Source: Candidatus Omnitrophota bacterium
GTDB taxonomy: Bacteria > Omnitrophota > Gorgyraeia > Gygaellales > Profunditerraquicolaceae
Assembly: GCA_030650425.1 (NCBI GenBank)
Contig: JAUSED010000012.1
Coordinates: forward strand, 905 to 64,904
Direction: 5' to 3'
DNA length: 64,000 nucleotides
Shown: positions 1 to 64,000 of the stretch, in pieces
How positions within the stretch are numbered: the stretch's first letter is position 1
Layout: each line of letters opens with the position of its first letter
The notes under the pieces: model-generated
Database searches by the model: none
What the model was told of the DNA's origin: nothing
What the model saw: the letters and a program-made list of their open reading frames with translations, nothing else
Translations under genes and position numbers: made by a program

Positions 1-1
1 G

Positions 2-973
2 ATGATAGAGCCCTACAAGGGCAGAGTGTTCGACCCGGCATGTGGAAGCGGTGGTATGTTTATCATGAGCGAGAAATTTGTTGAAAGTCACAAAGGTAAA
101 ATTAGCGATATTTCAATTTATGGTCAAGAAAGTAATCAAACGACTTATCGTCTTTGTCGAATGAACTTGGCTATTCGTGGCATTGATGGATCGCAGGTCA
201 AATGGAATAATGAAGGGTCTTTCTTAAACGATGCGCATAAAGACCTCAAGGCAGATTTTATTCTTGCAAATCCTCCGTTTAATGACAGTGATTGGTCGGG
301 GCAATTACTTCAAACCGATCCACGTTGGCAATATGGCATGCCACCGGCAAGTAATGCTAACTTTGCGTGGCTTCAGCACATGATTTATCACCTTGCGCCA
401 AAGGGCGTGATGGCGTGCGTGCTTGCCAATGGCTCGCTCTCATCTCAAACAAACAACGAGGGTGATATTAGAAAAGCGTTCATTGAAAAGGATCTCGTGG
501 ACTGCATTGTCGCGCTACCTAAACAGCTTTTCTATAATACAGGCATTCCGGCATGTATTTGGTTTGTTTCCCGAAAGCGTATGGGCAATGGCGATCGTAA
601 GCGCACTGGCGAGATCCTTTTCGTTGACGCTTCGGAAGTTGGCTATATGGAAGACAGCACTCACAAGGCATTTAGCGAGGAAGATATTGTTAAAGTTTCC
701 AAAACCTACCATGAATGGCGAAGGTGCGACGGCAAATATGAAGACATCAAAGGTTTTTGTAAATCTGCCGATATAGGAGAAATCACTAAGCATAATTTTG
801 TCCTCACGCCCGGGCGCTATGTTGGCATGAAAGATGAGGTTGATGACGGCATTCCATTTGAAGAAAAGATTACTGGGCTCACAAAGAAACTTGCCGAGCA
901 GATGGTAGAAGAGAAAAAGTTGGATGAGGAAATAAAAAAACAACTGAAAAATGTTGGATTTAAATTGGGGTAA
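2..973 (+). CDS. hsdM: Type I restriction-modification N6-adenine DNA methyltransferase subunit HsdM (C-terminal portion; 5' end lies outside the window)
   Basis: SAM-binding motif I 'FDPACGSGGMF' and catalytic motif IV 'NPPF'. Directly followed by the hsdS and hsdR homologues. Confidence 0.9.
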   Translation: MIEPYKGRVFDPACGSGGMFIMSEKFVESHKGKISDISIYGQESNQTTYRLCRMNLAIRGIDGSQVKWNNEGSFLNDAHKDLKADFILANPPFNDSDWSGQLLQTDPRWQYGMPPASNANFAWLQHMIYHLAPKGVMACVLANGSLSSQTNNEGDIRKAFIEKDLVDCIVALPKQLFYNTGIPACIWFVSRKRMGNGDRKRTGEILFVDASEVGYMEDSTHKAFSEEDIVKVSKTYHEWRRCDGKYEDIKGFCKSADIGEITKHNFVLTPGRYVGMKDEVDDGIPFEEKITGLTKKLAEQMVEEKKLDEEIKKQLKNVGFKLG

Positions 974-975
974 CT

Positions 976-2214
976 ATGGCAGATCAAACTTCTACAATTC
1001 CAAAGGGCTGGAAAATGACGACACTAGGCGAGGTCATTTCTTCAGGGCTTATTTCTAATCACAATAATAAAAGATATCCTTTGGCAGGCAATGAAAGAGC
1101 GAGGCGGCAGGGCATGTTTCCTTACTATGGGGCGGCCAGCGCAATTGATTTTATAGATGAATACAAATATGACGGATTTTATTTATTAGTTGCAGAAGAT
1201 GGCACAGTTTATGATGGAAAATCTCCAATGCTTCAGTTAGTCAATGGAAAATTCTGGGTAAGCAATCACTCTCATGTATTACAAGGGAAAGATGAAATTA
1301 TTACAAAATTTTTGTCATATATTTTAAAAAATGTAAGCATTTCTCCATATATTACAGGAGCTGTTCAGCCTAAATTAACAAAAGAAAATCTTTACAGCAT
1401 TTCTTTTTTATTTCCGGAGAATGAAACTGAACAACGCGCCATCGCGGAGGTACTGTCGTCTGTGGATGATAAGATTGAGCTTTTGCGCGAGCAGAATAGA
1501 ATTCTTGAAGAAACCGCGCAGGTGATTTTTAAAGAGTGGTTTGTTAATTTTAATTTTCCTGGTGCAACCGGCAAAATGGTTGATTCCGAACTTGGCGGAA
1601 TTCCAGATAAGTGGAGAATGGGAAAATTAGGCGAAGAATTTAATATTACGATTGGAAGAACGCCTCCGAGGGAGGAGCGTGAATGGTTCTCCAGCATTCC
1701 AATTGGTAAGAAATGGATTTCAATAAAAGATATTGGAAATAGTGAAATGTATATATCTAACACGTCGGAATATTTAACAGATGAAGCAGTGGAGAAATTC
1801 AATATTCCAATAATTCCTGAAAATACAACTATTATGAGTTTTAAAATGACGGTTGGAAAGCTTGCAATTACAACAGAAAAAATGCTTTCAAATGAAGCGA
1901 TAGCTCATTTGAAAATAAAAGAAAATTCAAATCTTTCTACCGAATTTATTTATTCTTTTTTAAAGGGCTTAGATTTTAATAGCTTAGGAAGCACTTCTTC
2001 TATTGTGACAGCTATAAATTCAACAATGATAAAAGATATAGATATTTTTATTCCTGAAAAACAAATAATGCAAAAATTTAACAAAGTAATTCAGCCGATT
2101 TTTGCAAAATTAAAGAACAATAATGGCCAAATTCAAACTCTCTCCGCTCTCCGCGATGCGCTTTTGCCTAAACTGATGGAAGGTGAGGTGCGCGTGAAAG
2201 GTTTTAATAATTAA
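976..2214 (+). CDS. hsdS: Type I RM specificity subunit HsdS (two target-recognition domains)
   Basis: 412 aa, starting 3 nt after hsdM. Central conserved helical spacer 'LREQNRILEETAQ...FKEWFVNF' is typical of HsdS. Very AT-rich TRD-like halves. Confidence 0.8.
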   Translation: MADQTSTIPKGWKMTTLGEVISSGLISNHNNKRYPLAGNERARRQGMFPYYGAASAIDFIDEYKYDGFYLLVAEDGTVYDGKSPMLQLVNGKFWVSNHSHVLQGKDEIITKFLSYILKNVSISPYITGAVQPKLTKENLYSISFLFPENETEQRAIAEVLSSVDDKIELLREQNRILEETAQVIFKEWFVNFNFPGATGKMVDSELGGIPDKWRMGKLGEEFNITIGRTPPREEREWFSSIPIGKKWISIKDIGNSEMYISNTSEYLTDEAVEKFNIPIIPENTTIMSFKMTVGKLAITTEKMLSNEAIAHLKIKENSNLSTEFIYSFLKGLDFNSLGSTSSIVTAINSTMIKDIDIFIPEKQIMQKFNKVIQPIFAKLKNNNGQIQTLSALRDALLPKLMEGEVRVKGFNN

Positions 2215-2216
2215 GT

Positions 2217-3098
2217 ATGAGAAAAACGCAGTCATTCATAGATGAAAATATAAAATGGCAAGCGCTCGGCGACTATGTTTTGCGTATTGAAACGTATCGA
2301 GAAACATCCCCCGGACTTGTTATTGAAAATTGTAAGTCACTTATAGAATCAATTTTCAAAACTATTCTTGTTGAGGTTAACGCGAAGACTGAAGATGATT
2401 TAAAAAATATTGATATCAGCGGTCTGTATAAACAGGTAAAGAAAATTCTTTTTTTTGAGGAGAAAGGCTATTGCCATATCATTGGAAGCTTTTCCAATGC
2501 TATTGCGGAGTTTAGAAATAAGCTCGGAGAAACATCTCACGGGAAAGATATTTATACGCTAGAGAAAAATAGAAGCGCGCTATTTGGAGATGAAATTCAT
2601 TTTTTGCTCTCCACCACAGATAATATCGCTTTCTTTTTACTGAGCTATTACAAGAATTTATACCCTGTATATGCAGAGAAGAAGCGAGAGTTGGTTTATG
2701 GCGATTACAGTGAATTTAACGGATGGTTTGATGAAACGCAAGAACAAGTGGTTGTTGGAGGCGTGTCGTTATTGCCAAGTCGCGTGTTATTTGATGGAGA
2801 TATTGACGCATACAAGACCAGCTTGGGGGATTATTTAGGCAAGAATGATGTGGTTGAGAGGTTAAGAATAAGTCCGAACTTTGCATCAACCCATTCATTA
2901 ATAGGCGAATTGTCTCAATGTCAGAATTTTTCAAAAGAACAGGTCAGGCGATTGTTTGATGCGTTCTTCTTTAATAATCAAATCAGTTTGATAGCTACAG
3001 ATCAGGATGTGGCGGATTTTTTTACAACGCTTCTTCAGGAAAATGAAGCATTGCTTAGCGAAGGTGAATTAAATCAATTTAGGAGTCATTACAATTAA
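2217..3098 (+). CDS. Hypothetical protein embedded between hsdS and hsdR; possibly Abi/HEPN-like defence cargo
   Basis: 293-aa ORF tightly packed in the hsd operon (3-nt gaps on both sides). Positionally analogous to prrC or Abi genes embedded in Type I RM loci. Contains an R-x7-H segment 'RNKLGETSH', which is only a weak HEPN-like hint. Confidence 0.55.
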
Positions 3099-3100
3099 TC

Positions 3101-6100
3101 ATGAGCCATATTTACGAATCCACAGTTGAGGAATTTGTCATTGAGCTTTTGCAGGGTCAAGGGTTTGACTATTTATCTCCTGAGGCGCAGGAAATAGAAA
3201 GAAAAAGCCTTGCCGACGTAATTTTAATTTCCCGTCTTAAAAAAGCTATCAATATTCTTAACCCCACCATTCCGCAAGAAGCTCAAGAACAAGCTTTGCG
3301 TCAGGTTCTTAATTTGCCTAGCCAAAACCTTATTGATAATAATGAGGCTTTTCACAAAATGCTTACCGAAGGCATAGAGGTTGAGTATTTAGCAGAGCAT
3401 GGTGTGAAAGGTGACAAGGTCTGGTTGGTTGATTTTAATGATGTGCGAAATAATGATTTCATAGTATGCAATCAATTCACGGTTATCCAAAATAATATTA
3501 ATAAGCGGCCGGATATTGTTTTATTTGTTAATGGATTGCCATTGGTTGTTATAGAGCTTAAAAATCCAGCAGACGAAAATGCTACAGTTAAGAAGGCATA
3601 TACACAGATTCAGAATTATAAAAAGGCAATTTCAAGCTTGTTCTTTTATAACGAGATTTTAGTGGCGTCTGATGGATTGGATGCTAAAGCCGGGACGATT
3701 ACTTCAGAGTGGTCTCGGTTCTTGGCGTGGAAAACGGTCGATGGTGTAAAAGAGGATAAATCAACTGTTCCGCAAATTGAGACCCTTGTTAAGGGCATGC
3801 TCCGGCCGGATATTATCATTGATTTAATTAAACAATTTGTTGTTTACGAAAAGACCAGAAAAGAAGATGTAAGCACAGGGATTATAAGAATTGAGACTGC
3901 CAAAAAGGTCGCCGCATATCATCAATATTATGCCGTAGCTAAGGCTGTCGTTTCGACAAAAGACGCCGTAAAAGACGCGGGGAATCGAAAGGCTGGCGTT
4001 GTCTGGCATACTCAGGGAAGCGGCAAATCTCTTTCGATGGTTTTTTATACCGGCAAGGTTGTTCTGGAACTTGATAATCCAACGGTGGTTGTTCTTACAG
4101 ATAGAAATGATTTAGATAACCAATTGTTTGATACTTTTGCCGGGTGTAAGCAGTTATTAAGGCAGGATCCGGTTCAAGCAGAGAGTCAGGAACATTTAAA
4201 GGAACTGCTAAAAACTGCAGGGGGAGGAATAATATTTACTACTATACAAAAATTCTTTCCGGATAATGGCGAGCTGGTTTTTGATCTTTTGTCTGATAGA
4301 AAGAACATAGTTGTGATTGCTGATGAAGCGCATCGTAGTCAGTACGGATTTAGTGCAAAAACTACGGTTAAAAACGGCGAGGCATTTACGTCGTATGGGT
4401 TTGCGAAATACGTACGAGATGCATTGCCGCATGCTTCCTTTATTGGCTTTACTGGTACGCCGATTGAGAAGGAAGACGCTTCAACTTTGGCAGTATTTGG
4501 GAATTACATTGATATTTACGACATTGAGCAAGCTGTTGCTGACGGTGCGACTGTAAGGATTTATTATGAGTCACGCCTAGCAAAAGTTCATCTGAAACCA
4601 GAAGAAAAAGAAAAGCTTGATGCTGAGGTCGAGTCTGTTACTGAAGGGGAGGAATCGACTGCTAAAGAGAAGGCAAAAGCCAGATGGACACAGCTTGAGG
4701 CAATCGTTGGGCATCGGGATCGTGTGAGGATAATTGCAAAGGATATTATCGATCATTTCGAAAAACGGCAGGAAGCTTTTGAAGGCAAGGCATTGATTGT
4801 AGCAATGAGCAGGCGCATAGCAGTCGAGCTTTATGCAGAGATAGTTGCCTTGCGGCCCGCATGGCATAGTGAGGATAAACACAAAGGCGTTGTTAAAGTT
4901 GTTATGACATCGAGCTCAAGCGATCCTGAAAGCTGGCAGTTGCATAGCACGTCCAAGGATGACCGTAAGGCTATTGGAGACCGGTTTAAGGATCCCGATG
5001 ATGGATTAAAACTCGTTATAGTCCGGGATATGTGGCTTACGGGATTCGATGCACCATGCCTTCACACTATGTATGTTGATAAACCGATGCGTGGGCATAA
5101 CCTCATGCAAGCAATCGCTCGAGTTAACCGTGTATTTAAAGATAAGCCCGGCGGCTTAGTTGTCGACTACATTGGAATTGCTTCTGATTTGAAGAAAGCA
5201 TTGGCGACTTATACAGAAAGCGGTGGAAAAGGCGAGCCAATGCTTGATCAGAATGATGCGGTTGCGACTATGCTTGAGAAATACGAGATAGTCGTTCAGT
5301 TGTTTAGTGGTTTTGATTACAAGCGGTATTTTACTGCTGATACTAAAGGGAAGATGACGATTATTCTTGAAGCGCAGGAATATATTTTAGGTTTGGACGA
5401 TGGAAAAAATAGATTTACTAAGCAAGTTATATTGTTATCTAAGGCGTTTGCGTTATCAGTTCCGCATCTTGATGCTTTACGAATAAAGGATGAGCTGGGA
5501 TTCTTCCAAGCGGTAAAGGCCCGATTGACTAAATTTGAACCAACGGGTATGGGGAAGAGTGATGAAGACATAGAAACTGCTATCCGTCAGATTGTGGATC
5601 AAGCAGTTGTTGCCGAGGGTGTTATTGATATTTTTGATGCGGCTGGGATAAAGAGGCCGGATATTTCAATACTTTCGGAAGAATTTTTGGCGGAAGTCCG
5701 AGGAATGCAGAGGAAAAATCTTGCTATAGAGCTTCTCAAGAAACTTCTTAATGATGAATTGCGGATGCGCTTAAAGAAAAATCTTGTTCAGAGCCGCAAA
5801 TTGTCGGAGATGCTTGAGCAGGCTATTAGAAAATATCAAAACAACCTTCTTACAACGGCGCAGGTTATAGAAGAGCTCATCAAAATCGCAAAAGACATTA
5901 AGGAGTCAGATCAACGTGCTGAAGGTTTAGGGTTATCGGATGATGAGCTTGCGTTTTATGACGCTTTAGCAAATAACGACAGCGCGCGGGATGTTTTAGG
6001 AGATAAGACGCTTAAAGAGTTGGCAATCGTGTTGGTAGATAGGGTTAAGGCAAATGTTTCAATTGACTGGACACTAAAAGAAAGCGCGCAGGCTAAGCTG

Positions 6101-6226
6101 AGAACAATAGTCAAGAGGTTGCTTAGAAAATATGGGTATCCACCCGATAAGCAAATGTTAGCGACCGAAACTATCTTAAAACAAACAGAGCTTTTGTGTG
6201 ATGAATGGGTGGAAGCAAAGAAATAA
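3101..6226 (+). CDS. hsdR: Type I RM restriction subunit HsdR (SF2 helicase/endonuclease)
   Basis: 1041 aa. Walker A '[11 protein letters not shown]', DEAH box 'IADEAHRSQ', and the typical HsdR C-terminal helical domain. Confidence 0.9.
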
Positions 6227-6273
6227 TTATTGGTATCGACAAAGAAGGAAACAGTAATAATTGATGGTAAATC

Positions 6274-6951
6274 ATGGATGAAAAATATAAAGAATTATTT
6301 GAGTTATCGCTGAAAGTTTTAGATGAAGAACAGCAACGAACGAACAGGCTGGACGAAAAAGCTTCCAAGTATTTTAGCGTTTTAACTTTCTTGATTGGTA
6401 TTTATGGTGTTTTTTGTTCCCGCGTCCTATCGGAATGCATCCCATTTAAAGGCTGGATGGACGTTAGTCTAATCGGCTTGGGGCTTATTAACCTTTTGGG
6501 ACTAATTGCCGCTTGGTTTTTATGCTTCGCGGTTTTTCGGCAACACGTCATTGTCAAGATTCCATTGAATGACGAAATGATTAGGTTCTTTAACGATAAT
6601 GAGATGGTCGATGTCCATTACACATTGGCAAGGGCAAATAAAGACGCGCTTATCGAGAATCGGAGCATTACCGACAAAAAATCTTATTTGTTAGTGTGGA
6701 CGTATAAAATACTTTCATGGGTATTTGTTTTGATGGTTGTTATGATGTTTGTTTTTGGGATAAAAATATGGTCTACAAAAAACCATTCTAAGAGCGGAGG
6801 TGTTGTGATGACTGAGGAAAATAAATCTAAAGAGAAGCCGAAGGAGGATCTCAAGCCGCCGACTTACGACCGTATTACGGAAGGCTATGATCCGTCGAAG
6901 ACAAAGAAGATCGAGAAAGGCGTTGTTGAAAAAGATAAGGAAAAAAAGTAA
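6274..6951 (+). CDS. Small membrane protein of unknown function (about 3 TM helices, highly charged K/E-rich C-terminal tail)
   Basis: Hydrophobic segments 'FSVLTFLIGIYGVFC', 'VSLIGLGLINLLGLIAAWFLCFAVF' and 'LLVWTYKILSWVFVLMVVMMFVFGI'. Lies between hsdR and the SIR2 cassette. Confidence 0.55.
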   Translation: MDEKYKELFELSLKVLDEEQQRTNRLDEKASKYFSVLTFLIGIYGVFCSRVLSECIPFKGWMDVSLIGLGLINLLGLIAAWFLCFAVFRQHVIVKIPLNDEMIRFFNDNEMVDVHYTLARANKDALIENRSITDKKSYLLVWTYKILSWVFVLMVVMMFVFGIKIWSTKNHSKSGGVVMTEENKSKEKPKEDLKPPTYDRITEGYDPSKTKKIEKGVVEKDKEKK

Positions 6952-6978
6952 TCGAGATCTGTTCACTAAAGAACAACT

Positions 6979-7152
6979 ATGCCTGATGATCTTTTTGATG
7001 AGTTCATGGAATACGATTTCACGATGGGATCGGATGTCGTGAAATGCCCGCATTGCGGGGCCGACGTGCCATGTAGTTTGTTTTTCGATGATGAGGCTGA
7101 GTGCCCGAAGTGCGGAAAGAAGTTCCGGAAGGACGAGCATAAAGATACTTGA
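6979..7152 (+). CDS. Small zinc-ribbon protein (57 aa); absent from the ORF track because it is under 60 aa
   Basis: Manual translation gives MPDDLFDEFMEYDFTMGSDVVKCPHCGADVPCSLFFDDEAECPKCGKKFRKDEHKDT, with two C-x2-C pairs 17 residues apart. It ends 27 nt before the SIR2 gene. No strong SD. Confidence 0.45.
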   Translation: MPDDLFDEFMEYDFTMGSDVVKCPHCGADVPCSLFFDDEAECPKCGKKFRKDEHKDT

Positions 7153-7178
7153 TTTACGTGGATACAGGAGTAGTTTAA

Positions 7179-8099
7179 ATGAGCATAGAACTAGTTCCAG
7201 ATCTTAAGAAATTGCCTCATATTTATGGAGCGCATAAAGATGAAAAGTTAGTTATCTTTGTGGGTGCAGGAATATCAGCTCTTTGGGGATGTAAACGATG
7301 GAAGGATATGGCAACCGCGCTGATAGATTCTTGCTATGAACGAGGCAGTATAGACTATTGGTCACGCGAAACATTATTAACAAAGTATTCTAGCGCACCA
7401 AGGAAATTAATTACTATTGCCAAGAATATTCTCAATGAAAACTATTTGGGGGAATTGAAAAAAACACTTCAGCTAGCACATGAGCGAAAGGCTAAATTGC
7501 CCGATTTGTTTAATAACCTATTTTCGCTCAAGGCAATTTACATTACAACCAATATTGATGATAATTTCTCGAGTTTATTTGATAAAGGCAATGTTCACTT
7601 TGACCCAACCAAATTTTCAATAGCTATACTTAAACCTAAAAATATTATTCACCTGCATGGGGTTATTCATAATCCAGAAAGTCTGGTTATGACTGTGGAT
7701 GAGTATATTGACCGTTATCAGAAGGATGGTTTTAGGGAATTTTTGGAATCGGCATTCTTCGATGAAAAGTACTGCTTCCTTTTTATTGGGTACGGTGTCG
7801 ATGAGATGGAAATCATTGATTTTATGATTCAAAAATATAGCAAGGGAGTCAAATCCTTACGAGGGTTTCTGAATCGCTTTTATATTTTGTTGCCCTTCTT
7901 CCATAATGAAGAGCCGTTATTCAAATATGAACAGCTATATTTTGATCAGATAAATATGTCAGTTATACCCTATTCAATAAATGCTAAAGGCTACGATCAA
8001 TTAGATGAAGTATTGTCATCATGGCGGAAGGCATTTGAGGAATACGGCAAGGGCGATGAATTTTATGGGTTTAACCAAATTATTGAGAAGAATTTATGA
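7179..8099 (+). CDS. SIR2-family (sirtuin-like, SIR2_2/ThsA-type) protein; predicted NAD+-consuming effector
   Basis: Rossmann motif 'VIFVGAGISALWG', 'YITTNIDDNF' (cf. TQNID/TTNYD) and catalytic 'IIHLHGV'. No Zn-binding Cys module. SD 'AGGAG' 8 nt upstream. Its stop overlaps the start of the next gene (ATGA). Confidence 0.75.
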   Translation: MSIELVPDLKKLPHIYGAHKDEKLVIFVGAGISALWGCKRWKDMATALIDSCYERGSIDYWSRETLLTKYSSAPRKLITIAKNILNENYLGELKKTLQLAHERKAKLPDLFNNLFSLKAIYITTNIDDNFSSLFDKGNVHFDPTKFSIAILKPKNIIHLHGVIHNPESLVMTVDEYIDRYQKDGFREFLESAFFDEKYCFLFIGYGVDEMEIIDFMIQKYSKGVKSLRGFLNRFYILLPFFHNEEPLFKYEQLYFDQINMSVIPYSINAKGYDQLDEVLSSWRKAFEEYGKGDEFYGFNQIIEKNL

Positions 8100-11000
8100 G
8101 CCAGCTTAATACAGAAGAACAGCAAGTTCTTTATTTAATTAAAACCGATGCCGATCAAGCGAGGTATTTCTTTGCTCGGGTTAAATCATTGAAGTGGTTT
8201 TATCCTTTAAAGGATCAAGGATATTTTAGCCCGGAGAGCATTCCTTATGATTCGGAAGGACATGCGCTATTTTGGAATATTTTGAATTATTTTGAACGCG
8301 TTTCCGAGCAAGTAGCCCAGAATCCCCAATATGGCAAGGAGTTGATTGAAATCATTGAGAGTATTGTTCAATTTTCGCTTAATAAGAAGCGGGTTGACAA
8401 TTACCACATCGGGTGGTATTGCGTAAAAATCTTAAATAATCTACCTGCGGCGGTTATTAAAGATAACCTGACAGTCAATAAATTTCAGACCTGGCTTTTG
8501 GTATGGACAGATCATGGTTTAGGGAGCGATTTGACGATTAGTGATATTGGTGAAAAGCTTTTGCCGAAGTTTTTGCATGATGACTTTGGGCCTAATTATT
8601 TATATGCCGAAACAATTATAAACGTAATTACTGCAATCAAGGCTAGTGGAAAACCAGACACCTTTACAAAGCGAGACGATGCCATCATGGCTTGGCAGAC
8701 TTATTGGATTCTAGATGCTTTTAGGAAGCATGGTCAACTAATCGGTCAAAAAAGTTCTCTTAGTATTGTTTTTGAAATAGCAGAGAAGCTAAGCAATGCG
8801 TTGGAATATAAGCAAAAGGATCATTACACCGATTTAGAGATAGGAGATGCTATTTATCGCATTAGGGTTGCCAGAATCTTTGCGGATGGTCTGAAGCCTC
8901 GAGAGATTAAATTCAAGAACGATGAATATGAATGTGTAATTAGGCAATTCTCAAAAGAACAACTTGCAGGGGTTGATCGCCAGAATGATTTTTGGGCGCT
9001 TCATAATCTTGAACCGCAGATTGAATGCGGAAATTTTACATTTACTGCCTTAACGAAAGATTCGTTTGTCGCCGAAATAAGAAAGAATTTACCGACAGGT
9101 ATTAGCTGGCAAGGTGCAGACAAATTTGAGCAAAAGATCTTAAATATTCATGAAGGATTATATTCAGATTATTCACATATATGGTGCCGGACATTAAAGA
9201 GTGGGCCTGAGCATGGAGATGGTGCTGAAGATGTTTTGACTGTGATTTTGAGGGATATTTTACTTGCTAAGTGTGAAATAAATCGCGAAGCGGGCAAACA
9301 AATTTTAAGCTCCTTTTTAAACGATACTAAATATCAATTTCCCATATTCCGGCGTTTTGTACTTCTATGTATTGATAGATTCTGGACTGACTATTTTGAG
9401 CTTTTAGACAAACTGATTGAAGTTATCCCAACCATTCTTGAAGAGTCAGATCTTGAGGTAGAGATGCAAGACGTTATTCATAATCACAATTCCGCTTTTA
9501 GTCCTGTATTAAAGGACAGGTTGAAGGTTCTTATTGATAATGTTCCAGAATATTATATGAGCAAGGGGGATGAAAAACTTGTAGCTTATTGGAAATATAA
9601 ATGGTTATCGCCCTTGCGCGAAAATCCTGATTTCTCTTTTCTATATGAAGAAGCGAAACAAAAAGCCGAGCCTAAAGACGGCAAGCCATACGAGCCGGAA
9701 CGTTCAGCGTTTAAAGGTGGCTTTGTAAGTCATAAGTCACCAATTTCAAAGGAGGATATACTCAAAAAACCTGTTGCTGAAATAGTTAAATATTTGGCTG
9801 ATTTCAAAGGCGCTGATTTCTGGCATGGTGCTTTTGAAGGTGATCCGGATAGGGAAGGACTCGGGAGTGTTTTACAGGCTGTTGTAAAAGACGATCCGAA
9901 GAAATTTACTGACGAGTTTGACGCATTCATAAATGTCGATTATTTTTACCTTCAAGGAATGTTTCGAGGTATAAAAGACGCATGGAATGCCGGGACAGAT
10001 ATTGATTGGAAAAATATTTTAGATTTTAGCATTAAATATTTAAACAGAGGTAAAGATGCTATAATTGCCGAGGCTCTTAAAGCCCAAGGGGAGGACAGTG
10101 GTCAAGGACGGTATATATGGATTGTAGAGGCTATCGTTGAGTTGGTTGGCGATGGATCCAAGGATGATACAAAAGCATTTTCTCAGGAGTATTTTGACAA
10201 GGTTGAACAGATATTCGACCTAATACTTCCGTTGCTTAAAGGGGAAAAGCAGCCGGATACGCAAAGAGATGCTTTAACCTATGCATTAAATACTACTCTT
10301 GGCCGGACAATTATGGCGTATATGTCTTTTTCGTTGAGAGTTGCAAGGGCAACACAGAAAAAGAAAGAGAACTGGGGCCGGGATAAATTTGAGAGATTCC
10401 TTCCCATCGGTATAGATGGATATATTTGGCTTGGGTGCTATCTGCCACAAATGAAATACTTGGATAACGGTTATACAATAGAAAAAATCAATTCTTTTGC
10501 TCAAAAGGATTCTAGTGATTTCGAGTGGCAGATGTTTATGGAGGGATATCTGACTGGGGCTCGGGTATGTAAAGATTTATATACTTTAATGAGAGCGAAT
10601 TATATAAAGGCTCTCCAGAGTACGGTATTTAAAGGAAGGGCTGACGAGAGACTGGTTGAGCATATTTGCATTGGGTATCTTCAGCTTGGCGAAGCATTGA
10701 TGCAAAACAATGAAGAAGGCAAACCGAGTTTATTCTGGAAAATGCTTAACGAGGCTGACACAGAGGATAAACGAAGTCGATGGGAAGATGTCACTGGTTT
10801 CTTCTGGTCAATATCTGGTAGGACATTAAAAAAAGAAGAAAAAGACAAACAAGAAGAGCCATCTGAAGATTTTAAAAAGAAGATATTAGCCTTCTGGGAA
10901 TGGACAGTTAACGAACAGGAATTTGTAAAGGGGAAATTGGGTGACGCGTATTCTTCATTTCTATGCCGTATGGTAGAATTGACAATTTGGCTTGATGGGA

Positions 11001-11326
11001 TAGATGATACTACGGAAAAATGGATTATGCTTTCAGCTCCTTTTATCGAAATAGAACATCGCTCATCTTTTTTTATTGAATATTTAACTAAATTTGATGA
11101 TGATGAAAGTGTTCAGCGGATAGGCAAGATATTCATAAAAGTTTTGGAAACCGCCACGCCTAGCTTCAGGCAAGAAGAAATTCAGTTAATCGTTGGAAGA
11201 CTCTATAAGCTTGGAGAAAAGAACCCGGGAGTTAAATCAGATGCAGATAATATATGTAATACTTATGGGAGGCGAGGCGCACATTTCTTAAAGGAATTGT
11301 TTTACAAGTATAGTAAGGAACAATAA
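8096..11326 (+). CDS. Large (1076 aa) predicted all-alpha/helical-repeat protein, translationally coupled to the SIR2 gene; function unknown
   Basis: Long uninterrupted ORF with no Walker, nuclease or TM motif recognisable by eye. Helix-rich composition, possibly HEAT/ARM-like. ATGA overlap with the upstream SIR2 gene. Confidence 0.7.
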   Translation: MSQLNTEEQQVLYLIKTDADQARYFFARVKSLKWFYPLKDQGYFSPESIPYDSEGHALFWNILNYFERVSEQVAQNPQYGKELIEIIESIVQFSLNKKRVDNYHIGWYCVKILNNLPAAVIKDNLTVNKFQTWLLVWTDHGLGSDLTISDIGEKLLPKFLHDDFGPNYLYAETIINVITAIKASGKPDTFTKRDDAIMAWQTYWILDAFRKHGQLIGQKSSLSIVFEIAEKLSNALEYKQKDHYTDLEIGDAIYRIRVARIFADGLKPREIKFKNDEYECVIRQFSKEQLAGVDRQNDFWALHNLEPQIECGNFTFTALTKDSFVAEIRKNLPTGISWQGADKFEQKILNIHEGLYSDYSHIWCRTLKSGPEHGDGAEDVLTVILRDILLAKCEINREAGKQILSSFLNDTKYQFPIFRRFVLLCIDRFWTDYFELLDKLIEVIPTILEESDLEVEMQDVIHNHNSAFSPVLKDRLKVLIDNVPEYYMSKGDEKLVAYWKYKWLSPLRENPDFSFLYEEAKQKAEPKDGKPYEPERSAFKGGFVSHKSPISKEDILKKPVAEIVKYLADFKGADFWHGAFEGDPDREGLGSVLQAVVKDDPKKFTDEFDAFINVDYFYLQGMFRGIKDAWNAGTDIDWKNILDFSIKYLNRGKDAIIAEALKAQGEDSGQGRYIWIVEAIVELVGDGSKDDTKAFSQEYFDKVEQIFDLILPLLKGEKQPDTQRDALTYALNTTLGRTIMAYMSFSLRVARATQKKKENWGRDKFERFLPIGIDGYIWLGCYLPQMKYLDNGYTIEKINSFAQKDSSDFEWQMFMEGYLTGARVCKDLYTLMRANYIKALQSTVFKGRADERLVEHICIGYLQLGEALMQNNEEGKPSLFWKMLNEADTEDKRSRWEDVTGFFWSISGRTLKKEEKDKQEEPSEDFKKKILAFWEWTVNEQEFVKGKLGDAYSSFLCRMVELTIWLDGIDDTTEKWIMLSAPFIEIEHRSSFFIEYLTKFDDDESVQRIGKIFIKVLETATPSFRQEEIQLIVGRLYKLGEKNPGVKSDADNICNTYGRRGAHFLKELFYKYSKEQ

Positions 11327-11342
11327 TAAAATAGGGAGTTCT

Positions 11343-11588
11343 ATGGGCGGCAGAAGCACATCAGACAATTTTAAGAGGCGATTCGGGGATCCCGAGCGAA
11401 TCGAAATAAAGTTTGAAGCTAGAAAATTATCGTCTTCGGAGGAAGCGCGTCGAAATGAAGCGATGGCAACGGCGCATGTTGATGTCTTGAGAAATCTTCT
11501 GGGGCGCGAACCAACTCACGATGAGATTATTTGCAAAGTAGATATCTCGAAGAAATTGAGAAAGAAATATCATGAAGAAAGTCATTAG
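11343..11588 (+). CDS. Small hypothetical protein (81 aa)
   Basis: SD 'AGGGAG' 5-10 nt upstream of the ATG. Starts 16 nt after the 1076-aa gene and overlaps the next gene by 17 nt. Confidence 0.5.
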   Translation: MGGRSTSDNFKRRFGDPERIEIKFEARKLSSSEEARRNEAMATAHVDVLRNLLGREPTHDEIICKVDISKKLRKKYHEESH

Positions 11589-12417
11589 CCGGTATTTATC
11601 TCCGGAAACATACGAAGCCGTAAAGAGGGATTTTGGGTTCTTGGTCAATAAGATCGAGCAATCCGGGTATGAATATGATTTGCAGATACGCGATAACTAC
11701 ATGAACCTTTATTATAAAGGCAACAGCCTCGGGAAAATATCCTACCGTAAGTCAGAGGATCTATACGAGATCAGGATCCATCGTAAGTTTGCGGAGGGCA
11801 TCGGGTCGGAGATTAATAGGTTTAAGAATTCGCAGGAGAAGGAGTATTTATTATTTACGCTTGCAAGCAAAGAACTTCACCCTTTTTTTAGTACACGAAA
11901 TTTATTATTGATGGGGCAGAGGGTTAAAAAGGTGGGGTTTCAGGAAGAGATCGTTTTTGAGCAGATGCTTATGGCCGATAATGCCAAGAGAGATGATTTA
12001 ATAATAATAGATCGGCAGGTTGTAGATCGGAATAGTTCCACCAAGATGGATCTTCTCGCGCTCAAAAAGAAGGATGAGGGTAAGTATCAATTCTGTATTT
12101 TGGAGGTTAAGCTGGGCAACAATCCTGAGTTAAAAGGAGAGGTTTTTACACAATTGAGTGGCTATATTGCTCGTATCGAGAATAATTTTCAGGCATACAA
12201 GGAATGTTATGAAAAGAATGTTATGCAGAAGCAGAGTATTGGTTTGTTGCCAGCGGAGATTAGCATCACTATTGTCGAAGATGTCCTTGGGTTTGTAGTA
12301 GTCGGAGGATATTCAGGGCTGGGAGAGCAAAGCATAAAAGAACTTAAGGGCAAGCATCTTGACGACATAAAAGTATTACATATGAAAAATGTGATTGACC
12401 TTAGCAGGGCTAAATAA
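11572..12417 (+). CDS. Hypothetical protein with a PD-(D/E)xK-like nuclease motif
   Basis: 281 aa. '...IIIDRQVVDR...MDLLALKKK...FCILEVKLG' fits a D ... E-x-K restriction-endonuclease-fold core. Overlaps the downstream gene (taATG). Confidence 0.5.
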   Translation: MKKVISRYLSPETYEAVKRDFGFLVNKIEQSGYEYDLQIRDNYMNLYYKGNSLGKISYRKSEDLYEIRIHRKFAEGIGSEINRFKNSQEKEYLLFTLASKELHPFFSTRNLLLMGQRVKKVGFQEEIVFEQMLMADNAKRDDLIIIDRQVVDRNSSTKMDLLALKKKDEGKYQFCILEVKLGNNPELKGEVFTQLSGYIARIENNFQAYKECYEKNVMQKQSIGLLPAEISITIVEDVLGFVVVGGYSGLGEQSIKELKGKHLDDIKVLHMKNVIDLSRAK

Positions 12418-13718
12418 TGAACATAGTAATTCACCGTGGCACAAAAGAAATCGGTGGCACATGCGTCGAGTTGACGACCAATAAGTTTCGGATAATCGTC
12501 GACCTTGGCATTCCTCTGGTATCAGATAGAAAAGACCAGCCCTTCGACAGCAAGGTACTGGAGGGGAAGTCAGTCAAACAGCTATTAGGCTTAGGCGTGC
12601 TACCTGCCGTCACTGGACTGTATGTCGGGGATGAGCCGCGTGTTGACGCTGTCTTAATTTCTCATTCGCATCTCGATCATTATGGTTTGCTTCGGTATGT
12701 CCATCCGGATATTCCAATATATCTTAGCGAGGGGGCAAGGGAACTGATCAAAGTTTCCGATATCTTTACCCCTTACCGGACAGGCGACTTGACCGTTCGC
12801 ATTGTGGGTAATGGCAAAAAGTTCAAGGTGGGCGGCTTTGAGATTACCGCGTTTCTTGTCGACCATTCGGCTTTTGACGCCTTGGCGTTTATGATCGAGG
12901 CCGACAAGGCAAGGGTGTTTTATTCCGGTGATTTCAGAGGCCATGGGCGAAAAAGCGCGCTTTTTACAAGAATTATTGAATCTCCACCGAAGGACATAGA
13001 TTGCCTATTGATGGAAGGCTCAATGCTTGGCAGAGACGAGCAGATTTATAAGGACGAGATAGCGGTTGAGAAAGGCATTAAGGATGTTTTGGAGAATAAG
13101 AGCAATATCGCCTTTCTTTTTGCTTCCTCGCAGAATATTGATCGATTGGTTTCCGCATATAAAGCATGCCGCAAGACAGGCACGACCTTTGTGATTGATT
13201 TGTATACGGCATTCATTTTACACAGACTTGAGGCTAATACTAAAAGTCTTCCTCAGTTTGACTGGCCGAATGTCCGCGTAAAGTTTTTTAAGTTTCATGC
13301 GGATAAGATTGCAGAGGCTGGGCAGGAGAAGCTTTTGTACTTATTTAACAAGCAAAAAATCGAGATGGAAGAAATTGATCGAACTAAAGAAAAGGTTCTT
13401 ATGATTTTAAGAGACAATTCTTTGTTTCCCAGAGTCATCGGCCATATTCATCCGATTAAGGGCGCCCAGATTATATATTCTATGTGGGATGGATATCTTA
13501 CCGATAAATTTCAGGGATATTGTCGGGAGAAGGGTATTGCGATTAAACAGATCCATACCAGCGGGCATGCGATTCCGAAGGATCTCAAAGCATTCGCGAA
13601 AGCCTTAAATCCCAAAGTCCTCGTGCCGATACACACATTTCATTCTGAACGGTATGGAGAAATGTTTGATAATGTGAAAGTTTTAGAGGATGGGGAGCTG
13701 TGGGAGGTGCCGGTATGA
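12417..13718 (+). CDS. Metallo-beta-lactamase-fold hydrolase (probable nuclease)
   Basis: 433 aa with the 'ISHSHLDHYG' HxHxDH motif and an N-terminal beta-lactamase-fold pattern 'GGTCVEL...IIVDLG'. 1-nt overlap with the upstream gene. Confidence 0.8.
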   Translation: MNIVIHRGTKEIGGTCVELTTNKFRIIVDLGIPLVSDRKDQPFDSKVLEGKSVKQLLGLGVLPAVTGLYVGDEPRVDAVLISHSHLDHYGLLRYVHPDIPIYLSEGARELIKVSDIFTPYRTGDLTVRIVGNGKKFKVGGFEITAFLVDHSAFDALAFMIEADKARVFYSGDFRGHGRKSALFTRIIESPPKDIDCLLMEGSMLGRDEQIYKDEIAVEKGIKDVLENKSNIAFLFASSQNIDRLVSAYKACRKTGTTFVIDLYTAFILHRLEANTKSLPQFDWPNVRVKFFKFHADKIAEAGQEKLLYLFNKQKIEMEEIDRTKEKVLMILRDNSLFPRVIGHIHPIKGAQIIYSMWDGYLTDKFQGYCREKGIAIKQIHTSGHAIPKDLKAFAKALNPKVLVPIHTFHSERYGEMFDNVKVLEDGELWEVPV

Positions 13719-14248
13719 GGCGGCGTGATATTTTCTCTAAAGATGACGGTAAGAATGATATTAAAAAGCGATTGAATGCTTGGATCGAAAAACAGAAATT
13801 GACTGATGAAGAAAAAAATAAGATGTTGGAGGCTGTTCTTAACCAGCGGAAGAATATTTATCTTGTCAGGGAGACCGCGAATAAAGCAGGGCTTGGGTTG
13901 ATAAGATTTATTAATAACAAGGCATTGGAGCTGTATTTTGATATTTTAAACAAGGATAAGAGCGTTGGGTATATTTCGAAGGGTTGGGATGATCCCGGGT
14001 TTAGAGTGGGAGAGTATTTCGAAATGGACAAAAAAGACCCCGCCTTTAAAGAAAAGTTTTATAAGGTACATCAGCTTTGTTCGGGAAATTTGATTAGTGT
14101 AGGTGTGTCCGAAAAATTGCCGGGTAAAGTTGGAGTAAGTTTAGAGATTGGTATTTACGCGGATGGGTTTACCGAGAAGGTCTTGAAGAGTGCTGTTGAT
14201 ACAATGGAATCAACGATGTGTAAGATTAAGTCCACGATCGATATGTGA
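13715..14248 (+). CDS. Hypothetical protein (~177 aa), last gene of the coupled operon
   Basis: Its ATG at 13715 overlaps the MBL gene's TGA (ATGA). The ORF track begins at an upstream GTG (13700). Confidence 0.5.
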   Translation: MRRRDIFSKDDGKNDIKKRLNAWIEKQKLTDEEKNKMLEAVLNQRKNIYLVRETANKAGLGLIRFINNKALELYFDILNKDKSVGYISKGWDDPGFRVGEYFEMDKKDPAFKEKFYKVHQLCSGNLISVGVSEKLPGKVGVSLEIGIYADGFTEKVLKSAVDTMESTMCKIKSTIDM

Positions 14249-14647
14249 TCGTTGTTCTTCGGTGTTCTCAAGATGGGCAATCTTAAGCAGGGTTTTGCCG
14301 GAGAATCGTTTGATGAGGTTTTGGTCTTCAGTGGTTTTCAGGCTGGATATAAGGTCAGCTGGGATCTTATCGAGAATGGTCATAAGCTGGGATACTCGGG
14401 CCCGGGTGACGCCGAAATGGTTACCAGCGGCAGTTTGTGTTCTTTGAGGGTTTTCTACTAGATATTCCCGAACTTGGATGGCCATGGCTACGATATTCTT
14501 GTAGACTGGTTTGGGTTTTTGGGGTAAACTAGGCAATGGATCGTACAAACTGATGGATGTGCCCTTTCCGCGTCTGCGGTACATCTTCACAAGTATATGT
14601 ATTTCCTTGCACTTAGAGAGGCGTCGCTTGTAGTGTTCTGAGTCCAT
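14210..14647 (-). CDS. Orphan ParB/KorB-like HTH protein (no N-terminal ParB/Srx domain); possible mobile-element remnant at the island boundary
   Basis: 'NHFGVTRARVSQLMTILDKIP' and 'GKTLLKIAHLENTEEQ' resemble the ParB/Spo0J HTH and the following helix. Convergent with the upstream operon, overlapping it by 39 nt. Confidence 0.45.
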   Translation of the reverse strand: MDSEHYKRRLSKCKEIHILVKMYRRRGKGTSISLYDPLPSLPQKPKPVYKNIVAMAIQVREYLVENPQRTQTAAGNHFGVTRARVSQLMTILDKIPADLISSLKTTEDQNLIKRFSGKTLLKIAHLENTEEQRSHIDRGLNLTHR

Positions 14648-14763
14648 AGTGGGGAGCCAATCTTTAGAGGGGTTTATTTTTGGACGAGTTCGTAAGGAGA
14701 GTAAGCTAGAGAAGAAGCCGATAAGAAGTTAAATATTTTAACATAACCAGAAAGGAGGAGGGC

Positions 14764-15474
14764 ATGGGCAAGAGGTTGATTTTTAGTATCTTGTTTGTGT
14801 TGGGTATCGTCGCAGCTGCGCAGGCAGATGAAACAAAGTTTTTACAATTGGCGGTTTTTAATCCTGTTCAGACTGTCCCTGCGGACCAGTCAATCGCAGG
14901 CGCGCGTTTCGGGTTATTCTATACTCTCAACAAGGATGTTTCGGGTTTCAGTTTAACATTGCTAGGTTTAGATAAGACAACCGGTGATTTCAAAGGTGCT
15001 GAATTGTCTTTAGTCAACTGGGTCGAGGGGTCTTTTTATGGCTTGCGGGCAGGTATTGTTAATCGTACCGCTAATCGTTTTGTAGGCCTCGACTATGGTT
15101 TAGTCAATGTGACCGAAGGCGATTTTACAGGTTGGCAGGACGGCATTGTAAACTGGACTGAAGGGTTCTTGCACGGTTGGCAAGACGGGTTCGTGAATTA
15201 TGCCAAAGGCCGGTTCGTGGGATTACAGAGCGGGTTGGTGAACGTCTCTAAGGGAGAATTCTCTGGGGCGGCAATCGGCGCGGTCAATTACACCGATAAC
15301 CAATTCAAAGGTTTTCAGGGAGGTATATTTAATTACGCCGCTGAAATGAAAGGCTTTCAACTTGGCCTGGTTAATGTTACCAAGAAACTTAATGGCTTAC
15401 AGATAGGGTTGGGTAACTATAACGGCAATAAGCAGCCTTTTGAATTCTTACCTATCGTCAACTGGTCATTCTAA
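14764..15474 (+). CDS. Secreted repeat protein with ~10-aa 'G-[LIF]-V-N-[VWY]-x-x-G-x-F' repeats; likely a beta-rich surface protein
   Basis: Signal peptide 'MGKRLIFSILFVLGIVAAAQA', SD 'AGGAGG' upstream, and at least 10 tandem degenerate repeats (GLVNVTEGDF, GIVNWTEGFL, GFVNYAKGRF ...). Confidence 0.7.
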   Translation: MGKRLIFSILFVLGIVAAAQADETKFLQLAVFNPVQTVPADQSIAGARFGLFYTLNKDVSGFSLTLLGLDKTTGDFKGAELSLVNWVEGSFYGLRAGIVNRTANRFVGLDYGLVNVTEGDFTGWQDGIVNWTEGFLHGWQDGFVNYAKGRFVGLQSGLVNVSKGEFSGAAIGAVNYTDNQFKGFQGGIFNYAAEMKGFQLGLVNVTKKLNGLQIGLGNYNGNKQPFEFLPIVNWSF

Positions 15475-15489
15475 GCAAGTTTAATTATA

Positions 15490-15541
15490 AAAAATCTAAA
15501 CCCTCTGTGATAGAGCATATTGCAGAGGGTTTAGATTTTTT
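15490..15541 (+). terminator. Rho-independent terminator (A-tract / perfect 15-bp stem / T-tract; potentially bidirectional)
   Basis: aaaaAATCTAAACCCTCTG-tgatagagcatattg-CAGAGGGTTTAGATTttttt, located 16 nt after the stop of the repeat-protein gene. Confidence 0.65.
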
Positions 15542-15552
15542 ACCCTGTTATT

Positions 15553-16107
15553 ATGGAAGGAAATTCTAGCGTGTTAAAACAGGTTGGTTTATTGTTAATT
15601 CTAAACTTGTGTTTTCAGGGTCTTATCTTTGCCGAAGAGAAGGCTAAGATGGAAGATGGGATAATAGGTTCAACCTTTAAAGTCTTAGCTAAGACTTTCG
15701 TATCAGTAGCGGATATTAATAAAATAAAGAAAAATAATATTGATAGATTAAACAAGATGAAAGAAGAGAAGTTTAAGAAACGATATGCTGAGGTTTACAA
15801 GGTTATCAAAGACTTACCTGTAGAATTAAAGATTAGATATGGAATTACTGAGACGATGACTAAGGAGCAAGCAATTAGAAACATAGAGTCTCCGGACAAA
15901 AAAATAATATATGAAATGATAAATTCTATTCCTGACGCAATTATTGCAAACCAATTTAAACAATATCTTAGCGGGAAGAAACAGGAAATACAAAAAAGTA
16001 ACGTCGTTGAACAGATCAATAAATTTTGGAAGAATCTAATAGCAAAGACGAATATGGCGTCTCCCGCGCCAAAAATCAATAGAGCCGGGTTCCGGGAGCA
16101 TAATTAA
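15553..16107 (+). CDS. Secreted hypothetical protein (184 aa)
   Basis: N-terminal hydrophobic signal-like segment 'LLLILNLCFQGLIFA'. Lys/Glu-rich. Confidence 0.5.
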   Translation: MEGNSSVLKQVGLLLILNLCFQGLIFAEEKAKMEDGIIGSTFKVLAKTFVSVADINKIKKNNIDRLNKMKEEKFKKRYAEVYKVIKDLPVELKIRYGITETMTKEQAIRNIESPDKKIIYEMINSIPDAIIANQFKQYLSGKKQEIQKSNVVEQINKFWKNLIAKTNMASPAPKINRAGFREHN

Positions 16108-16124
16108 AAAAGGAGGGAGTGGTT

Positions 16125-16304
16125 ATGACTACTATAGAAGCGCTAGAGATAGCCTTGTCAAAGGAAGAATCATCAATAGAGTTATATAAGAGTATGCTGA
16201 ATAAATATACAGAAATTAAAGAACTGGTTAATTTTCTTTTGAATGAGGAATACAGACATCATAAACTCATTGCAGACAAGATGGCCGAACTTAAAAAATA
16301 TTAA
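16125..16304 (+). CDS. Small hypothetical protein (59 aa)
   Basis: ATG at 16125 sits 7 nt after the SD 'GGAGGG'. The ORF-track start at 16119 is a GTG inside the SD region. Confidence 0.45.
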   Translation: MTTIEALEIALSKEESSIELYKSMLNKYTEIKELVNFLLNEEYRHHKLIADKMAELKKY

Positions 16305-16357
16305 GCTTTTTATCAGCATTCCGGGCCACAGCCTGTAATCTGAAACTTCACAACTGA

Positions 16358-16392
16358 CGCTTCGTTCGGTTTAATCTGAGCGAGGCGTTTTT
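16358..16392 (+). terminator. Putative intrinsic terminator
   Basis: Stem CGCTTCG / CGAGGCG (7 bp, one G.U) with a 16-nt loop, followed by TTTTT. Confidence 0.35.
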
Positions 16393-16451
16393 ATTGATTA
16401 TATTGACCCTGCATTTTGTTAGTAGTAAAATAGATATTGGAGGAAGGCAAG

Positions 16452-18557
16452 ATGAAAGGGTTATTCGAAGGCCAGTTTGATTATATCTATTTTTTCTACG
16501 GTTTATCTTTTTTTCTCTTAGGGGTAATCTGTTTCAGTATCGGCAAGGCCCGCCTGCACAGGATTCCTTGGGGGTTACTGGGTTTATTCGGCATAACGCA
16601 TGGATTGAACGAATGGCTGGAGATGCTGCAGATTATCTTTGGTAAAATTAAGCCGCTTGCCATATTCAATTTATTTGTCTTAACTATTTCATTTCTTTTT
16701 CTTCTTGAATTTGCCAGAGTCGGGCTCTATCGGATTAAAGGGAAAACCATAAAAAGATGGGTATACCTGCCTATTTTGCTATTGATCGCTTTAAGTTATA
16801 AATTCGGCATAGACAGCTGTTATTTGACAATTCGTTACCTTCTCGGGTTCTCCGGAGCATATTTTGCGGGCCGGATAATCTATGAATTCTACAGAAGAGA
16901 GCTCAAGGATAATCGTTCGCTGGCGCTTTTCAGCGTCCTGATGGCTTTATACGCAGTTTTGACCGGATTAGTTGTGCCTAAGGCGCCATTCCTTCCCGCC
17001 AGTATCATTAACGTCGAAGCTTTCTATCGCACGTTTAGTGTGCCTGTCCAGCTGGTACGCGGAATTATTGCTTTAGGGATGGCCATGATTATCGTCTGGT
17101 CGTATTCGACTACCTCCTTCGATATTAAATATACTCCCCGGGCATATTTTATCCGCCTTTGGCCGACTAAATGGCTGATCACACTGACCATCATAATTCT
17201 CATTACCTCAGGATGGCTATTTACGAATTACTTGGATTACTACGCGGGAATCGGAATAATCAAAAATACCAAGGTTAGAACAGATTCTTCATTAAACAGG
17301 TTAATCAGGGAACTCACCTTATTAAGCAATGTCACTGTTTCAATGAGTAAGGCATCGGTAATCAGGCAGGCGGTCTCGGATAAACAGCCGCAAGACCTGG
17401 AAAAAGTAAAAAACATTCTTAAGCAATATAGGGATAAATACCATGCATTAAGCTCGATACTTCTAGATAGAGAGGGTATGGTTATTGCCTCTGCTATAAG
17501 TGAAGGAATGGCGCAAGAAGTAAACAGGACGCATTCGGGTAAGCCTTATTTCAAAGATGCGCTGCGGGGAGATAATGGCTACTATTTTAAACTCGGCCCC
17601 AAATACAACGAGCGCGAGTACTATGTCAGCTATCCGGTAAAAAATAAGAATGGGAATATCTCCGGGGTTGTCCTTCTGGCAAAAAATATCCAAGCGGAGC
17701 CTATTTTGCATTACCGGCTTCTTAGTATCGCGATTACTTTCTTTGCCTGTTGCCTGGTGATCATCTTTTTTGTTACTTTAAGGCGCAGAGAGACACTTCT
17801 CGACCTAGTCGAGAAGGCGCATGCCAAACTGCTGACAGTTGACCAGATGAAATCGGATTTTATTTCTATTGTTTCGCATGAACTGCGTACCCCGCTCACC
17901 TCTATTAGAAATGCTGCCAGTATTATACTAAAAGGGAAAGTGGCCAAGCTTCCGGCAGGCAGTAATGAAGAAGAGTTGCTGAATATAATCCTTTCTAATG
18001 TTGACCGTCAGGCAAAAATGGTGAGTGACCTTTTAGATATTGCCAAGATTGAGGAAAATCTTATTCCCATTAATTTTGAAACCACGGATATAGTTGTGTT
18101 AGTGCAAAAGGCGGTTAAATCTTTGCAGCCGCAGGCAGAAAATAAAGAAATAAATATGCTTTTTTCTTCCGATTTAAAAGAGAAGATGGTTTCAATCGAT
18201 CCTGAGCATACCCGCAGGATTATCGATAATCTTATTGTTAACGCCATTAAATTTACCCCTGAAGGCGGCTTGATAATGGTTAAGGTCGAGCCCTCCGCTA
18301 AAGGGGTAAAGATTACTGTTTCGGATACCGGCATAGGTATTGCAGCAACGGATAGAGAAAAGTTATTTAGTAAATTTTATAGGTGTTCCAATGCTAAAGC
18401 CAAACAACAGCCGGGCTGGGGCTTGGGCCTAGCGATTACTAAAAGCTTAGTAGAGGCTCAAGGAGGCAAGATAGGGGTAGACTCGAAACTCGGTCAAGGC
18501 AGCTCTTTTTATTTTACTGTTCTTACAACAAGGAAAAATAACGATGACGAAAAATAA
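16452..18557 (+). CDS. Sensor histidine kinase (polytopic membrane N-terminus, Cache/PAS-like periplasmic domain, HisKA, HATPase_c)
   Basis: H-box 'SHELRTPLTSI', N/G-box region 'DTGIGIAATDREKLF...GWGLGLAI'. ATG at 16452 lies 8 nt after 'GGAGG'. The ORF-track start at 16437 is a TTG. Confidence 0.85.
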   Translation: MKGLFEGQFDYIYFFYGLSFFLLGVICFSIGKARLHRIPWGLLGLFGITHGLNEWLEMLQIIFGKIKPLAIFNLFVLTISFLFLLEFARVGLYRIKGKTIKRWVYLPILLLIALSYKFGIDSCYLTIRYLLGFSGAYFAGRIIYEFYRRELKDNRSLALFSVLMALYAVLTGLVVPKAPFLPASIINVEAFYRTFSVPVQLVRGIIALGMAMIIVWSYSTTSFDIKYTPRAYFIRLWPTKWLITLTIIILITSGWLFTNYLDYYAGIGIIKNTKVRTDSSLNRLIRELTLLSNVTVSMSKASVIRQAVSDKQPQDLEKVKNILKQYRDKYHALSSILLDREGMVIASAISEGMAQEVNRTHSGKPYFKDALRGDNGYYFKLGPKYNEREYYVSYPVKNKNGNISGVVLLAKNIQAEPILHYRLLSIAITFFACCLVIIFFVTLRRRETLLDLVEKAHAKLLTVDQMKSDFISIVSHELRTPLTSIRNAASIILKGKVAKLPAGSNEEELLNIILSNVDRQAKMVSDLLDIAKIEENLIPINFETTDIVVLVQKAVKSLQPQAENKEINMLFSSDLKEKMVSIDPEHTRRIIDNLIVNAIKFTPEGGLIMVKVEPSAKGVKITVSDTGIGIAATDREKLFSKFYRCSNAKAKQQPGWGLGLAITKSLVEAQGGKIGVDSKLGQGSSFYFTVLTTRKNNDDEK

Positions 18558-18924
18558 GAAAAAAATTTTAATTATTGAAGATGATAAAGATATCAATCGC
18601 ACGCTCTGCTTACGCCTGCAAATGGACGGCCTTGAGGTAATTGCTGCCCATGAAGGATATGAGGGTTTCTATAAAGCAATCACCCAGCAGCCGGATCTTA
18701 TTATACTGGATTTAAAATTACCCGGCCTGCAGGGCGAAGAAATTTGTAAAGCGATAAGAAAAGACGAAAAATACGTTTCTTTGCCTATTATTATGCTCAC
18801 CGCAAAAGATAGAGAGTGTGACAAGGTGATCGGTAAGGTAATCGGCGCAGATCAATATATGGCTAAGCCCTTTGATATGGATGAGCTCTTAGAAAAGATA
18901 CACTTATTATTAAAAGTAAAATAG
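18544..18924 (+). CDS. Single-domain response regulator (CheY-like receiver)
   Basis: 'ILIIEDDKD' and 'LIILDLKLPG' carry the phospho-acceptor Asp, with a 'MLTAKD...K' lysine region. Overlaps the HK gene. Confidence 0.85.
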   Translation: MTKNKKKILIIEDDKDINRTLCLRLQMDGLEVIAAHEGYEGFYKAITQQPDLIILDLKLPGLQGEEICKAIRKDEKYVSLPIIMLTAKDRECDKVIGKVIGADQYMAKPFDMDELLEKIHLLLKVK

Positions 18925-18934
18925 GAGGAAAAGA

Positions 18935-19654
18935 ATGGGAAAATTAATTCGGGTTCTTTCAGCTTTAGTCATGAGCGTAATGTTAGTTCCCATATTTTGC
19001 TCGGCTGATATTAACGACGACCTGAATTTAGCCGTCAAAAATAACGATATCAAAAAAATCAACGCATTGATAGCTAAAGGCGCGGATGTGCATGCCGCTA
19101 AAGACGTCAATGGCTGGACTCCCCTGATGTGGTCAGCATCTTTTGGTAAACTTGAAATCGCTAAACTCTTAATAAATAAGGGTGTGGATGTCAATGTCCA
19201 AAGTAATGATGGGGGGACTGCTCTTATGGTAGCCTCATACAGGGGGAATACTGAAATCGCTGAGTTTTTAATAGACAAAGGCGCGCAAGTAAACGTCCAG
19301 AATTCAGACAAATGGTCGCCCCTGATCTGGGCGGCATCTTTTGGCCGGTCTGAAACAGTAAAACTCTTGATTGATAAAGGCGCGGATGTAAAGGCCAAAG
19401 CCTCTGACGGCACTACGGCTCTATGGCGAGCCGCCTATAACGGCCATAACGAAGCAGTAAAGTTTTTGATAGCCGCTGGCGCGGATATTAATGCCCATGA
19501 TGTTTCCAATAGCACGGTCCTGGATGCAGCTGAATTAAAAAACCGCTGGGAGACGTCCCAGATTCTTAAAGAGGCAGGAGCTCAACGAGCTTCAAGCCTC
19601 CTTGGCAGTTCTAAACAAACGTATGGAGCAGAGGAGGATCAAGGGGAGGAATAA
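18935..19654 (+). CDS. Secreted ankyrin-repeat protein
   Basis: Signal peptide 'LSALVMSVMLVPIFCSA'. At least 5 ankyrin repeats ('GWTPLMWSASFGKLEIAKLLINKGVDVN' pattern). Confidence 0.8.
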   Translation: MGKLIRVLSALVMSVMLVPIFCSADINDDLNLAVKNNDIKKINALIAKGADVHAAKDVNGWTPLMWSASFGKLEIAKLLINKGVDVNVQSNDGGTALMVASYRGNTEIAEFLIDKGAQVNVQNSDKWSPLIWAASFGRSETVKLLIDKGADVKAKASDGTTALWRAAYNGHNEAVKFLIAAGADINAHDVSNSTVLDAAELKNRWETSQILKEAGAQRASSLLGSSKQTYGAEEDQGEE

Positions 19655-21055
19655 AATAGGCAGGAACTTTAAAGACGGCTGATTAAAATATTTTGCCGCA
19701 TTTAGATACCACAAGTCAACTCCTCCGTAATATTTAAAATCGGAGATATCTACTTTTGTATCGGAATCGATTCCAAACTCGCTAAGTTTGTAAACATTGT
19801 CATTTTTGGCGATTTTATGCTTGAGCATCATTATTGAGCCGATAATCTGAGCCGGCATCCCTTTACGCAGGCCCTCTTTTTCGTTGGCATTACAAATCGT
19901 CAGGTATTCAAGATTCCCCTGTAAAATACTTAATCCCTGGATTAGGAGAGAAATAAAAATAAGCGCTATCAGCACCATTTTGATTGCGCCTTTTTTATTA
20001 AAATAAACAAAGCAGGGTAATAGCCACAGCCCAGCTACCGGAACCAGATACCTCGGCCCCCAAGACCATCCTCCGTGCCAGCCATACCAGGCGGAAGTTA
20101 AAATAAAATTAAGCGCGATAATCGAGAGAAAAAAAACAGCTTCTTTGCGGAATAGACGGAAGAATTTATAATATCCCAAGATGCCCAGTATAAATATAGG
20201 GTTATAAATCAATACCCCTTTATCCAGCCAGTATAATAATCTAGCGCTATGCTCTTTAATCCCGGATAAATAAAAATTCATCGCCTCTAATCCGTAACCA
20301 AATTCAAGAATTTCACCAAACCTTAGATAATTCAAGAAAAGTATAAGGGCAAATCCGGATAACGCGGTAAAAAGGAATATGCCTGCATGCGTCAGGGCCT
20401 GCTTAATTCCAGGCCTATTTTTAATTAAAATATATAAAATAAATATAGGCAGATAAATAATATATAGTATTTTTAATAAAAGCAGGCAGGCAAAAAATAG
20501 GCCCCCTAAGCCCAAGCCCTTAAGGCTATTTTTTAAAGAGCAATAAATGGCTAATAGAAGGAAGAACGATTGAGCAGCCTCGGAAAAATCCCAGGCGCTG
20601 TAGCGCCAGCAGAATGTCCCCAGCCCCAATAGCAGAGCCATTATTACAGAGTTTCGATTAGAGCTTCCGAAAAATTTAATCAGATAAAACATTATCACGC
20701 AGGCGCCTGCCCCAAAAAATATGTTATAAAATGATATAAGGAAATTAATCATTACGTCTTCCGGGATGTTTATCAATGGAGCGATGGATTTTCCTAGAAT
20801 AATATAGGGGGTGAAGATGAAGGCCAAGCCTAAGCCGTAACGGGAATAAAACTTACCGTCTTTTTGCGATTGAAAACAGTAACCCGGCTGGCATCCATCC
20901 GCGGATAAAGAATGATTAGTGACGATGGATTTAGCGGTTTGTATTGAAAAATAAGTATCGGATATTTCTATATTTCCTCTTACGGAAAGGAAGTAGATGA
21001 GGCTGATCAGAATGAAGATTAAAAGGCCTAGGTTATTTTTTTTCTGTGTGAGCAT
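19592..21055 (-). CDS. Polytopic membrane protein, GT-C-fold (ArnT/PMT-like) glycosyltransferase candidate
   Basis: Multiple TM helices with a large C-terminal soluble domain. I placed the start at the ATG at 21055 (MLTQKKNNLG...). The ORF-track extension to 21367 would run antisense through the convergent SD and gene at 21178-21367. Confidence 0.5.
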   Translation of the reverse strand: MLTQKKNNLGLLIFILISLIYFLSVRGNIEISDTYFSIQTAKSIVTNHSLSADGCQPGYCFQSQKDGKFYSRYGLGLAFIFTPYIILGKSIAPLINIPEDVMINFLISFYNIFFGAGACVIMFYLIKFFGSSNRNSVIMALLLGLGTFCWRYSAWDFSEAAQSFFLLLAIYCSLKNSLKGLGLGGLFFACLLLLKILYIIYLPIFILYILIKNRPGIKQALTHAGIFLFTALSGFALILFLNYLRFGEILEFGYGLEAMNFYLSGIKEHSARLLYWLDKGVLIYNPIFILGILGYYKFFRLFRKEAVFFLSIIALNFILTSAWYGWHGGWSWGPRYLVPVAGLWLLPCFVYFNKKGAIKMVLIALIFISLLIQGLSILQGNLEYLTICNANEKEGLRKGMPAQIIGSIMMLKHKIAKNDNVYKLSEFGIDSDTKVDISDFKYYGGVDLWYLNAAKYFNQPSLKFLPILFLPLILLCSIRLFRTAKEA

Positions 21056-21190
21056 ACGCCATAGTATAACATAATTACGAAAAATATATTGTAAAAGCTC
21101 ATTTTTGGAATAAAATATAAATAATAGGAAACACCCCGCGCTTATCGGAATTGCGCGGGTGTTGTCTTGGTAGACAAGGAGGAGGTGCGA

Positions 21191-21895
21191 ATGAGAAAGG
21201 CATTGTTGGCGTCTAGCGGCATTGTTTTTTGTTTTTTCTTGTGCGGCGCAAGCGGCGTATATGCCCAGCAGGGAGAAGATTCGTCTGTTACAAATGTGGG
21301 TCAGGAAATAAGTTCGGATAAGCAGCAAATCAAGGACCAGAGGCAGGAGATATCGCGGAATGCGCAAGCATCTCGTGCGGAAGAAGCAAGCTTGAGGCAG
21401 CAGATTAAAGCTGCTTTAGATGCGGGTGACAGAGCAACAGCTAATCAATTGAGAGGACAACTTAAGGCGGCTCATCAGGAAAACGTCCTAGAGAAACAAC
21501 AGGATATACAGAGTATGCGCGATAGCAGGAATGAATTAAAGGCCGATGTTAATCAGGCTCGTCAGGAAGGATTTATGCATCCACAGGCTAATGCAGGCAA
21601 TAATCCTCCCGGGCCTGCTGGTGGTCCCGGTGCAGGGCCTAATAGAGGAACTAGAATGGATAGAGATAACAATCCTCCCGGGCCTGTTGGTGGACAAGGG
21701 AGTAATTGGGAAAATCGTCCCGGTCCTCAAGGCGGGCCCGGCGCAAGTCCTAATATAAGGCCTCAAGGAAGCAACCCTCCCGGACCACAAGGCGGTCCAG
21801 GTGTTAGCCGCGGTAATCCTCCCGGGCCTCGAGGCGGAGCCGGGTCAGGAAGAAATGCCGGCGCTCCACGTGGCGGTAAAAGCGGAAGAAAATAG
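21191..21895 (+). CDS. Secreted low-complexity Pro/Gly-rich protein with NPPGPxGGPG repeats
   Basis: ATG at 21191 lies 7 nt after 'AGGAGG'. Signal peptide 'LLASSGIVFCFFLCGASGVYA'. Gln-rich coiled region, then 5 'NPPGP.GG.G' repeats. Confidence 0.6.
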   Translation: MRKALLASSGIVFCFFLCGASGVYAQQGEDSSVTNVGQEISSDKQQIKDQRQEISRNAQASRAEEASLRQQIKAALDAGDRATANQLRGQLKAAHQENVLEKQQDIQSMRDSRNELKADVNQARQEGFMHPQANAGNNPPGPAGGPGAGPNRGTRMDRDNNPPGPVGGQGSNWENRPGPQGGPGASPNIRPQGSNPPGPQGGPGVSRGNPPGPRGGAGSGRNAGAPRGGKSGRK

Positions 21896-21902
21896 AAAAG
21901 AT

Positions 21903-21982
21903 GTCATTGCGAGCGAGCGTAGCGAGCGAAGCAATCTCTGAAAAACGAGATTGCTTCGGGCACTGCGTGCCCTCGCAATGAC
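21903..21982. repeat. Compound palindromic intergenic element (outer 11-bp IR GTCATTGCGAG/CTCGCAATGAC; inner 12-bp stem CGAAGCAATCTC/GAGATTGCTTCG; embedded palindrome GGGCAC-tgc-GTGCCC)
   Basis: Read directly. A related half-copy occurs at 29594..29626. Confidence 0.55.
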
Positions 21983-21995
21983 TCAAGGAGGATGT

Positions 21996-22370
21996 ATGGT
22001 TAAATTAGATGTCAAAGCTTTTAGTTTGGCCTTAGGTCTTGTCTGGGGCGGGGTCACTTTATTACTTGGGTTATTGGATACGCTCTATTTTTGGGGGAAT
22101 TCTTGGGGTAAGATGATGACGATGGTCTATATAGGTTATAGGCCTACACTCATTGGCAGCATAATCGGAGCAATTTGGGGTTTTATTTATGCTGCTCTTT
22201 TAGGCTTTAGCGTTGCCTGGATGTATAACCGTTTGGTTGAAGAAAATAACACGGAAACACAGGAGAAGATAGAGGCATTAGCCAAGAAAATCTGGGAGAA
22301 AAAAGGAAAGCCTCAAAATAGTTCCGCTGATGATTGGCGCGAGGCAGAGAAAACCATCAAAGGCTGCTGA
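21996..22370 (+). CDS. Small membrane protein with a C-terminal DUF2934-like segment
   Basis: ATG at 21996 follows 'AGGAGG'. Two TM helices. C-terminal 'ALAKKIWEKKGKPQNSSADDWREAEKTIK'. The ORF-track start at 21951 runs through the palindromic element. Confidence 0.5.
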   Translation: MVKLDVKAFSLALGLVWGGVTLLLGLLDTLYFWGNSWGKMMTMVYIGYRPTLIGSIIGAIWGFIYAALLGFSVAWMYNRLVEENNTETQEKIEALAKKIWEKKGKPQNSSADDWREAEKTIKGC

Positions 22371-23193
22371 TATAGCTGGTTATATCCTTGATCGTAGATT
22401 CAGGGGTAGAAGCGCCCGCGGTTATCCCTGTGCTTTTAGCTCCTTTAAACCAAGCCGGTTTAATTTCATCTTTAGAATTGACCCACCAACTTTTTTTGTT
22501 AAGAGAGCGGGATATTTCATAAAGCCTTTTGGTGTTAGCGCTTTTTTTGGAGCCGATGATAATCATTACGTCGTTCTCCAGCGGCATATTTTTTACCTCG
22601 TCCTGCTTGGTTCTCGTCGGTTTACAGATAGTGTTGAAAAAGACTAAATCCGGTATGTGGGTTTTTAGGGTATCGGTTATTCTGAGGACCGCGTTTAAGT
22701 TTTGCGTTGATTGCGCCACAACAGCAGCTTTCTTAAATTTCTTGATTTTTCTCAAAGGGATATTATTTATTCCGTCGATTACCAGCGCTTTATCTTCTAA
22801 TTGTCCGGCTATCCCGCGGACTTCATCATGTTCCTTATCCCCTATAATTATAATCTTATAGCCCTTCCTTCGCATATCCTTAGCTATTCTGTGTATTTCT
22901 TTTACCATCGGACAGGTAGCGTCGATAATTTTATAGCCGAGCTTAGCCGCCTTAGTAAATGTGTTGAGGGATGAGCCGTGTGCCCGGATTAAGAGAGTGC
23001 CGGATTTTGTTTTATTTAATTTACCTATTTTTTTAATTCCGGAAGCCTCTATCTGGCGGACGACATCTTCATTATGCACTATCTCCCCGAGCATATAAAC
23101 TTTTTTTCCGCATTTGGCGGTTTTAAAAGCTATCTCCAGCGCCCTTTTTACTCCGAAACAAAAACCCGCGGACTTAGCTATATTTATGCGCAT
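22357..23193 (-). CDS. ispH: 4-hydroxy-3-methylbut-2-enyl diphosphate reductase
   Basis: N-terminus 'MRINIAKSAGFCFGVKRALEIA', typical of IspH/LytB. 278 aa. Confidence 0.85.
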   Translation of the reverse strand: MRINIAKSAGFCFGVKRALEIAFKTAKCGKKVYMLGEIVHNEDVVRQIEASGIKKIGKLNKTKSGTLLIRAHGSSLNTFTKAAKLGYKIIDATCPMVKEIHRIAKDMRRKGYKIIIIGDKEHDEVRGIAGQLEDKALVIDGINNIPLRKIKKFKKAAVVAQSTQNLNAVLRITDTLKTHIPDLVFFNTICKPTRTKQDEVKNMPLENDVMIIIGSKKSANTKRLYEISRSLNKKSWWVNSKDEIKPAWFKGAKSTGITAGASTPESTIKDITSYISSL

Positions 23194-23197
23194 ATTT

Positions 23198-24238
23198 TTA
23201 GGTGACGAGTATTCTTTGCGAGAAGTCCATCAATGCGCCTCGGCTCTCCTTACGTATCTTTAATGATTTAATCGAGCCCTGGGCTTTATCAAGTAGTCTT
23301 TTTATTTCTTTTTTCGCGTAATCCAATCCCCCAGAGTCAGTGATAATCTCACGGATTTTAAGCAGTTCTTTATTGCCCACGCTATTTCCGGAAAAAACCT
23401 TTTCTATGGTTAGCCTGCGTATTTTATCGCTATGATTATAGGCATACCAGATAAGCAGGGTTCTTTTTGCTTCACTGATATCGGTGAGGTTAGATTTACC
23501 GGTTTGGCCGCTTCTGGAGAACGTTCCAATAATATCGTCTTTAATCTGGAATGCCCGGCCGAGATGCATTCCATAATCGAAAAGTTTTTTTATCTGGTTC
23601 TCTTTTGCTCCGCCAAGGAGCGCTCCCATGGCCAGGGGAGAGGCAAAGGTATAGTTAGCGGTTTTATGGTCGTAGATCTTATAAATATCGTTTTTAGTGG
23701 TTTTCTCTATCGGTTTTGTCCCCAAGAGAAGCTCGATAAATTCACCGCTTCCGGTATGTACAGCTGCCGAGATAAGCTTTCTTAAGGCCCGTTCTTTGCG
23801 CCGGGGATTCTCCTTAACCGCTAAAAAAGCGTCTAAGGCCAGGGCATAGATCACATCGCCGACGACAATGGTGAGGTCTTCGCCGCTAAATTTAAAGTTT
23901 TTTTCGTTCTTGAGATATTTGTTTAGTAAAGCGTGCATTGAGGGTTTTCCGCGCCTCAGGTCGGATTTGTCGATTATATCGTCATGGACAAGCATGAAAT
24001 CATGCAGTAGTTCCAGTGAGAGGGCGCTGCGATAGAGCCCGCAAGGCGCTTTTTCGGAAAATCCGAAATAGCCGATACAAAAAAGGATAGGCCTGATTCT
24101 TTTACCGTCGCGCAAGATAAATTCTTTTATGCTTTTAAAAAGCAGGGGAGACAGCTTCTTTAGGGGATAGGTTTTATCTATGCCGCGGGCATATAAAGCG
24201 AGTTCGTTTTCGATGCGTTTTTTTATTTTCAAAAACAT
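23198..24238 (-). CDS. Polyprenyl diphosphate synthase (trans-IPPS family)
   Basis: First Asp-rich motif 'LVHDDIIDKSDLRRGKP' and second 'IKDDIIG'. Confidence 0.85.
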   Translation of the reverse strand: MFLKIKKRIENELALYARGIDKTYPLKKLSPLLFKSIKEFILRDGKRIRPILFCIGYFGFSEKAPCGLYRSALSLELLHDFMLVHDDIIDKSDLRRGKPSMHALLNKYLKNEKNFKFSGEDLTIVVGDVIYALALDAFLAVKENPRRKERALRKLISAAVHTGSGEFIELLLGTKPIEKTTKNDIYKIYDHKTANYTFASPLAMGALLGGAKENQIKKLFDYGMHLGRAFQIKDDIIGTFSRSGQTGKSNLTDISEAKRTLLIWYAYNHSDKIRRLTIEKVFSGNSVGNKELLKIREIITDSGGLDYAKKEIKRLLDKAQGSIKSLKIRKESRGALMDFSQRILVT

Positions 24239-24320
24239 GAATTTATGTTAACATAGAGTTGTATTTAAGGCAAACGATAAATAATTTCCATCTACACGAT
24301 GTACAGATTTACCATGAGCC

Positions 24321-25211
24321 ATGTTTAAAAATATTGCCCGTGCCCTAAGATTACCGTTTATCACCGCCAGCATTCTGCCGTTTATCTTCGGTTCGTTAAT
24401 CGTCAGGAGAGACTTTAATCTGGCTGGTTTTTTGTTTGGCCTTTTCGCCGTGATCTTTACGCACTCAAGCGCTAACCTGATCAATGACTATTTTGATTCC
24501 CGGAGTGGTGTTGATTGGAAGGATAGGAATTTTTACGGTTTCTTCGGCGGCTCAAAGTTGATTCAAGAAGGCGTTTTCTCCGATAAATTCTATTTAAAAG
24601 CCGCGTTAGCCTGCGCCGGCATTGCCTTTATCAGCGTTATCTTTTTAGCAGTTAATTTAAAAAGCTGGTTTGTTATTCTGATTTATCTTTTGATTATCAT
24701 TTTGAGTTGGCAATATACCGCCAAGCCGTTAACCTTTTCCTATAATTATCTCGGTGAATTTTTTGTCTTTTTACTTTTCGGCCCCGCGCTGGTAATGGGA
24801 GGGTATTTTATTCAGACCGGGATCTTCCCCAGCCTAAAGAGTTTGGTTATGTCTTTACCTTTTGGTTTTTTTACCATGGCTATACTTTTTGCCAATGAGG
24901 TCCCGGATTTCTTCGGAGATAAACAAGCGGGGAAAAATAACCTGATAACTTTCTGCGGTATCGAAGGGGCTTTTCTTGTTTACTATACGTTGATAGCCTT
25001 GGGCCTCTTATCCATCTTTGCCTGTGTATTTCTGGGGTATCTAAGCATTATTGCTATTTTTTCCGCCGTAATAATTATACCCGCGATAAGAGCAAGGGAT
25101 ATTTTGAAGAGGGATTACTCTGATAAGTTTAAATTATTGCGTTCCTCGAAACTTACCATAGATATCCAGATGCTCACCGGAATTATTCTAATCTTGAACC
25201 TGTTGTTATGA
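24321..25211 (+). CDS. UbiA-family prenyltransferase (MenA-like)
   Basis: 8-9 TM helices. 'NDYFDSRSGVD' is a UbiA Asp-rich motif. Divergent from the polyprenyl synthase gene. Confidence 0.75.
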   Translation: MFKNIARALRLPFITASILPFIFGSLIVRRDFNLAGFLFGLFAVIFTHSSANLINDYFDSRSGVDWKDRNFYGFFGGSKLIQEGVFSDKFYLKAALACAGIAFISVIFLAVNLKSWFVILIYLLIIILSWQYTAKPLTFSYNYLGEFFVFLLFGPALVMGGYFIQTGIFPSLKSLVMSLPFGFFTMAILFANEVPDFFGDKQAGKNNLITFCGIEGAFLVYYTLIALGLLSIFACVFLGYLSIIAIFSAVIIIPAIRARDILKRDYSDKFKLLRSSKLTIDIQMLTGIILILNLLL

Positions 25212-26338
25212 AAAAAGTTATTATTATCGGCGGAGGTTTTGCCGGATTAGCCAGCCTTTTTAGGCTGAGCCGCTACAAAAAGCGGTTTGATTTGGCAATC
25301 ACTCTGATTAGCGATAGGGAGCAGGTTAATTTCTTACCTATGCTTCCGGATTGCTTAGGTAGAAGCGTAAAAACCAAACACCTGCTTTTTAATTTGGCTG
25401 ATTTAAGCGCCAAAAAATATTTCAATCTTCTGAAGAGCAGAGTTATTGCCGTAGACTTGAAGAAAAAAGAGGTTGTTACCTCCGGGCAATCCCTAAACTA
25501 CGATTTTTTAATTATCTCAAGCGGCACGGAAACAAATTTCTACGGCAATAACATGGCCAGAGAGCATTCTTTTAAACTTGACAGTGTCGAAGACGCCGCG
25601 TTCTTATTCGAGGCGTTAGAGAAAAATAGCTATGCTGCTTACCTGATCGCCGGCGGAGGTTACACCGGAATAGAGGTGGCTACAAATTTAAGGGTTTATT
25701 TAGAGAAGAGAAAGATAGGCAGGAAAATAGTGATCATAGAGCGCGCGCCCGCCATCTTGGGGCCCCTGCCGCAGTGGTTGAAGAATTGTGTTGAAGACAA
25801 TCTTAAAAGGCTCGATATAGAGGTAATCGTTAATTCCACTATTGAAAAGATTGAAACCGAAAGCACAAGCTTAGCTGACGGAAGAACCTTCAATCATGCT
25901 ATGCTTATTTGGGCTGCGGGCGTAAGAACTGCCGATTTTATCCAGAATTTGGAAGTAGAAAAAAATCCGCAGGGCAGGATTAAGGTCGATGAGTATCTTA
26001 GGGTTAATGACGCCTGTTTTGCCGCAGGGGACACCGCGTATTTTCTCTATAAGCATAATTTTTTAAGGATGGCTGTACAATTTGCCATAGCCCAAGGCGC
26101 CTGTAGTGCCAAGAATATCATCAGGAGTTTAGCCGGGAAGAGATTGATTGAATATAAGGCTGCGGACCTCGGGCTCATTGTTCCAATGGCGAATAATCAT
26201 GGCTGCGGAAGAATTTTAGGGATGAAGATGCGGGGATTTTTACCCGTATTCTTCCATTATTTTATGTGTATTTACCGCTCCTATGGTTTTAAGAACAAAA
26301 TAGGGATTATTAAAGATTTAGTTACAGGCAATGCGTAA
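25208..26338 (+). CDS. FAD-dependent pyridine nucleotide-disulfide oxidoreductase, type II NADH dehydrogenase-like
   Basis: Two dinucleotide-binding motifs, 'IIIGGGFAGL' and 'IAGGGYTGIEVA'. Confidence 0.75.
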   Translation: MKKVIIIGGGFAGLASLFRLSRYKKRFDLAITLISDREQVNFLPMLPDCLGRSVKTKHLLFNLADLSAKKYFNLLKSRVIAVDLKKKEVVTSGQSLNYDFLIISSGTETNFYGNNMAREHSFKLDSVEDAAFLFEALEKNSYAAYLIAGGGYTGIEVATNLRVYLEKRKIGRKIVIIERAPAILGPLPQWLKNCVEDNLKRLDIEVIVNSTIEKIETESTSLADGRTFNHAMLIWAAGVRTADFIQNLEVEKNPQGRIKVDEYLRVNDACFAAGDTAYFLYKHNFLRMAVQFAIAQGACSAKNIIRSLAGKRLIEYKAADLGLIVPMANNHGCGRILGMKMRGFLPVFFHYFMCIYRSYGFKNKIGIIKDLVTGNA

Positions 26339-27176
26339 CGCTTTTAAGAAAAATAATTTTATTGAGCATTCCATAAAGGGCGTATTGTTGTTTTTTAAAG
26401 ATTCGGTTTTATCCGAGGAGCAGGCGTCCTACCGCGGATTCCTGCAGTCAATCGACCCCCGGGTCAAAACAATTACAGTTATATCGCTTTGTATCGCGGT
26501 ACTGGTTACCAAGAATATATATGCGTTAATCTTTTTGTATTCTTTTTCAATTTTACTGGCAGCTATTTCCAAGCTGAATTTAGGATTCTTTCTAAAAAGG
26601 ACCTGGGTTTTTATTCCGCTATTTTCACTTTTTATCGCTATCCCGGCGGTCTTTAGTTTTGTCAGCCCCGGCGAGGCCCTGGTTACTTTTAAATTTATTG
26701 GCTTCAATCTAGCGATCACGCGGCAGGGTTTAGCGGGAGCGATTTTATTCGTATCCCGTGTCGCTGCCTCGGTATCGCTAGTCATCTTGCTTAGCCTCTC
26801 CACCCGTCAATCTGCCCTGCTTAAGGTTTTACGCGTGCTTAAGGTGCCGCAAGTTTTTGTGATGGTTCTAGGTATGTCTTACCGGTACATCTATCTTTTT
26901 ATGGAGATAGTCGAGAATACTTACCTCGGGATAAAGAGCCGTACCGGCGCCTTAATTCATTACCAAAAGGGGCAGTCAATAGTAGCTTGGAATATCGCGA
27001 CGCTTTGGCAGAGGTCTTTTAAGTTAAACGAAGATGTTTACAGCGCTATGCTCTCGCGAGGCTATAGGGGAGAACCGGTTTTAATCGAAGAATTTAAAAC
27101 TACTTTCAAGGATTGGGTTTGGATTTGTTTTGTAGCGATAATATTCATCGGGGTAATCATATTTAGAAATGGATGA
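26331..27176 (+). CDS. ECF transporter transmembrane (T) component, CbiQ/EcfT family
   Basis: Polytopic membrane protein, overlapping the downstream ECF ATPase gene. Confidence 0.65.
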   Translation: MRNAFKKNNFIEHSIKGVLLFFKDSVLSEEQASYRGFLQSIDPRVKTITVISLCIAVLVTKNIYALIFLYSFSILLAAISKLNLGFFLKRTWVFIPLFSLFIAIPAVFSFVSPGEALVTFKFIGFNLAITRQGLAGAILFVSRVAASVSLVILLSLSTRQSALLKVLRVLKVPQVFVMVLGMSYRYIYLFMEIVENTYLGIKSRTGALIHYQKGQSIVAWNIATLWQRSFKLNEDVYSAMLSRGYRGEPVLIEEFKTTFKDWVWICFVAIIFIGVIIFRNG

Positions 27177-27981
27177 ATTAATCTTTAAGTTAAATAACGT
27201 GCATTTTTCCTATCTTAAAAAGTATCCGGCTCTCTGCGGGATAGATATGCAGATTGCTAAGGGCCAAAAAATAGCCATCCTTGGCGCTAACGGCTCGGGG
27301 AAATCCACGCTTTTACAGCTTTTGGACGCGCTCATTTTTCCTGATCAAGGGAATATTCAGGCGTTTGAGCGCCAACTTCGCGAAGCCGATTTTAATGATG
27401 CTTCTTTCTGCCGGAATTTCAGGAAGAGGGTAGGTTTAGTTTTCCAGAATCCGGATATCCAGCTTTTTTGTCCGACGGTAAAAGAGGATATTTTCTTTGG
27501 GCCTTTGCAGTTGGGGATGGATAGGCCTAAGATTGAAAAGCAGGTAGGAGAAATTATTGAAGGCTTAGGGATAGCAGATTTACTGGAGCGTTCTCCGCAC
27601 CAGCTAAGCGTGGGGGAGAAACGTAAAGTGGCAATAGCCTCTGTTTTGGCAATTGATCCGGAGATCATCCTTTTGGATGAGCCGACAGCTGGGCTTGACC
27701 CGCAGACTTCCCGGCACATAATGGATATTATTATCGAAGCTAATGAAAAGGGTAAAACGATTATTACTGCGACTCATGATTTACATATTGTAGAAGAGAT
27801 AGCCGATAAAGCTTACATCTTAAGCCGCCAGAAACGAATAGCCTTGAGTGGTCCGGTAGTAGAGTTGTTAAGCGACGCGGAATTACTGCGCGAGCATAAC
27901 CTGATGCATATTCATAAGCATAGGCATCAAGGTCAAGCGCATATTCATTCCCATCAGCATCTGGATCATCATCAGCATTAA
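27169..27981 (+). CDS. ECF/ABC transporter ATPase (CbiO/EcfA-like) with a His-rich C-terminal tail
   Basis: Walker A 'GANGSGKST', signature 'LSVGEKRKV', Walker B 'ILLDEPTAGLD'. Tail 'HKHRHQGQAHIHSHQHLDHHQH'. Confidence 0.85.
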   Translation: MDELIFKLNNVHFSYLKKYPALCGIDMQIAKGQKIAILGANGSGKSTLLQLLDALIFPDQGNIQAFERQLREADFNDASFCRNFRKRVGLVFQNPDIQLFCPTVKEDIFFGPLQLGMDRPKIEKQVGEIIEGLGIADLLERSPHQLSVGEKRKVAIASVLAIDPEIILLDEPTAGLDPQTSRHIMDIIIEANEKGKTIITATHDLHIVEEIADKAYILSRQKRIALSGPVVELLSDAELLREHNLMHIHKHRHQGQAHIHSHQHLDHHQH

Positions 27982-28004
27982 TTATGTTGTATTATTAAGG
28001 TAAA

Positions 28005-29195
28005 GTGATAAATTATAAGCAGATGAAAGCTAAATTAATTCTTATTTTTGCGATTTTATCGGCGGCGTTATTTATACCCGCCAATAGGGCGTACAGTGAT
28101 AATACGCCTGTGCTTATGGTTTTTCATTCCCCGAGCTGCCAGCGGTGCATAAAAGTGAAAAAGGATATCCTGCCGCAAATTGAAAAAGAGTTTAAGGGTA
28201 AGCTGCAGCTGCAGTATTACGATCTGGCGGATATTAATAACTACGCTCTCTTAGTCAGCCTTAAAGATAAATATAATAAAGATTTTAGCATCGAGCTGCC
28301 GGTATTTTTTATCAACGGCCAATTGATTAATGGTAAAGGCGACCTGAAAAGCGCTCTCAAAATCGCGATCTATCTTTCCTTAGGCCAAGCGCATAGAGGC
28401 GAGCAAGCCAGTTCAGTAGATTTAGTCAGTCGTTTTAAGAATTTTAAACCCTTGGCCATCGCAGGCGCCGGGCTAACCGATGGGATCAATCCTTGCGCGT
28501 TTACGGTAATTGTATTTTTTATTTCGTATCTGGCCCTTCAAGGTTACCGAAAAATAGAGTTGATTATTATCGGCCTCTCTTTTATCGTCGCGGTCTTCTG
28601 CACGTATTTATTGCTTGGTTTGGGTATATTTAATTTCCTTTATCGGCTGGAAGGCTTTTGGATTGCGGCCAAAGTCTTTAACATTTCAATCGGAGCGCTC
28701 AGTTTAACCTTGGGCGGATTAGCTATTTATGATCTGCTGAAGTTTAGAAAAACTCAAAATCCCGAAGGTATGCTCCTGCAATTACCGCAAGCCATAAAAA
28801 ATCAGATTCATTCCATAATCGGAATGCATTATCGTAAGGCTAAGGAGCCGGGGGTAAGAAAGATAACCCTGTCGCGCTTAGTTAAGCTAATTTTAAGCGC
28901 GCTGATTTCAGGATTCCTGGTTTCTGTTTTGGAGGCTGTTTGTACAGGGCAGCTTTATTTACCGACGATAAGTTTTATTTTGAAGACTACGCCGCTCAAA
29001 TTTAAGGCATTTATCTATCTGGTAATCTATAATATTATGTTTGTCATCCCGCTATTTATAATCTTTCTTTTGGCTTTGTTTGGGGTGACCTCAGCTCAAT
29101 TCGCCCAATTTATCAGAAAACATATGGTGAGTGTAAAGGCGTTGATGAGCGCTATGTTTATTGGTTTAGGGATATTTTTAATCTGGAGGGGATGA
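28005..29195 (+). CDS. CcdA/DsbD-family thiol-disulfide transporter with an N-terminal thioredoxin-like domain
   Basis: 'CQRC' redox motif in the periplasmic N-domain. TM cysteines in 'GINPCAFTV' and 'LEAVCTGQLYLP'. Confidence 0.7.
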   Translation: MINYKQMKAKLILIFAILSAALFIPANRAYSDNTPVLMVFHSPSCQRCIKVKKDILPQIEKEFKGKLQLQYYDLADINNYALLVSLKDKYNKDFSIELPVFFINGQLINGKGDLKSALKIAIYLSLGQAHRGEQASSVDLVSRFKNFKPLAIAGAGLTDGINPCAFTVIVFFISYLALQGYRKIELIIIGLSFIVAVFCTYLLLGLGIFNFLYRLEGFWIAAKVFNISIGALSLTLGGLAIYDLLKFRKTQNPEGMLLQLPQAIKNQIHSIIGMHYRKAKEPGVRKITLSRLVKLILSALISGFLVSVLEAVCTGQLYLPTISFILKTTPLKFKAFIYLVIYNIMFVIPLFIIFLLALFGVTSAQFAQFIRKHMVSVKALMSAMFIGLGIFLIWRG

Positions 29196-29587
29196 TAATG
29201 AAAAACGCGCGAGGTGCAGGGTGCAGGGTGCTAGGACTAGTTGGGTTAATGTTTTTGTTACATACGGCTTGTTTTGGGAAAGAGGCGGTTGATCCTAATG
29301 CTTGGGATTTTGGTAAGATTAAGCAGGGGGAGGTTGCCACGCATGTCTTTAGCTTAAAGAATGAATCTGGCAAGACACTCAATATCACCGCCTTAAATAC
29401 CTCCTGCGGCTGTACTGTTTCAGAAGTCAAAAAGAAAGTTTTATTAGCCCAGGAATCTACTGAACTTGAGGTAAAGTTTAACTCCAAGGGCTATTCAGGG
29501 GCAGTACAACAGTTTGTCTATGTGAATACGGATGATATTGACAAGCCGGTGATTAGGTTTATAATAAAAGCTGAGGTAGTTAAATAA
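29192..29587 (+). CDS. DUF1573-like secreted protein
   Basis: Signal peptide. 'CGCT' motif. Overlaps the upstream gene by 4 nt. Confidence 0.55.
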   Translation: MIMKNARGAGCRVLGLVGLMFLLHTACFGKEAVDPNAWDFGKIKQGEVATHVFSLKNESGKTLNITALNTSCGCTVSEVKKKVLLAQESTELEVKFNSKGYSGAVQQFVYVNTDDIDKPVIRFIIKAEVVK

Positions 29588-29593
29588 TTTCAG

Positions 29594-29626
29594 GGATTGC
29601 TTCGGCACTTTGTGCCTCGCAATGAC
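29594..29626. repeat. Half-copy of the palindromic element family seen at 21903..21982
   Basis: GGATTGCTTCGGCACTTTGTGCCTCGCAATGAC versus GAGATTGCTTCGGGCACTGCGTGCCCTCGCAATGAC. Confidence 0.45.
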
Positions 29627-29663
29627 GGCATTGTTGAAGTAATTAGAAGGAGGCTGATTTCCA

Positions 29664-30623
29664 ATGTGGTCTTTACAACTAAGGATGTGGCTATTACTGA
29701 CAATTCTTTTCGGGTTTATCTACGCGCTTGTTGTTGTCGTCGGAAAGACATTCCTGCACGTAGGAGATTTTAGTTTTTATCTGATCATCTCCTTGATTTT
29801 GATGTTTATCCAGTATATGATCGGCCCGAAGATCGTTGAATGGACGATGCGGGTTAAATATATTCAGCGGACGGATAACCCGAGGTTATTCCAGATGGTC
29901 GAGAGTCTGGCTGCGCGGGCGAATATCCCGGCGCCTAAAATAGGCATCGCCCAGATCCAGATCCCCAACGCCTTTGCCTTTGGCAGAAGTATAGGCGATG
30001 GCCGGGTCTGCGTTACGCAGGGGATTCTGAATTTATTGAGCGACGAAGAATTGAAAGCGGTTTTAGGGCACGAGCTGACGCATTTAAAGAACAGGGATGT
30101 TTTGACGATTACGCTTCTTTCGGTGATCCCGATGGTGATGTATAGGATTGCCTGGCAGTTTCTTTTTTACGGACGCCGCCGCGACGAAAGGGGAGGCAAT
30201 ACCGTATTAATCGGATTAGCCGCGTTTATTTTTTATTTTATCACTAATCTTTTGGTGCTTTATGCCTCGCGTATCCGCGAGTATTTCGCGGACAAGGGCT
30301 CGGTGGCTTTAGGCAACCGTCCTTCAGTGCTTGCCTCCAGCCTTTATAAGCTTGTTTATGGTTCGGCGCGAATGAATCCGGAAGCGCTCAAGGAATCCGA
30401 AGGCCTGAAGGCATTTTTTGTCAATGACCCCTCCCAAGCCCGGAAAGAAATTAAGGATTTAGCGCAGTTGGATTTAGATAAGAGCGGAACAATCGACCCT
30501 TCGGAGCTCGCCCTTTTACAAAGTAAGAATATACGTTTAGGCGTGGGTGATAAATTGATGGAGCTGTTAAGCACCCATCCCAATATGCTTAAGCGCATCA
30601 AAAAGCTTTCGGAATATCATTAA
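29664..30623 (+). CDS. htpX: M48-family zinc metalloprotease HtpX
   Basis: 'GHELTHLKNRD' (HExxH) and N-terminal TM helices. Confidence 0.85.
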   Translation: MWSLQLRMWLLLTILFGFIYALVVVVGKTFLHVGDFSFYLIISLILMFIQYMIGPKIVEWTMRVKYIQRTDNPRLFQMVESLAARANIPAPKIGIAQIQIPNAFAFGRSIGDGRVCVTQGILNLLSDEELKAVLGHELTHLKNRDVLTITLLSVIPMVMYRIAWQFLFYGRRRDERGGNTVLIGLAAFIFYFITNLLVLYASRIREYFADKGSVALGNRPSVLASSLYKLVYGSARMNPEALKESEGLKAFFVNDPSQARKEIKDLAQLDLDKSGTIDPSELALLQSKNIRLGVGDKLMELLSTHPNMLKRIKKLSEYH

Positions 30624-30643
30624 TTAAAATAGAAGATAACCTC

Positions 30644-30696
30644 AGGGGACACTTTCCGTCAGGGCTATTGCGGAGCTCTTCACAGGAAAGTGTCCC
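30644..30696. repeat. 53-nt palindromic element, copy 0 (intergenic, 20 nt after the htpX stop): GGGGACACTTTCC-N27-GGAAAGTGTCCCC
   Basis: 13-bp perfect inverted repeat with a 27-nt loop. Same family as the four intragenic copies in 30906..34595. Confidence 0.8.
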
Positions 30697-30838
30697 CTTC
30701 TGCTTCAGAAGCAATCTTTTTCCAACAAAAAAATCGCCTCCTTTCCCTTGTTTTTTTTACCTATATGTTACACTTTCATCAATAATCCTATAGTCCTAAA
30801 TTATGGAGGTAGTTTAGGACTGCTATGCAGTACTTGAA

Positions 30839-30882
30839 GCCGGATTGACACAAAAAGGGTCGATTCCGGCTTTTATTTTTTG
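30839..30882 (+). terminator. Terminator-like hairpin plus T-tract in the 5' leader of the giant gene (possible attenuator)
   Basis: GCCGGA...TCCGGC stem followed by TTTTATTTTTT, ending about 24 nt before the ATG at 30906. An additional 9-bp hairpin (AGTCCTAAA/TTTAGGACT) lies at about 30792-30821. Confidence 0.35.
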
Positions 30883-30905
30883 CTGGTTTCTTAAAAAGTT
30901 AAAAA

Positions 30906-33900
30906 ATGCGTAAAAGAACCTCAAAAATTCTGGCTATAGTTTTGTCCTTTATTTTAATCTTCCAGCAGATTGGTTTTGCTCAGGTTGCCACAGAACTGAA
31001 TATCGCCGGCCACCTTAGCGCGCTGCGTAACTCTTTTGTGGTCGACAAATTCCGACCCTTGCATCTGCGTTATCTGCAGTATCTTCCTCGAGAAAATAGT
31101 TTTAAGCTCTATTTAGACAAAGGCGACCAATTTCCTGCAGTAGGGAATACCCTAGCAGTAGGGGACACTTTCCATCAAAGCTATAAGGAACCACTTAATA
31201 GGAAAGTGTCCCCTACTGACTCAACCAATTTAACTAATGCAACTAAGGATTTACTCAATTATTTCTTCATCGGTTTAACCCTCCCCAATGACTCCTTCTG
31301 GGTTAACCTGCGTCCAGACTCTCCAGATAACATCATCGATGACTATTTAGCCAAGACTGACGTAGGTAAGATAATGCTGGAAACCGACCTCCAGCTTAAA
31401 AAAGACACAGCCCTAGCCACTTCTCCAGAGACCCCTGAAGGAAGAGACTACTGGAATAAGCTCTATACCAAAGCAGGAGAGCTCTTTGGCTCTGAGAACA
31501 TCACTATTCCCACTCTCACCCGGCCTTGGATTGTTCCGGATGAAATTATTATCAGAGAAACTACTGACTCAGCCTACATCTACAAAGCCACCCTCAAGGT
31601 AATGCTTGAATCTGATTACCTTTCAAGTAAAAGCAGGGGACATTTTCCGTCAGGGCTATCAGGGAACTCTCAAAAGGAAAGTGTCCCCTACGCGCAGTAT
31701 CAGTTTAAGGATGAACGTCTCAAGCAACTCAATGAATACTCATCACAACTCATCCGAGAACTAATCATTCCTAAACTCACCAAAGAAGTTAACTCCAGTA
31801 AAAGATACGCTCCCTTAAGGCAGGTCTATTACTCTTTAATCTTAGCCCAATGGTTTAAGGCTAGGCATACTCCAACAGAAGGGGACATTTTCCGTCAGGG
31901 CGATAAGGGAACTCTTAAAAGGAAAGTGTCCCCTGATGCTCTCATCAACTCCCGTAACCTCACTAACCTTACCTCCCAACAACCCTGGCCCAAAGCCACC
32001 TACTTCCAAGCCTACCAGAAGTCCTTTAAAGACGGTGAATACAATATCCAGGAACCGGTCTATACTCCTACAGGCCAGGTGATCAGGAGTTATTTTTCAG
32101 GAGGAGAAAACTTTGGGAATATAACATCTCCTCAAATGATAATAGTCCCGGCAAACACCCCTGTTTCTCCGGCAGTGAAGAATTTGATTGAAGCGCCCGC
32201 CGTCTCTTCTCCGCTGATTAGAATTGGAAATCAGGAATCAGTACAAGAGAGTGTTGACTTTTATAAACAGCGGTTAGATGAACTTAAAGAAAGATACAGG
32301 GAGAGTATTATAATAACTGAACGTAATTATAAGAGGACAAATGATTTTACGAAAAGGAATGCTTCATTATTTTTGGCGTATTATCAATTTATTAAAGCAT
32401 TAACTTCTAATCTTGATTCCGGGGAGTCAGTTTATATATATCCAGTTCCAGGCCCAGATTTTGCATTTCAGATGCACGCGGATACTTTCGCGTTGAATAA
32501 TGAGGCTACAGATAATCTCTGGGGAAGGGAATTATTGGAAGAATCCGGTATATTGGGAAAGCCTGACTATGAAAATTTTGATAATGATATAATATTCCAG
32601 AAATTATTGTCAAAGGGTAAGTATTTGGATGCCTATGACCTAAAAAATTATTTCGATATAAAAAGAGAGCAAGATAAGAAATTTATTTTCGTTATGAAAG
32701 GATTTATGTATATTGCGCAGCAGTTTATAAGCTCAGAAACGGAGAGACGTAATTTCTTAGAAAATTTACTGCTCCATTTTTTAAAAGTTAGTGACAAAAT
32801 CATAATATTTGAAGAGGAAGATCAAAAGTTTTTCGAATCTCTACCAGCGATCAATGAATATTATAGGCTTCTTTACAGGGATGATGGAATATTTGAAGGA
32901 ACGAAAAACGCTTCTATAACTAAAGGAATAATAAAATTAGTTTCGATTCCGAATCGAATTGCAATATATGAAAAAACTAAGGAACCGGAGAGAGCTATAG
33001 AGAGTTCTGGATTTCCGCTGGAAGATAATCCCGCCGCCGGCTCGCCGGTGCAGAGGCAATCCGTCTCTTCGGCGGTGGAAGAGGGGAAACAATCCGCCAG
33101 CTCGGAGATGAGTCAGGAGCAGCAAGAGATTGAAGAAATAAACCATGATTTCTCAAGGTTTTCTGACTATTTAAAAAGAAAAGATTTTAGTCTTTACGTG
33201 TATAACAAAACTAGGCTCAGTTATTTTCTGAAAGCTAGAGGCATAGATGCTTTTATGGAAGTTATAAAATATAACTATAATGTATATCCTGACGAAATAA
33301 TGCAGCGTTTCATTTCAGGATTGATGAATGTAATTCTTTCTATGCGATATAGAGATCTTGCAGGCCAGTGGCACGGGCTTACAAAAGACATGCTTCAGCC
33401 TCATTTAGATTTTATTACTGATATTGCTTTAAAGCCGGCAAAACGAGCTTTGGCTTACACCATAGATGTAGCGTTAACTCATTCGCCTTCGGGTAAAGTG
33501 ATAATGTATCAAAACAAACGGCTTGGTGCGGTATATCCTATTATGGAAAAGGATATGCAAGAGTTGTTAAGAGAGAAGGGATTCGGTGTATTTGAGGTTG
33601 ATTTGGATAATATTGAAAATAAAACTAATGATGAGGTCGTAGAATATATAAATACTATTATGCAAAAATCTGAATTCTCTAAATCCCGCATTATTTTAGT
33701 CCGGTTCAAAATTCCATCCACTATAACGTATACGGGTTTAGAGTCTCAAAAGGAAAAACTCAATACTTTAGATATACTCAGCAATTTGTCAAGAGCACCT
33801 ATCGTAATGGTTGACGGCTCTGCGCGTAATCAGGTCTCAACAGCGCAGCAGGTGGTAAGGAAATCCGACCAGGGCCAAAAAATAGATATGTTTAATGCTG

Positions 33901-34595
33901 ACATCTCATACCCTTATCAATACTTCAATTTCGACGCTCCCGATAACATAGATATGTTACTTCCTGCAATTTCTTCAGATGACAAAAACGGCGAACTTTA
34001 TGATGAATTCGCAAAAAGGATGGCAAGCAGATTGGCTAAAGATGCAGATTTTTGGAAACAAATAGAAGATAGGAGAATGCGGGTTGCCAAGAGAGAAGGG
34101 GGTTCAGCCGGTTTGGCTATAAGAAAAACCCCTTTCGCTGGCTCGCGACCGAGCCAGAAGGGCGAGGGACCGGAGCAGGAGAAAGCCGCCTCTCTGGCGG
34201 TAGGGGATGTAAAAGGCGGCATCGATTTCCGCGCGCTTCCTATTGTCACCGAGGCGGTGAGCAATTTAAGGAGTAGCCTTGGGGACAGTTTCCTAAGAAC
34301 AAACTCCTCAGGAATTTATCGGAAACTGTCCCCTGCGGACGAGTGGCAGGAGATAGAAAGAATGGCGAGTTCCGGTATCACGCCTTCACCCGAAAGGATG
34401 AAAGAATACCTGCAAGCCTCCTGCGCCAAAGGCGACATCCCCCAGGATAAAGATAAGGTTATCCTCTGTATAGCTGATATTCTAAGAGGCGAAGAGGAAA
34501 CCTGTTTCGCAACCGACCCCACCTTGCGCGACATCCTTGTTGTGCTGGAAGCCTCCGGCTCAAGTACGGAATTAAACAAAATATTCTTAGGGTAG
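30906..34595 (+). CDS. Giant secreted protein (1229 aa) of unknown function, carrying four in-frame palindromic-element insertions
   Basis: Signal peptide 'ILAIVLSFILIFQQIGFAQVA'. Long ORF with protein-like composition. No recognisable catalytic motifs. Confidence 0.7.
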   Translation: MRKRTSKILAIVLSFILIFQQIGFAQVATELNIAGHLSALRNSFVVDKFRPLHLRYLQYLPRENSFKLYLDKGDQFPAVGNTLAVGDTFHQSYKEPLNRKVSPTDSTNLTNATKDLLNYFFIGLTLPNDSFWVNLRPDSPDNIIDDYLAKTDVGKIMLETDLQLKKDTALATSPETPEGRDYWNKLYTKAGELFGSENITIPTLTRPWIVPDEIIIRETTDSAYIYKATLKVMLESDYLSSKSRGHFPSGLSGNSQKESVPYAQYQFKDERLKQLNEYSSQLIRELIIPKLTKEVNSSKRYAPLRQVYYSLILAQWFKARHTPTEGDIFRQGDKGTLKRKVSPDALINSRNLTNLTSQQPWPKATYFQAYQKSFKDGEYNIQEPVYTPTGQVIRSYFSGGENFGNITSPQMIIVPANTPVSPAVKNLIEAPAVSSPLIRIGNQESVQESVDFYKQRLDELKERYRESIIITERNYKRTNDFTKRNASLFLAYYQFIKALTSNLDSGESVYIYPVPGPDFAFQMHADTFALNNEATDNLWGRELLEESGILGKPDYENFDNDIIFQKLLSKGKYLDAYDLKNYFDIKREQDKKFIFVMKGFMYIAQQFISSETERRNFLENLLLHFLKVSDKIIIFEEEDQKFFESLPAINEYYRLLYRDDGIFEGTKNASITKGIIKLVSIPNRIAIYEKTKEPERAIESSGFPLEDNPAAGSPVQRQSVSSAVEEGKQSASSEMSQEQQEIEEINHDFSRFSDYLKRKDFSLYVYNKTRLSYFLKARGIDAFMEVIKYNYNVYPDEIMQRFISGLMNVILSMRYRDLAGQWHGLTKDMLQPHLDFITDIALKPAKRALAYTIDVALTHSPSGKVIMYQNKRLGAVYPIMEKDMQELLREKGFGVFEVDLDNIENKTNDEVVEYINTIMQKSEFSKSRIILVRFKIPSTITYTGLESQKEKLNTLDILSNLSRAPIVMVDGSARNQVSTAQQVVRKSDQGQKIDMFNADISYPYQYFNFDAPDNIDMLLPAISSDDKNGELYDEFAKRMASRLAKDADFWKQIEDRRMRVAKREGGSAGLAIRKTPFAGSRPSQKGEGPEQEKAASLAVGDVKGGIDFRALPIVTEAVSNLRSSLGDSFLRTNSSGIYRKLSPADEWQEIERMASSGITPSPERMKEYLQASCAKGDIPQDKDKVILCIADILRGEEETCFATDPTLRDILVVLEASGSSTELNKIFLG
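31161..31213. repeat. 53-nt palindromic element copy 1 (intragenic; stem extended to 17 bp; encodes GDTFHQSYKEPLNRKVSP in frame 0)
   Basis: agtaGGGGACACTTTCC-N27-GGAAAGTGTCCCCtact. Confidence 0.8.
31636..31688. repeat. 53-nt palindromic element copy 2 (intragenic; translated in a different frame as RGHFPSGLSGNSQKESVP)
   Basis: GGGGACATTTTCC-N27-GGAAAGTGTCCCC. The U.G wobble keeps the pairing. Its loop is about 85% identical to copies 0 and 3. Confidence 0.8.
31881..31933. repeat. 53-nt palindromic element copy 3 (intragenic; frame 0, encodes GDIFRQGDKGTLKRKVSP)
   Basis: GGGGACATTTTCC-gtcagggcgataagggaactcttaaaa-GGAAAGTGTCCCC. Confidence 0.8.
34281..34333. repeat. 53-nt palindromic element copy 4 (intragenic; frame 0, encodes GDSFLRTNSSGIYRKLSP); carries a compensatory base-pair change
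   Basis: GGGGACAGTTTCC-N27-GGAAACTGTCCCC. The C->G change in the 5' arm is matched by a G->C change in the 3' arm. Confidence 0.8.
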
Positions 34596-34654
34596 TTTTC
34601 AAAAATACACATAATTATATTGACAAGTAGCCATATTTATGTTACCTTTTTATT

Positions 34655-34942
34655 GTGGATAGAATCTCTGGGGATTTTATTTGGGATCGCCGCAAAGAGC
34701 TAATCAACATAAAGAAGCATGGCGTTGATTTTGTTGCCGCTGCCAGCGTATTTAGAGATACAAAAAGAAAGATTTACACTGATTCCAAGCACAGTGAGGC
34801 CGAAGAAAGATTATTCTGTGTAGGTAAAGTAGGCGGTAAAATCCTAACAGTCAGGTTTATTTACCGGCATGATAAAATCAGGATCTTTGGAGCCGGGTAT
34901 TGGAGAAAGGGAAAGGTTTACTATGAGAAAGAAAACGATTAA
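34655..34942 (+). CDS. brnT: BrnT-like (DUF497) ribonuclease toxin
   Basis: 95 aa, GTG start. 'IWDRRKELINIKKHGVDF...' is typical of the BrnT/DUF497 family. Confidence 0.6.
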   Translation: MDRISGDFIWDRRKELINIKKHGVDFVAAASVFRDTKRKIYTDSKHSEAEERLFCVGKVGGKILTVRFIYRHDKIRIFGAGYWRKGKVYYEKEND

Positions 34943-35159
34943 TGCGGATATGCCTATTGGCAAGTTAACTAAAGTCAAGGATTTTCTTCCTCCTCCGGCG
35001 CAGCTTGCTATGCCCGAAGAGACTACAAAAATCACTATATCCTTGAAGAAATCCAGCGTAGAATTCTTTAGGCATGAGGCGCAGCGCTATCACAGTAAAT
35101 ATCAGCGGATGATACGTGAATTGTTGGATAGGTATGCTATGCAGTACGCTAAGAATTAA
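34923..35159 (+). CDS. brnA: BrnA-like antitoxin
   Basis: ATG at 34923 overlaps the toxin's 3' end. ~78 aa, with a C-terminal 'RYHSKYQRMIRELLDRYA' RHH-like segment. Confidence 0.5.
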   Translation: MRKKTINADMPIGKLTKVKDFLPPPAQLAMPEETTKITISLKKSSVEFFRHEAQRYHSKYQRMIRELLDRYAMQYAKN

Positions 35160-35216
35160 TTAGGAATCTCCCTCCATTTTAGTCAGGTTTTTTCCTGTCA
35201 AAGGCTTAAACCATAG

Positions 35217-35245
35217 TTGACATAACCCCAATTATCTTATATAAT
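35217..35245 (+). promoter_or_regulatory. Consensus sigma70-type promoter for lysS (TTGACA - 17 nt - TATAAT); yields a leaderless or very short-leader mRNA
   Basis: Perfect hexamers read directly. The -10 element ends 9 nt before the lysS ATG. No SD. Confidence 0.55.
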
Positions 35246-35254
35246 TAAAAAACT

Positions 35255-36700
35255 ATGGATTTAAACGAGCTTATTCAGCAAAGGAAAGCTAAAGCGCAAG
35301 CACTTGAGGCCAAAGGCGTTGTTCTGTATCCTGCTCAGGCAGCTCAGTATACAGGCATAGGGGAGGTTTTGGCTGATTTTAAGGAAGGTCAGAAACTAGC
35401 CTTTTGCGGACGCGTCACGGCCAAGCGTTCGCACGGGAAAGCCGCATTTTTGGACTTAAGGGATTCCACCGGAAAAATCCAGCTTTACATCAAGGCGGAT
35501 ATTGTGGGAGATGACGGTTTCTTTATTTATGATAATATTGATATCGCTGATTTTATTGAAGTCGCGGGAGAGCTTTTTAAGACGCATACCGGCGAACCTA
35601 CCTTAAAGGTAGAAAAAATAGCGCTTCTTGCGAAGGCCTTGCGGCCTTTACCTGAAAAATGGCATGGCCTGCGCGATGTGGATCTGCGTTACCGCCAGCG
35701 CTACCTTGATTTAATCGCTAATGATGAAGTAAAGAAAGTATTTATAGCGCGCGCAAAGATAATTAAGCAGATCCGGGATTTTCTCGACGCTAAAGGTTTT
35801 CTGGAAGTTGAGACTCCGATGATGCATTACATTCCGGGAGGCGCGGCAGGCAGGCCTTTTCAGACGCATCACAATGAATATAGTATGGATTTATTCTTAC
35901 GGATTGCCCCGGAATTATACCTGAAGAAACTTTTAGTCGGAGGCTTGGACCGCGTCTACGAAATCAACCGTTCTTTCCGCAACGAAGGCGTTTCTACCCG
36001 GCATAATCCCGAATTTACCATGTTGGAGGTTTATGAAGCTTACTCTGACTACGAAGGGATGATGCGTCTAGCCGAAGGCTTGATTGTTTCTTTGATTCAG
36101 GAGCTATTTGGAAAAACTATTATCACTTATCAAGGTAAAGAGCTAGATTTTACTCCGCCGTGGAAGAGAATTTCTTTTCAGGAATTAGTTAAGCAGAAAT
36201 TTGATATTTCAGCCGAAGATAACGAAGAAGTAATGTTGGATAAACTTAAGGCTAAAGGTTTTGCTAAAGAAGTAAATAGGCTTTCGCGGACCCAGATCGC
36301 CAAGATTATTGAAGAAGTTTTGGAAGAGGGGATGGGCTTAAATCCTACCTTTGTCACCGACTATTTTAGCAGTATGTGCCCCTTAGCCAAGAATAAGCAA
36401 GAGGAGCCGTTGATTTCCGAGAGGTTTGAATTATACGCAGGCGGGATTGAAATAGGCAACGCTTATTCGGAGCTGAATAATCCTACCGAGCAAAGGAAGC
36501 GTTTTGAGGAAGAAATCAAAGGGCTTACTTCCGATGAGCGGAAAAACGTGGATGAGGATTATTGTCTCGCGCTCGAACACGGTATGCCTCCGGCAGGAGG
36601 ATTGGGTATAGGCATAGATCGGCTGGTGATGCTTTTAACTGATCAGGCATCGATTAGGGATGTAATTTTATTCCCGCTTTTAAGGCCGGAACAGGAATAA
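35255..36700 (+). CDS. lysS: Lysine--tRNA ligase (class II)
   Basis: 481 aa. N-terminal OB anticodon-binding domain plus class II core motifs ('FRNEG', 'GLGIGIDRL'). Confidence 0.9.
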   Translation: MDLNELIQQRKAKAQALEAKGVVLYPAQAAQYTGIGEVLADFKEGQKLAFCGRVTAKRSHGKAAFLDLRDSTGKIQLYIKADIVGDDGFFIYDNIDIADFIEVAGELFKTHTGEPTLKVEKIALLAKALRPLPEKWHGLRDVDLRYRQRYLDLIANDEVKKVFIARAKIIKQIRDFLDAKGFLEVETPMMHYIPGGAAGRPFQTHHNEYSMDLFLRIAPELYLKKLLVGGLDRVYEINRSFRNEGVSTRHNPEFTMLEVYEAYSDYEGMMRLAEGLIVSLIQELFGKTIITYQGKELDFTPPWKRISFQELVKQKFDISAEDNEEVMLDKLKAKGFAKEVNRLSRTQIAKIIEEVLEEGMGLNPTFVTDYFSSMCPLAKNKQEEPLISERFELYAGGIEIGNAYSELNNPTEQRKRFEEEIKGLTSDERKNVDEDYCLALEHGMPPAGGLGIGIDRLVMLLTDQASIRDVILFPLLRPEQE

Positions 36701-37891
36701 ATGAAAACGGAATTATTTATCAGCTGGCGTTACCTGACTACCAAGAGAAAAGAAAAATTTATTTCCCTGATCAGCGTTATTTCGATTCTGGGGATAGCTA
36801 TCGGAGTGATGGCCTTAATCATCGTTATCGCGGTGATGTCCGGATTCGATAAAGACTTGCATGATAAGATCGTCGGGAACTATTCGCATATCAATTTGAC
36901 CAGTTTTAAGGCAATAGAGAGCGGTGAATACGCCGATATTTTGAAGAATATTTCCGCTAACGCGCATGTAAAAGGGGCCAGCCCATATATACAGGGCCAG
37001 GTATTGATCAAAGAAGGTAACCGTTATTTTGCCGTTGGCCTAAGAGGAATCGATCCGGCTACCGAAAACAAAGTAACCAAAGTCAAAGAATACATCCGGC
37101 AGGGAAATATCGATGATTTAAAAGAGAACGCTATTATTATCGGCAAAGAGCTGGCTGGATATATGGGTTTAGAATTGAATTCAACGTTAAACCTTTATTC
37201 GCCTTTAGGCAAGCCTTACGCCTTAAAAATTGTCGGGATTTTTAATTCCGGAATGTATGACTATGATCTTAATTTGGTTTTTACGAATTTAAAGAGCGCG
37301 CAAGATATTTTTGGCCTGCCTAATCAGCTAACCGCGGTAGCCATCAAACTGGATAATCCGGATTTGGCGCCTCAAGTGAGGGAGGATTTGTATAGCCGCC
37401 TCGGCTTTAATTATAACCTTAAAACTTGGATGGAAGCCAACCAGAATTTTTTCGCGGCGTTAAAATTAGAAAAATTGACCATGTTTATCATCTTAACCCT
37501 GATCATTCTGGTCGCCTCTTTTAATATTATCAGTACGTTGATCGTGATGGTTGTTGAGAAGACCAAGGACATCGGCGTCTTGAGGGCGCTGGGGATGAGC
37601 GCTCAAGGCATCAAGAAAATATTTACTTATCAGGGCCTGATCATCGGAACGCTGGGCACGGGCTTAGGCGGTTTAGCCGGAATAACTTTGTGTTTCCTGC
37701 TCAAGAAATATCAATTTATAAAATTGCCGCAGGATATATATTATATCGACCGGCTGCCTGTAAGCATACAGCTTTGGCCGGATATGGTTTTAATTATATT
37801 ATCGGCTTTGGTGATTATTTTAGTTGCGACCATCTATCCGGCAACCCGGGCAAGTAAGTTAAAACCGGTAGAAGCGCTTAGATACGAATAA
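36701..37891 (+). CDS. Lipoprotein-releasing system permease, LolC/LolE-like (FtsX/MacB family)
   Basis: N-terminal TM, large periplasmic domain, and a C-terminal FtsX-like 3-TM module. Adjacent to the lolD-like ATPase. Confidence 0.8.
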   Translation: MKTELFISWRYLTTKRKEKFISLISVISILGIAIGVMALIIVIAVMSGFDKDLHDKIVGNYSHINLTSFKAIESGEYADILKNISANAHVKGASPYIQGQVLIKEGNRYFAVGLRGIDPATENKVTKVKEYIRQGNIDDLKENAIIIGKELAGYMGLELNSTLNLYSPLGKPYALKIVGIFNSGMYDYDLNLVFTNLKSAQDIFGLPNQLTAVAIKLDNPDLAPQVREDLYSRLGFNYNLKTWMEANQNFFAALKLEKLTMFIILTLIILVASFNIISTLIVMVVEKTKDIGVLRALGMSAQGIKKIFTYQGLIIGTLGTGLGGLAGITLCFLLKKYQFIKLPQDIYYIDRLPVSIQLWPDMVLIILSALVIILVATIYPATRASKLKPVEALRYE

Positions 37892-37900
37892 TGGATAAAA

Positions 37901-38575
37901 GTGTTAGAAGCTAAGAATATACATAAAGTTTATCATGATGGAAAGCGAGAACTCGCTGTTTTAAGAGGGGTAAGCCTGAGGATCGAAGAAGGCGCCCTAG
38001 TTGCTATTGTTGGGCCGTCAGGCGCGGGTAAGTCAACCTTATTACATATTTTAGGCGGATTAGATATTCCTACGCAAGGAGAGATTCTCTTGCGGGGAAA
38101 GAATATTTATAACCTTAGCGACACGGAGCTCTCGCGTATAAGAAATGAAAAGATTGGATTTGTTTTTCAGTTTTATCATTTGCTCGGCGAATTTACGGTT
38201 CTAGAGAATGTGCTTATGCCCGCGCTGATTGGCTCTAAGCTCCAAGCCCCAAGCCTTAAACTCCAAGAGAGGGCCTTAGAACTCTTGAATACGGTAGGAT
38301 TAAGCGAACGGGTTACTCATTTGCCCAATCAGTTATCCGGCGGAGAAAAGCAGAGGGTGGCGATTTGCCGCGGCCTGATCAATAAGCCGGGCCTGCTTTT
38401 TTGCGATGAGCCTACCGGCAACCTTGATTCTCAATCCGGCGAAGAAATTATCGCTTTAATTAAGCAGATTACCCGGGAAAATAAAATGACCGTGGTTTTG
38501 GTGACGCATAACGCGGAATTGGCTAAGTTAACGGATAAGGTGTATCAGCTTAGAGACGGAGTATTAGTGAATTAA
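37901..38575 (+). CDS. lolD: Lipoprotein-releasing system ATP-binding protein LolD-like
   Basis: Walker A 'GPSGAGKST', signature 'LSGGEKQRV', Walker B 'LFCDEPTGNLD'. Confidence 0.8.
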   Translation: MLEAKNIHKVYHDGKRELAVLRGVSLRIEEGALVAIVGPSGAGKSTLLHILGGLDIPTQGEILLRGKNIYNLSDTELSRIRNEKIGFVFQFYHLLGEFTVLENVLMPALIGSKLQAPSLKLQERALELLNTVGLSERVTHLPNQLSGGEKQRVAICRGLINKPGLLFCDEPTGNLDSQSGEEIIALIKQITRENKMTVVLVTHNAELAKLTDKVYQLRDGVLVN

Positions 38576-38627
38576 CACCCGGCCTTATCGGATAGGCCGG
38601 TGTGCGCTTCTGCGCAAGGGGGATAGA

Positions 38628-39497
38628 ATGAAAATCTATATCAACGGTAAATTCTACGAAAAGAACGAAGCAAAGATTTCTGTATTCGACCACGGCCTGC
38701 TTTACGGTGACGGAGTATTCGAGGGAATCCGTTCGTACAATCGCCTGGTTTTTAAGTTGAAGGAGCATATTGACCGCTTATTTGAGTCAGCTAAAAGCAT
38801 TATGCTTACCATACCCTTAACTAAAGAGGAATTGATTAAAGCGGTAATTCTCACTCTAAAAAAGAATAACCTAAAGGATGCCTATATTCGTCTGGTGGTT
38901 ACGCGCGGCGAGGGAGATCTGGGATTGGACCCGCGTAAATGCCGGGGAAATGCCACAATTTTTATTATTGCCGATAAAATCGCTTTATATCCCGATAGGT
39001 TTTACCAAGAGGGTTTAAAGATCGTTACTGTGCCGACAGTGAGGAATCTTCCTGAGGCAGTGAACCCGCAGATCAAATCTTTAAATTATCTGAATAATAT
39101 CTTAGCCAAGATTGAAGCGGCGAATGCCGGATGCGATGAAGCGATTATGCTGGATTATATGGGGTATGTGGCTGAGTGCACCGGGGATAATATCTTTATT
39201 GTTAAGGGCAAGCATCTTTATACCCCTCCACAGTGCATGGGGACATTGCGCGGGATTACGCGGGACGCGGTTTTAGAGATCGCCCGAAAATCAAAAATCC
39301 CGGCGCATGAACACGTGATTACGCGGCATGAAGTTTATATCTCCGATGAATGTTTTCTGACCGGCACAGCCGCTGAGATTATTCCGGTGGTCGTGGTTGA
39401 CGGCAGGGTGATCGGCAGCGGTAAGCCCGGAAAATTGACTTCCTTACTGCTTAAGAAATTTAGGGAGTTGACGAAAAAAGAAGGAGTGAGATACTAA
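38628..39497 (+). CDS. ilvE: Class IV (fold type IV) aminotransferase, branched-chain amino acid aminotransferase-like
   Basis: 289 aa. 'GDGVFEGIR' and the overall class IV pattern. Confidence 0.7.
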   Translation: MKIYINGKFYEKNEAKISVFDHGLLYGDGVFEGIRSYNRLVFKLKEHIDRLFESAKSIMLTIPLTKEELIKAVILTLKKNNLKDAYIRLVVTRGEGDLGLDPRKCRGNATIFIIADKIALYPDRFYQEGLKIVTVPTVRNLPEAVNPQIKSLNYLNNILAKIEAANAGCDEAIMLDYMGYVAECTGDNIFIVKGKHLYTPPQCMGTLRGITRDAVLEIARKSKIPAHEHVITRHEVYISDECFLTGTAAEIIPVVVVDGRVIGSGKPGKLTSLLLKKFRELTKKEGVRY

Positions 39498-39498
39498 T

Positions 39499-39999
39499 AT
39501 GCTTTGCGATATTTGCAAAAAAAACGACGCGACCGTGCATCTGACTGAGATCCTCAATGATCAGATGAGCGAGTTGCATCTGTGCGAAGAGTGCGCGCGG
39601 CAGAAAAGTCTGGCAATGGAGCAGCAATTCGGATTAAATGATCTATTAGCCGGTATGGCTGATTTTGGAAAGCAGGAGAAAGAACCTGAAACCGTCGCGC
39701 ATATTAAGTGTCCGGGCTGCGGCCTAACCTACGCTGATTTCAAGAAAATCGGCAGGCTTGGCTGTGGCGAATGTTACAATGCCTTCAACAAATATCTCGG
39801 GCCGCTCCTGAAGCGCATTCATGGTTCAACCCAGCATACGGGAAAATCTCCGCTTAAGGTGACTAAAGACCTGAAGAAAGAGATGGATATCCAGACATTA
39901 CGTATTCGGCTGCAGAAGGCGATTCAGGCAGAAGCGTTTGAAGAGGCGGCTAAATTGCGCGACCAGATCAAAGAAGCGGAAAAAAAGAAAGAAAAATAA
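39499..39999 (+). CDS. mcsA: McsA-like protein-arginine kinase activator (zinc fingers plus UVR motif)
   Basis: CxxC pairs (CDICKK...CEEC; CPGCG...CGEC). C-terminal UVR-like 'AKLRDQIKEAEKKKE'. Directly upstream of mcsB. Confidence 0.75.
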   Translation: MLCDICKKNDATVHLTEILNDQMSELHLCEECARQKSLAMEQQFGLNDLLAGMADFGKQEKEPETVAHIKCPGCGLTYADFKKIGRLGCGECYNAFNKYLGPLLKRIHGSTQHTGKSPLKVTKDLKKEMDIQTLRIRLQKAIQAEAFEEAAKLRDQIKEAEKKKEK

Positions 40000-40001
40000 C
40001 T

Positions 40002-41054
40002 ATGCAGTTAAATGATTTGTTAAATCATACCAGTGAGTGGCTAAAAGGGACAGGCCCGAATTCCGACATCGTGATCTCAAGTCGCATTCGCCTGGCGCGT
40101 AACCTTGATAAGGCCCGTTTTCCGCATTGGGCGGATAAGGTGCAAGGCAGACAAACTTTGGAGACGATTAAAGAAGGTATCGCCCGGGTGGATTATTTGA
40201 AACGCACGACATTTTTTTATCTAGCGGATGTCGATAATGTAGATAAACAATTTTTGGTAGAGCGGCATCTTATGTCTCTTGACCATGCCCAAAAGCCCGA
40301 GAATAAAGCGCTGGTGGTAGACGATGAAGAGATCATCTCGATCATGATTAACGAAGAAGACCATATCCGCATGCAGGTTATGCAATCAGGGTTCAACCTT
40401 TTTGAAGCTTGGAATATTATCAATATTATCGATGACGGGCTGGCCAAGGAATTGAATATCGCCTTCCTGCCGAATTGGGGTTATCTTACCGCCTGTCCGA
40501 CTAATGCCGGCACCGGGATGCGCGGTTCGGTGATGCTGCATTTGCCGGCTTTGGTGATGACCCGCTCAATCGACCGGGTATTAGCCGCGATTGCCAAACT
40601 GAGTTTTGCCACCCGCGGTCTTTACGGCGAAGGGACGCAGGCAATGGGGAATTTCTTTCAGATTTCTAATCAGGTTTCTTTAGGGCCGAGCGAGAATGAA
40701 ATAATCGAAAGTATAAACGGTTTGATTCGTCAGATCATTGAGCAGGAAAAGCAGGCCAGAGATAATCTGTTGACTAAAAACGGGCCGCTCCTTGAAGACA
40801 GGATCAACCGCAGTCTTGGGATTTTAAAGAGCGCCCGGATTATTTCCAGCCAGGAAACAATCGAATTACTTTCGATGGTCAGGTTAGGCTGTGATTTAGG
40901 GATGGTTAAAGATATTGACCGCCGGGCAATCAACGAATTGTTTATCATTACGCAACCGGCACATTTACAAAAGATAGAAAATATAAAATTATCATCAGAA
41001 GAGCGCGATTTAAAACGGGCGGAACTGATCCGGAACAAACTCAATATTCATTAA
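40002..41054 (+). CDS. mcsB: Protein-arginine kinase McsB (ATP:guanido phosphotransferase)
   Basis: Phosphagen-kinase signature 'CPTNAGTGMRGSV'. Confidence 0.85.
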   Translation: MQLNDLLNHTSEWLKGTGPNSDIVISSRIRLARNLDKARFPHWADKVQGRQTLETIKEGIARVDYLKRTTFFYLADVDNVDKQFLVERHLMSLDHAQKPENKALVVDDEEIISIMINEEDHIRMQVMQSGFNLFEAWNIINIIDDGLAKELNIAFLPNWGYLTACPTNAGTGMRGSVMLHLPALVMTRSIDRVLAAIAKLSFATRGLYGEGTQAMGNFFQISNQVSLGPSENEIIESINGLIRQIIEQEKQARDNLLTKNGPLLEDRINRSLGILKSARIISSQETIELLSMVRLGCDLGMVKDIDRRAINELFIITQPAHLQKIENIKLSSEERDLKRAELIRNKLNIH

Positions 41055-41125
41055 GACTCCGCGCATAGCGCGGAGTTAAACAAGCGCTAAACGCCAGAGG
41101 CAGCGCTTGTTTAAGGGAGGATTTT

Positions 41126-43549
41126 ATGTTTAATCGTTTCACTGAAAGGGCACGTAAGGTAATTATCTTAGCTAAAGAAGAGGCAAGGCGTTTTAACCAT
41201 GATTATATCGGGACCGAGCATATACTTTTAGGGCTTATCCGTGAGGGGGAAGGCGTAGCCAGCGCGGTATTGCAGAAATTGGGCCTCTCTTTAGAAAATA
41301 TCCGGCTTGAGGTTGAGAAATTAGTCCAGCCTGGCCCAAGTACCCAGATTATCGGAGATATTCCTTTTACCCCGCGGGCGAAAAAATCATTAGAGTTGGC
41401 TGCCGAAGAGGCTCGCTCGCTTGGCCACAATTACATTGGCACCGAACATCTTTTACTGGGGCTTATCCGCGAGGGAGAAGGGATTGCTTCACAGGTATTA
41501 TTGAATTTGGGGTTGGATTTAAATACCGTGCGTAATGAAGTAATGGAGTTGTTGGGTTCCGCTCTTCCCGGCGCTCAGGGTATGGCTGGCGCTCAGCAGG
41601 CTAAGAGTAAAACTCCGGCCTTAGATGCCTTTGGACGCGACTTGACTGCTTTAGCTAAAGAGAATAAGCTTGATCCGGTTATTGATCGTACACAGGAGAT
41701 TGAAAGGGTAATTCAAATCTTAAGCCGCAGGACTAAAAATAATCCGGTGCTTTTGGGGGAGGCAGGCGTAGGAAAGACCGCGATTGTCGAAGGTTTGGCG
41801 CAATTAATTATCGCTGGGAACGTCCCGGAACTTTTACGCGGCAAACGGTTGATTACTTTGGATTTGGCTTTAATGGTCGCCGGAACTAAATATCGCGGGC
41901 AGTTTGAAGAAAGAATCAAAGCGGTGATGGAGGAGATCAAGCGTTCGCAGGATGTGATTATTTTTATCGATGAGTTGCATACCTTGGTTGGGGCGGGGGC
42001 GGCTGAAGGCGCGATTGACGCCTCAAATATCTTAAAACCCGCGCTTTCGCGCGGCGAGATGCAGTGCATCGGCGCGACCACCATGGATGAATATAGGAAA
42101 TATATAGAGAAAGACGCGGCCTTAGAGCGTAGATTTCAGACGATTATGGTTGAGCCTCCGTCAGTAGACCAGACGATTGAAATACTCAAGGGCCTGCGGG
42201 ATAAATATGAGGCCCATCACCGGGTGACCTTCAGGGATGATGCCTTGGGAGCAGCGGCAAAATTATCCGACCGTTATATTTCGGGGAGGTTCCTGCCGGA
42301 TAAGGCGATTGATTTAATCGATGAAACAGGCTCGCGCGCAAGGCTTAATGTCTTGATTGTTCCTCCGGATATTAAAAAATTAGAGGAGAAAGTGGAATCT
42401 TTAAGAAAAGAAAAAGAATCCTTCATTAAAAGCCAGGATTTTGAAAAGGCAGCCTCTTTGCGTGATCAGGAAAGGCAGGCCCGGCAGGAATTAGAGCAAT
42501 TGAATAAGGAGTGGTCGCAGGCTAAGGATAAGACGCGTCCGGAAGTGACGGAAGAGGATATTGCTAAGATTGTCGCCCAGTGGACCGGAATTCCGATATT
42601 TAGGTTAGAAGAAAAAGAGGGCGAAAAATTACTGAAGATCGAAGAAGAGCTGCATAGGCGCGTAGTCGGACAGAATGAAGCGATTGAAGCGATTGCCCAC
42701 GCGGTCAGGCGTTCGCGCGCCGGAATTAAGGATCCGAAAAGGCCCATCGGTTCATTTATATTTTTAGGCCCCACCGGCGTAGGTAAATCCCTGCTTGCCC
42801 GGGCATTGGCGGAATTTATGTTCGGAGATGAGGACGCGTTGATTCAATTGGATATGTCGGAATATATGGAGAAGTTTAATGTCTCGCGTTTAATCGGCGC
42901 TCCTCCGGGATATGTCGGTTATGAAGAGGGCGGACAGCTTACCGAGCGAATCCGGCGCAGGCCGTATGCTGTAATACTTCTGGATGAAATCGAAAAAGCC
43001 CATCCGGATGTATTCAATTTATTACTGCAGGTTTTTGAAGAAGGCAGGCTTACCGATAGTTTCGGCAGGAAGGTTGATTTTCGTAACACCGTGATTATTA
43101 TGACCTCTAACGTCGGAGCAGATCTTATCCGTAAGGCAGGCTCGCTTGGTTTTAAGACGCAAAAAGAAGAGATAACTTATCAGGAGATGAAGGATAAGCT
43201 GCTTGAGGAAGTAAAGCATACCTTTAAACCGGAGTTTTTGAACCGCATCGACGACATTATTGTTTTCAGGCAGTTACTGAAAGAGGACCTCCAGCGGATT
43301 ATCGATATCGAAATCGGCCATGTTTCCGCCAGGCTAAAAGAGCAGAATATCAAATTGGAAGTGGATGCCTCTGCCAAAGAGCTCCTGATTGAAAAAGGCT
43401 TTGACCTTGTATTCGGAGCCCGGCCTCTAAAGAGGACAATTCAGAGGTTCTTAGAAGACCCTTTAGCCTCGGAGATCATCTCCAAAAAATTTAAGGATGG
43501 TTCAGTGGTCAAGGTAACCTGTAAGAATAATGAGCTGATTTTCGTATGA
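41126..43549 (+). CDS. clpC: ATP-dependent Clp protease ATP-binding subunit ClpC
   Basis: Two Clp N-repeats, two AAA+ modules ('GEAGVGKTAI', 'GPTGVGKSLL') and a UVR linker. Confidence 0.9.
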   Translation: MFNRFTERARKVIILAKEEARRFNHDYIGTEHILLGLIREGEGVASAVLQKLGLSLENIRLEVEKLVQPGPSTQIIGDIPFTPRAKKSLELAAEEARSLGHNYIGTEHLLLGLIREGEGIASQVLLNLGLDLNTVRNEVMELLGSALPGAQGMAGAQQAKSKTPALDAFGRDLTALAKENKLDPVIDRTQEIERVIQILSRRTKNNPVLLGEAGVGKTAIVEGLAQLIIAGNVPELLRGKRLITLDLALMVAGTKYRGQFEERIKAVMEEIKRSQDVIIFIDELHTLVGAGAAEGAIDASNILKPALSRGEMQCIGATTMDEYRKYIEKDAALERRFQTIMVEPPSVDQTIEILKGLRDKYEAHHRVTFRDDALGAAAKLSDRYISGRFLPDKAIDLIDETGSRARLNVLIVPPDIKKLEEKVESLRKEKESFIKSQDFEKAASLRDQERQARQELEQLNKEWSQAKDKTRPEVTEEDIAKIVAQWTGIPIFRLEEKEGEKLLKIEEELHRRVVGQNEAIEAIAHAVRRSRAGIKDPKRPIGSFIFLGPTGVGKSLLARALAEFMFGDEDALIQLDMSEYMEKFNVSRLIGAPPGYVGYEEGGQLTERIRRRPYAVILLDEIEKAHPDVFNLLLQVFEEGRLTDSFGRKVDFRNTVIIMTSNVGADLIRKAGSLGFKTQKEEITYQEMKDKLLEEVKHTFKPEFLNRIDDIIVFRQLLKEDLQRIIDIEIGHVSARLKEQNIKLEVDASAKELLIEKGFDLVFGARPLKRTIQRFLEDPLASEIISKKFKDGSVVKVTCKNNELIFV

Positions 43550-44334
43550 TCCTACACGAATTTTTTATCACTGTCGGCGCGCGGATAATCTCCTTTATGT
43601 ATTTCTTGGGAGGTTTGTTTAATCTTTTCGTGCAGACGATGTATCAGATTTTTGTCCCGCCGTATAGGAAAGACCGGATATTCGAACAGGCGAAAAAAGC
43701 GGGCTTTGACAGCCTTCCTATCGTATCGCTTGTTTCACTCTTTATCGGTTTTATCTTCGCGCTCCAGACGGCCTACTTTATGCAGCGTATCGGATCGGAG
43801 ATTTATATCGCCAGTTTAGTCGCGCTCTCGATTGTGCGCGAATTAGGCCCGGTAATCACAGCTCTGGTAGTAGCAGGAAGAGTGGGTGCCGCGATTACCG
43901 CGGAGTTAGGCTCAATGCAGGTTACCGAGCAGATAGACGCCTTGGAAACGCTGGCCAGTAATCCCATAAAGTATCTGGTTGTGCCGAGGTTTCTGGCTTT
44001 AAGTTTAATGCTTCCGCTTCTGACCCTTTACTCCGACGCTATAGGCATCCTGGGAAGCTATATGATTTGCGTGTTTAAACTGGGTATATCTTCGAGTATG
44101 TATCTAAGGGTTACAGCGGAGGCGCTTTTTTATAAAGATTTGTTTACCGGTTTATTTAAGACAATATTCTTTGGGATGATTATCGCCTTAGTTAGTTGCA
44201 TGGAAGGTTTTAACGTCGAAGGAGGAGCAGAGGGCGTAGGAAGGGCGACTACGCGTTCAGTAGTTTTTTCCTTCATTATGATTATTATCGCGGATTGCTT
44301 CTTTACAGCTTTGTTTTATTTTATCTTCCCCTAA
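43546..44334 (+). CDS. mlaE: Mla/ABC-transport permease MlaE
   Basis: 262 aa, 5-6 TM helices, with the MlaE-type motif 'ALVVAGRVGAAITAELGSMQVTEQIDAL'. Confidence 0.8.
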   Translation: MILHEFFITVGARIISFMYFLGGLFNLFVQTMYQIFVPPYRKDRIFEQAKKAGFDSLPIVSLVSLFIGFIFALQTAYFMQRIGSEIYIASLVALSIVRELGPVITALVVAGRVGAAITAELGSMQVTEQIDALETLASNPIKYLVVPRFLALSLMLPLLTLYSDAIGILGSYMICVFKLGISSSMYLRVTAEALFYKDLFTGLFKTIFFGMIIALVSCMEGFNVEGGAEGVGRATTRSVVFSFIMIIIADCFFTALFYFIFP

Positions 44335-44339
44335 AAATT

Positions 44340-45101
44340 ATGATTGAAATAACCGGATTACATAAATCGCTTGGAGCGCATAAGGTCTTAAACGGAGTGC
44401 ATCTTAAAATAGAGAAAGGAAAGACCTGCGTGATTATCGGCCGCTCCGGCTGCGGTAAGTCGGTTTTACTTAAACATATCGTGGGGATCTTAAAGCCGGA
44501 TAAGGGAAAGGTCCTAATCGACGGACAGGACGTGGGGGTATTGGCAGAGAAGGAATTAAACGCGGTGCGTCTGAAGATCGGTTTGGTTTTTCAGGGAGGC
44601 GCGTTATTTGATTCGATGACTGTCGGCGAAAACGTAGGGTTTGGCTTAATTGAGCATGACCATATTCCCCACAAGCAACTTCTTGAGAAGATAGAATCAT
44701 CGCTGTCAATGGTTGGCCTGCACGGGATAGGCAACCTGATGCCTTCGGAGTTAAGCGGCGGAATGCGCAAGCGCGTGGCTTTGGCACGGGCGATTTGCAT
44801 TAATCCTCAGATTATTTTATACGATGAGCCAACTACCGGCGTAGACCCGATTACCGCTGACAGCATTAATGAATTGATTAAAAGTATGCACGACAAATTA
44901 AAGATTACCTCGATTGTCGTGACTCACGATATGAAAAGTGCCTACAAGGTGGCGGATAAGATCGCTATGCTTTATCAGGGGAAGATTATCGCCGAGGGAA
45001 CACCCGATGAGATTCAGCGGACAAAGAATCCGGTGGTACATCAATTTATTAACGGGCTTGCTTTTGGCCCGATAACCGAAACACTCGATCATTCCAGATA
45101 A
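44340..45101 (+). CDS. mlaF: Mla ABC-transport ATPase MlaF
   Basis: Walker A 'GRSGCGKS', signature 'LSGGMRKRV', Walker B 'ILYDEPTTGVD'. ATG at 44340. The ORF-track start at 44295 overlaps mlaE. Confidence 0.8.
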   Translation: MIEITGLHKSLGAHKVLNGVHLKIEKGKTCVIIGRSGCGKSVLLKHIVGILKPDKGKVLIDGQDVGVLAEKELNAVRLKIGLVFQGGALFDSMTVGENVGFGLIEHDHIPHKQLLEKIESSLSMVGLHGIGNLMPSELSGGMRKRVALARAICINPQIILYDEPTTGVDPITADSINELIKSMHDKLKITSIVVTHDMKSAYKVADKIAMLYQGKIIAEGTPDEIQRTKNPVVHQFINGLAFGPITETLDHSR

Positions 45102-45115
45102 CGGAGGGTTAAACC

Positions 45116-45730
45116 ATGATCTTCGGGAAAACAAAATTAGAGATGAAGGTGGGAGTTTTTGTTTTTATCGGTTTAATTATACTGGTAGTTTTTGTCCTTT
45201 CGATAGGAGGGGTGAAGACCTGGACATCCGGCTATAAGGTGAATTTTATTTTTAATTTTGTGAACGGGGTAAAAAATGGCGCTCCGGTGAGGTTTGCCGG
45301 GGTGGATTCAGGGGTGGTCAGGAGCATCAGATTTTTTCGTGATCCTAAAGGGTTAAAAAATAAGGTCCGCGTCACTTGTTGGCTGAATAAGAATGTAAAC
45401 ATACCTTTGGATTCCAAGATCTGGGTAAATACCTTGGGGTTATTGGGAGAAAAGTATATTGAGATTATGCCGGGAGAAGATTGTAACAGGCTTCTTTTGG
45501 CTGGGCAGGAGATGTCCGGCGAAGATCCGCTGCCGATGAATGAGATTATGAAAGATGCCAAGCAGATCACGGATAATCTTAACTTAGGCTTGCAGAGGAT
45601 CGTGGATAAAGAGGGTACCGTCGGCAAACTCTTATTTGATGATAAAATATATAACGAACTTGATGCCTTGGTTACCGATGTCAGGAAAAATCCCTGGAAG
45701 CTTTTGATTAAGACCAAAGAAAAGAAATAA
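45116..45730 (+). CDS. mlaD: MCE-domain substrate-binding protein MlaD
   Basis: N-terminal TM helix plus an MCE domain. Confidence 0.75.
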   Translation: MIFGKTKLEMKVGVFVFIGLIILVVFVLSIGGVKTWTSGYKVNFIFNFVNGVKNGAPVRFAGVDSGVVRSIRFFRDPKGLKNKVRVTCWLNKNVNIPLDSKIWVNTLGLLGEKYIEIMPGEDCNRLLLAGQEMSGEDPLPMNEIMKDAKQITDNLNLGLQRIVDKEGTVGKLLFDDKIYNELDALVTDVRKNPWKLLIKTKEKK

Positions 45731-47124
45731 TGACGCGGATTAAAACTATATTCACCTGCCAGAGTTGCGGTTATCAATCTCCTAAATGGATGGGGAGATG
45801 TCCGGATTGCCAGAGTTGGAATTCTTTTGTCGAGGAGGATTACAGCGAGCCTAGCTCTAAAGTAAAGGAACGCAGCGCGCTATATAAAGACGAGCCGGTA
45901 TTGCTTAAAGATGTGCAGGCCAGAGAAGAAGAGCGGCTGAAGACCGGTATTCTGGAGTTAGATAGGGTTTTAGGCGGAGGCATAGTCAGCGGCTCGGTAA
46001 TTTTGATCGGCGGAGACCCCGGGGTCGGCAAATCTACGATATCTTTACAGGTATCTAATCAGTTGACCAAGCAGGGCTCAACTGTGCTTTATGTAAGCGG
46101 CGAAGAGAGCGTGCATCAGACTAAACTAAGGGCCAAACGGCTTGGTTCGCATGAATCCGACCGCCTTTATATTGTTAATCAAACCGATTTATCTTTAATC
46201 ACCGAGTATATTAAAAAGCTTAAGCCGGAAGTAGTGATTATTGATTCTATTCAGGTAGTTTTTGATCCGGGGATAAGCTCTTCCGCCGGAAGCGTAAGTC
46301 AGGTGCGGGAATGTTCCGGAATGCTGACGCAATTGGCTAAGACTTCCGGGACCTCGATTTTTATCATCGGCCACGTAACCAAAGAAGGCACGCTTGCCGG
46401 ACCAAGGGTCTTAGAGCATATCGTAGATACCGTCTTATATTTCGAAGGAGACAGGTTCTCCTTATTTCGCATTTTACGCGCGGTAAAAAACAGGTTTGGC
46501 TCAACTAATGAAATAGGCGTTTTTGAAATGAGCAGTCAGGGTTTGGCCGAGGTAAAGAATCCATCCGAGATATTTTTATCTGAAAAACCTCAGGATGTCG
46601 CCGGTTCGGTAGTTACTTCCATATTGGAAGGGTCACGCCCGCTCTTAGTTGAAATGCAGTCTTTGGTCAGCCGCTCAAGTTTTGGCTATGCCCGGAGGCG
46701 AGCCCAAGGATTTGATTCTAATCGCCTAAGCCTCTTGGTCGCGGTTTTAGAGAAACGCATAGGATTGGCGTTGGAAACAGAGGATATCTTTGTTAATGTA
46801 GCCGGAGGAATAAAAGTTGAAGATCCGGCAGCTGACCTTGCTTTAGCCATAGCCATCGCATCCGCGTTCCGTGAGCAGTTAGTTATGCCGGCTACGCTTA
46901 TTTTAGGAGAAGTAGGTTTGAGCGGCGAGATCAGAAGTATCTCTCAGATTATGCTGCGCGTTAACGAGGCAGAAAAATTAGGCTTTAAACATTGTATTTT
47001 ACCGAAGAATAATCATAAAAACTTTAAAAATTATAAAGGCGATATCGAATTGATCCCGGTAGCGAATTTAAAAGAAGCATTGGATATCGCCTTAAGCCTG
47101 CAGAGGGTGCCTGTAGGTAAGTAA
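45730..47124 (+). CDS. radA: DNA repair protein RadA/Sms
   Basis: N-terminal C4 zinc finger '[22 protein letters not shown]', Walker A '[10 protein letters not shown]', and a Lon-protease-like C-terminal domain. Confidence 0.9.
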
Positions 47125-47135
47125 GGAGGAAAGTA

Positions 47136-48101
47136 ATGAATTTATTATTCGTGCGTATTTTATTCATAGTCGCAAGCTCGATCGTGGGTTATCAGGCGGG
47201 AAGTGTGCAAGGCGGCCTTATCGGAGTCATCCTAAGCTCTACACTGATTCTTATAGAGATGGGATTACGTAAGGTTTCAGTAAGCGGGCTTTCAAGCAGC
47301 GTTTTCGGGTTGATTCTAGGTTTGATTATGGCTAAGCTGGTGGGAGACGCCTTTAGCGTTACTCCGCTTTCTCCAAGCACGCTTGCTTCGGTGAGAGTGA
47401 TCTTAACCTTAGTCTTTTGTTATTTAGGTATGATTATGGCTTTACGCGGTAAAGATGAGTTTAGCGTGATTATACCCTATGTGCGGCTTAGGCGTCAGGA
47501 TCAAGCGGAGGAGATTGTGGTTTTAGACACCAGCGTGATCATCGACGGAAGGATTGTGGATATCTGCAAAACCAAATTTCTTTCTGGTAAGATTATCATC
47601 CCTAAGTTTGTTTTAAGGGAGTTACAACAGATAGCGGATTCGACTGATCCGATTAAGCGTCAGCGAGGCAGGCGGGGTCTGGAGATTCTTCATACAGTAC
47701 AGACAGAATCGGGATTGGATATCGTTATACATGAGACGGACTTTCCAGAGACTAACGAAGTGGACGCTAAGCTTGTGAAATTAGCCAAACTTTTGGAAGC
47801 AAAGATCCTGACTGTTGATTTTAATTTAAACCGCGTAGCCACAATTCAGGGAATCAAGGTTTTAAATATTAATGAACTTGCCAATGCCCTTAAACCGATA
47901 GTTTTTCCCGGAGAAGAGATGCAGATTAAGCTGATTAAAGAAGGCAAAGAGCATAATCAGGCAATCGGTTATCTAGAGGACGGGACAATGGTGGTGGTGG
48001 AAGACGCGCGCAAGCTGATCGGGCAGGAGGTAAAGGTCGCGGTTACCTCTGTCCTTCAGACACAGGCAGGTAGGATGATTTTTACCAAGTTAGAACGATA
48101 A
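47136..48101 (+). CDS. PIN/TRAM-domain protein (YacL-like)
   Basis: N-terminal membrane segments, a PIN-like '[11 protein letters not shown]' region and a C-terminal TRAM-like domain. Sits between radA and ispD as in Bacillus. Confidence 0.75.
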
Positions 48102-48796
48102 TGTTGGTCAGCGCGATAGTGGTGGCTGCCGGGAAAAGTAAAAGGTTCAAAACTAAAACTTCCAAAGTTATATTAAAGTTAGGCTCCAAACCGGTGATTG
48201 TTTATTCGTTGGGTATTCTGAATGAACATCCCAAGATAAAAGAAATTATTATCGTCGCTAACCCGCAGAACTTCGAGAGCCTGCGCGGAATTATTAAAAA
48301 AAATAAGTTTTACAAGGCGGTTAAGGTTGTCTTAGGCGGTAAAAAGCGTAAGGATTCCGTAGCAGCGGGCTTGAGAGTAATTAATTCTAAGGCGGATTTT
48401 GTGTTAATTCATGACGCTGCCCGGCCCTTTATAACCAGAGATTTGGTCTCTTTAGTAATAAATGAAGCTTATGAATCAAAAGCAGCGATTTTGGGCGTGC
48501 CGGTGAAAGCAACGATAAAACGATGCAAGCTGCAAGGCGCAGAGTGCATGGTAAAAGAAACGATAGATAGAAAGAATATCTGGGAAGTGCAAACTCCGCA
48601 GGTATTCGCGAGAGATTTAATCTTAAAGGCGTATCAAAGATTTAGTCATAGCGATGCAACTGACGATGCGATGTTGGTAGAGAGGCTGGGGGCTAAGGTA
48701 AGCGTAGTTTTAGGTTCGTATAAGAATATCAAGATTACCACTCCCGAAGATTTCATAATCGCTAAAGGAGTAGCTTATTTATGGAAACCCGCGTAG
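48101..48796 (+). CDS. ispD: 2-C-methyl-D-erythritol 4-phosphate cytidylyltransferase
   Basis: 'VVAAGKSKRF' nucleotidyltransferase N-terminus. Overlaps ispF. Confidence 0.85.
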   Translation: MLVSAIVVAAGKSKRFKTKTSKVILKLGSKPVIVYSLGILNEHPKIKEIIIVANPQNFESLRGIIKKNKFYKAVKVVLGGKKRKDSVAAGLRVINSKADFVLIHDAARPFITRDLVSLVINEAYESKAAILGVPVKATIKRCKLQGAECMVKETIDRKNIWEVQTPQVFARDLILKAYQRFSHSDATDDAMLVERLGAKVSVVLGSYKNIKITTPEDFIIAKGVAYLWKPA

Positions 48797-49263
48797 GCCT
48801 AGGTTATGACCTTCACCGTTTGGTAGGCGAACGTAAATTAATTATCGGCGGAGTAGAGATACCTTATATAAAAGGTTTATTTGGCTACTCTGACGCCGAT
48901 GTTCTAATTCACGCGATCTGCGACGCACTGCTGGGCGCGATTTCCGCGGGAGACATAGGAGAACTTTTCCCCGATACTGATCCTAGATATCAGGGCATCT
49001 CAAGTGCCGAATTGTTAAAGATAATCTTAGGGTTAGTGGGTAAAAAGGGGTATGAAATTGTTAACCTTGATACTATTATCATCGCCGAAGAGCCAAAGAT
49101 GTCTCCATTTAAGAGCAGAATTCAGGAAAACTTAAGTAAAATTATGAATATAAATAAAGATCGTGTAAGTATCAAGGCTAAGACTAACGAAGGCTTGGGT
49201 GAAATAGGCAGAAAAGAAGGGATTGCCTGTTTTGCTACGGTTTTAATTAAGAAGGAGAGTTAA
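48781..49263 (+). CDS. ispF: 2-C-methyl-D-erythritol 2,4-cyclodiphosphate synthase
   Basis: '[10 protein letters not shown]' and '[14 protein letters not shown]' are canonical IspF motifs. Confidence 0.9.
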
Positions 49264-49265
49264 TT

Positions 49266-49946
49266 ATGACTTGCCTAGTACAGGTATTATTATTGATTTT
49301 AGGGTTAATCATCATTAAGAATATCCTTGTCGCCGTGATCTTTTATCAAGAGATCAAAACAGCTCAGGAGAGGGATCCCGCGGCGAAGAGTTTTATCGAA
49401 GTTTTATTTTTGTATCAGGGCTTGCACGCTCTTGTAGCTTACCGGTTAGCAAATTTTTTCTACCGGGCAAGGTTTTTTTTCTTAGCCCGGTTTATCTCGC
49501 AAATGGCGCGCTGGGCAACCGGGATTGAAATCCATCCGGGAGCTCGAATCGGTAAAAGCCTGTTTATCGATCATGGAATGGGAGTGGTAATTGGCGAGAC
49601 CGCGATTATCGGCGATAATGTGCTTTTATATCAGGGCGTTACTTTGGGAGGAACAGGCCTTGAAAAGGGGAAGCGGCATCCGACGATCGGAAATAATGTA
49701 GTGATTGGTGGAGGCGCCAAGGTCTTAGGGAATATCACCATAGGGGATAATGCTTATATCGGGGCTAATGCCGTAGTGATTAAAGATGTCCCGGCTAATT
49801 CAACGGTGGTGGGTGTCCCGGGAAGGATCACTAAACAGGACGGAAAGAAGATTGACATAAGTCTTGATCATATACATGTGCTTGATCCATTAATGCAGTC
49901 GATAGAAGAGTTAGAGAAGAGGATCCAGAAGTTAGAAAATAAATAA
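49266..49946 (+). CDS. cysE: Serine O-acetyltransferase
   Basis: Left-handed beta-helix hexapeptide repeats ('[23 protein letters not shown]'). Confidence 0.8.
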
Positions 49947-51395
49947 ATGCCCATCCATATATACAACTCCCTGTCCCGTAAGAAAGAAGAATTTCATTCT
50001 TTAAAGCCTAACGAGATTAAGATCTATACTTGCGGCCCTACGGTTTATGACGAGCCGCACATAGGACACGCCCGCAGCGCCTATATTTTCGATGTGATCA
50101 GGCGCTATCTTGCTTACCAAGGATATAAAGTAAAATTTGTGCGTAATGTAACGGATGTGGATGATAAAATAATCGATAGGGCCAAGAAGGAATTTCCCGG
50201 AGAGGATTTAAACGCGGCTTTTAAAAAAGTATCCGAAAAATACCTTACCTCTTATCATGAGGCGCTAAAGAGCTTAAATATAGGAGTTGATCAGGAAAAA
50301 ATATTTGAACCTAAGGCAAGCGAGTATATTCCTAAAATGGTTAAGTTTATCCAAGGCCTGATTGATAAAGGAGCGGCTTATCTTTCAGCAGGGGATGTTT
50401 ATTTTGATATCACCAAAGCCAAAAGCTACGGGAAATTATCCAATCAGTCTTTGGAAAAGATGGAATCCGGAACTCGGGTAGCTCCGAATAAAAATAAGCG
50501 CAACCCCTTGGATTTCGCGCTTTGGAAGTCTGCTAAAGCAGATGAACCTTCGTGGGATAGCCCGTGGAGCGCGGGGAGGCCCGGCTGGCATATCGAATGT
50601 TCCGTAATGAGCTCGGATATTTTAGGCAATGAATTCGATATCCACGGTGGAGGGATTGATTTAATCTTTCCACACCATGAAAATGAGATCGCCCAATCCG
50701 AAGCCTCCGGAGAAAAATTCGCCAGATACTGGATCCACCACGGCCTGCTCACCATCAACGGCCAAAAAATGGCTAAGTCGCTGGGGAATTTTGTTACGGT
50801 GAATAGTTTTCTGGAGAAATATAAAAACGCCGACTTATTAAAGCTATTATTTTTATCCACGCGTTATGCGCATCCGGTGGATTATACCGATGAGAAGATT
50901 CAAGAAGCCAAGCAGGCACTAGAGAGGATTTTAATTCTAGTGAATAAAATAGATGTAGTCTCCAAGTCTCAAAGTCTCAAAGTCTCAAGCAAAAGCGTTA
51001 AACAAATTGAGGAGATTAAAAATAAGTTCATTGCGGCGATGGACGACGATTTTAATACGCCGCAAGCTTTGGCTAGTATATTTGATTTAGTAAGTTTGGC
51101 GAATAAACATATTGGCGATATAGATTTTATTCATAGAGCAAAAGATACCTTAAGAGAGCTTTTGGATATCTTTGGAATCTCTTTAAAATCTACTAAATCA
51201 GTTACTATTACCTCTGATTCTTATATAGTTTCTGCGATTACTGATAAAGAGATTGAGCAGAAAATTATGGAAAGAAATAAAGCGCGAGACAATAAAGATT
51301 ATTTACTCTCTGATACTATACGAAAAGAATTAGAAGAAAAAGGTATTATTTTAGAAGATACCAAAGAAGGTACGACTTGGCGTAGGAAAATTTAG
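49947..51395 (+). CDS. cysS: Cysteine--tRNA ligase
   Basis: 'HIGHARS' and 'KMAKSLGN' class I motifs. Contains an in-frame 8-nt microsatellite (agtctcaa x3-4) at 50957..50988. Confidence 0.9.
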   Translation: MPIHIYNSLSRKKEEFHSLKPNEIKIYTCGPTVYDEPHIGHARSAYIFDVIRRYLAYQGYKVKFVRNVTDVDDKIIDRAKKEFPGEDLNAAFKKVSEKYLTSYHEALKSLNIGVDQEKIFEPKASEYIPKMVKFIQGLIDKGAAYLSAGDVYFDITKAKSYGKLSNQSLEKMESGTRVAPNKNKRNPLDFALWKSAKADEPSWDSPWSAGRPGWHIECSVMSSDILGNEFDIHGGGIDLIFPHHENEIAQSEASGEKFARYWIHHGLLTINGQKMAKSLGNFVTVNSFLEKYKNADLLKLLFLSTRYAHPVDYTDEKIQEAKQALERILILVNKIDVVSKSQSLKVSSKSVKQIEEIKNKFIAAMDDDFNTPQALASIFDLVSLANKHIGDIDFIHRAKDTLRELLDIFGISLKSTKSVTITSDSYIVSAITDKEIEQKIMERNKARDNKDYLLSDTIRKELEEKGIILEDTKEGTTWRRKI

Positions 51396-51439
51396 ACGCC
51401 TACGTTATATTAATTGATATTTTGCTCTCAGGGTATTGT

Positions 51440-51609
51440 TCGCGCGCTGAAAATTTTCGCCGTGTGCTGCGGTTTACGACTCACTCCCGGACAGACTTAC
51501 GCTTTTAAGCAGGTCCTCCGTTCGTCGTAAATCCCTGCCTGCCTGCCGGCAGGCAGGTTTGCACACTATCTAGGATAGAGGTGCCGAAAATTTTCTAATG
51601 CGCGCTCAC
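51440..51609. other. Structured inverted-repeat element (~170 nt): candidate small structured ncRNA or MITE-like element
   Basis: About 20-bp imperfect terminal inverted repeats (GCGCGCTGAAAATTTTCG / CGAAAATTTTCTAATGCGCGC). Nested pairings GTGTGC/GCACAC and GGTTTACGAC/GTCGTAAA. Perfect 20-nt palindrome CCTGCCTGCCGGCAGGCAGG. Confidence 0.35.
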
Positions 51610-51702
51610 AACACCCTTCGGCAAAATAGCTAGAGCCAAAATCGAAATTCGCTCGAAAATTACCAAGGTTCATTTGAATGTTGAGATTACTTACCAGATA
51701 GT

Positions 51703-52224
51703 ATGAATCTAAAAAACAGTATAGATAGGGCAATTACATTAATACATACTCCGGCTGATTATGAGGAGTATGTCGTTATAAAGGTGAATCCAGTGGGAGA
51801 GTCTTGCTGTTGTTTTCATCATTGGCCACAGACTTGGAAAATCGTAAACGAATATATCCATCCTTGTGGACCCCTACAAGACGAAGGCGATGTATTAATA
51901 AATACTAACAAAGGAGAATTCGTTTTAGAATGCCATGAAAGTGGCCCAGAGATTGTTATTTATTTAGCTAAGGCGACAGTAGATTTAATAAAATCTATTG
52001 TTGATTTAATTATTACCTTGTTGAAAGCTAGAGAATTAGAAAAGAATAATCGCAGCGGTTTGTTGAAGTACAAAATAACAAGAAACTATCAAATTAAAGA
52101 TAAATCTATAGAAGAAGAAGTTATTGAATTAGAATTACCTCTTTCCGATAGTGTTATTAAGGAATTGAATGAACATATTCAAGTAACCATCAAAAAGAGA
52201 ATAATTAGTAAGGCTAAAGCTTAA
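51703..52224 (+). CDS. Hypothetical protein (173 aa), part of a small insertion between cysS and tmk
   Basis: ORF with Cys cluster 'ESCCCFHHWPQ'. No recognised domain. Confidence 0.45.
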   Translation: MNLKNSIDRAITLIHTPADYEEYVVIKVNPVGESCCCFHHWPQTWKIVNEYIHPCGPLQDEGDVLINTNKGEFVLECHESGPEIVIYLAKATVDLIKSIVDLIITLLKARELEKNNRSGLLKYKITRNYQIKDKSIEEEVIELELPLSDSVIKELNEHIQVTIKKRIISKAKA

Positions 52225-52292
52225 TTTTAGCGAATGGCTTACTTGAGTTATCAGGGGGTGACACGGCGAAAGGAGTATTAAAAATTATAAAC

Positions 52293-52321
52293 TTGACAAT
52301 ACAACTATTTAGTTGTATACT
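52293..52321 (+). promoter_or_regulatory. Consensus promoter (TTGACA - 17 nt - TATACT) with an operator-like palindrome ACAACTAtttAGTTGT in the spacer; probable autoregulated TA promoter
   Basis: Read directly. The -10 element ends 4 nt before the toxin ATG, so the transcript is leaderless or short-leader. Confidence 0.5.
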
Positions 52322-52325
52322 CTAG

Positions 52326-52691
52326 ATGAAGGAAAAGGATAGCGTGGCTGTCAGTTGTTTTTATTACGTAACCGAATCCGGAAAGTCGCCGGTAAGGGAT
52401 TTCATTGATTCGCTGGATTCAGGAAGCCAGAGAAAATTCTTCTTTGCGCAGAATCTTTTGGAAGAATTCGGCCGTAAACTGCCGCAGCCTCATGCCAAAT
52501 ACATTGGCGATGATATATTTGAGCTAAGATTTAAGGGGCAGGAAGGCCAAATCAGGATTTTATACTTCTTTTTCCTCCACGAAAAGTTAATCTTTACTAA
52601 CGGTTTTGTTAAAAAGAGCGCTAAGACGCCATTAAAGGAACGGGCACTTGCAATTGAAAGAAGAAGATTATTCTTAGAAAGACAAAAGTAA
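52326..52691 (+). CDS. Type II toxin, RelE/ParE superfamily (HigB / Gp49-like, DUF891)
   Basis: 121 aa. Toxin-first order, followed by an XRE-HTH antitoxin. 'PVRDFIDSL...IRILYFF' resembles Gp49/HigB proteins. Confidence 0.6.
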   Translation: MKEKDSVAVSCFYYVTESGKSPVRDFIDSLDSGSQRKFFFAQNLLEEFGRKLPQPHAKYIGDDIFELRFKGQEGQIRILYFFFLHEKLIFTNGFVKKSAKTPLKERALAIERRRLFLERQK

Positions 52692-52711
52692 GAAGGAAGG
52701 GAAGGTGCGCT

Positions 52712-53056
52712 ATGAATATGGAAAGAGTTGACGAACACTTAAAAGAAAAATTAAAGGATCCGTATTTCAAAGAGCTCTATGAGCTTGAGGAGCAAAAGCT
52801 CGACATTGTGAAGCGGATTATCGATTACAGGATAAAAAGCAAGCTTACTCAAGGCCAATTAGCCAAAAAAGCGGGAGTTACGCAGCAGCATATCTCTAAA
52901 ATTGAAAACGGAGATTTTAGGAGTATCGTGACTTTGGAAAAAATCCTGCTATTTATTGGCTATACGGTGAAAATTCAAGCCGTTCCTCTAAGCCATAGGG
53001 TTAAGAATGGTATTGAACGTTTTGTGAGGAATAAACACAGGCTACAATTCGCTTAA
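52712..53056 (+). CDS. XRE-family HTH antitoxin (HigA-like)
   Basis: 'LTQGQLAKKAGVTQQHISKIENG' HTH. Confidence 0.65.
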   Translation: MNMERVDEHLKEKLKDPYFKELYELEEQKLDIVKRIIDYRIKSKLTQGQLAKKAGVTQQHISKIENGDFRSIVTLEKILLFIGYTVKIQAVPLSHRVKNGIERFVRNKHRLQFA

Positions 53057-53062
53057 TTTATC

Positions 53063-53677
53063 ATGAAAGGCAAATTTATTACATTTGAAGGTTCAGAAGG
53101 CTGCGGTAAGAGTACGCAATCGCGCTTGCTCTACGAATATCTTCAAGTCAAAGGCAAGCAGGTAATCTATTTGCGCGAGCCGGGCGCGACTAAAATAAGC
53201 GAAAAGATCCGCGATATTTTGCTCGACGCCAAAAATCAGGCTATCGTTCCGGAAGCTGAGATGCTCCTTTATATGGCGGCCCGCGCTCAAATTGTCGGAG
53301 AAGTCATTAAGCCCGCGCTTAAAAAAGGAATAATTGTCATCTGCGACAGGTTTCTGGATTCCACGCTTGCTTACCAAGGTTATGGCTTAGGGATGGATAT
53401 TGATTTAATCAGAAGAATAGGTAAGTTTACTACCGCTGGTATTGCTCCGGATTTAACTTTGTTTTTGGATTTAGCAGTTGAACATGGGCTCAAGCACCGG
53501 CAAGCCAGTCTTGATCGCATTGAAATGCGCTCAGTTAATTATCATTTACGCGTTCGCAAAGGTTATCTCGCGTTAGCTAAACAGGAACCGAAAAGGATTA
53601 AAGTTGTGAAGGTCGAGCAAGATAAATTCAAAACCCAAGCCAAGATAAGGGAACTGGTAGAAAAATATGTCTTTTAG
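53063..53677 (+). CDS. tmk: Thymidylate kinase
   Basis: P-loop 'FEGSEGCGKSTQ' and 'DRF' motif. Confidence 0.9.
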   Translation: MKGKFITFEGSEGCGKSTQSRLLYEYLQVKGKQVIYLREPGATKISEKIRDILLDAKNQAIVPEAEMLLYMAARAQIVGEVIKPALKKGIIVICDRFLDSTLAYQGYGLGMDIDLIRRIGKFTTAGIAPDLTLFLDLAVEHGLKHRQASLDRIEMRSVNYHLRVRKGYLALAKQEPKRIKVVKVEQDKFKTQAKIRELVEKYVF

Positions 53678-54626
53678 CGCGATTAAAGGTCAGAATAAAC
53701 CCCTAGAGATCCTCAAGGCTTATATCGATAATGCACGGCTGGAAGGCGGGTATCTCTTCACCGGCGCCGAAGGTATTGGTAAGAAGATGACTGCTCTGGC
53801 TTTGGCTAAGAGGCTTAATTGTTTAGAGGGTAAACTAGATAGCTGCGGCCATTGTGCTTCATGTCTAAAAATAGACAATAACCAGCATCCGGATGTGCAT
53901 ATGATTTTAGATGAGGAGCCGCAAATAAAAATAGAAGTAATCCGACAGCTGCAAAAAGAGATAAACCTGAAGGCCTACGAAGGAGAATTTAAGGTTTTTA
54001 TCATTGATAATGCCCATACCCTGACTGCCGAGGCATCTAATTCTTTACTAAAGATTTTGGAGGAACCTCCTAAAAAGAGCCTGATTATCTTGATCACAGA
54101 TAAGCCTAATCTGCTTTTTAAGACGGTCATCTCGCGCTGTAAGATTTTAAAATTTCTTGCGCTTAAAAGAGAAACGCTGGAAGAAATACTCAAAAAAGAT
54201 TATTCATTAGATACGGGTTACGCGCATTTTTTAGCCTATTTTTCCGAAGGGAGGCTTGGCCGGGCATTAAAGTTAAAGGACGAAGATATTATCACCAAAA
54301 AAAATATGCTGATCGATAAATTGATCCTTTCATCTCAGCCTAACCTGGAAAGCCTGGCGCAGGGCGCCCGGGCGGATATCCGTAATTCTTTAAACTTATT
54401 AGTTACATGGTTTCGGGATATATATTTATTAAAAACAGGCGTAGCGGAAGAAGAAGTGATCAATTCGGACCGAAAGGTTGATTTGGCGCGTTCGCTTTCC
54501 CGGTTTTCATTTTTAGATTTGGATTCAATTTTGGGGAATATTACTAGCGCGATAGCTTATTTAGACCAGAACGTCAACACGCGATTGATACTCTATAATT
54601 TGAGGATGGAGATATGGAAGGCTTAA
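53667..54626 (+). CDS. holB: DNA polymerase III delta' subunit
   Basis: 'GAEGIGKKM' P-loop-like, zinc module 'CGHCASC', 'SRC' sensor motif. Confidence 0.8.
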   Translation: MSFSAIKGQNKPLEILKAYIDNARLEGGYLFTGAEGIGKKMTALALAKRLNCLEGKLDSCGHCASCLKIDNNQHPDVHMILDEEPQIKIEVIRQLQKEINLKAYEGEFKVFIIDNAHTLTAEASNSLLKILEEPPKKSLIILITDKPNLLFKTVISRCKILKFLALKRETLEEILKKDYSLDTGYAHFLAYFSEGRLGRALKLKDEDIITKKNMLIDKLILSSQPNLESLAQGARADIRNSLNLLVTWFRDIYLLKTGVAEEEVINSDRKVDLARSLSRFSFLDLDSILGNITSAIAYLDQNVNTRLILYNLRMEIWKA

Positions 54627-55435
54627 TTTATGTGCGTTTAAGGGATTCAGGCCAGATTTATGCTTATAATGCCGCGGGTTTTAGCGTCAAAGAAGGGGAT
54701 TATGTGATTATTGAACATGACCGCGGACAGGACTATGGTTTGGTGGTCCCAACTGAACCTAAATCTTGCTGCGGTGAACGCCAGTGCGCTAACCCCGCAG
54801 AAAAAGAGCCTCCCAAGAAGATATTGCGTATAGCCAGAGAAGCGGATATCAAACAGATCACGGATAATCGTTTAAAGGCAAAAGAGGTTTTCAGTTCCTG
54901 TATTAAAAAAATCGAAGAGCATAGGCTGGATATGAAACTTGTGCAGGCGGAATATTCATTTGACCGTTCAAAGATCGTATTTTATTTTACGGCTAACGGC
55001 AGGGTGGATTTCAGGAATTTGGTAAAAGACCTGGCTAGGATTTTTAAGGCCAGGATCGAACTGCGTCAGATCGGCGTGCGCGACGAAGCCCGGCTCTTCG
55101 GCGGGTTTGGCTCATGCGGCAGGGAGCTTTGCTGCGCCAAGTTCTTAAAAGATTTTGAGCCGGTAACGATTAAAATGGCTAAAGAAGAAGGGTTGCCTTT
55201 AAATCCGCCTAAGATCTCCGGGATTTGCGGAAGGCTGATGTGCTGTCTTTCTTTTGAATACGAAAGCTATAAATTGCTTTCTAAAGGCCTTCCCCGCGAA
55301 GGGGAGCACGTCAATACCCCTCGAGGGAAAGGTAAAGTGATGAGTATTAATGTATTTAGCCGCAGCGCCTCAGTTCAGCTTGAAGACGGCACGTGGATAA
55401 CCGTAAGCTATAAAGAAAAGGAACATGGTAAATAA
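54614..55435 (+). CDS. ricT: PSP1-domain protein (YaaT/RicT-like)
   Basis: PSP1 C-terminal domain with Cys-rich 'CCAKFL...CGRLMCCL'. Conserved position after holB, as in Bacillus. Confidence 0.75.
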   Translation: MEGLIYVRLRDSGQIYAYNAAGFSVKEGDYVIIEHDRGQDYGLVVPTEPKSCCGERQCANPAEKEPPKKILRIAREADIKQITDNRLKAKEVFSSCIKKIEEHRLDMKLVQAEYSFDRSKIVFYFTANGRVDFRNLVKDLARIFKARIELRQIGVRDEARLFGGFGSCGRELCCAKFLKDFEPVTIKMAKEEGLPLNPPKISGICGRLMCCLSFEYESYKLLSKGLPREGEHVNTPRGKGKVMSINVFSRSASVQLEDGTWITVSYKEKEHGK

Positions 55436-56966
55436 ATTTTATATCACCACCCCGATTTATTATGTAAATGCCTCGCCGCATATCGGGCATTCTTATACCA
55501 ATATCGCAGCGGATACATTAGCCCGCTATTATCGTCAACGTAAGGATTTCGGGAAAGATAATGTTTGGTTCTTGACCGGTACTGACGAGCACGGCCAGAA
55601 GATAAAAAAGGCGGCAGATGAAGCAAAATTAAACTCTCAGGAATTTGTGGACAAGGTGGTGGAGACATTTAAAGATCTCTGGAAGACGCTAGAAATTTCC
55701 AACAATGATTTTATCCGCACCACCGAAGAAAGGCACATCAAAACAGTCCAAAGGGCCTTGGAGATAGTTTATAACAAAGGCGATATCTATGAAGGTAAAT
55801 ATGAAGGGTGGTATTGCACGCCTTGCGAAACCTTCTGGCCGCAGACTCAGGTCGTAGATAATCTTTGCCCGGATTGTAAAAGGCCTCTAGGAAAGATAAG
55901 TGAGAGCAATTATTTCTTCAAGTTATCAAAATACCAGCAGTGGTTGATTGATTATATCAAGGATACAGCTAATCATCCTGAGCGCATTAATTTCATCGCG
56001 CCTCTTACCCGAAGGAATGAAGTCTTAGGGTTTTTAGAAAACAATAAATTAGAGGATCTCTGTATCTCTCGTCCTAAGGAGCGGCTTAGCTGGGGGATTC
56101 CCTTACCTTTTAGCGGGAAACATGTTGTGTATGTCTGGTTTGATGCCTTGATAAATTATATCAGCGCGGTAGGGGAGTTTGACGGTAATGGAGTTTACCA
56201 TTCCAAGTGGTGGCAGCCGGATGTAAAAGTTGCGCATCTGGTCGGAAAAGATATTCTTAGGCATCATGCGGTTTACTGGCCGATTATGTTGGAGGCTTTA
56301 GGTATAAGGCAGCCGGATACAATCTTTGCTCATGGCTGGTGGATGATTGATCAGAATAAGATGTCTAAGTCACGCGGGAACGCGGTTAGTCCCTTAGATT
56401 TAGTCAAACAATACGGAGTGGATACCTACAGGTATTTCTTATTACGCGATGTGCCTTTTGGCTTAGACGGTAATTTCTCCGAGGAGGCAATTGTTAAAAG
56501 ATTTAATGCGGACCTAGCCAATGACTTAGGAAATCTTTTGTATCGGACGCTTACGATGATCGAGAAATATTATCAGGGGAATATACCTGACCTGGAATTA
56601 GATAAGATTAAATTTAACGAGGCTGGCGAGAAGATTAAGAAGGCAATAAGTACGTTAGAACAGGCAGCTTATGGTCCTATAGCTATTAATTTCGATTTCA
56701 GCCTTTCCTTAGGGAAAATCTGGGAATTGATCAATCTGGCCAACAAATACGTGGAAGAGACTAAGCCCTGGAATTTAGCCAAAGAAAATAAGACAGAAGA
56801 ACTTAAATCTTTTATCCGTTTATTAGTGGAAGCGCTTAGAGTGACCGCTCGAAATATTTATCCTTTTATGCCGCTAACTTCAGAATCAATCATCCAGCAG
56901 ATCGGCGAAGAGAAAATTAAAAAAGGAAATCCTTTATTTCCCCGTATTGAGACCAAAGAGAAATAA
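55425..56966 (+). CDS. metG: Methionine--tRNA ligase (short form, no C-terminal tRNA-binding domain)
   Basis: 'PHIGHSYT' and 'KMSKSRGN'. Zn knuckle 'CTPCETF...CPDC'. Confidence 0.9.
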   Translation: MVNKFYITTPIYYVNASPHIGHSYTNIAADTLARYYRQRKDFGKDNVWFLTGTDEHGQKIKKAADEAKLNSQEFVDKVVETFKDLWKTLEISNNDFIRTTEERHIKTVQRALEIVYNKGDIYEGKYEGWYCTPCETFWPQTQVVDNLCPDCKRPLGKISESNYFFKLSKYQQWLIDYIKDTANHPERINFIAPLTRRNEVLGFLENNKLEDLCISRPKERLSWGIPLPFSGKHVVYVWFDALINYISAVGEFDGNGVYHSKWWQPDVKVAHLVGKDILRHHAVYWPIMLEALGIRQPDTIFAHGWWMIDQNKMSKSRGNAVSPLDLVKQYGVDTYRYFLLRDVPFGLDGNFSEEAIVKRFNADLANDLGNLLYRTLTMIEKYYQGNIPDLELDKIKFNEAGEKIKKAISTLEQAAYGPIAINFDFSLSLGKIWELINLANKYVEETKPWNLAKENKTEELKSFIRLLVEALRVTARNIYPFMPLTSESIIQQIGEEKIKKGNPLFPRIETKEK

Positions 56967-57801
56967 TCCTATGTTAGTCGATACGCATTGTCATTTGGAT
57001 TTTCCGGAATTTGACGCTGATCGGGATGAAGTAATCAATCGGGCAAAAGAGCAGGGCGTAGGCTATATTATCAACATAGGTGCGAGTCTTGAGGGTTCTA
57101 AGAAATCCGTAGAATTATCCCAAAAATATGCATCTATCTATGCGACGGTGGGAATTCATCCTCATGAGGCGGATAGTTTTACTCCTGAAACAGAAAAAAG
57201 CATAAGGAATCTGGCAAAGGAAAAGAAAGTCGTCGCCATAGGCGAAATCGGCTTAGATTATTTTAAGCATTATTCCGAACCCCGAAATCAGCTCCCTGTA
57301 TTTACGCAGCTACTTAAGATTGCCAAAGATTTTAATCTTCCGGTGGTTATCCATACAAGAAACGCGCAGGTGGATACCTTGAAGGTTTTAAAAGAAGCAA
57401 TGCCGGTTAAAGCGGTGGTGCATTGTTTTTCCGGAGATAAAGTTTTTTTAAAAGTTTGCTTGGATTTAGGTTTTTTAGTTTCTTTTACTTGTAATATTAC
57501 GTATCCCGCCAAACTATCTAATAGCAGGCGGGATCCCGCCCTCGCTGAAATAGATTGGCGGGATAAAAAAGCCGAAGATTTAAGAGCGATCGTTAAGGCG
57601 GTTCCACTCGATAGATTGTTACTGGAGACTGATGCGCCATATTTGTCTCCGGAAGGCTTTCGCGGGAAGAGGAATGAGCCGGCTCAAGTCTGCCTTCTTG
57701 CTGAAACCGTGGCAAATCTTAAAGGTTTGAAATTAGAAGAGGTTTCCAAAGCCACAACAGAAAACGCTAGAGGTTTCTTTAATTTACCGGAGACTCAGTA
57801 A
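56947..57801 (+). CDS. tatD: TatD-family metal-dependent DNase/hydrolase (YabD-like)
   Basis: 'LVDTHCHLDF' and 'IGEIGLDY'. Confidence 0.85.
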   Translation: MRPKRNNPMLVDTHCHLDFPEFDADRDEVINRAKEQGVGYIINIGASLEGSKKSVELSQKYASIYATVGIHPHEADSFTPETEKSIRNLAKEKKVVAIGEIGLDYFKHYSEPRNQLPVFTQLLKIAKDFNLPVVIHTRNAQVDTLKVLKEAMPVKAVVHCFSGDKVFLKVCLDLGFLVSFTCNITYPAKLSNSRRDPALAEIDWRDKKAEDLRAIVKAVPLDRLLLETDAPYLSPEGFRGKRNEPAQVCLLAETVANLKGLKLEEVSKATTENARGFFNLPETQ

Positions 57802-58923
57802 ATGAATTCTCAAGTAAGCATTATAAAATGCGCTAATTACAACTTGAGCCTTGTCGAGGCCAGCGTAAGAAAGGCTATCGGTTTAATCGGCGGGGTAACT
57901 CATTATGTTAAGCCGGGTTCACGCGTCTTGGTCAAACCCAATATGCTGATGGCTAAGGAGCCGGAGTTCGGGATTGGTACTCATCCCGAAGTGGTCCGGG
58001 CCGTAATCAGGGTTTTAAAAGATATTAGTTGCCGTATTTTCGTGGGTGATGGCCCAAGCGTCTGGGGAAAAGAAATCGAAAACGTGGATGAGGTTTATCG
58101 CCGGACAGGAATAACCAAGATTTGTGAGGACGAAAAAGTGGAGTTAGTTAAATTTGAAAAAAGGCGGATGCGCGAAAAATTTCCCCTAACCACTTGGCTT
58201 GATCATTGCGATTATTTAATTAATCTACCGAAGTTTAAGACGCATGAGCTTACTCTGCTTACAGGAGCGATCAAGAATAATTTTGGTTTGGTTTCCGGGA
58301 CCTTTAAGACAGAGCTGCACAAAAACTATTTTCAGCGGGAAGATTTTGCCAAGATTCTGGTGGATATTTTTGCTGAGGCTAAGCCGGGTTTGACGATTAT
58401 CGACGGGGTAACCGCTATGGAAGGTGATGGCCCGGCAACCAGCGGAAAATTACGGGATTTAGGGTTGTTACTTGCGGGAGGTGATTGTGTGGCTTTGGAT
58501 AGCGTTATGGCAAAGATAATGGGGATCGAGCCATGCGATGTTTTAACCACGAAAGAGGCCGCGCGAAGAGGCTTGGGAAGAGCGGATTTAAATTCTATCG
58601 AAATTCTGGGAGAAAAAATTGAAGGGTTGAATATTCGGCCATTTCTGCTTCCTTCTTCAATAAGCCTGTCAAGAAAGTTGCCTAAGCCGGTAATCAGTTT
58701 GGCTAAGAAGCTGATTAAATATTATCCGTATCCTGTGCGGAAAAATTGCACCAGATGTACTGCCTGTATTAAGATATGCCCGAATAATTGTATAAGCATG
58801 AGGAAAAAGGGGATTATTTTTGATTATAGAAAGTGTATTGCTTGTTTTTGCTGCCAAGAGGCTTGTCCGTCAAAAGCAATTAAAGTAAAAAAGAGCTTAT
58901 TCGCAAAAATGATCGGGTTATAA
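57802..58923 (+). CDS. DUF362-domain protein with a C-terminal 2x[4Fe-4S] ferredoxin domain
   Basis: 'CTRCTACIKICP' and 'CIACFCCQEACP' cluster motifs. Confidence 0.65.
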   Translation: MNSQVSIIKCANYNLSLVEASVRKAIGLIGGVTHYVKPGSRVLVKPNMLMAKEPEFGIGTHPEVVRAVIRVLKDISCRIFVGDGPSVWGKEIENVDEVYRRTGITKICEDEKVELVKFEKRRMREKFPLTTWLDHCDYLINLPKFKTHELTLLTGAIKNNFGLVSGTFKTELHKNYFQREDFAKILVDIFAEAKPGLTIIDGVTAMEGDGPATSGKLRDLGLLLAGGDCVALDSVMAKIMGIEPCDVLTTKEAARRGLGRADLNSIEILGEKIEGLNIRPFLLPSSISLSRKLPKPVISLAKKLIKYYPYPVRKNCTRCTACIKICPNNCISMRKKGIIFDYRKCIACFCCQEACPSKAIKVKKSLFAKMIGL

Positions 58924-58926
58924 TTT

Positions 58927-59970
58927 ATGAAAATAACTACTATCGAATGGAAAAATAATAAGATAAGGCTTATTGACCAGACTAAACTTCCGCATAAGTT
59001 GGAATATCTGGATATTGATAAGTTGGAAGATTTATGGCAGGCGATTAAGCTGCTTAAGGTCAGGGGGGCTCCGGCTTTAGGAGCGGCAGCCGCGCTGGGA
59101 GTGTATTTAGGAATAAAAGACCTCAAAACAAAAGATCCGGCTGTTTTTAATAAGGAATTGGATAGAGTTAGCCATTATATCGCCGGTTCCCGTCCGACAG
59201 CGAGAAACCTTTTTTGGGGGATAGAGAAGATCTGTAGTGTAGCGCGAAAGAATAAAGGAAAAGATTTAGCCGCGCTTAAGAAACTCCTCTATGAAGAAGC
59301 TTGTAGGATTATTGAAAATGACAAATCCAGCTGTCGTAAGATTGGTGAATATGGCAGCAGGCTGATTAAAGATAACGATACGGTGTTAACGATCTGTAAC
59401 GCGGGTATTTTAGCTACAATCGATTATGGCACGGCTTTGGGAGTGCTTTACCGCGCGAAAGAAGAAGGTAAAAAAATAAAAGTTTTTTCCTGTGAGACAA
59501 GGCCGCTCCTGCAAGGAGCCCGGCTTACTGCTTGGGAGTTGAATCAGAAAGGCGTGGATGTAACGGTTATTTGCGATAATATGGCGGCTACTCTTATGCG
59601 GCAGGGCAAAATAAATAAAGTTATTGCCGGAGCGGATAGGATCGCGGCCAACGGCGATACCGCCAATAAAATCGGCACTTACAATTTAGCAGTTTTAAGC
59701 AGCTATCATAAGATTCCATTCTATATCGCGGCTCCGGTTTCCACTTTTGATTTACGCGCGCAATCAGGAAAAGATATTCCGATTGAGGAGCGTGACCCCA
59801 GAGAAGTCAGCGAATTATTATTTAAAAGAGTAATCGCGCCTAAAGGGGTAAAGATCTTTAATCCTGCTTTTGACGTCACCCCGCGTAATCTTATCAGCGC
59901 GATTATTACGGATAAGGGAGTGATTAGGCCGCCGTATAATCTAAATATTAAGAGAATCGTGCGCCTGTAG
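58927..59970 (+). CDS. mtnA: S-methyl-5-thioribose-1-phosphate isomerase (eIF-2B alpha/beta/delta-like)
   Basis: 'VRGAPALGAAAALG' and the MtnA family pattern. 347 aa. Confidence 0.8.
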   Translation: MKITTIEWKNNKIRLIDQTKLPHKLEYLDIDKLEDLWQAIKLLKVRGAPALGAAAALGVYLGIKDLKTKDPAVFNKELDRVSHYIAGSRPTARNLFWGIEKICSVARKNKGKDLAALKKLLYEEACRIIENDKSSCRKIGEYGSRLIKDNDTVLTICNAGILATIDYGTALGVLYRAKEEGKKIKVFSCETRPLLQGARLTAWELNQKGVDVTVICDNMAATLMRQGKINKVIAGADRIAANGDTANKIGTYNLAVLSSYHKIPFYIAAPVSTFDLRAQSGKDIPIEERDPREVSELLFKRVIAPKGVKIFNPAFDVTPRNLISAIITDKGVIRPPYNLNIKRIVRL

Positions 59971-59985
59971 CGTAGTAATAAGGTA

Positions 59986-60024
59986 ATAAGGTGACTGTCA
60001 CGTTTTTTGTGACTGTCACCTTAT
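59986..60024. promoter_or_regulatory. Strong hairpin / operator-like palindrome between mtnA and thiL (two copies of GTGACTGTCAC)
   Basis: ATAAGGTGACTGTCAC-gtttttt-GTGACTGTCACCTTAT (16-bp stem with one mismatch). Preceded by the direct repeat GTAATAAGG x2. Confidence 0.45.
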
Positions 60025-60037
60025 TAACGGAACTAAA

Positions 60038-60934
60038 ATGCTGATAAAAGATATAGGTGAATTCGCGCTGATTGAAAGATTCAAGAGAAAAATTAAGACA
60101 GATTCTTCTGTTATAAAAGGTTCCGGGGATGATTGCGCTGTGTTGAAGTTAGACAAACAAAACCACCAGCTTTTTACCTGCGATATGCTGGTTGAGGGTG
60201 TGGATTTTACTCTTAAAGATAACTCGTATCTCGTTGGTAGAAAGGCGATTGCCGTATCCCTTAGCGATATAGCCAGCTGTTCGGGTAAACCCCGGCATTG
60301 CGTTATCTCCTTAGGCTTACCGAAAAATACTTCCCTAAGCTTTGTAGATAAGCTTTTTCAAGGGATGCTGGATATTGCAAAAAAATATAAAGTAAATATT
60401 GTGGGAGGGGATTTAAGCCGAAGCAGTAAAGTCGTCCTTGACGTAAGCATGCTTGGCGAGGTAGAAAAGAAATACCTTACTTTAAGGAGCGGAGCCAGGG
60501 TTGGAGATATTATTTTTATCACCGGCGAGCTTGGCGGTTCAATTTCAGGCAAGCATCTTCAATTTACTCCGCGCATAAAAGAAGCAAGATTCTTAAGCCG
60601 CAATTTTAAAGTCAAGGCCATGACTGATATCTCCGATGGATTGACTTCTGATTTAGGCCATATTTTGGAGCAGAGCAATGCGGGGGCAGTGATTTATGAG
60701 GCCTTGATTCCGTTAAGCGGTAAAGCCCGTAATTTATCCGATGCCCTAAACAATGGAGAGGACTTTGAGCTTCTTTTTACTCTTTCGCGGCCGCAGGCTT
60801 TAAAATTATTAAAAAGAAAGTTGTCGATTTTTAGGCCGATTGGAGAAATAAGGGAAAGAAAATACGGTTTTCAGCTGATAGACAAGAGGAGCAGGCCGGT
60901 TAATATCAAGCCAAAAGGTTTTAAGCATTTTTAA
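60038..60934 (+). CDS. thiL: Thiamine-monophosphate kinase
   Basis: 'GSGDDCAVL' AIR-synthase-related N-terminal motif. Confidence 0.8.
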   Translation: MLIKDIGEFALIERFKRKIKTDSSVIKGSGDDCAVLKLDKQNHQLFTCDMLVEGVDFTLKDNSYLVGRKAIAVSLSDIASCSGKPRHCVISLGLPKNTSLSFVDKLFQGMLDIAKKYKVNIVGGDLSRSSKVVLDVSMLGEVEKKYLTLRSGARVGDIIFITGELGGSISGKHLQFTPRIKEARFLSRNFKVKAMTDISDGLTSDLGHILEQSNAGAVIYEALIPLSGKARNLSDALNNGEDFELLFTLSRPQALKLLKRKLSIFRPIGEIRERKYGFQLIDKRSRPVNIKPKGFKHF

Positions 60935-61405
60935 ATGAAGATCATCTCCAAATCAGTTAAAGAAACTTTAAATCTAGGCTCCTCTTTAGCCCGGCAACTT
61001 AAGCCGGGGGATATAATCTGTTTAAAAGGCAACCTTGGTTCCGGCAAGACTACCTTGACTAAAGGTATTGCTATTGGCCTTGGTATTGATAAAGCGAAAG
61101 TTACAAGTTCCTCATTTATTCTTATTCGACAGCACCCGGAAGGAAGTATCCCTTTATTTCATTTTGACCTTTACCGGCTTAAGAGTTCAGGGGAGATAGC
61201 CGCGCTCGGGTTTGAGGAATATCTTTACGATGACGGGGTTTCGGTTATTGAATGGGCGGAAAAGTTGGAATGCCTGATGCCTCAAGAACATCTTACGGTG
61301 AAGTTAGCTTATTACCCGGGGAATAAGAGGGTTTTCGAATTTTTGGCGCAAGGCGCGCGTTATAAAAATTTATTGAGGAGTCTGCGTGAAAATATTAGCC
61401 ATTGA
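60935..61405 (+). CDS. tsaE: tRNA threonylcarbamoyladenosine biosynthesis protein TsaE
   Basis: P-loop 'GNLGSGKTTLTKG'. Confidence 0.8.
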   Translation: MKIISKSVKETLNLGSSLARQLKPGDIICLKGNLGSGKTTLTKGIAIGLGIDKAKVTSSSFILIRQHPEGSIPLFHFDLYRLKSSGEIAALGFEEYLYDDGVSVIEWAEKLECLMPQEHLTVKLAYYPGNKRVFEFLAQGARYKNLLRSLRENISH

Positions 61406-62066
61406 TTCCGCCACTAAATGCTTATCTCTTGGCATTTATGATGACGGTAAAGTATATGAATACAACCTAGAGATAGAAAGAAGGTTATCCTCGCTATTAG
61501 TTGTAATTATCAAGAGGGCGCTTGAGGCCTTGGATTTAAAGCTTGGGGATTTTGATTATTTTGCCTGCGGTTTGGGCCCGGGCTCTTTTACCGGAATGCG
61601 CGTAGGTTTGTCCACGATGAAAGGATTAAGCTGGTCTCTACGTAAGCCGCTTATCGGAATATCGACGCTGGATATCCTGGCAATGAATGCTAAAGGATTT
61701 ACTGAGAAGGCGATTATCCCGGTAATCGACGCTAAGAGAAAGCTTATCTACTCTTGTTTTTACAAAAATCCTGCCGGAATGCCGGAAAAAACATCCGCTT
61801 ATATGCTTATTTCAAAAGAAGAGTTATCCAAGAAGATGAAACAGCCATGCGTGGTATTAGGAGACGCGCTTAATTTATATAAAGATGAGCTATCCAAGAA
61901 TGCTTCAGCTATTTTTTTGGATAAAGACGACTGGTACCCCAAGGCCCATAATATAATTAAGCTTGCTTTAGTCCGTATCAAAAATAAAAAAATGTCAGAC
62001 ATTTCCAAAATAAACCCGATTTATCTTTATGCTAAAGAATGCCAAATTAAACATGCCCATAAATAA
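61386..62066 (+). CDS. tsaB: tRNA t6A biosynthesis protein TsaB (YeaZ-like)
   Basis: 'MKILAIDSATKCLSLGIY' ASKHA-fold N-terminus. Confidence 0.8.
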   Translation: MKILAIDSATKCLSLGIYDDGKVYEYNLEIERRLSSLLVVIIKRALEALDLKLGDFDYFACGLGPGSFTGMRVGLSTMKGLSWSLRKPLIGISTLDILAMNAKGFTEKAIIPVIDAKRKLIYSCFYKNPAGMPEKTSAYMLISKEELSKKMKQPCVVLGDALNLYKDELSKNASAIFLDKDDWYPKAHNIIKLALVRIKNKKMSDISKINPIYLYAKECQIKHAHK

Positions 62067-63192
62067 CCACAGAATAGGCTATAGGCCGACCTGGGCCCAG
62101 ATTAATTTAGCTAATCTTGAGCACAATTTTTCCCGGATAAAAAAACTGATTTCCGCGCGCACCAAAATCTTAGTTACGGTTAAGGCCGATGCCTATGGGC
62201 ATGGCCTGATTCTCATATCCAGGAGGCTTGAGTTATGCGGCGTGGATTTTCTGGGAGTAGCTTCCATAGACGAGGGGATCAAGCTTAGGGAGGCAGGAAT
62301 AAAGGTACCGATATTAATATTGGGTTTAATCTTAAAAAGCGACATCCTGCCGCTCTTTAAATATAATCTCACTACTTCTGTCTGCGACGAAGAATTAAGC
62401 CGCGCCTTAAACCGCAAGGCCTCGCTTTTGCGCAAGAAATTAAATGTGCATATTAAGGTGGATACCGGGATGGGCCGCATCGGCATCTCCCATTATGACG
62501 CGTACAGATTGGTAAAGAAAATCTGTAGCTTTAAACATCTGAATATCGAGGGTATCTTCACGCATTTTGCTTTCGCGGATTTGGACAAGAAGTTTACCAT
62601 CAATCAGATAGATTTATTTGGTAAACTGCTGCAAAAATTAGCTAATCAAGGGATAAAAATTCCTTTAGTGCATGCCGCAAACAGCATGGGTGTGCTTGAT
62701 TATAAAGGGAGTCATTTTAATATGATCAGGCCGGGGCTGGTAATTTACGGATTATACCCTAAAGAAAGCTTAGCCATAAATCTTAAGCCGGTTTTAAGCC
62801 TGAAGACTAAGGCCATCTTTGTAAAAAGAGTCCCGGCGGGTTTCGGCATCAGCTACGGGCATGACTATATTACTAAGAAACCTGCCACTATCGTTACTTT
62901 GCCTATTGGTTATGGCGATGGTTATCCGCGCAACCTCTCCAATAAGGCGCCTGTTTTAATCAGGGGGAGGCGTTTTAAAGTATGCGGCAGGATATGTATG
63001 GATCAAATTATGGTCGATGTAGGGAATACTTCGGTAAGAGTAGGCGATGAGGTAGTCTTAATCGGTAAACAAGGTAGAAACAGAATTACCGTCGAAGAAC
63101 TAGCCAGCCTTTCCAATACCATCCCTTATGAGATAGTCTGTGGTTTGGGGAGCCGTATCCCGAGAATAACAAATTTTAAGGAAGACGATTGA
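62053..63192 (+). CDS. alr: Alanine racemase
   Basis: PLP-Lys motif 'VTVKADAYGHG'. The start is ambiguous: the ATG at 62053 or the upstream codon at 62029 used by the ORF track. Confidence 0.85.
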   Translation: MPINNHRIGYRPTWAQINLANLEHNFSRIKKLISARTKILVTVKADAYGHGLILISRRLELCGVDFLGVASIDEGIKLREAGIKVPILILGLILKSDILPLFKYNLTTSVCDEELSRALNRKASLLRKKLNVHIKVDTGMGRIGISHYDAYRLVKKICSFKHLNIEGIFTHFAFADLDKKFTINQIDLFGKLLQKLANQGIKIPLVHAANSMGVLDYKGSHFNMIRPGLVIYGLYPKESLAINLKPVLSLKTKAIFVKRVPAGFGISYGHDYITKKPATIVTLPIGYGDGYPRNLSNKAPVLIRGRRFKVCGRICMDQIMVDVGNTSVRVGDEVVLIGKQGRNRITVEELASLSNTIPYEIVCGLGSRIPRITNFKEDD

Positions 63193-64000
63193 TTAAGGAG
63201 ATGCTGAAGGTAAGCGCAATGATATGCGCTAAAGAAGCAGCCGCAAACGGAGGGATTAATCCACCCCGTCCAACAGCAACACATACCGCGTCAAGAACAT
63301 AGTACAAAAACCCCACGATAATCGAAATTCCTATAGAAGAAAGTCCGGTGGCGCGCTTTTGCATCATCAGAGAAAAAGGTATCCCCAATAAAATTATAAT
63401 CAAGCTGGTAAAAGGGGAAGTAAATTTTTGGTATAGATCTATTTTTAGGTTACGGATGACCGAGGTTGCCCCGCTCTTAGACATCTTCCAGATATAATTA
63501 CCCAATTGATTGATAGTCATATATTCCGGCCGTTGTCTTTGCGAGAGAAAATCAACAGGCGTCTCTGGGATGGTCATTATCTCTTCTTCCAGATATTGCG
63601 GTTCATCGATAATCTGGCTATTAGGGTCAAAGTTGTAGGTAATCGACTGGTAAAATCTCCAGAGTCCGTCTTCATATACTCCTTTGTTTGCCACGATTTT
63701 ACGGATTAAATCCTGCCGTTCATCCTGCTCAAGTATGATTATCCCTTCCATGGTTTTAGTAGAGGGGTAAAACCTGTTGATGAAAAACAGCCTGTTTTTT
63801 GAGCCGTACATTGAAACGTTGGTGAGGGACTCGCTTTTTTTATCATTTTTATCCTTTTTACCTTCTTCCATCTTTTCCTGAATTTGTTTGGTCAATAGGA
63901 TTGCCTGCGGCATTACGCGGTCAGAGACCCAAAAGATACAGAGACTGACCAAGAGTCCGAAGATAATCGCTGTTTTAGTAATATAAAAAATACTTAACCC
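63176..64000 (-). CDS. LptF/LptG-family (YjgP/YjgQ) permease, partial (N-terminus beyond the window end)
   Basis: The reading frame stays open to position 64000. TM-rich N-region and periplasmic domain pattern. Convergent with alr. Confidence 0.6.
   Translation of the reverse strand, partial: GLSIFYITKTAIIFGLLVSLCIFWVSDRVMPQAILLTKQIQEKMEEGKKDKNDKKSESLTNVSMYGSKNRLFFINRFYPSTKTMEGIIILEQDERQDLIRKIVANKGVYEDGLWRFYQSITYNFDPNSQIIDEPQYLEEEIMTIPETPVDFLSQRQRPEYMTINQLGNYIWKMSKSGATSVIRNLKIDLYQKFTSPFTSLIIILLGIPFSLMMQKRATGLSSIGISIIVGFLYYVLDAVCVAVGRGGLIPPFAAASLAHIIALTFSISLINRLP

What the first reader, a model, noticed from the sequence alone, without database searches (positions are those of the whole stretch)
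6979..11326. Candidate undescribed SIR2-based defence module: zinc-ribbon peptide + SIR2 + 1076-aa helical partner ('split DSR-like') directly downstream of a Type I RM
The protein at 7179..8099 carries the sirtuin Rossmann/catalytic triad of motifs (GAGIS, TTNID, HLHG) and lacks the Zn module. That is the SIR2_2 flavour used as an NAD+-depleting effector in Thoeris ThsA, DSR1/2, SIR2-HerA and SPARSA.

It is translationally coupled (ATGA overlap) to a 1076-aa helical protein with no ATPase or nuclease motif. That differs from the SIR2-HerA, ThsAB and pAgo pairings. It resembles DSR2 (SIR2 fused to a large helical sensor) split into two polypeptides.

An unannotated 57-aa C-x2-C...C-x2-C zinc-ribbon ORF sits 27 nt upstream.

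The location, next to hsdR in an AT-rich island, fits defence-island logic.
Basis: partly seen in the sequence, partly recalled or inferred. Interest (0 to 1): 0.8.

Follow-up and report, generated by a model that had tools for sequence, protein, structure and literature searches.

The report
Two-gene (split) DSR1-type sirtuin defence system
The SIR2 gene and the 1076-residue helical gene are the two halves of the known anti-phage protein DSR1 encoded as separate, translationally coupled genes, sitting as a swappable cassette in a restriction-modification defence island, and the small zinc-ribbon gene is a widespread junction gene of such islands, not a part of this system.

Summary
The ORFs exist as described. 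7179-8099 is a defence-type SIR2 with invariant catalytic N125 and H160. 8096-11326 is an alpha-solenoid with no enzymatic domain. Start and stop overlap as ATGA.

The pair is not an undescribed system. One PADLOC Dsr1 model matches SIR2 at its N-terminal part (E 3.6e-77) and the large protein at the remainder (E 1e-107). Both are collinear with single-chain relatives. It is therefore a split DSR1, not DSR2: no DSR2 match was found to the large protein.

The split is real. SIR2 homologues are all about 300 aa down to 44% identity. Of 128 full-length sensor representatives, 92 are stand-alone and 8 SIR2-fused. Others carry TIR, PIN or an unknown roughly 150-aa domain.

Likely mechanism, inferred: the sensor holds SIR2 inactive, a phage protein activates it, and NAD+ is depleted.

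The pair often follows a Type I RM operon, co-oriented (8 of 18 distinct loci, plus this window).

Zn57 is a real, strongly conserved protein, but absent from every other pair locus and frameshifted in the closest relative. It precedes at least 48 different cargo gene clusters. With orf81 it marks module boundaries.

New variant of a known kind; moderate interest.

The parts
7179..8099 (+). SIR2 effector subunit (306 aa). It corresponds to the N-terminal SIR2 domain of DSR1. Predicted NADase with catalytic N125 and H160.
   Evidence: Pfam SIR2_2 E 4e-14. PADLOC Dsr1 PDLC04166 E 3.6e-77, profile 6-283. GAG, TTN125xD127, H160-G161 and G204 are invariant in 21 split and fused relatives. AF2 pLDDT 89; Foldseek best matches are KomC, FAM118B, DSR2 SIR2 and ThsA, TMq 0.56-0.65. 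36% identical to residues 17-290 of the fused P0273.
8096..11326 (+). DSR1-type sensor subunit (1076 aa): an alpha-solenoid with a beta-rich insert at residues 242-317. It corresponds to the non-SIR2 part of DSR1.
   Evidence: PADLOC Dsr1 PDLC04166 E 1e-107, best stretch 331-1073 against profile 519-1225. Collinear BLASTP with fused P0248 (residues 2-246 to 317-569 and 357-1069 to 568-1262, E 3e-120) and with P0273 (residues 4-1075 to 314-1363). AF2 pLDDT 86.8. The profile search found 3005 representatives.
8096..8099 (+). ATGA stop/start overlap that couples translation of SIR2 and the sensor.
   Evidence: Sequence. The same 4-nt overlap occurs in L001, L002, L010, L014, L020, L030 and L036.
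6979..7152 (+). Zn57: a conserved 57-aa zinc-ribbon protein with an acidic-aromatic N-terminus (DDLFDEFMEYDF). It is a junction or leader gene of defence-island modules, not a specific component of the SIR2 system.
   Evidence: 81 homologous clusters at 53-92% identity, all but the weakest at 60% or more. Four Cys invariant. Codon-position identity 0.89/0.945/0.54. 83 loci with variable neighbours on both sides. Frameshifted in L030. Homology breakpoints between loci fall at its edges.
6274..6951 (+). TM225: a 225-aa membrane protein (context). It belongs to the upstream module together with Zn57.
   Evidence: No Pfam family reaches its cutoff; weak PADLOC PycTM hit, E 0.0012. Window 6271-7152 is 82% identical to L056, where hsdR-like, TM225 and Zn56 precede a different cargo.
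2..6226 (+). Type I restriction-modification operon (context): hsdM (cut by the window edge), hsdS 976-2214, embedded orf293 2217-3098 and hsdR 3101-6226.
   Evidence: PADLOC MTase_I E 6e-131, Specificity_I E 3e-99, REase_I 1222 bits; orf293 hits PDC-S34 at E 1.3e-12.
11343..11588 (+). orf81: a conserved 81-aa protein (context). It marks the 3' boundary of the cassette slot and leads the next module.
   Evidence: Homologues found in 9 Zn57 loci at positions +3 to +5. Window 11342-13714 is 76.7% identical to L089, starting at the orf81 start.
11572..13718 (+). The next module (context): orf281 plus a 433-aa metallo-beta-lactamase/beta-CASP (RNase J-like) protein.
   Evidence: Pfam Lactamase_B_2 E 5e-17 and RMMBL; NCBIfam RNase J family E 4e-22, below its cutoff. 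Conserved as a block with L089. A homologue of the 433-aa protein lies downstream of the sensor in L003.

Best explanation
Genes 7179-8099 and 8096-11326 form a two-subunit version of the anti-phage protein DSR1 (defence-associated sirtuin 1).

The 306-aa SIR2 protein is the effector. The 1076-aa alpha-solenoid is the sensor.

Proposed mechanism:
1. The overlapping stop and start codons couple translation, so the two proteins are made together.
2. They associate as the corresponding domains do in single-chain DSR1, and the sensor keeps SIR2 inactive.
3. During infection a phage structural protein binds the solenoid. The model here is the major capsid protein, reported for E. coli Dsr1.
4. Binding releases or assembles the SIR2 active site (N125, H160).
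5. SIR2 hydrolyses NAD+, which stops phage replication.

Shown here: the SIR2 fold and its invariant catalytic residues; collinear homology of both genes to DSR1; conservation of the split and of the coupling; fused relatives that join at the same boundary; exchange of the effector against a near-constant sensor; and mobility of the pair as a cassette in a defence-island slot.

Inferred, not shown: physical complex formation, NADase activity, the identity of the trigger, and the outcome for the cell.
For: Homology to DSR1:
- One PADLOC Dsr1 profile (PDLC04166, 1227 positions) matches SIR2 at positions 6-283 (E 3.6e-77) and the large protein at 519-1225 (E 1e-107).
- The single-chain relative P0248 matches that profile end to end (E 2e-267). 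It is collinear with the large protein, E 3e-120.
- The fused relative P0273 aligns to SIR2 over its residues 17-290 and to the large protein from residue 314, so the fusion point equals the split point.

The split is conserved:
- All 95 SIR2 homologue clusters are stand-alone, and those at 44-96% identity are about 300 aa. Many share contigs with sensor homologues.
- The pair is adjacent with a 4-nt overlap in L001, L002, L010, L014, L020, L030 and L036.
- Of the best 150 representatives, 92 are stand-alone, 8 are SIR2-fused and 28 carry other N-terminal domains.

Effector modularity:
- Sensors 70-73% identical to this one pair with SIR2 proteins only 24-27% identical (L004, L005, L009).
- Other sensors are fused to TIR, PIN_12 or an unknown domain.

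SIR2 chemistry:
- N125 and H160 are invariant.
- The closest structures are defence SIR2 NADases.

Context and mobility:
- The pair lies directly after Type I RM genes in L001, L002, L008, L009, L014, L020, L034 and L036.
- Window 6985-11316 is 96.4% identical to L030, with different flanks.
- L089 carries a PHP-ATPase system in the same slot between Zn57 and orf81.

Published function of the family:
- DSR1 depletes NAD+ on infection (bioRxiv 10.1101/2021.12.14.472415).
- E. coli Dsr1 is triggered by a phage major capsid protein through its sensor (PMC12803255).
Against: - No experiment exists on this subfamily.
- It is only distantly related to characterised Dsr1. NCBIfam NF041818 gives 12.7 bits for SIR2 and no hit for the sensor. 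The fused relatives P0248 and P0315 reach 78 and 35 bits against an equivalog cutoff of 1400. Trigger and outcome may therefore differ.
- No complex prediction could be run.
- The sensor has a roughly 110-aa insert (a beta-rich region at 242-317) that is absent from P0248. Its role is unknown.
- The recurrent linkage to Type I RM could mean a dependence on RM that the stand-alone DSR1 model does not include.
Confidence: 0.75

Rival explanations
1. A three-component system: the Zn57 zinc-ribbon peptide is an integral subunit or regulator of the SIR2-sensor module.
For: - Zn57 lies 26 nt upstream on the same strand.
- The 96.4% homology block shared with L030 starts at the Zn57 start codon, so the three ORFs moved together at least once.
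- Zn57 is a real protein under strong purifying selection.
- Zn57 homologues also precede other SIR2 cargos: SIR2-HerA in L068, SIR2 plus PDC-M54A in L066, and a 239-aa protein plus a DSR1-type sensor in L080 and L081.
Against: - tblastn found Zn57 near the pair only in L030 and L031. It is absent from the other 17 distinct sensor loci with the upstream gene visible. In L014 and L020 hsdS overlaps SIR2 directly.
- In L030 an 11-nt deletion removes the first CxxC and shifts the frame, while SIR2 and the sensor stay 98% and 97% identical.
- Across 83 Zn57 loci the +1 gene falls into 48 different clusters. Only 2 loci carry a DSR1-type sensor.
Confidence: 0.1
2. An RM-coupled guard. The pair functionally depends on, or monitors, the adjacent Type I RM enzyme. 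The model is the PrrC anticodon nuclease, which is held latent by EcoprrI and fires when a phage inhibits restriction (established knowledge of that system, not tested here).
For: - The pair or its fused-sensor relatives lie directly downstream of Type I RM genes, co-oriented, in 10 of 18 other distinct loci and in the window.
- The gaps are very short: a 4-nt overlap with hsdS in L014 and L020, and gaps of 2, 8, 24, 39 and 41 nt in L009, L034, L002, L036 and L001.
- The gene order hsdR-hsdM-hsdS-SIR2-sensor recurs, often with RadC in front.
Against: - The pair also occurs with no RM gene identified next to it (L007, L010, L012), and after a Dcm/Vsr unit (L032).
- Fused-sensor relatives occur with no adjacent Type I RM (L038-L040).
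- Single-chain DSR1 defends when cloned alone.
- RM operons are known to attract unrelated embedded systems, for example DarTG2 between hsdS and hsdR (PMC12255303).
- In the window two unrelated genes, TM225 and Zn57, separate hsdR from SIR2.
Confidence: 0.12
3. A broken gene: a single-chain DSR1 split by a frameshift or an assembly error, hence a pseudogene.
For: Fused relatives exist (P0273, P0291, P0315, P0248), and the two ORFs overlap out of frame.
Against: - The split is found in dozens of independent clusters at 44-96% identity. All have intact ORFs of about 303-306 aa and 1066-1100 aa, and the same ATGA junction.
- Stand-alone sensors outnumber SIR2-fused ones 92 to 8 among the best representatives.
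- An independent assembly, L031, is identical to the window over this region.
Confidence: 0.02

Closest known systems
DSR1 (defence-associated sirtuin 1; Gao et al. 2020; PADLOC Dsr1 subfamily model PDLC04166)
   Same: - The SIR2 effector is homologous and collinear.
- The large alpha-helical sensor region is also homologous and collinear.
- The catalytic N and H are conserved.
- The context is a defence island.
- The expected mechanism is NAD+ depletion after a phage protein is sensed.
   Different: - It is encoded as two overlapping genes instead of one polypeptide.
- It is far below the NCBIfam Dsr1 equivalog threshold.
- The sensor carries an extra beta-rich insert.
- In near relatives SIR2 is exchanged for other SIR2 subtypes, TIR, PIN or an unknown domain.
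- It is frequently placed directly after a Type I RM operon, co-oriented.
DSR2
   Same: The logic is an N-terminal SIR2 NADase plus a large alpha-solenoid that senses a phage structural protein. The SIR2 model superposes on the DSR2 SIR2 domain with TMq 0.59-0.65.
   Different: The helical part shows no detectable relation:
- No PADLOC Dsr2 hit.
- No PDB sequence hit with the family profile.
- No DSR2 among the best 50 Foldseek matches, which are importins, CAND1 and other generic HEAT/ARM proteins at TM 0.11-0.24.
Avs7 / Dsr1 shared sensor family (PMC12803255, 2026 preprint)
   Same: That preprint describes a sensor module combined with many different effectors and says split proteins were met in the survey. 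It reports a phage major capsid protein as the trigger of SeAvs7 and EcDsr1.
   Different: No STAND NTPase is present here. Whether this subfamily is in their set could not be checked because the supplements are not held. Homology to EcDsr1 is shown here only indirectly, through fused relatives that hit NF041818.
Two-gene SIR2 systems (SIR2-HerA, Thoeris ThsA/ThsB, SPARSA)
   Same: A SIR2 NADase effector is encoded next to a partner that controls it.
   Different: The partner here is not an ATPase, TIR or pAgo/APAZ protein. ThsA models match only the SIR2 core (E 2.6e-8) and not a SLOG domain.

Membership tests
DSR1 | SIR2 (SIR2_2-type) domain with the catalytic Asn and His | tested here: met
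   Pfam SIR2_2 E 4e-14. N125 and H160 are invariant in 21 relatives. The AF2 model matches defence SIR2 structures.
DSR1 | Large alpha-helical region homologous to the DSR1 sensor part | tested here: met
   PADLOC Dsr1 PDLC04166 E 1e-107 over profile 519-1225. Collinear with the full-length Dsr1-model protein P0248, E 3e-120.
DSR1 | SIR2 and sensor on one polypeptide (single-gene system) | tested here: not met
   There are two ORFs with an ATGA overlap. The split is conserved across homologues.
DSR1 | Equivalog of the characterised Dsr1 (NCBIfam NF041818, cutoff 1400 bits) | tested here: not met
   SIR2 scores 12.7 bits and the sensor gives no hit. The fused relatives P0248 and P0315 score 78 and 35 bits. 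The relationship is a distant subfamily.
DSR1 | NAD+ depletion and phage protection on infection; trigger is a phage structural protein | not testable with these tools
   Known for other DSR1 proteins only.
DSR2 | DSR2-type middle and C-terminal solenoid that binds the tail tube protein or DSAD1 | tested here: not met
   No Dsr2 model hit. No PDB sequence hit. No DSR2 chains among the best 50 Foldseek matches to the sensor model.
SIR2-HerA | HerA-type ATPase partner gene | tested here: not met
   The partner has no P-loop domain and no HerA hit. A true SIR2-HerA pair in L068 was recognised by the same search.
Thoeris | ThsA with a SLOG domain plus a ThsB TIR gene | tested here: not met
   ThsA models match only residues 20-219 of SIR2. 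No TIR gene is adjacent.
SPARSA | SIR2-APAZ protein plus a short pAgo | tested here: not met
   PADLOC and Pfam scans gave no pAgo or APAZ hit for any of the seven ORFs at 6274-13718.
Zinc-ribbon small proteins (Zn57 family) | Four invariant Cys in CxxC...CxxC, and protein-level selection | tested here: met
   C23, C26, C42 and C45 are invariant in 31 sequences. Codon-position identity is 0.89/0.945/0.54. PDB and Pfam matches are to generic zinc ribbons only.

The most novel reading that the evidence does not exclude
The two small conserved proteins that flank the cassette are Zn57 (6979-7152) and orf81 (11343-11588). They may form a previously unrecognised class of 'junction genes' that organise RM-anchored defence islands in uncultured bacteria (Omnitrophota and others).

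They sit co-oriented, at median gaps of 7 and 13.5 nt, between an upstream RM, BREX or Hma system and highly variable downstream defence cargos. Homology breakpoints between islands fall exactly at their edges.

They could act as shared regulators or adaptors that link downstream abortive-infection modules to the upstream system. They could also be the crossover points that let cassettes such as this split DSR1 be swapped. Zn57 is conserved at about 84% amino-acid identity with third codon positions only 54% identical, which argues for a protein function rather than a mere DNA site.
Probability: 0.35. Interest if true: 0.7.

Novelty: new variant of a known kind. Interest (0 to 1): 0.4.

Why it matters
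DSR1 is defined and searched for as a single gene, so two-gene forms can be missed or half-annotated. Here the stand-alone-sensor form is the majority among the closest representatives (92 stand-alone against 8 SIR2-fused).

The natural split also offers a convenient experimental handle. Sensor and effector can be expressed, mixed and swapped separately to ask how a DSR1-type solenoid controls a SIR2 NADase.

The near-constant sensor paired with very different effectors gives ready-made chimeras. These effectors include SIR2 proteins that share only 24-28% identity with this one, TIR, PIN and an unknown roughly 150-aa domain.

The recurrent placement directly after Type I RM operons, co-oriented, raises a testable question of functional coupling.

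The Zn57 and orf81 junction genes suggest that some defence islands have a defined slot architecture.

Tried and rejected
- The Foldseek library afdb50 was not available. No structure-level link to annotated Dsr1 or Avs7 models could be made.
- A PDB sequence search with the sensor profile found nothing.
- Foldseek of the sensor against the PDB gave only generic HEAT/ARM solenoids at TM 0.11-0.24. This is uninformative beyond 'alpha-solenoid, not DSR2-like'.
- Promoter and terminator scans over 6000-14500 gave no more sites than shuffled sequence.
- No tRNA was found in the window, so no integration-site clue.
- Pfam and NCBIfam gave no family for the sensor, and no DUF4020 hit.
- The supplements of the Avs7/Dsr1 preprint are not held.
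- A literature search for DUF4020 plus SIR2 returned nothing.
- Searches for a described zinc-ribbon junction gene found nothing pertinent.
- RptR, a 9-kDa repressor of an RM island, is a four-helix protein and not a zinc ribbon. orf81 gave only weak PDB hits (best E 0.0027, to a de novo designed protein), none to RptR.
- The IMG/VR scans found no relative of the sensor and only two close Zn57 homologues, plus two weak partial matches. The elements therefore do not look typically phage-borne.
- The frameshift/pseudogene reading was considered and rejected on conservation.
- The pair gave no hit to any PD-T7-2 model in the PADLOC scan. PD-T7-2 is another system reported to contain Sir2.

Full report
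**Observation**

The ORF map and translations confirm four co-oriented genes after a Type I RM operon:
- TM225 at 6274-6951.
- A 57-aa CxxC...CxxC protein (Zn57) at 6979-7152.
- A 306-aa protein at 7179-8099 with the motifs GAGIS, TTNID and HLHG.
- A 1076-aa protein at 8096-11326.

The SIR2 stop and the next start overlap as ATGA. PADLOC identifies hsdM, hsdS and hsdR upstream. The GC dip is small: 0.38-0.40 here against 0.37-0.47 window-wide.

**What the pair is**

The 306-aa protein matches Pfam SIR2_2 at E 4e-14. Its AF2 model has pLDDT 89. The best solved matches are defence sirtuins: KomC, FAM118B, the SIR2 domain of DSR2, and ThsA, at TMq 0.56-0.65. Across 21 split and fused relatives, GAG, TTN125xD127, H160-G161 and G204 are invariant.

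The 1076-aa protein has no Pfam or NCBIfam family. Its AF2 model has pLDDT 86.8. It is an alpha-solenoid with a beta-rich insert at 242-317.

The decisive result is from PADLOC. One Dsr1 model, PDLC04166 with 1227 positions, matches SIR2 at positions 6-283 (E 3.6e-77). The same model matches the large protein at 519-1225 (E 1e-107).

Single-chain relatives confirm this:
- P0248 (1266 aa) matches the same model end to end (E 2e-267). It is collinear with the large protein: residues 2-246 align to 317-569 and 357-1069 to 568-1262.
- P0273 (1366 aa) aligns to SIR2 over its residues 17-290 and to the large protein from residue 314.

The two window genes are therefore DSR1 cut exactly at the boundary between effector and sensor.

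The relation to characterised Dsr1 is distant. NCBIfam NF041818 scores 12.7 bits for SIR2 and nothing for the sensor. The fused relatives P0248 and P0315 score 78 and 35 bits against a cutoff of 1400.

There is no sign of DSR2 homology in the helical part.

**The split is genuine**

SIR2 homologues are stand-alone, and those at 44-96% identity are about 300 aa. Sensor homologues of 1066-1100 aa share contigs with them.

In genome and metagenome loci the two genes are adjacent. They show the same 4-nt overlap in L001, L002, L010, L014, L020, L030 and L036.

A profile search of 1.84 billion representatives found 3005 relatives. The best 150 divide as follows:

| Class | Count |
|---|---|
| Stand-alone sensors | 92 |
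| SIR2-fused | 8 |
| Other N-terminal domains | 28 |
| Fragments | 22 |

**Modularity**

Sensors 70-73% identical to the window protein are preceded by SIR2 proteins only 24-27% identical to the window SIR2 (L004, L005, L009), and the 51%-identical sensor of L012 by one at 27%. L007 and L008 carry a further SIR2-like type.

Other sensors carry fused domains instead:
- TIR in P0269.
- PIN_12 in P0353.
- A roughly 150-aa domain with no Pfam match in P0005, P0026, P0073 and P0118. These have no SIR2 gene nearby.

This fits a 2026 preprint. It reports that the Dsr1/Avs7 sensor is combined with many effectors, says adjacent sequences were analysed 'for split proteins', and identifies a phage major capsid protein as the trigger of E. 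coli Dsr1 (PMC12803255).

DSR1 was shown earlier to deplete NAD+ on infection (bioRxiv 10.1101/2021.12.14.472415).

**Context**

Distinct sensor loci with the upstream gene visible number 18 besides the window. L031 is counted as the same sequence as the window. The pairs L032/33, L034/35 and L036/37 are counted once each.

- The SIR2-sensor pair follows Type I RM genes directly and co-oriented in 8 loci: L001, L002, L008, L009, L014, L020, L034 and L036.
- A fused-sensor relative does the same in L003 and L006.
- The gaps are short. There is a 4-nt overlap with hsdS in L014 and L020. The gaps are 2, 8, 24, 39 and 41 nt in L009, L034, L002, L036 and L001.
- Other loci have a Dcm/Vsr unit, a type IIG enzyme, an SNF2 helicase, or no RM gene identified upstream.

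**The zinc ribbon**

Zn57 is not an orphan. It has 81 homologous clusters at 53-92% identity, all but the weakest at 60% or more. Four Cys are invariant, and the N-terminus is acidic and aromatic.

Over 65 unique genes the identity by codon position is 0.89, 0.945 and 0.54. This shows strong purifying selection on the protein.

Zn57 is not specific to this system:
- It was found next to a sensor gene only in L031 (identical to the window) and L030.
- In L030 an 11-nt deletion removes the first CxxC and shifts the frame. SIR2 and the sensor there remain 98% and 97% identical.

Across 83 Zn57 loci:
- Neighbours are co-oriented in 76 of 79 cases upstream and 80 of 82 downstream.
- Median gaps are 7 nt upstream and 13.5 nt downstream.
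- An RM, BREX or Hma gene lies within four genes upstream in 35 of the 45 loci that have at least 3 kb of upstream sequence.
- The downstream gene falls into 48 clusters.

Downstream cargos include Ppl-like PHP-ATPases, HEPN, PD-(D/E)XK plus Drt3a, SIR2-HerA, SIR2 plus PDC-M54A, and Vsr-Dcm.

**Mosaic structure**

DNA homology between loci breaks at the edges of Zn57. In the window:
- 6271-7152 (TM225 plus Zn57) matches L056 at 82%.
- 6985-11316 (Zn57 plus SIR2 plus sensor) matches L030 at 96.4%.
- 11342-13714 (orf81 plus orf281 plus the MBL-fold protein) matches L089 at 76.7%.

In L089 the slot between Zn57 and orf81 holds a PHP-ATPase system instead. orf81 is itself a conserved family, found after the variable cargo in nine Zn57 loci.

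The SIR2-sensor pair is thus a self-contained, exchangeable cassette in a defined slot.

**Verdict**

The finding is real, and the 'split DSR' intuition is right. The system belongs to the named DSR1 kind rather than being undescribed or DSR2-like, and the zinc ribbon is not one of its parts.

It is a new architectural variant of a known system, and in this clade the commoner one. The mechanism is inferred by homology.

The most unexpected element is the pair of conserved junction genes that flank the cassette.

Noticed in passing
window 6979-7152; loci L041-L124: Zn57 belongs to a widespread family of roughly 55-aa zinc-ribbon proteins. The family shows about 84% mean amino-acid identity while third codon positions are only 54% identical. 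It sits co-oriented at very short gaps between an upstream RM, BREX or Hma system and highly variable downstream defence cargos. Homology breakpoints between loci fall at its edges.
   Followed up: partly
window 11343-11588; L043, L045-L047, L049, L058, L062, L089, L105: orf81 (N-terminus MGGRSTSDNFKRRFGDPERI...) is a second conserved small-protein family. It lies at the 3' side of the variable cargo and at the head of the next module. It has no family or structure match beyond a weak sigma-28 region-like hit.
   Followed up: partly
window 11572-13718; L089 12947-15099; L003 8404-9264; L057 and L065 at +3/+4: orf281 plus a 433-aa metallo-beta-lactamase/beta-CASP (RNase J-like) protein recur as an overlapping gene pair in defence islands. 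orf281 has only weak PADLOC PDC-S18 and PDC-S11 hits. This may be a separate uncharacterised defence candidate.
   Followed up: partly
window 2217-3098: A 293-aa gene is embedded between hsdS and hsdR. It hits PADLOC candidate PDC-S34 (E 1.3e-12) and, weakly, AbiJ.
   Followed up: no
window 6274-6951; L056 7300-7977: TM225 is a membrane protein with predicted transmembrane segments and a Lys-rich tail. It has a weak PycTM hit (E 0.0012). It is conserved at 86% with L056, where it also lies between an hsdR-like gene and a Zn57 homologue, but with a different downstream cargo.
   Followed up: partly
proteins P0005, P0026, P0073, P0118 (loci L003, L006, L011, L013, L038-L040): DSR1-type sensors carry a fused N-terminal domain of about 150 aa in place of SIR2. 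The domain has conserved AREIDGGLRD and AHRxGxWK motifs and no Pfam match. It is a candidate new effector domain. TIR-fused (P0269) and PIN_12-fused (P0353) sensors also exist.
   Followed up: partly
window 8096-11326, residues 242-317 of the product: A beta-rich insert lies within a roughly 110-aa region of the solenoid that has no counterpart in the single-chain relative P0248. Its function is unknown.
   Followed up: no
L001 3038-3754, L004 737-1432, L006 2342-3016, L009 2784-3494, L036 1495-2256: A RadC-like gene recurs at the head of the hsdR-hsdM-hsdS-SIR2-sensor arrangement. In L004 it sits directly before SIR2 with no RM genes between them.
   Followed up: no
L013 8932-9459: A 175-aa protein with hydrophobic N-terminal segments and a C-terminal CxxC...CxxC motif lies directly upstream of a fused-domain sensor. 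It has no sequence similarity to Zn57, so this may be a coincidence.
   Followed up: no
L034-L037: The whole hsdRMS-SIR2-sensor block lies next to large serine recombinase or primase-polymerase genes and beside a radical-SAM (MiaB-like) gene. This suggests carriage on an integrative element.
   Followed up: no

Follow-up and report, generated by a model that had tools for sequence, protein, structure and literature searches.

A translationally coupled PD-(D/E)xK and beta-CASP nuclease pair as a candidate mobile defence module of bacterial genomic islands

Introduction

Seven co-directional genes are tightly packed between positions 6979 and 14248 of the window, i.e. the whole 64,000-nucleotide stretch of contig JAUSED010000012.1 of Candidatus Omnitrophota bacterium analyzed here, and they raise the question of whether they constitute one system or several systems stacked in the same island. 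[quoted passage not shown] We favor, with moderate confidence, a narrower version of the latter: the two genes at 11572-13718 would form an autonomous, horizontally mobile two-nuclease defence module that is independent of its SIR2 neighbor. Both the defence function and the mechanism proposed below are inferred, the function purely from genomic association.

Gene organization of the locus

The features to which we refer throughout are the following:

zn57, 6979-7152, + strand: 57-aa Zn-ribbon gene, opens the upstream cargo slot
SIR2 gene, 7179-8099, + strand: predicted SIR2 half of a split Dsr1, a neighboring system outside the nuclease module
1076-aa gene, 8096-11326, + strand: predicted to supply the C-terminal (sensor) part of the same Dsr1
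g81, 11343-11588, + strand: 81 aa, small basic protein (MGxR..NFKKRFGDP..LLGREPT)
G281, 11572-12417, + strand: 281 aa, first core gene
MBL433, 12417-13718, + strand: 433 aa, second core gene, compact beta-CASP enzyme of the metallo-beta-lactamase fold, predicted nuclease
g177, 13715-14248, + strand: 177 aa, optional third gene specific to the G281-MBL433 pair
rev145, 14210-14647, - strand: convergent 145-aa HTH protein, closes the cargo slot

The ORF list and the sequence itself confirm the co-directional ORFs of 81, 281, 433 and 177 aa on the + strand and bear out their previously noted overlaps: 17 nt between g81 and G281, 1 nt at the TAATG junction of G281 and MBL433, and 4 nt at the ATGA junction of MBL433 and g177. 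They begin, as stated earlier, 16 nt past the 1076-aa gene (end at 11326, start of g81 at 11343), and this gap contains a GGGAG ribosome-binding site; at the distal end, rev145 and the 3' end of g177 share 39 nt. For g177, the ORF lister gives a longer reading with a GTG start at 13700, but homologues begin MRRR.., which supports the ATG at 13715. All four ORFs are real genes, and each has homologues: at least 6193 for MBL433 (E <= 1e-5), 417 for G281, 52 for g177 and 26 cluster representatives for g81. Promoter and terminator signal counts over 6000-15200 equal the shuffled expectation, and the scan is thus uninformative on transcript structure.

The upstream genes as a probable split Dsr1

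The product of 7179-8099 matches the PADLOC Dsr1 profile PDLC04166 (3.6e-77, profile positions 6-283 of 1227) as well as Pfam SIR2_2 (4.1e-14), and that of 8096-11326, whose start overlaps the SIR2 gene stop by 4 nt, matches the remainder of the same profile (9.9e-108, positions 519-1225 of 1227). Dsr1 usually consists of a single chain of about 1200 aa with an N-terminal SIR2 and a large C-terminal domain, and works as a single-protein system. The score against the NCBIfam equivalog NF041818 (Dsr1) is 12.7, far below the cut-off of 1400. We regard 7179-11326 as a probable divergent Dsr1 variant split into two overlapping ORFs.

This bears directly on the idea that all seven genes form one system, with the four distal ones acting as a second effector arm co-transcribed with, and dependent on, SIR2/Dsr1. 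The genes of 6979-14248 are indeed co-directional, with gaps of at most 26 nt or overlaps, and the promoter and terminator signals do not rise above the shuffled expectation; but PADLOC places both halves of a complete Dsr1 in 7179-11326, and tblastn recovered no Dsr1/SIR2 homologue in any other retrieved locus with the pair, g81 or g177, including roughly 50 distinct pair loci. Moreover, the block of g81 and the pair also lies behind TIR+8xMP genes (L045), HerA (L060) and other genes (L055). Such a dependence is consequently highly improbable, and the seven-gene functional unit is not supported. The lack of SIR2 co-occurrence, which the initial annotation had offered as grounds for dismissing its proposal, is real but speaks only against the single-system reading; a nuclease system that acts on its own and is merely stacked in the same island fits both the varied flanks and the absence of Dsr1 elsewhere. 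Tight packing behind Dsr1 hence reflects the stacking of cassettes, not a single system, and co-transcription of the pair with Dsr1 is possible, given the packing and the absence of terminator signals above chance.

Domain architecture of the cassette proteins

G281 combines an N-terminal alpha+beta domain (about residues 1-120) with a C-terminal NucS/Shedu-like PD-(D/E)xK domain that carries E130, D160 and E178-V-K180. D160...E178-V-K180 is invariant in 23 homologues, and a confident structure model (pLDDT 89) places D160 and E178-V-K180 on strands 2 and 3 of a restriction-endonuclease-like fold. G281 displays the features that define the PD-(D/E)xK superfamily (an alpha-beta-beta-beta-alpha-beta core with D on strand 2 and (D/E)xK on strand 3), and the restriction-endonuclease-like D...E-V-K core proposed earlier for this protein is upheld by the invariant residues and the fold model. 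Its N-terminal domain, of double-wing/frataxin-like type, probably binds nucleic acid; the resemblance of its fold to g177 is only a hint, and a profile comparison of the two was not significant (probability 0.5%). The closest known relatives on the G281 side are Shedu (SduA) and NucS/EndoMS-type PD-(D/E)xK nucleases, but G281 falls outside Shedu (SduA, DUF4263) as defined by a profile-detectable DUF4263 domain in a single-gene system. PADLOC returned only weak PDC-S18/S11 matches, to the nuclease core, and NCBIfam, PHROGs and Pfam hold no family for G281.

MBL433 matches Pfam Lactamase_B_2 (4.8e-17) and RMMBL (1.2e-4). In 20 diverse homologues, down to 37% identity, D29, H83, H85, D87, H88, H150, D172, E200, H384 and H406 are invariant, and with them the HxHxDH motif, here H83-S-H85-L-D87-H88. 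It shows all the motifs that define the beta-CASP subfamily of the metallo-beta-lactamase superfamily, i.e. MBL motifs 1-4 (D, HxHxDH, H, D) together with motifs A (D/E), B (H) and C (H/V). The earlier view of this protein as a likely nuclease, based on HxHxDH, is strengthened by these invariant motifs, which point to a nuclease-type beta-CASP enzyme. Its substrate is ambiguous: a His at motif C, such as H406, is reportedly typical of the RNA-acting CPSF and RNase J and not of the DNA-acting Artemis and SNM1, as Callebaut et al. are said to have noted in 2002. No PADLOC model matches MBL433, and PHROGs yielded only a generic 'metal-dependent hydrolase' for the cassette proteins. Faint precomputed matches to the anti-Pycsar Apyc1-like phosphodiesterases are confined to some homologues, and the beta-CASP insertion argues against such an identity.

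The nearest solved relative of MBL433 is EF2904 (PDB 2az4, 1e-22), followed by RNase J structures; RNase J and compact beta-CASP proteins like EF2904 share with it the MBL plus beta-CASP architecture and motifs 1-4 and A-C. The EF2904 gene belongs to an Enterococcus operon for an ABC sugar transporter, so that a compact beta-CASP protein need not be a defence nuclease; in contrast to EF2904-like genes, those of the MBL433 clade lie in islands and have a PD-(D/E)xK gene as partner. These relationships bring up the question of whether MBL433 might be a housekeeping enzyme, RNase J or RNase Z, with the cassette belonging to ordinary RNA metabolism, as the label 'ribonuclease J' given to some homologues by JGI automatic annotation and the weak similarity to the RNase J model TIGR00649 might suggest. 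However, the latter similarity amounts to 78.3 bits against an NCBIfam cut-off of 400, and the other scores are likewise far under the cut-offs (57 bits against 820 for RNase J NF047419; 20.1 against 292.95 for RNase Z TIGR02651), which excludes orthology with either enzyme. MBL433 is also shorter, at 433 aa, than the matching solved RNase J chains (470-705 aa, most of them 553-574), and the patchy, horizontal distribution of the pair and its variable flanks in islands are at odds with a housekeeping role, to which we assign an almost negligible probability. Neither RNase J/Z orthology nor synteny with housekeeping genes, both named at the outset as observations that would count against a defence cassette, was found.

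The third protein, g177, consists of an N-terminal helical hairpin and a YbjN/type-III-secretion-chaperone-like domain, bears the invariant signature GYISKGWDDPGFRVGE and has no catalytic site. PADLOC returned no match for g177 or g81. As g177 is missing from most loci with the pair, it is a specific but optional third partner.

Conservation and genomic context of the pair

The MBL gene adjoins G281, intact or as a remnant, in 22 of the 30 assessable species-level genome loci, and a 279-300-aa gene lies directly upstream of it, with an overlap of 1-4 nt, in all nine MBL-anchored loci; an overlap of 1-4 nt between the two genes is nearly universal in the pair as a whole. Six genomes have an intact G281 with no MBL within 10 kb. 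MBL proteins at 35-58% identity in three loci (L048, L052, L053) adjoin partners of 308-320 aa that a chain of sequence similarity connects to G281; judged by such similarity, the partnership persists at deep divergence. The neighbors in two further loci, of 300 aa (L036) and 306 aa (L050), have a D..E-x-K motif recognizable by eye only, and hhalign and HMM comparisons established no link between them and G281.

Members of more than 12 phyla carry the pair, including Omnitrophota, Margulisiibacteriota, Bacteroidota, Planctomycetota, Chloroflexota, Actinomycetota, Nitrospirota, Desulfobacterota, Verrucomicrobiota, Gemmatimonadota, Atribacterota and Latescibacterota, and it also occurs on alphaproteobacterial plasmids; viral contigs are nearly devoid of it, with a single locus in IMG/VR, and G281 is absent from PLSDB. 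The pair is patchily and horizontally distributed, and its flanks in the islands vary: it occurs behind BREX/SMC-like, TIR+8xMP, HerA, RT, HNH, MerR/recombinase and other genes, and its defence neighbors comprise type I, II and III RM, BREX, Vsr, an OLD-family nuclease, TIR, AbiE, RT, PD-Lambda-4/5, Azaca, Thoeris-like, DISARM MTase, SoFic and MADS genes. At the DNA level, the block 11349-14244 matches L055 with 90% identity, and the sequences to either side of it are unrelated. Decayed copies of the pair are present in five loci. The conserved unit is the G281-MBL pair only. Hence, while the genes and overlaps of the four-gene cassette are real, it is not a fixed system but a two-gene core accompanied by the optional g177 and the generic g81.

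The island scaffold

The generic character of g81 is apparent from its own distribution. It is found as 26 cluster representatives and in 34 metagenome loci, among which G281-MBL lies downstream only in L055, L060 and L069 (plus L045/46); in the other loci it leads into a CBASS cyclase, PDC-S55, a PDC-S26-like nuclease, a CoiA-like protein or housekeeping genes, and it is preceded by HerA, PifA, ThsA-Macro, 8xMP, Schlafen or PDC-S02. An excess of third-codon-position substitutions marks it as coding. It is a junction ('punctuation') gene of islands and not specific to the pair.

Two further small genes recur in comparable positions. The coding pattern of rev145, which has weak Sigma70_r4 and ParB HTH matches, is confirmed by its codon positions; copies 70-76% identical lie downstream of g81-led cargo in eight loci, one of which (L045) has two copies flanking AbiE, and between L056 and L060 DNA homology resumes within this gene. 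zn57, with Zn-ribbon Pfam matches, recurs at 78-98% amino-acid identity in nine loci or locus pairs, and the cargo that follows it is unrelated among loci (for example an SMC-like ATPase, Schlafen-ending cargo in L068, ThsA-Macro, or c4-c5-G281-MBL). The arrangement suggests a scaffold in which zn57 would be followed by a first cargo (here the split Dsr1), g81, a second cargo (the nuclease module) and the convergent rev145, and the slot of the pair is occupied in other loci by CBASS, PDC-S55 and other defence cargo.

In its boldest form, this leads to the proposal that zn57, g81 and rev145 are a dedicated platform for exchanging or controlling defence cassettes, integron-like but with short protein-coding 'sites', and that G281-MBL(-g177) is one of its cargoes as well as a new anti-phage system in its own right. 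Recombination breakpoints within g81 and rev145, the duplication of rev145 on both sides of a second cassette, and a cargo range spanning Dsr1, CBASS, Thoeris-like, PifA, HerA, Schlafen, AbiE and the nuclease pair are consistent with this proposal, which we nonetheless regard as doubtful. Defence-island hotspots and integron-like cassette arrays similarly hold variable defence cargo, differing by genome, between conserved landmarks, but those landmarks are core housekeeping genes or attC sites, whereas those of the scaffold are small protein-coding genes inside the array. Searches for attC-like sites, terminal inverted repeats and direct repeats around the cassette gave chance-level short matches only, the window contains no tRNA gene, and no integron integrase is among the annotated genes.

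Comparison with known systems

The statement in the initial annotation that no named system has this combination holds for PADLOC, NCBIfam and the searched literature, in which the only beta-CASP or MBL defence associations found were type VII CRISPR and protease-MBL modules. The latter occur in Avs, Hachiman, SPARTA and UG9 systems, where the MBL DNases are zymogens encoded beside a trypsin-, caspase- or subtilisin-like protease that activates them (PMC12642450; PMC12799240; PMC9226505). They resemble the pair in that an MBL-fold nuclease serves as a modular defence effector hopping between unrelated systems, but the partner in our case is a PD-(D/E)xK nuclease and the enzyme is of the beta-CASP type; no protease gene adjoins the pair, either in the window or at any locus annotated with Pfam, which rules out a module of this kind. 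Cas14 of type VII CRISPR-Cas is likewise a beta-CASP MBL nuclease recruited to immunity. MBL433 scores 27 bits against its model NF045584 (cut-off 800), and no cas genes (Cas7/Cas5) are annotated beside the pair in the loci examined, so it is not a Cas14. Classical restriction-modification is also rejected, as the conserved unit holds no methyltransferase and those nearby belong to separate, variable RM systems.

Proposed mechanism and alternative interpretations

We propose that translational coupling would yield G281 and MBL433 in fixed stoichiometry and that the two would act jointly on invading nucleic acid. By likeness to its structural relatives NucS and Shedu, G281 is predicted to recognize and cut DNA; the beta-CASP enzyme might then degrade from the new 5' ends or cut single-stranded DNA or RNA, comparable to RNase J and SNM1-type enzymes. 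Where present, g177 could be a non-catalytic regulator or inhibitor, or a sensor-adaptor. The module would function independently of Dsr1, even if the two are possibly co-transcribed.

The same features could be viewed differently if the pair served the mobile element itself, as a DNA-processing, recombination or addiction module (e.g. for end-processing at excision or transfer, or as a toxin-like stabilizer), and were found in defence islands only because these are mobile. NucS-like and beta-CASP enzymes do perform repair or processing in other settings; in L038-L040 translational coupling links the pair to an upstream MerR/Xis-like HTH gene and a downstream large serine recombinase, and integrases, resolvases, DUF3854, ArdA, conjugation ATPases or MobF plasmids are found nearby in three loci (L001, L043, L052). 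Yet most loci have no adjoining recombinase, the immediate neighbors are overwhelmingly defence and not transfer genes, and the slot filled by the pair is one that accommodates other defence cargo, all of which makes this reading unlikely. A second possibility retains a role in immunity but casts MBL433 as an RNase J-like abortive-infection toxin acting on cellular or phage RNA, which G281, with or without g177, would release upon infection as its sensor or inhibitor, in a toxin-antitoxin-like manner. The RMMBL RNA-specificity motif, the His at motifs B and C, the rank of RNase J structures as next best sequence relatives, the chaperone/regulator fold of g177 and the frequent decayed copies, which are expected of toxic genes, would all agree with it. 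Against this, the fully invariant catalytic site of G281 argues for an active nuclease and not a sensor alone, and g177 cannot be an obligatory antitoxin because it is missing from most loci; we hold this possibility to be likewise unlikely. The autonomous two-nuclease defence module accordingly remains our preferred interpretation of 11572-13718.

Implications

The result corrects the operon-based reading of the locus. If the pair indeed protects against phages or plasmids, the defence catalogue would gain a widespread two-nuclease system, and the first with a free-standing beta-CASP enzyme that lacks both a CRISPR and a protease partner. Database relatives of the MBL clade number more than 6000 (E <= 1e-5), and its PD-(D/E)xK partner lies outside Pfam, NCBIfam and any strong PADLOC family. 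Beyond the pair, the scaffold of zn57, g81 and rev145 offers a concrete handle on cargo swapping in the defence islands of uncultured phyla, and both of its slots could serve for mining further unknown systems.

Architecture of the island and the conserved core of the cassette

The region has the following organization, with ordinary genes beyond rev145:

1-6226: type I RM system, including a 293-aa gene between hsdS and hsdR (2217-3098) with no Pfam match
6274-6951: 225-aa transmembrane protein between the RM system and zn57, with a weak PycTM-like match (1.2e-3)
6979-7152, + strand: zn57, a 57-aa Zn-ribbon gene
7179-8099: 306-aa SIR2 ORF of a split Dsr1
8096-11326: 1076-aa ORF of the split Dsr1, overlapping the preceding ORF by 4 nt
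11343-11588, + strand: g81, 81-aa ORF
11572-12417, + strand: G281, 281-aa ORF, predicted PD-(D/E)xK nuclease
12417-13718, + strand: MBL, 433-aa ORF of the β-CASP metallo-β-lactamase fold
13715-14248, + strand: g177, 177-aa ORF
14210-14647, - strand: rev145, a convergent 145-aa HTH gene

The initial annotation described g81, G281, MBL and g177 as a translationally coupled four-gene cassette. Their co-directional, overlapping arrangement is borne out: read directly from the sequence, g81 and G281 overlap by 17 nt, the G281/MBL junction is TAATG and the MBL/g177 junction is ATGA, while homologues were found for each of the four. The 16-nt gap between the 1076-aa gene and g81 bears a GGGAG ribosome-binding site, and the ATG at 13715 is preferred over a longer GTG start (13700) for g177 because its homologues start MRRR. 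The four genes do not form the conserved unit, as g177 accompanies a minority of pairs and g81 mostly occurs with other cargo.

In all nine contexts found via MBLs at 59-91% identity, a gene of 279-300 aa lies directly 5' of MBL with a 1-4 nt overlap, and in eight it is a clear G281 homologue. A G281-anchored scan, taking one genome per species, recovered 31 loci, spread over more than 12 phyla; MBL adjoins G281 in 22 of the 30 that were assessable, with the gene order reversed in three pair loci and decay in several. The pairing extends to diverged MBLs (35-58% identity) in three further loci, namely L048 and the plasmids L052 and L053 of Rhizobium and Ochrobactrum, where the adjoining proteins are 308-320 aa long and can be connected to G281 through a chain of sequence matches. 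A statistical link to G281 was sought and not found for the partners in loci L036 and L050, where a D..E-x-K motif is discernible by eye only. Thus, the recovery of both genes together in the look-ups, in the scan and at deep divergence identifies the G281-MBL pair as the evolutionary unit. Decayed copies in L013, L014, L028, L032 and L033, comprising MBL remnants of 73-130 aa, frameshifted G281 genes or G281 fragments alone, indicate that the module is often lost.

The g177 family is small (52 matches) and every placeable member adjoins an MBL of this clade: in the window, L015, L043/44 and L055, and as remote versions 3' of the 308-aa partner and MBL in L048 (44% identity) and convergent with MBL and its 306-aa partner in L050 (37%). 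In its place, other pairs have third genes that encode, for example, a NOV_C protein, proteins of 219, 270 or 418 aa, or a serine recombinase. A five-gene variant recurs in L003 (4974-10540), L009, L010 and L041/L042, with two unannotated genes (~368 and ~363 aa; no Pfam match), G281, MBL and a ~414-418 aa protein, which is NOV_C in L003; zn57 precedes this variant in L041 and L009. In the Paludibacter-like contigs L038-L040, the pair is translationally coupled to an upstream 59-aa MerR/Xis-like HTH gene and a downstream 541-aa large serine recombinase, and may be the cargo of a small integrative element.

The two enzymes

MBL matches Lactamase_B_2 and the RMMBL motif in Pfam; its nearest structure is the compact β-CASP protein EF2904 (2az4, 1e-22), followed by RNase J structures. 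It is not an orthologue of the housekeeping RNases J or Z since its scores against those NCBIfam families (78 bits against a cut-off of 400, and 20 against 293) fall far short. The EF2904-type protein, its closest solved relative at 24% identity, clearly differs in genomic context; the Enterococcus gene (OR846619.1; L054 3971-5269) lies within an ABC sugar-transporter operon with an ATPase, two permeases and a solute-binding protein. Across 20 homologues, with identity down to 37%, the MBL and β-CASP motifs are entirely invariant (D29, H83xH85xD87H88, H150, D172, E200, H384, H406).

G281 belongs to no family in Pfam or NCBIfam, and a sequence search of the PDB gave no match. Its AlphaFold model, from an alignment of 23 homologues, is confident (pLDDT 89.4, pTM 0.88) and predicts an α+β N-terminal domain resembling frataxin/YdhG, T4 MotA-CTD and YjbR. 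E130, D160 and E178-V-K180 are invariant in the homologue alignment and, in the model, fall on the expected secondary-structure elements. The earlier motif calls, HxHxDH in MBL and D...E-V-K in G281, are accordingly correct.

Proposed role and alternatives

Around the pair lie, among others, RM systems of types I, II and III, Vsr and BREX, together with ATPases of the SMC-like, OLD-family and KAP types, and TIR, RT, AbiE and HNH genes. A set of 120 proteins encoded near it in 22 genomes also contains PD-Lambda-4/5, Azaca, DISARM MTase, SoFic, PDC-S02/S11 and MADS components. The pair is nearly missing from viral contigs, and integrases or recombinases are sometimes adjacent. We propose it as a candidate autonomous defence module. 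It would operate much as other nuclease-based systems do (Shedu, restriction-like systems and MBL effector modules). G281 would recognize DNA, with its N-terminal domain binding nucleic acid, and its NucS/Shedu-like nuclease domain would cut it; the coupled β-CASP enzyme might then degrade from the new ends or attack single-stranded nucleic acid, and g177, where present, could modulate either enzyme. A variant in which the module is RNA-directed and acts by abortive infection draws on the His at motif C of MBL, and we consider it improbable. The main non-defence rival, that the pair processes mobile-element DNA, appears unlikely. Tested for membership of Shedu, RNase J/Z, Cas14, protease-MBL modules and classical RM, the module qualified for none, and the pair is not described in the defence and family catalogues or literature searched. 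We regard it as a candidate nuclease defence module with a free-standing β-CASP enzyme.

The upstream region 7179-11326 gives PADLOC Dsr1 matches (3.6e-77 and 9.9e-108). The two ORFs together exceed the PADLOC profile by ~150 aa and score far below the cut-off of the NCBIfam Dsr1 equivalog. The suggestion that the cassette belongs functionally to this SIR2 (Dsr1) system is not supported: among the other loci fetched for the pair, g81 or g177, none has a Dsr1/SIR2 homologue, and L055 matches the block 11349-14244 at 90% identity, whereas the DNA on either side is unrelated. Co-transcription with Dsr1 is possible; promoter and terminator scans were uninformative on transcript structure.

A recurring scaffold with variable cargo

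A conserved motif and an excess of third-position substitutions (e.g. 12, 11 and 37 at codon positions 1, 2 and 3) mark g81 as a true coding gene. Among the 34 metagenome loci from a g81-anchored search, G281-MBL lies downstream only in L055, L060 and L069; L045/46, from the MBL/G281 look-ups, share this arrangement. Elsewhere g81 is followed by a CBASS cyclase, PDC-S55, a PDC-S26-like nuclease or a CoiA-like protein, or in some loci by plain housekeeping genes (RND efflux, Na/H exchanger), while directly 5' of it are HerA-system, PifA, ThsA-Macro, 8xMP, Schlafen or PDC-S02 genes, with Dsr1 in the window. The window g81 is 85% identical to that of L056, which has CoiA-like cargo, versus 54% to those of L060 and L045 with the same G281-MBL cargo; at the sequence level its likeness does not track the cargo. 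Hence g81, as mostly found with other cargo, is not part of the nuclease system.

The convergent rev145 recurs 0.3-3 kb 3' of g81 in many loci. The DNA of L056 and L060 is 87% identical as far as the 3' part of g81, wholly different in the cargo that follows (CoiA-like versus G281-MBL), and again alike, at 93%, within rev145. L045 has two rev145 copies (11036-11446 and 13556-13942; 75% identical) bracketing an AbiE cassette (DUF6577 and AbiEii) directly 3' of the g81-G281-MBL block, which suggests tandem cassettes, each closed by one rev145. At the other end, zn57 is retained at 78-98% identity in at least nine distinct loci, where it opens the upstream slot ahead of unrelated cargo. Repeats and tRNA genes flanking the slots were sought in the window and none was found. 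Together, zn57, g81 and rev145 constitute a scaffold that recurs across loci and has two slots of variable cargo, one of them occupied by Dsr1 in the window and the slots filled in other loci by SMC-like ATPase, Schlafen, Thoeris-like, HerA, PifA, CBASS, PDC-S55, AbiE or the nuclease pair. These scaffold genes punctuating the island are a more unusual observation than the nuclease module itself.

Follow-up and report, generated by a model that had tools for sequence, protein, structure and literature searches.

A dispersed palindromic repeat in the loops of a large Omnitrophota protein: a probable non-autonomous element of a RAYT system

A 53-nt palindrome occurs five times in the window (the whole 64-kb stretch of Omnitrophota DNA that was analysed), once between genes and four times inside a single open reading frame that it leaves intact. 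This raises the question of whether the palindrome belongs to the protein, serves as a nucleic acid structure, or is a mobile repeat that the gene has tolerated.

Five copies of the palindrome and their host gene

Scanning the window with the pattern GGGGACAnTTTCC-N27-GGAAAnTGTCCCC returned five matches against 0 expected (0 of 100 shuffles matched), and no further 13-mer half-site with two or fewer mismatches was found elsewhere in the 64 kb. The original prediction, which had reported five copies of 53 nt with a 27-nt loop, was borne out by this pattern match, with copy 0 starting at 30645 and position 30644 contributing a 14th pair. The features are as follows.

29664..30623, + strand: htpX-like gene (Peptidase_M48, Pfam PF01435, E 2.6e-38), with copy 0 in its 3' flank
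30645..30697: copy 0, intergenic, 3' region of htpX; loop GTCAGGGCTATTGCGGAGCTCTTCACA; exact pattern match
30697..30720, + strand: terminator-like hairpin and T-run directly 3' of copy 0, by consensus scan only
30906..34595, + strand: host gene, 1229-aa ORF (MDO8663009.1 / Q7K98_07325)
31161..31213: copy 1, in-frame, hot-spot loop 1 (aa 86-103); reads GDTFHQSYKEPLNRKVSP
31636..31688: copy 2, in-frame, hot-spot loop 2 (aa 244-261); reads RGHFPSGLSGNSQKESVP
31881..31933: copy 3, in-frame, hot-spot loop 3 (aa 326-343); reads GDIFRQGDKGTLKRKVSP
34281..34333: copy 4, in-frame, variable linker of the conserved C-terminal domain (aa 1126-1143); reads GDSFLRTNSSGIYRKLSP

Each copy comprises 13-nt arms and the 27-nt loop; a flanking A/T usually adds the 14th pair, and the stem of copy 1 extends to 17 bp (31157-31217). 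Predicted folding energies of the five copies ranged from -25 to -33 kcal/mol with z-scores of -4.1 to -6.5 (copy 0: dG -33.4 kcal/mol; z -5.8). Copy 0 begins 21 nt past the htpX stop codon (30621-30623), or 20 nt, as had been proposed, if the A at 30644 is included. The four remaining copies are in-frame in the 1229-aa ORF, again as proposed: copies 1, 3 and 4 begin with the first base of a codon and read as similar peptides, GDxF...(R/K)K(V/L)SP, and copy 2 begins with the second base [(31636-30906) mod 3 = 1], 1 nt off the others. Differences between the window copies amount to 0-2 of 26 arm positions and 3-23 of 27 loop positions. Copy 2 had been put at about 85% nucleotide identity to both copy 0 and copy 3, which holds for copy 0 (85%) but not for copy 3 (94%). 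Copies 0-3 share a single loop orientation on the coding strand; copy 4 is a G:C arm variant, pairing G with C at stem position 8 in place of the C:G or T.G of the other copies, and its loop shows no relation to theirs in either orientation.

The host protein consists of an N-terminal hydrophobic segment, a conserved N-domain of ~400 aa, a variable middle and a conserved C-domain of ~130 aa with the motif GGIDFRxLPIVTQ. It matched no Pfam family. We found 1317 homologues at E<1e-5, including fusions with many different enzymes, and the C-domain was common to all 120 homologues listed.

A dispersed repeat family and its insertion into protein loops

Scans of public sequences recovered ~120 further non-redundant copies, nearly all from Omnitrophota MAGs or metagenomes; one MAG (STB_56) held 18 exact copies across 14 contigs, further copies lay in other Omnitrophota MAGs, and metagenome scans contributed 109 additional copies. 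The element is thus a dispersed repeat and not a gene-specific motif. Family members (122 non-redundant members, 48-57 nt long) are mostly intergenic, in both orientations and next to ordinary housekeeping genes. Some lie in-frame inside unrelated genes with Pfam support: within a 5-FTHF cyclo-ligase domain (L135), in GspC (L111), in a PFOR-beta tail (L073) and at exosortase and AcrB-HTH junctions. The shared architecture is two inverted 13-mers (GGGGACAyTTTCC) separated by a poorly conserved 22-32-nt spacer, and the loops are not conserved between subfamilies.

The original prediction had read the stem changes of copies 2-4 as covariation. Across the family stem position 8 was C:G in 63 members, G:C in 10 and A:T in one, with only two members neither Watson-Crick nor T.G-type, and in diverged members the arms were compensated at multiple positions, and arm complementarity is indeed maintained. 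The T.G pair of copies 2 and 3 is another matter, being a lineage marker present in 46 of the 122 members and not an independent event.

Comparison with other host-family proteins, which had been suggested as a check, revealed that copies 1-4 are insertions relative to most homologues, because most of the 120 listed carry only short loops at the four sites. At site 1 most homologues carry the short loop DKGDLKNPxT, at site 2 most read DYLKDSxxYNFKD without an insert, and at site 3 the loop is of minimal length in 79 of 120. No empty/filled pair of near-identical sequences was found. In the AlphaFold model, copies 1-3 form low-confidence coil between confident secondary-structure elements (pLDDT <50 at residues 80-98, 241-263 and 325-338, respectively). 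At the same loop in different homologues, the element is read in up to three frame combinations and its flanking residues also vary. Since it is likewise read in two frames here, the conserved unit is the nucleotide sequence, not the peptide, as originally held.

RAYT genes in relatives and the origin of the copies

A search for a RAYT/HUH transposase, also suggested earlier, succeeded in Omnitrophota relatives, but there was no RAYT gene within the 64-kb window, and the source MAG was not represented among the 120 best RAYT homologues. All seven independent Omnitrophota Y1_Tnp (Pfam) genes examined shared one flank architecture, with three 13-mer-like units on each side in inverted orientation: upstream CAGACGCTTTCC-N10-GGAAAsTGTaCCC-N10-GGAAAGTGTCttt, and downstream the inverted arrangement. 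For five of the seven, an NCBIfam scan gave NF047646 (REP-associated tyrosine transposase) as best match, scoring 75-87 bits (cutoff 80); the IS200 model scored only ~20 bits on the same genes. 13-mer-like matches were 30-fold enriched within 150 nt of RAYT genes (p ~1e-19) at six loci retrieved via the transposase protein, a seventh (L121) being omitted as it was found via the element. The RAYT-adjacent units are related to the dispersed 13-mer and mostly not identical to it (GACG vs GACA cores). Exact family arms occur at L139 and L144, where the copy 4 arm variants GGGGACAGTTTCC and GGAAACTGTCCCC flank the RAYT genes, and in L121 the RAYT gene has a complete element 174 nt away. The RAYT genes are single-copy and in conserved loci (P0174 in one context on 13 contigs; P0144 and P0175 syntenic). 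Classical REP tags are absent from the hairpin foot, where the asymmetric 5' flank is AGHA rather than GTAG.

Because this motif also flanks RAYT genes elsewhere in the phylum, we favour the REP/RAYT-like reading among those originally offered: the five copies are probably REPIN/TIR-type non-autonomous elements of a RAYT system, members of an Omnitrophota repeat family tolerated in protein loops much like Rickettsia palindromic elements (RPEs) and intragenic REPs. The arms would fold into a hairpin in single-stranded DNA, to be recognised by a single-copy RAYT-type HUH/Y1 transposase whose own gene has these units on either side, and which would cut and rejoin the hairpin in trans without target-site duplication. 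Such activity would extend to this genome. Insertions would settle mostly between genes, often just past a stop codon as in copy 0, and those in coding sequence would persist only with an open frame and in a tolerant surface loop or linker, presumably being neutral for the host protein. These requirements would lead to the same element being read in different frames and to a net length change that is never 53 nt. With four tolerant loops and many paralogues, the host family may have repeatedly gathered this element and other palindromic repeats in those loops.

Of the 11 copies known from this genome, at least 10 fall within four paralogues of a single protein family, and the other ~60 kb of the window holds no element. 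Such a concentration in paralogues is not what simple random transposition followed by selection would predict; it would fit homologous recombination or gene conversion between paralogues, or old insertions inherited through gene duplication, in place of repeated transposition into the same loops. The four paralogues of this MAG bear the element at the same sites, and in two proteins (P0001 and P0003) the peptides at sites 2 and 3 are nearly identical and the N-domains 90-95% identical. We nevertheless consider this unlikely as the main account: in an NJ tree the element-bearing homologues of other genomes are scattered among element-free ones, frames and flanking residues differ at the same loop, unrelated palindromic families occupy the same host loops in other homologues, and no identity breakpoint was found at element sites. 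Recombination covers spread within the protein family but does not account for where the element came from or for its intergenic copies, and is partly complementary to the RAYT explanation.

We judge it very unlikely that the element is a classical IS-derived MITE, moving as double-stranded DNA, with the 13-nt arms as terminal inverted repeats for a DDE transposase (e.g., of the IS630/Tc1 type, which duplicates TA). The perfect inverted ends of small, dispersed elements would suit it, as would extra outer half-sites at 25-26-nt spacing, which recall multi-site transposon ends, and flanks that are often TA...TA, with 29 2-nt direct repeats against 7.6 expected. A 2-nt TA duplication is, however, indistinguishable from palindrome extension, which explains TA/AT flanks equally; no family member showed a target-site duplication of at least 3 nt, no DDE transposase recurs near the copies, no gene type other than Y1/RAYT was found to carry the motif on both flanks, and a 22-32-nt interior seems very short for a double-stranded synaptic complex. 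A selected mRNA or gene structure (translational pausing for secretion or folding, RNA processing or stabilisation, recoding, regulator binding), another of the original suggestions, found no support and seems very unlikely. The predicted hairpins are very stable, the arms are conserved far above the loops even in coding sequence read in two frames, copies 0-3 agree in orientation, and mRNA stabilisation by REPs elsewhere is reported by Di Nocera et al. (PMC3733652). Yet a transposase recognition site predicts arm conservation equally; the element matches no Rfam family, most homologues lack an insert at these sites, unrelated palindromes occupy the same loops in others, and the family is mainly intergenic, in both orientations and with unconserved loops. 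A conserved peptide motif of a secreted protein, to which the similar peptides of three copies might point, is refuted by the different frame of copy 2 and several homologues and by the non-coding position of copy 0 and most family members; the peptides also fall in low-confidence coil.

Comparison with known systems

Rickettsia palindromic elements (Ogata et al. 2000, via PMC10969869), to which the element had been likened, are a fair functional analogy, being described as palindromic selfish DNA in-frame in genes with the ORF intact, but the Omnitrophota element is not a member. RPEs are, by that account, longer (RPE-1 about 100-150 bp), Rickettsia-specific and without a linked transposase, and each family encodes a conserved peptide, whereas the present element is read in different frames and has a RAYT link; RPE-4 and RPE-6 are given there as CGTC-tagged REPs. 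Bacterial MITEs (Correia/NEMIS, Nezha, ERIC) are similarly small and non-autonomous, with inverted ends, stable RNA hairpins and occasional in-frame fusions. Their typical length of 70-300 bp, their target-site duplications and their DDE-type parent IS elements were not found for the Omnitrophota element.

The likeness to REPINs and their RAYTs (Bertels & Rainey 2011, PMC3116915) is extensive: two short inverted units with a less conserved spacer and a predicted ssDNA/mRNA hairpin, many dispersed and mainly extragenic copies, no target-site duplication, and a single-copy Y1/HUH gene in a conserved locus with those units on both sides. The Omnitrophota unit differs in being a 13-mer that is not itself palindromic, with a spacer of only 22-32 nt and no GTAG tag; the host phylum is Omnitrophota, not Proteobacteria, many of the copies sit in-frame inside genes, and mobility is predicted from sequence.

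Repeats with a GGGGWSAS motif flanking RAYT/TIRYT genes were described in 2013 (Di Nocera et al., PMC3733652), and the arm starts GGGGACAC and GGGGACAG fit this motif exactly, the comparison covering the 8-nt motif alone. As presented there, TIRtrons likewise combine RAYT-like tyrosine transposase genes with inverted repeats at fixed distances, and their repeats belong to families of moderate abundance, dimeric or clustered. Those cases come from Acidobacteria, Stenotrophomonas and others; the Omnitrophota gene flanks bear three 13-mer-like units each. The same report describes intragenic REPs in Opitutus terrae (of the same PVC superphylum), Thauera, Xanthomonas and others, where units or dimers inside ORFs encode about 20-30 extra residues, sometimes twice per gene or at one shared site of related genes, in positions taken to be loops or linkers. 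Here, there are four copies per gene, the same four loops are reused across a very large lineage-specific protein family, and several unrelated palindromic families share those loops. We regard the element as one more case of the "selfish palindromes in coding sequence" already known and not as a new kind of element.

Palindrome copies in the window and in the host protein

Scanning the window with the pattern GGGGACAYTTTCC-N27-GGAAASTGTCCCC (up to three mismatches) revealed five matches, at 30645, 31161, 31636, 31881 and 34281, and none of 100 shuffled sequences contained one. The ten arms of these five copies are the sole matches to the 13-mer in the 64 kb at up to two mismatches, and the other ~60 kb of the window holds no copy. 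All five are 53 nt long, and RNA folding gave dG values of -25 to -33 kcal/mol (z-scores -4.1 to -6.5); Rfam covariance models at gathering score found no matches in the whole window. The original prediction had described this five-copy, 53-nt motif and its placement correctly apart from small details, as judged from the pattern scan and the ORFs. The features concerned are:

29664..30623: ORF for a Peptidase_M48/HtpX protein
30645: copy 0, with a 14th pair from the A at 30644; its start lies 20 nt past the stop codon of ORF 29664..30623
directly after copy 0: terminator-like hairpin with a T-run
30906..34595, + strand: host gene, 1229 aa
31161, 31636, 31881 and 34281: copies 1, 2, 3 and 4, inside the host gene
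34655-34942 and 34869-35159: pair directly downstream of the host gene, with a BrnT-family ribonuclease toxin (PF04365, E 6.5e-20)

The BrnT gene overlaps a 96-aa ORF without a Pfam match, which is likely a BrnA-type antitoxin.

Between copies within the window, 0-2 of 26 arm positions and 3-23 of 27 loop positions differ. Copies 0, 2 and 3 share one loop subfamily, from which copy 1 stands further apart. The loop of copy 4 is unrelated to the others, scoring at noise level in both orientations, so that copy 4 is not an inverted copy of them. Copy 2, claimed to be about 85% identical to copies 0 and 3, is indeed 85% identical to copy 0, but 94% identical to copy 3. The claim of two reading frames held: copies 1, 3 and 4 begin at codon position 1 and are read as GD(T/I/S)F...(R/K)K(V/L)SP, and copy 2 begins at codon position 2 and is read as RGHFPS...KESVP.

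The host protein (MDO8663009.1 of the Omnitrophota MAG) has 1317 homologues at E<1e-5 and an Omnitrophota-specific architecture, with an N-terminal hydrophobic segment, an N-domain of ~400 aa, a diverse middle and a C-domain of ~130 aa (motifs GGIDFRxLPIVTQ...EEW...GIxPSxERIKEY...DILRxEEE). The middle 'cargo' among homologues includes methyltransferase, metallophosphoesterase, HEAT, GNAT, radical SAM, GGDEF, HPr, phosphomutase and other types. Searching the host protein against Pfam gave nothing significant, and Foldseek of the AlphaFold N-domain model against the PDB gave nothing below E = 1. An alignment of the best 120 of the 1317 homologues revealed the following at the four element sites:

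Site 1: homologues usually DKGDLKNPxT; window protein about +29 aa
Site 2: homologues usually DYLKDSxxYNFKD; window protein +20 aa
Site 3: minimal loop length in 79 of 120 homologues; window protein +15 aa
Site 4: short linker in homologues; window protein +5 aa

Most of these 120 have the short form, so the four intragenic copies are, on this alignment, insertions, and they are located in loops. None of the net length changes equals 53 nt, as expected if only frame-restoring events survive. In the AlphaFold model of residues 1-440 (mean pLDDT 64, pTM 0.61), pLDDT falls below 50 in the coil segments 80-98, 241-263 and 325-338, which coincide with copies 1-3.

Three paralogues from the same MAG (P0003, P0009, P0024) and homologues from other genomes (proteins P0007, P0016, P0038 and P0083; loci L028/L105 and L133) have the element at these same sites. 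Site 1 is read in frame a in the window protein (GDTF...KVSP) and in frame b in P0024, P0016, P0038, L028 and L133 (RGHFPS...ESVP), and P0009 changes frame partway through the element; at site 2 the window protein is in frame b and P0083 in frame a. Overall, the element is read in two or three frames across copies and homologues. Since the reading frame varies among copies and among homologues, and the majority of copies are non-coding, we reject a repeat of protein sequence and conclude, as originally proposed, that the conserved unit is the nucleotide sequence. Once the inserts are taken out, a neighbor-joining tree of the N-domain scatters the proteins that carry the element over at least four separate positions among proteins that lack it.

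The same four loops also receive other palindromes. A second insert, found in 22 of the best 120 homologues, is a pair of GGGACWGTCCC units separated by 3-5 nt (DNA confirmed at locus L031, 8340-8372) and has the GGGAC/GTCCC core in common with the 13-mer arms; it is read as GLSPKGTVP or RDSPLRGQSL, by frame and orientation (P0005, P0009, P0025, P0036, P0047, P0048, P0083 and others). A third type is a 'CGCAATGAC' palindrome read as SLRGA...EAI or ARND, and these peptides at the hot-spot loops of P0036, P0050, P0077 and P0118 suggest in-frame insertion of the repeat family to which an intergenic palindrome of the window (21903-21982) belongs. Relatives of that palindrome were also seen near elements in loci L003 and L018. 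Altogether, ~30% of the best 120 host-family proteins have some palindrome-derived peptide at these sites. For annotation, GDTF...KVSP, RGHFPS...ESVP, GLSPKGTVP and RDSPLRGQSL in Omnitrophota proteins are repeat-derived, so they should not be taken as functional motifs and may mislead alignments and domain boundaries. This palindrome and further repeats in the window are:

21903-21982: intergenic 80-nt palindrome, GTCATTGCGAGCGAGCGTAGCGAGCGAAGCAATCTC, 8-nt spacer, GAGATTGCTTCGGGCACTGCGTGCCCTCGCAATGAC
57502-57565: 64-nt palindrome with arms TATCCCGCC...GGCGGGATA
15488-15542: terminator-like hairpin with a 25-bp stem
21601-21849: collagen-like NPPGPxGGPG repeats in a small secreted protein
19067-19495: 99-nt ankyrin-like repeats

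The wider family and its link to RAYT genes

The family extends beyond the host gene, as had been anticipated. In a scan of one genome per species, 30 stretches contained the pattern, 26 of them from Candidatus Omnitrophota MAGs, and a JGI metagenome scan added 105 stretches with 109 copies; the majority of family copies lie outside long ORFs, often just past a stop codon. The Omnitrophota MAG STB_56 holds 18 copies on 14 contigs, mostly intergenic, and the viral contigs searched hold none. Three non-Omnitrophota matches (L010, L020, L024) are perfect long palindromes or terminator-like and are probably unrelated chance matches. Removal of duplicates left 122 copies with flanks, the basis of the family statistics: length is 48-57 nt (modes at 50, 51 and 53), with 13-nt arms and a spacer of 22-32 nt. 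Stem position 8 pairs as C:G in 63 copies, T.G-type in 46, G:C in 10, A:T in 1 and otherwise in 2, and copies from a relaxed search show compensated changes at several arm positions. Direct repeats of 3 nt or more were found at none of the 122 sites, i.e., there is no target-site duplication of that size; 2-nt repeats exceed expectation (29 observed, 7.6 expected), the excess being TA or AT and inseparable from palindrome extension. Orienting the copies by their T.G asymmetry and loop-closing bases revealed A(-4), G(-3) and A(-1), i.e., AGHA, in the 5' flank for 55-70% of loop types; the 3' side shows no mirror of it. This asymmetric flank could be a target preference or, by analogy with the GTAG of REPs, a cleavage tag. 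Window copies 1-3 have AGTA, AGCA and AGAA directly before GGGG.

In about one fifth of copies, further outer half-sites lie at a distance of 25-26 nt from the inner ones, giving the layout 13mer-N12-13mer-loop-13mer'-N13-13mer'. A composite giant palindrome at L012 (1434-1609) has 2.8 tandem 26-nt units with the left arm, a loop and 3.5 right-arm units, the latter being perfect 26-nt units (GGAAAGTGTCCCCTTCAGCGTGGGGC) that contain the right arm. With respect to the conserved outer spacers, the loop points either way in STB_56, where a 25-nt loop 'flip-flop' between inverted arms can be seen on comparing L021 1105-1155 and L022 1831-1881 with L023 4480-4530 and L027 225-275. Upstream of copy 1 in the window (31122-31152), GGCGACCAATTTC, which encodes GDQF, agrees with the 13-mer arm in 10 of its 13 positions, and the likeness of GGGAATACCC to the arm is looser; 'DKGDQF' was found only in homologues with an insert at site 1. 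Both sequences may be remnants of outer half-sites in a composite element.

The 13-mer arms were also observed in organisms of high G+C (0.64-0.72; L036, L045, L047/L071, L062, L077, L080, L090, L098, L099, L114, L117, L123, L128) and in L003, from a Planctomycetales MAG, within a longer palindrome, gaaaat-GGGGACACTTTCC-ATTTCC...GGAAAT-GGAAAGTGTCCCC-attttc. Omnitrophota are thus not the only carriers of the arm motif, which may extend across the PVC group. On the 64-72% G+C contigs, the long open frames that run through elements have arginine-rich translations and were judged spurious. On low-G+C contigs, with gene identity confirmed by Pfam, the element lies in-frame in unrelated genes:

L135: inside a 5-formyltetrahydrofolate cyclo-ligase domain, outer half-sites included
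L111: in type II secretion protein C, past the membrane anchor
L073: in the C-terminal tail of a PFOR beta subunit
L011, 4926-4979: at an exosortase/downstream domain junction, without a stop codon
L089, 2157-2205: at an AcrB/DeoR-type HTH regulator junction, without a stop codon

In the last two, the element may have fused neighbouring genes in-frame, or a stop codon may have been lost or misassembled.

Clustering of the 1354 ORFs around copies for recurrent neighbours returned only housekeeping genes and no transposase. Our first tblastn queries, approximate sequences of IS200 TnpA and E. coli RAYT (REP-associated tyrosine transposase), gave weak matches (E 0.1-0.3), one of them in L068, where 1077-1664 is a true Y1_Tnp gene (E 2.4e-15) flanked by inverted GGGTCAGACCC-type palindromes (about 990-1010 and 1668-1690). 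This gene was rejected as the element's partner since its palindrome differs and it lies 7.7 kb from the element; a RAYT-like gene with a different flanking palindrome points to several RAYT/repeat pairs in these organisms. With the L068 protein as query we reached a second Y1_Tnp gene, in L121, that lies 174 nt from a perfect element copy and has related motifs on both sides. Its 162-aa product has 805 homologues at E<1e-10, and all of those named to taxon are Omnitrophota. For five of the transposases the best NCBIfam model was NF047646 (REP-associated tyrosine transposase; 75-87 bits, four of five passing the cutoff of 80), and the IS200 model gave only about 20 bits.

Seven independent loci were compared, L121 reached via the element and six fetched through the transposase protein, all from relatives of the source genome. 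In all seven, each flank carries three 13-mer-like units and the two sides are inverted copies of each other, laid out upstream (about -125 to -65) as CAGACGCTTTCC-N10-GGAAAsTGTaCCC-N10-GGAAAGTGTCttt and downstream (+8 to +70) as GGGTACACTkTCy-N10-rGGGACAnTTTCC-N10-GGAAAgCGTCTGg. Though related to the dispersed arms, most flanking units differ from them, and the outer ones contain CGTC/GACG; the exact arms of window copy 4 lie beside RAYT genes in L139 (GGGGACAGTTTCC) and L144 (GGAAACTGTCCCC). With L121 left out, the density of units matching the 13-mer at up to three mismatches is 30-fold higher at distances up to 150 nt from the transposase genes (21 matches in 1.7 kb, against 15 in the remaining 36 kb of the six loci; p about 1e-19). 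The RAYT genes behave as single-copy chromosomal genes: P0174 has the same context on 13 contigs, and P0144 and P0175 have a common Memo / AP-endonuclease / S21 neighbourhood. No RAYT gene was found in the 64-kb window and none of the best 120 of the 805 homologues comes from the source MAG; six RAYT homologues looked up by accession belong to other genomes.

Bias toward four paralogues

At least 11 copies are known in the source MAG (five in the window, all in or beside one gene, and six inferred from paralogue proteins), and 10 of them are in four paralogues of one protein family. Random insertion followed by selection does not obviously give such a bias; the element may prefer certain targets, may insert into older palindromes, or may be spread among the paralogues by gene conversion. 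Exchange of cassettes at the elements was rejected, since identity of the N-domain to the paralogues is even across sites 1-3, with no breakpoint at element sites, and drops only near aa 400, where the N-domain ends.

A bolder reading, to which we give little credence, is that the four loops would do more than tolerate inserts and would be specific landing sites for RAYT-mobilised palindromes; REPINs that are gained, lost and replaced would then serve as an inbuilt source of loop diversity in exported proteins whose enzymatic cargo varies widely. The choice of these loops could come from a target signal (the asymmetric 5' AGHA, for instance), from insertion into palindromes already present, or from the structure of single-stranded DNA. 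If true, it would explain why 10 of the 11 known source-genome copies are in four paralogues, why ~30% of the best 120 family members have a palindrome-derived peptide, and why three unrelated palindromic families occur in the same loops. To our knowledge, little is known about target choice by RAYT-type transposases, on which the paralogue concentration offers a testable lead.

Standing among known repeat systems

Cleavage of single-stranded hairpins by Y1/HUH enzymes is established for IS200/IS605 and RAYT enzymes, and by analogy the RAYT would cleave the single-stranded element hairpin in the same way. No near-identical pair of filled and empty sites was found. The anatomy of the element, its distribution, the lack of a target duplication and the RAYT flanks together lead us to conclude that the window repeats are a new family of a kind already known, and a REP/RAYT-type repeat, one of the alternatives in the original prediction, is probably the right reading and the one we prefer, the motif flanking RAYT genes in seven Omnitrophota loci. 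A classical IS-derived MITE is an unlikely reading: it would likewise have inverted ends, but the sites lack a target duplication of 3 nt or more, no DDE transposase recurs as a neighbour, and the linked gene is of the Y1 type. Nothing points to a functional role of the hairpins in the host mRNA.

Candidatus Omnitrophota is a poorly studied, uncultivated phylum, to which the REP/RAYT-type reading adds a repeat/transposase pair: the 13-mer doublet and a clade of ~161-aa RAYTs with 805 homologues. In the literature searched we found no description of the 13-mer doublet element or of this RAYT clade. REPIN-type elements are usually treated as strictly extragenic, and the present copies indicate that they can sit in-frame, in different frames and several times in one gene.

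The likeness to Rickettsia palindromic elements (RPEs; reviewed in PMC10969869), which the original prediction had raised, stands in function only: the element acts on the host protein as an RPE does. By description it is set apart from the RPEs and was rejected as a member, being 53 nt long (about 100-150 bp for RPE-1), found in Omnitrophota and read in two or three frames, whereas each Rickettsia family encodes a conserved peptide in one frame (PMC10969869).

REPIN/RAYT systems are defined by inverted units with a weak spacer that form a hairpin, by mainly extragenic copies without target duplication, and by a single-copy RAYT-type gene with the same units on both flanks (PMC3116915). Our element has a hairpin of inverted units conserved above the spacer, dispersed and mainly extragenic copies in relatives (STB_56 and metagenomes), no target-site duplication of 3 nt or more at 122 sites, and, in seven Omnitrophota loci from relatives, RAYT genes flanked on both sides by inverted units. 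As to the REP tags GTAG and CGTC, no GTAG stands at the hairpin foot, where the 5' flank consensus is AGHA, and CGTC/GACG is present in the outer units beside the RAYT genes. According to PMC3733652, REPs can be IS targets and in-frame REPs that encode 20-30 residues occur in genes, in some cases two in one gene or in matching positions of related genes; examples are Opitutus terrae, which belongs to the same PVC superphylum, and Rickettsia RPE-4/RPE-6. The same source describes a 'TIRtron' variant, with RAYT-like genes between inverted repeats that have GGGGWSAS in common; on this 8-nt motif alone, arms starting with GGGGACAC or GGGGACAG fit such TIRYT-type terminal repeats, and GGGGACAT, present in 46 of the 122 copies, does not.
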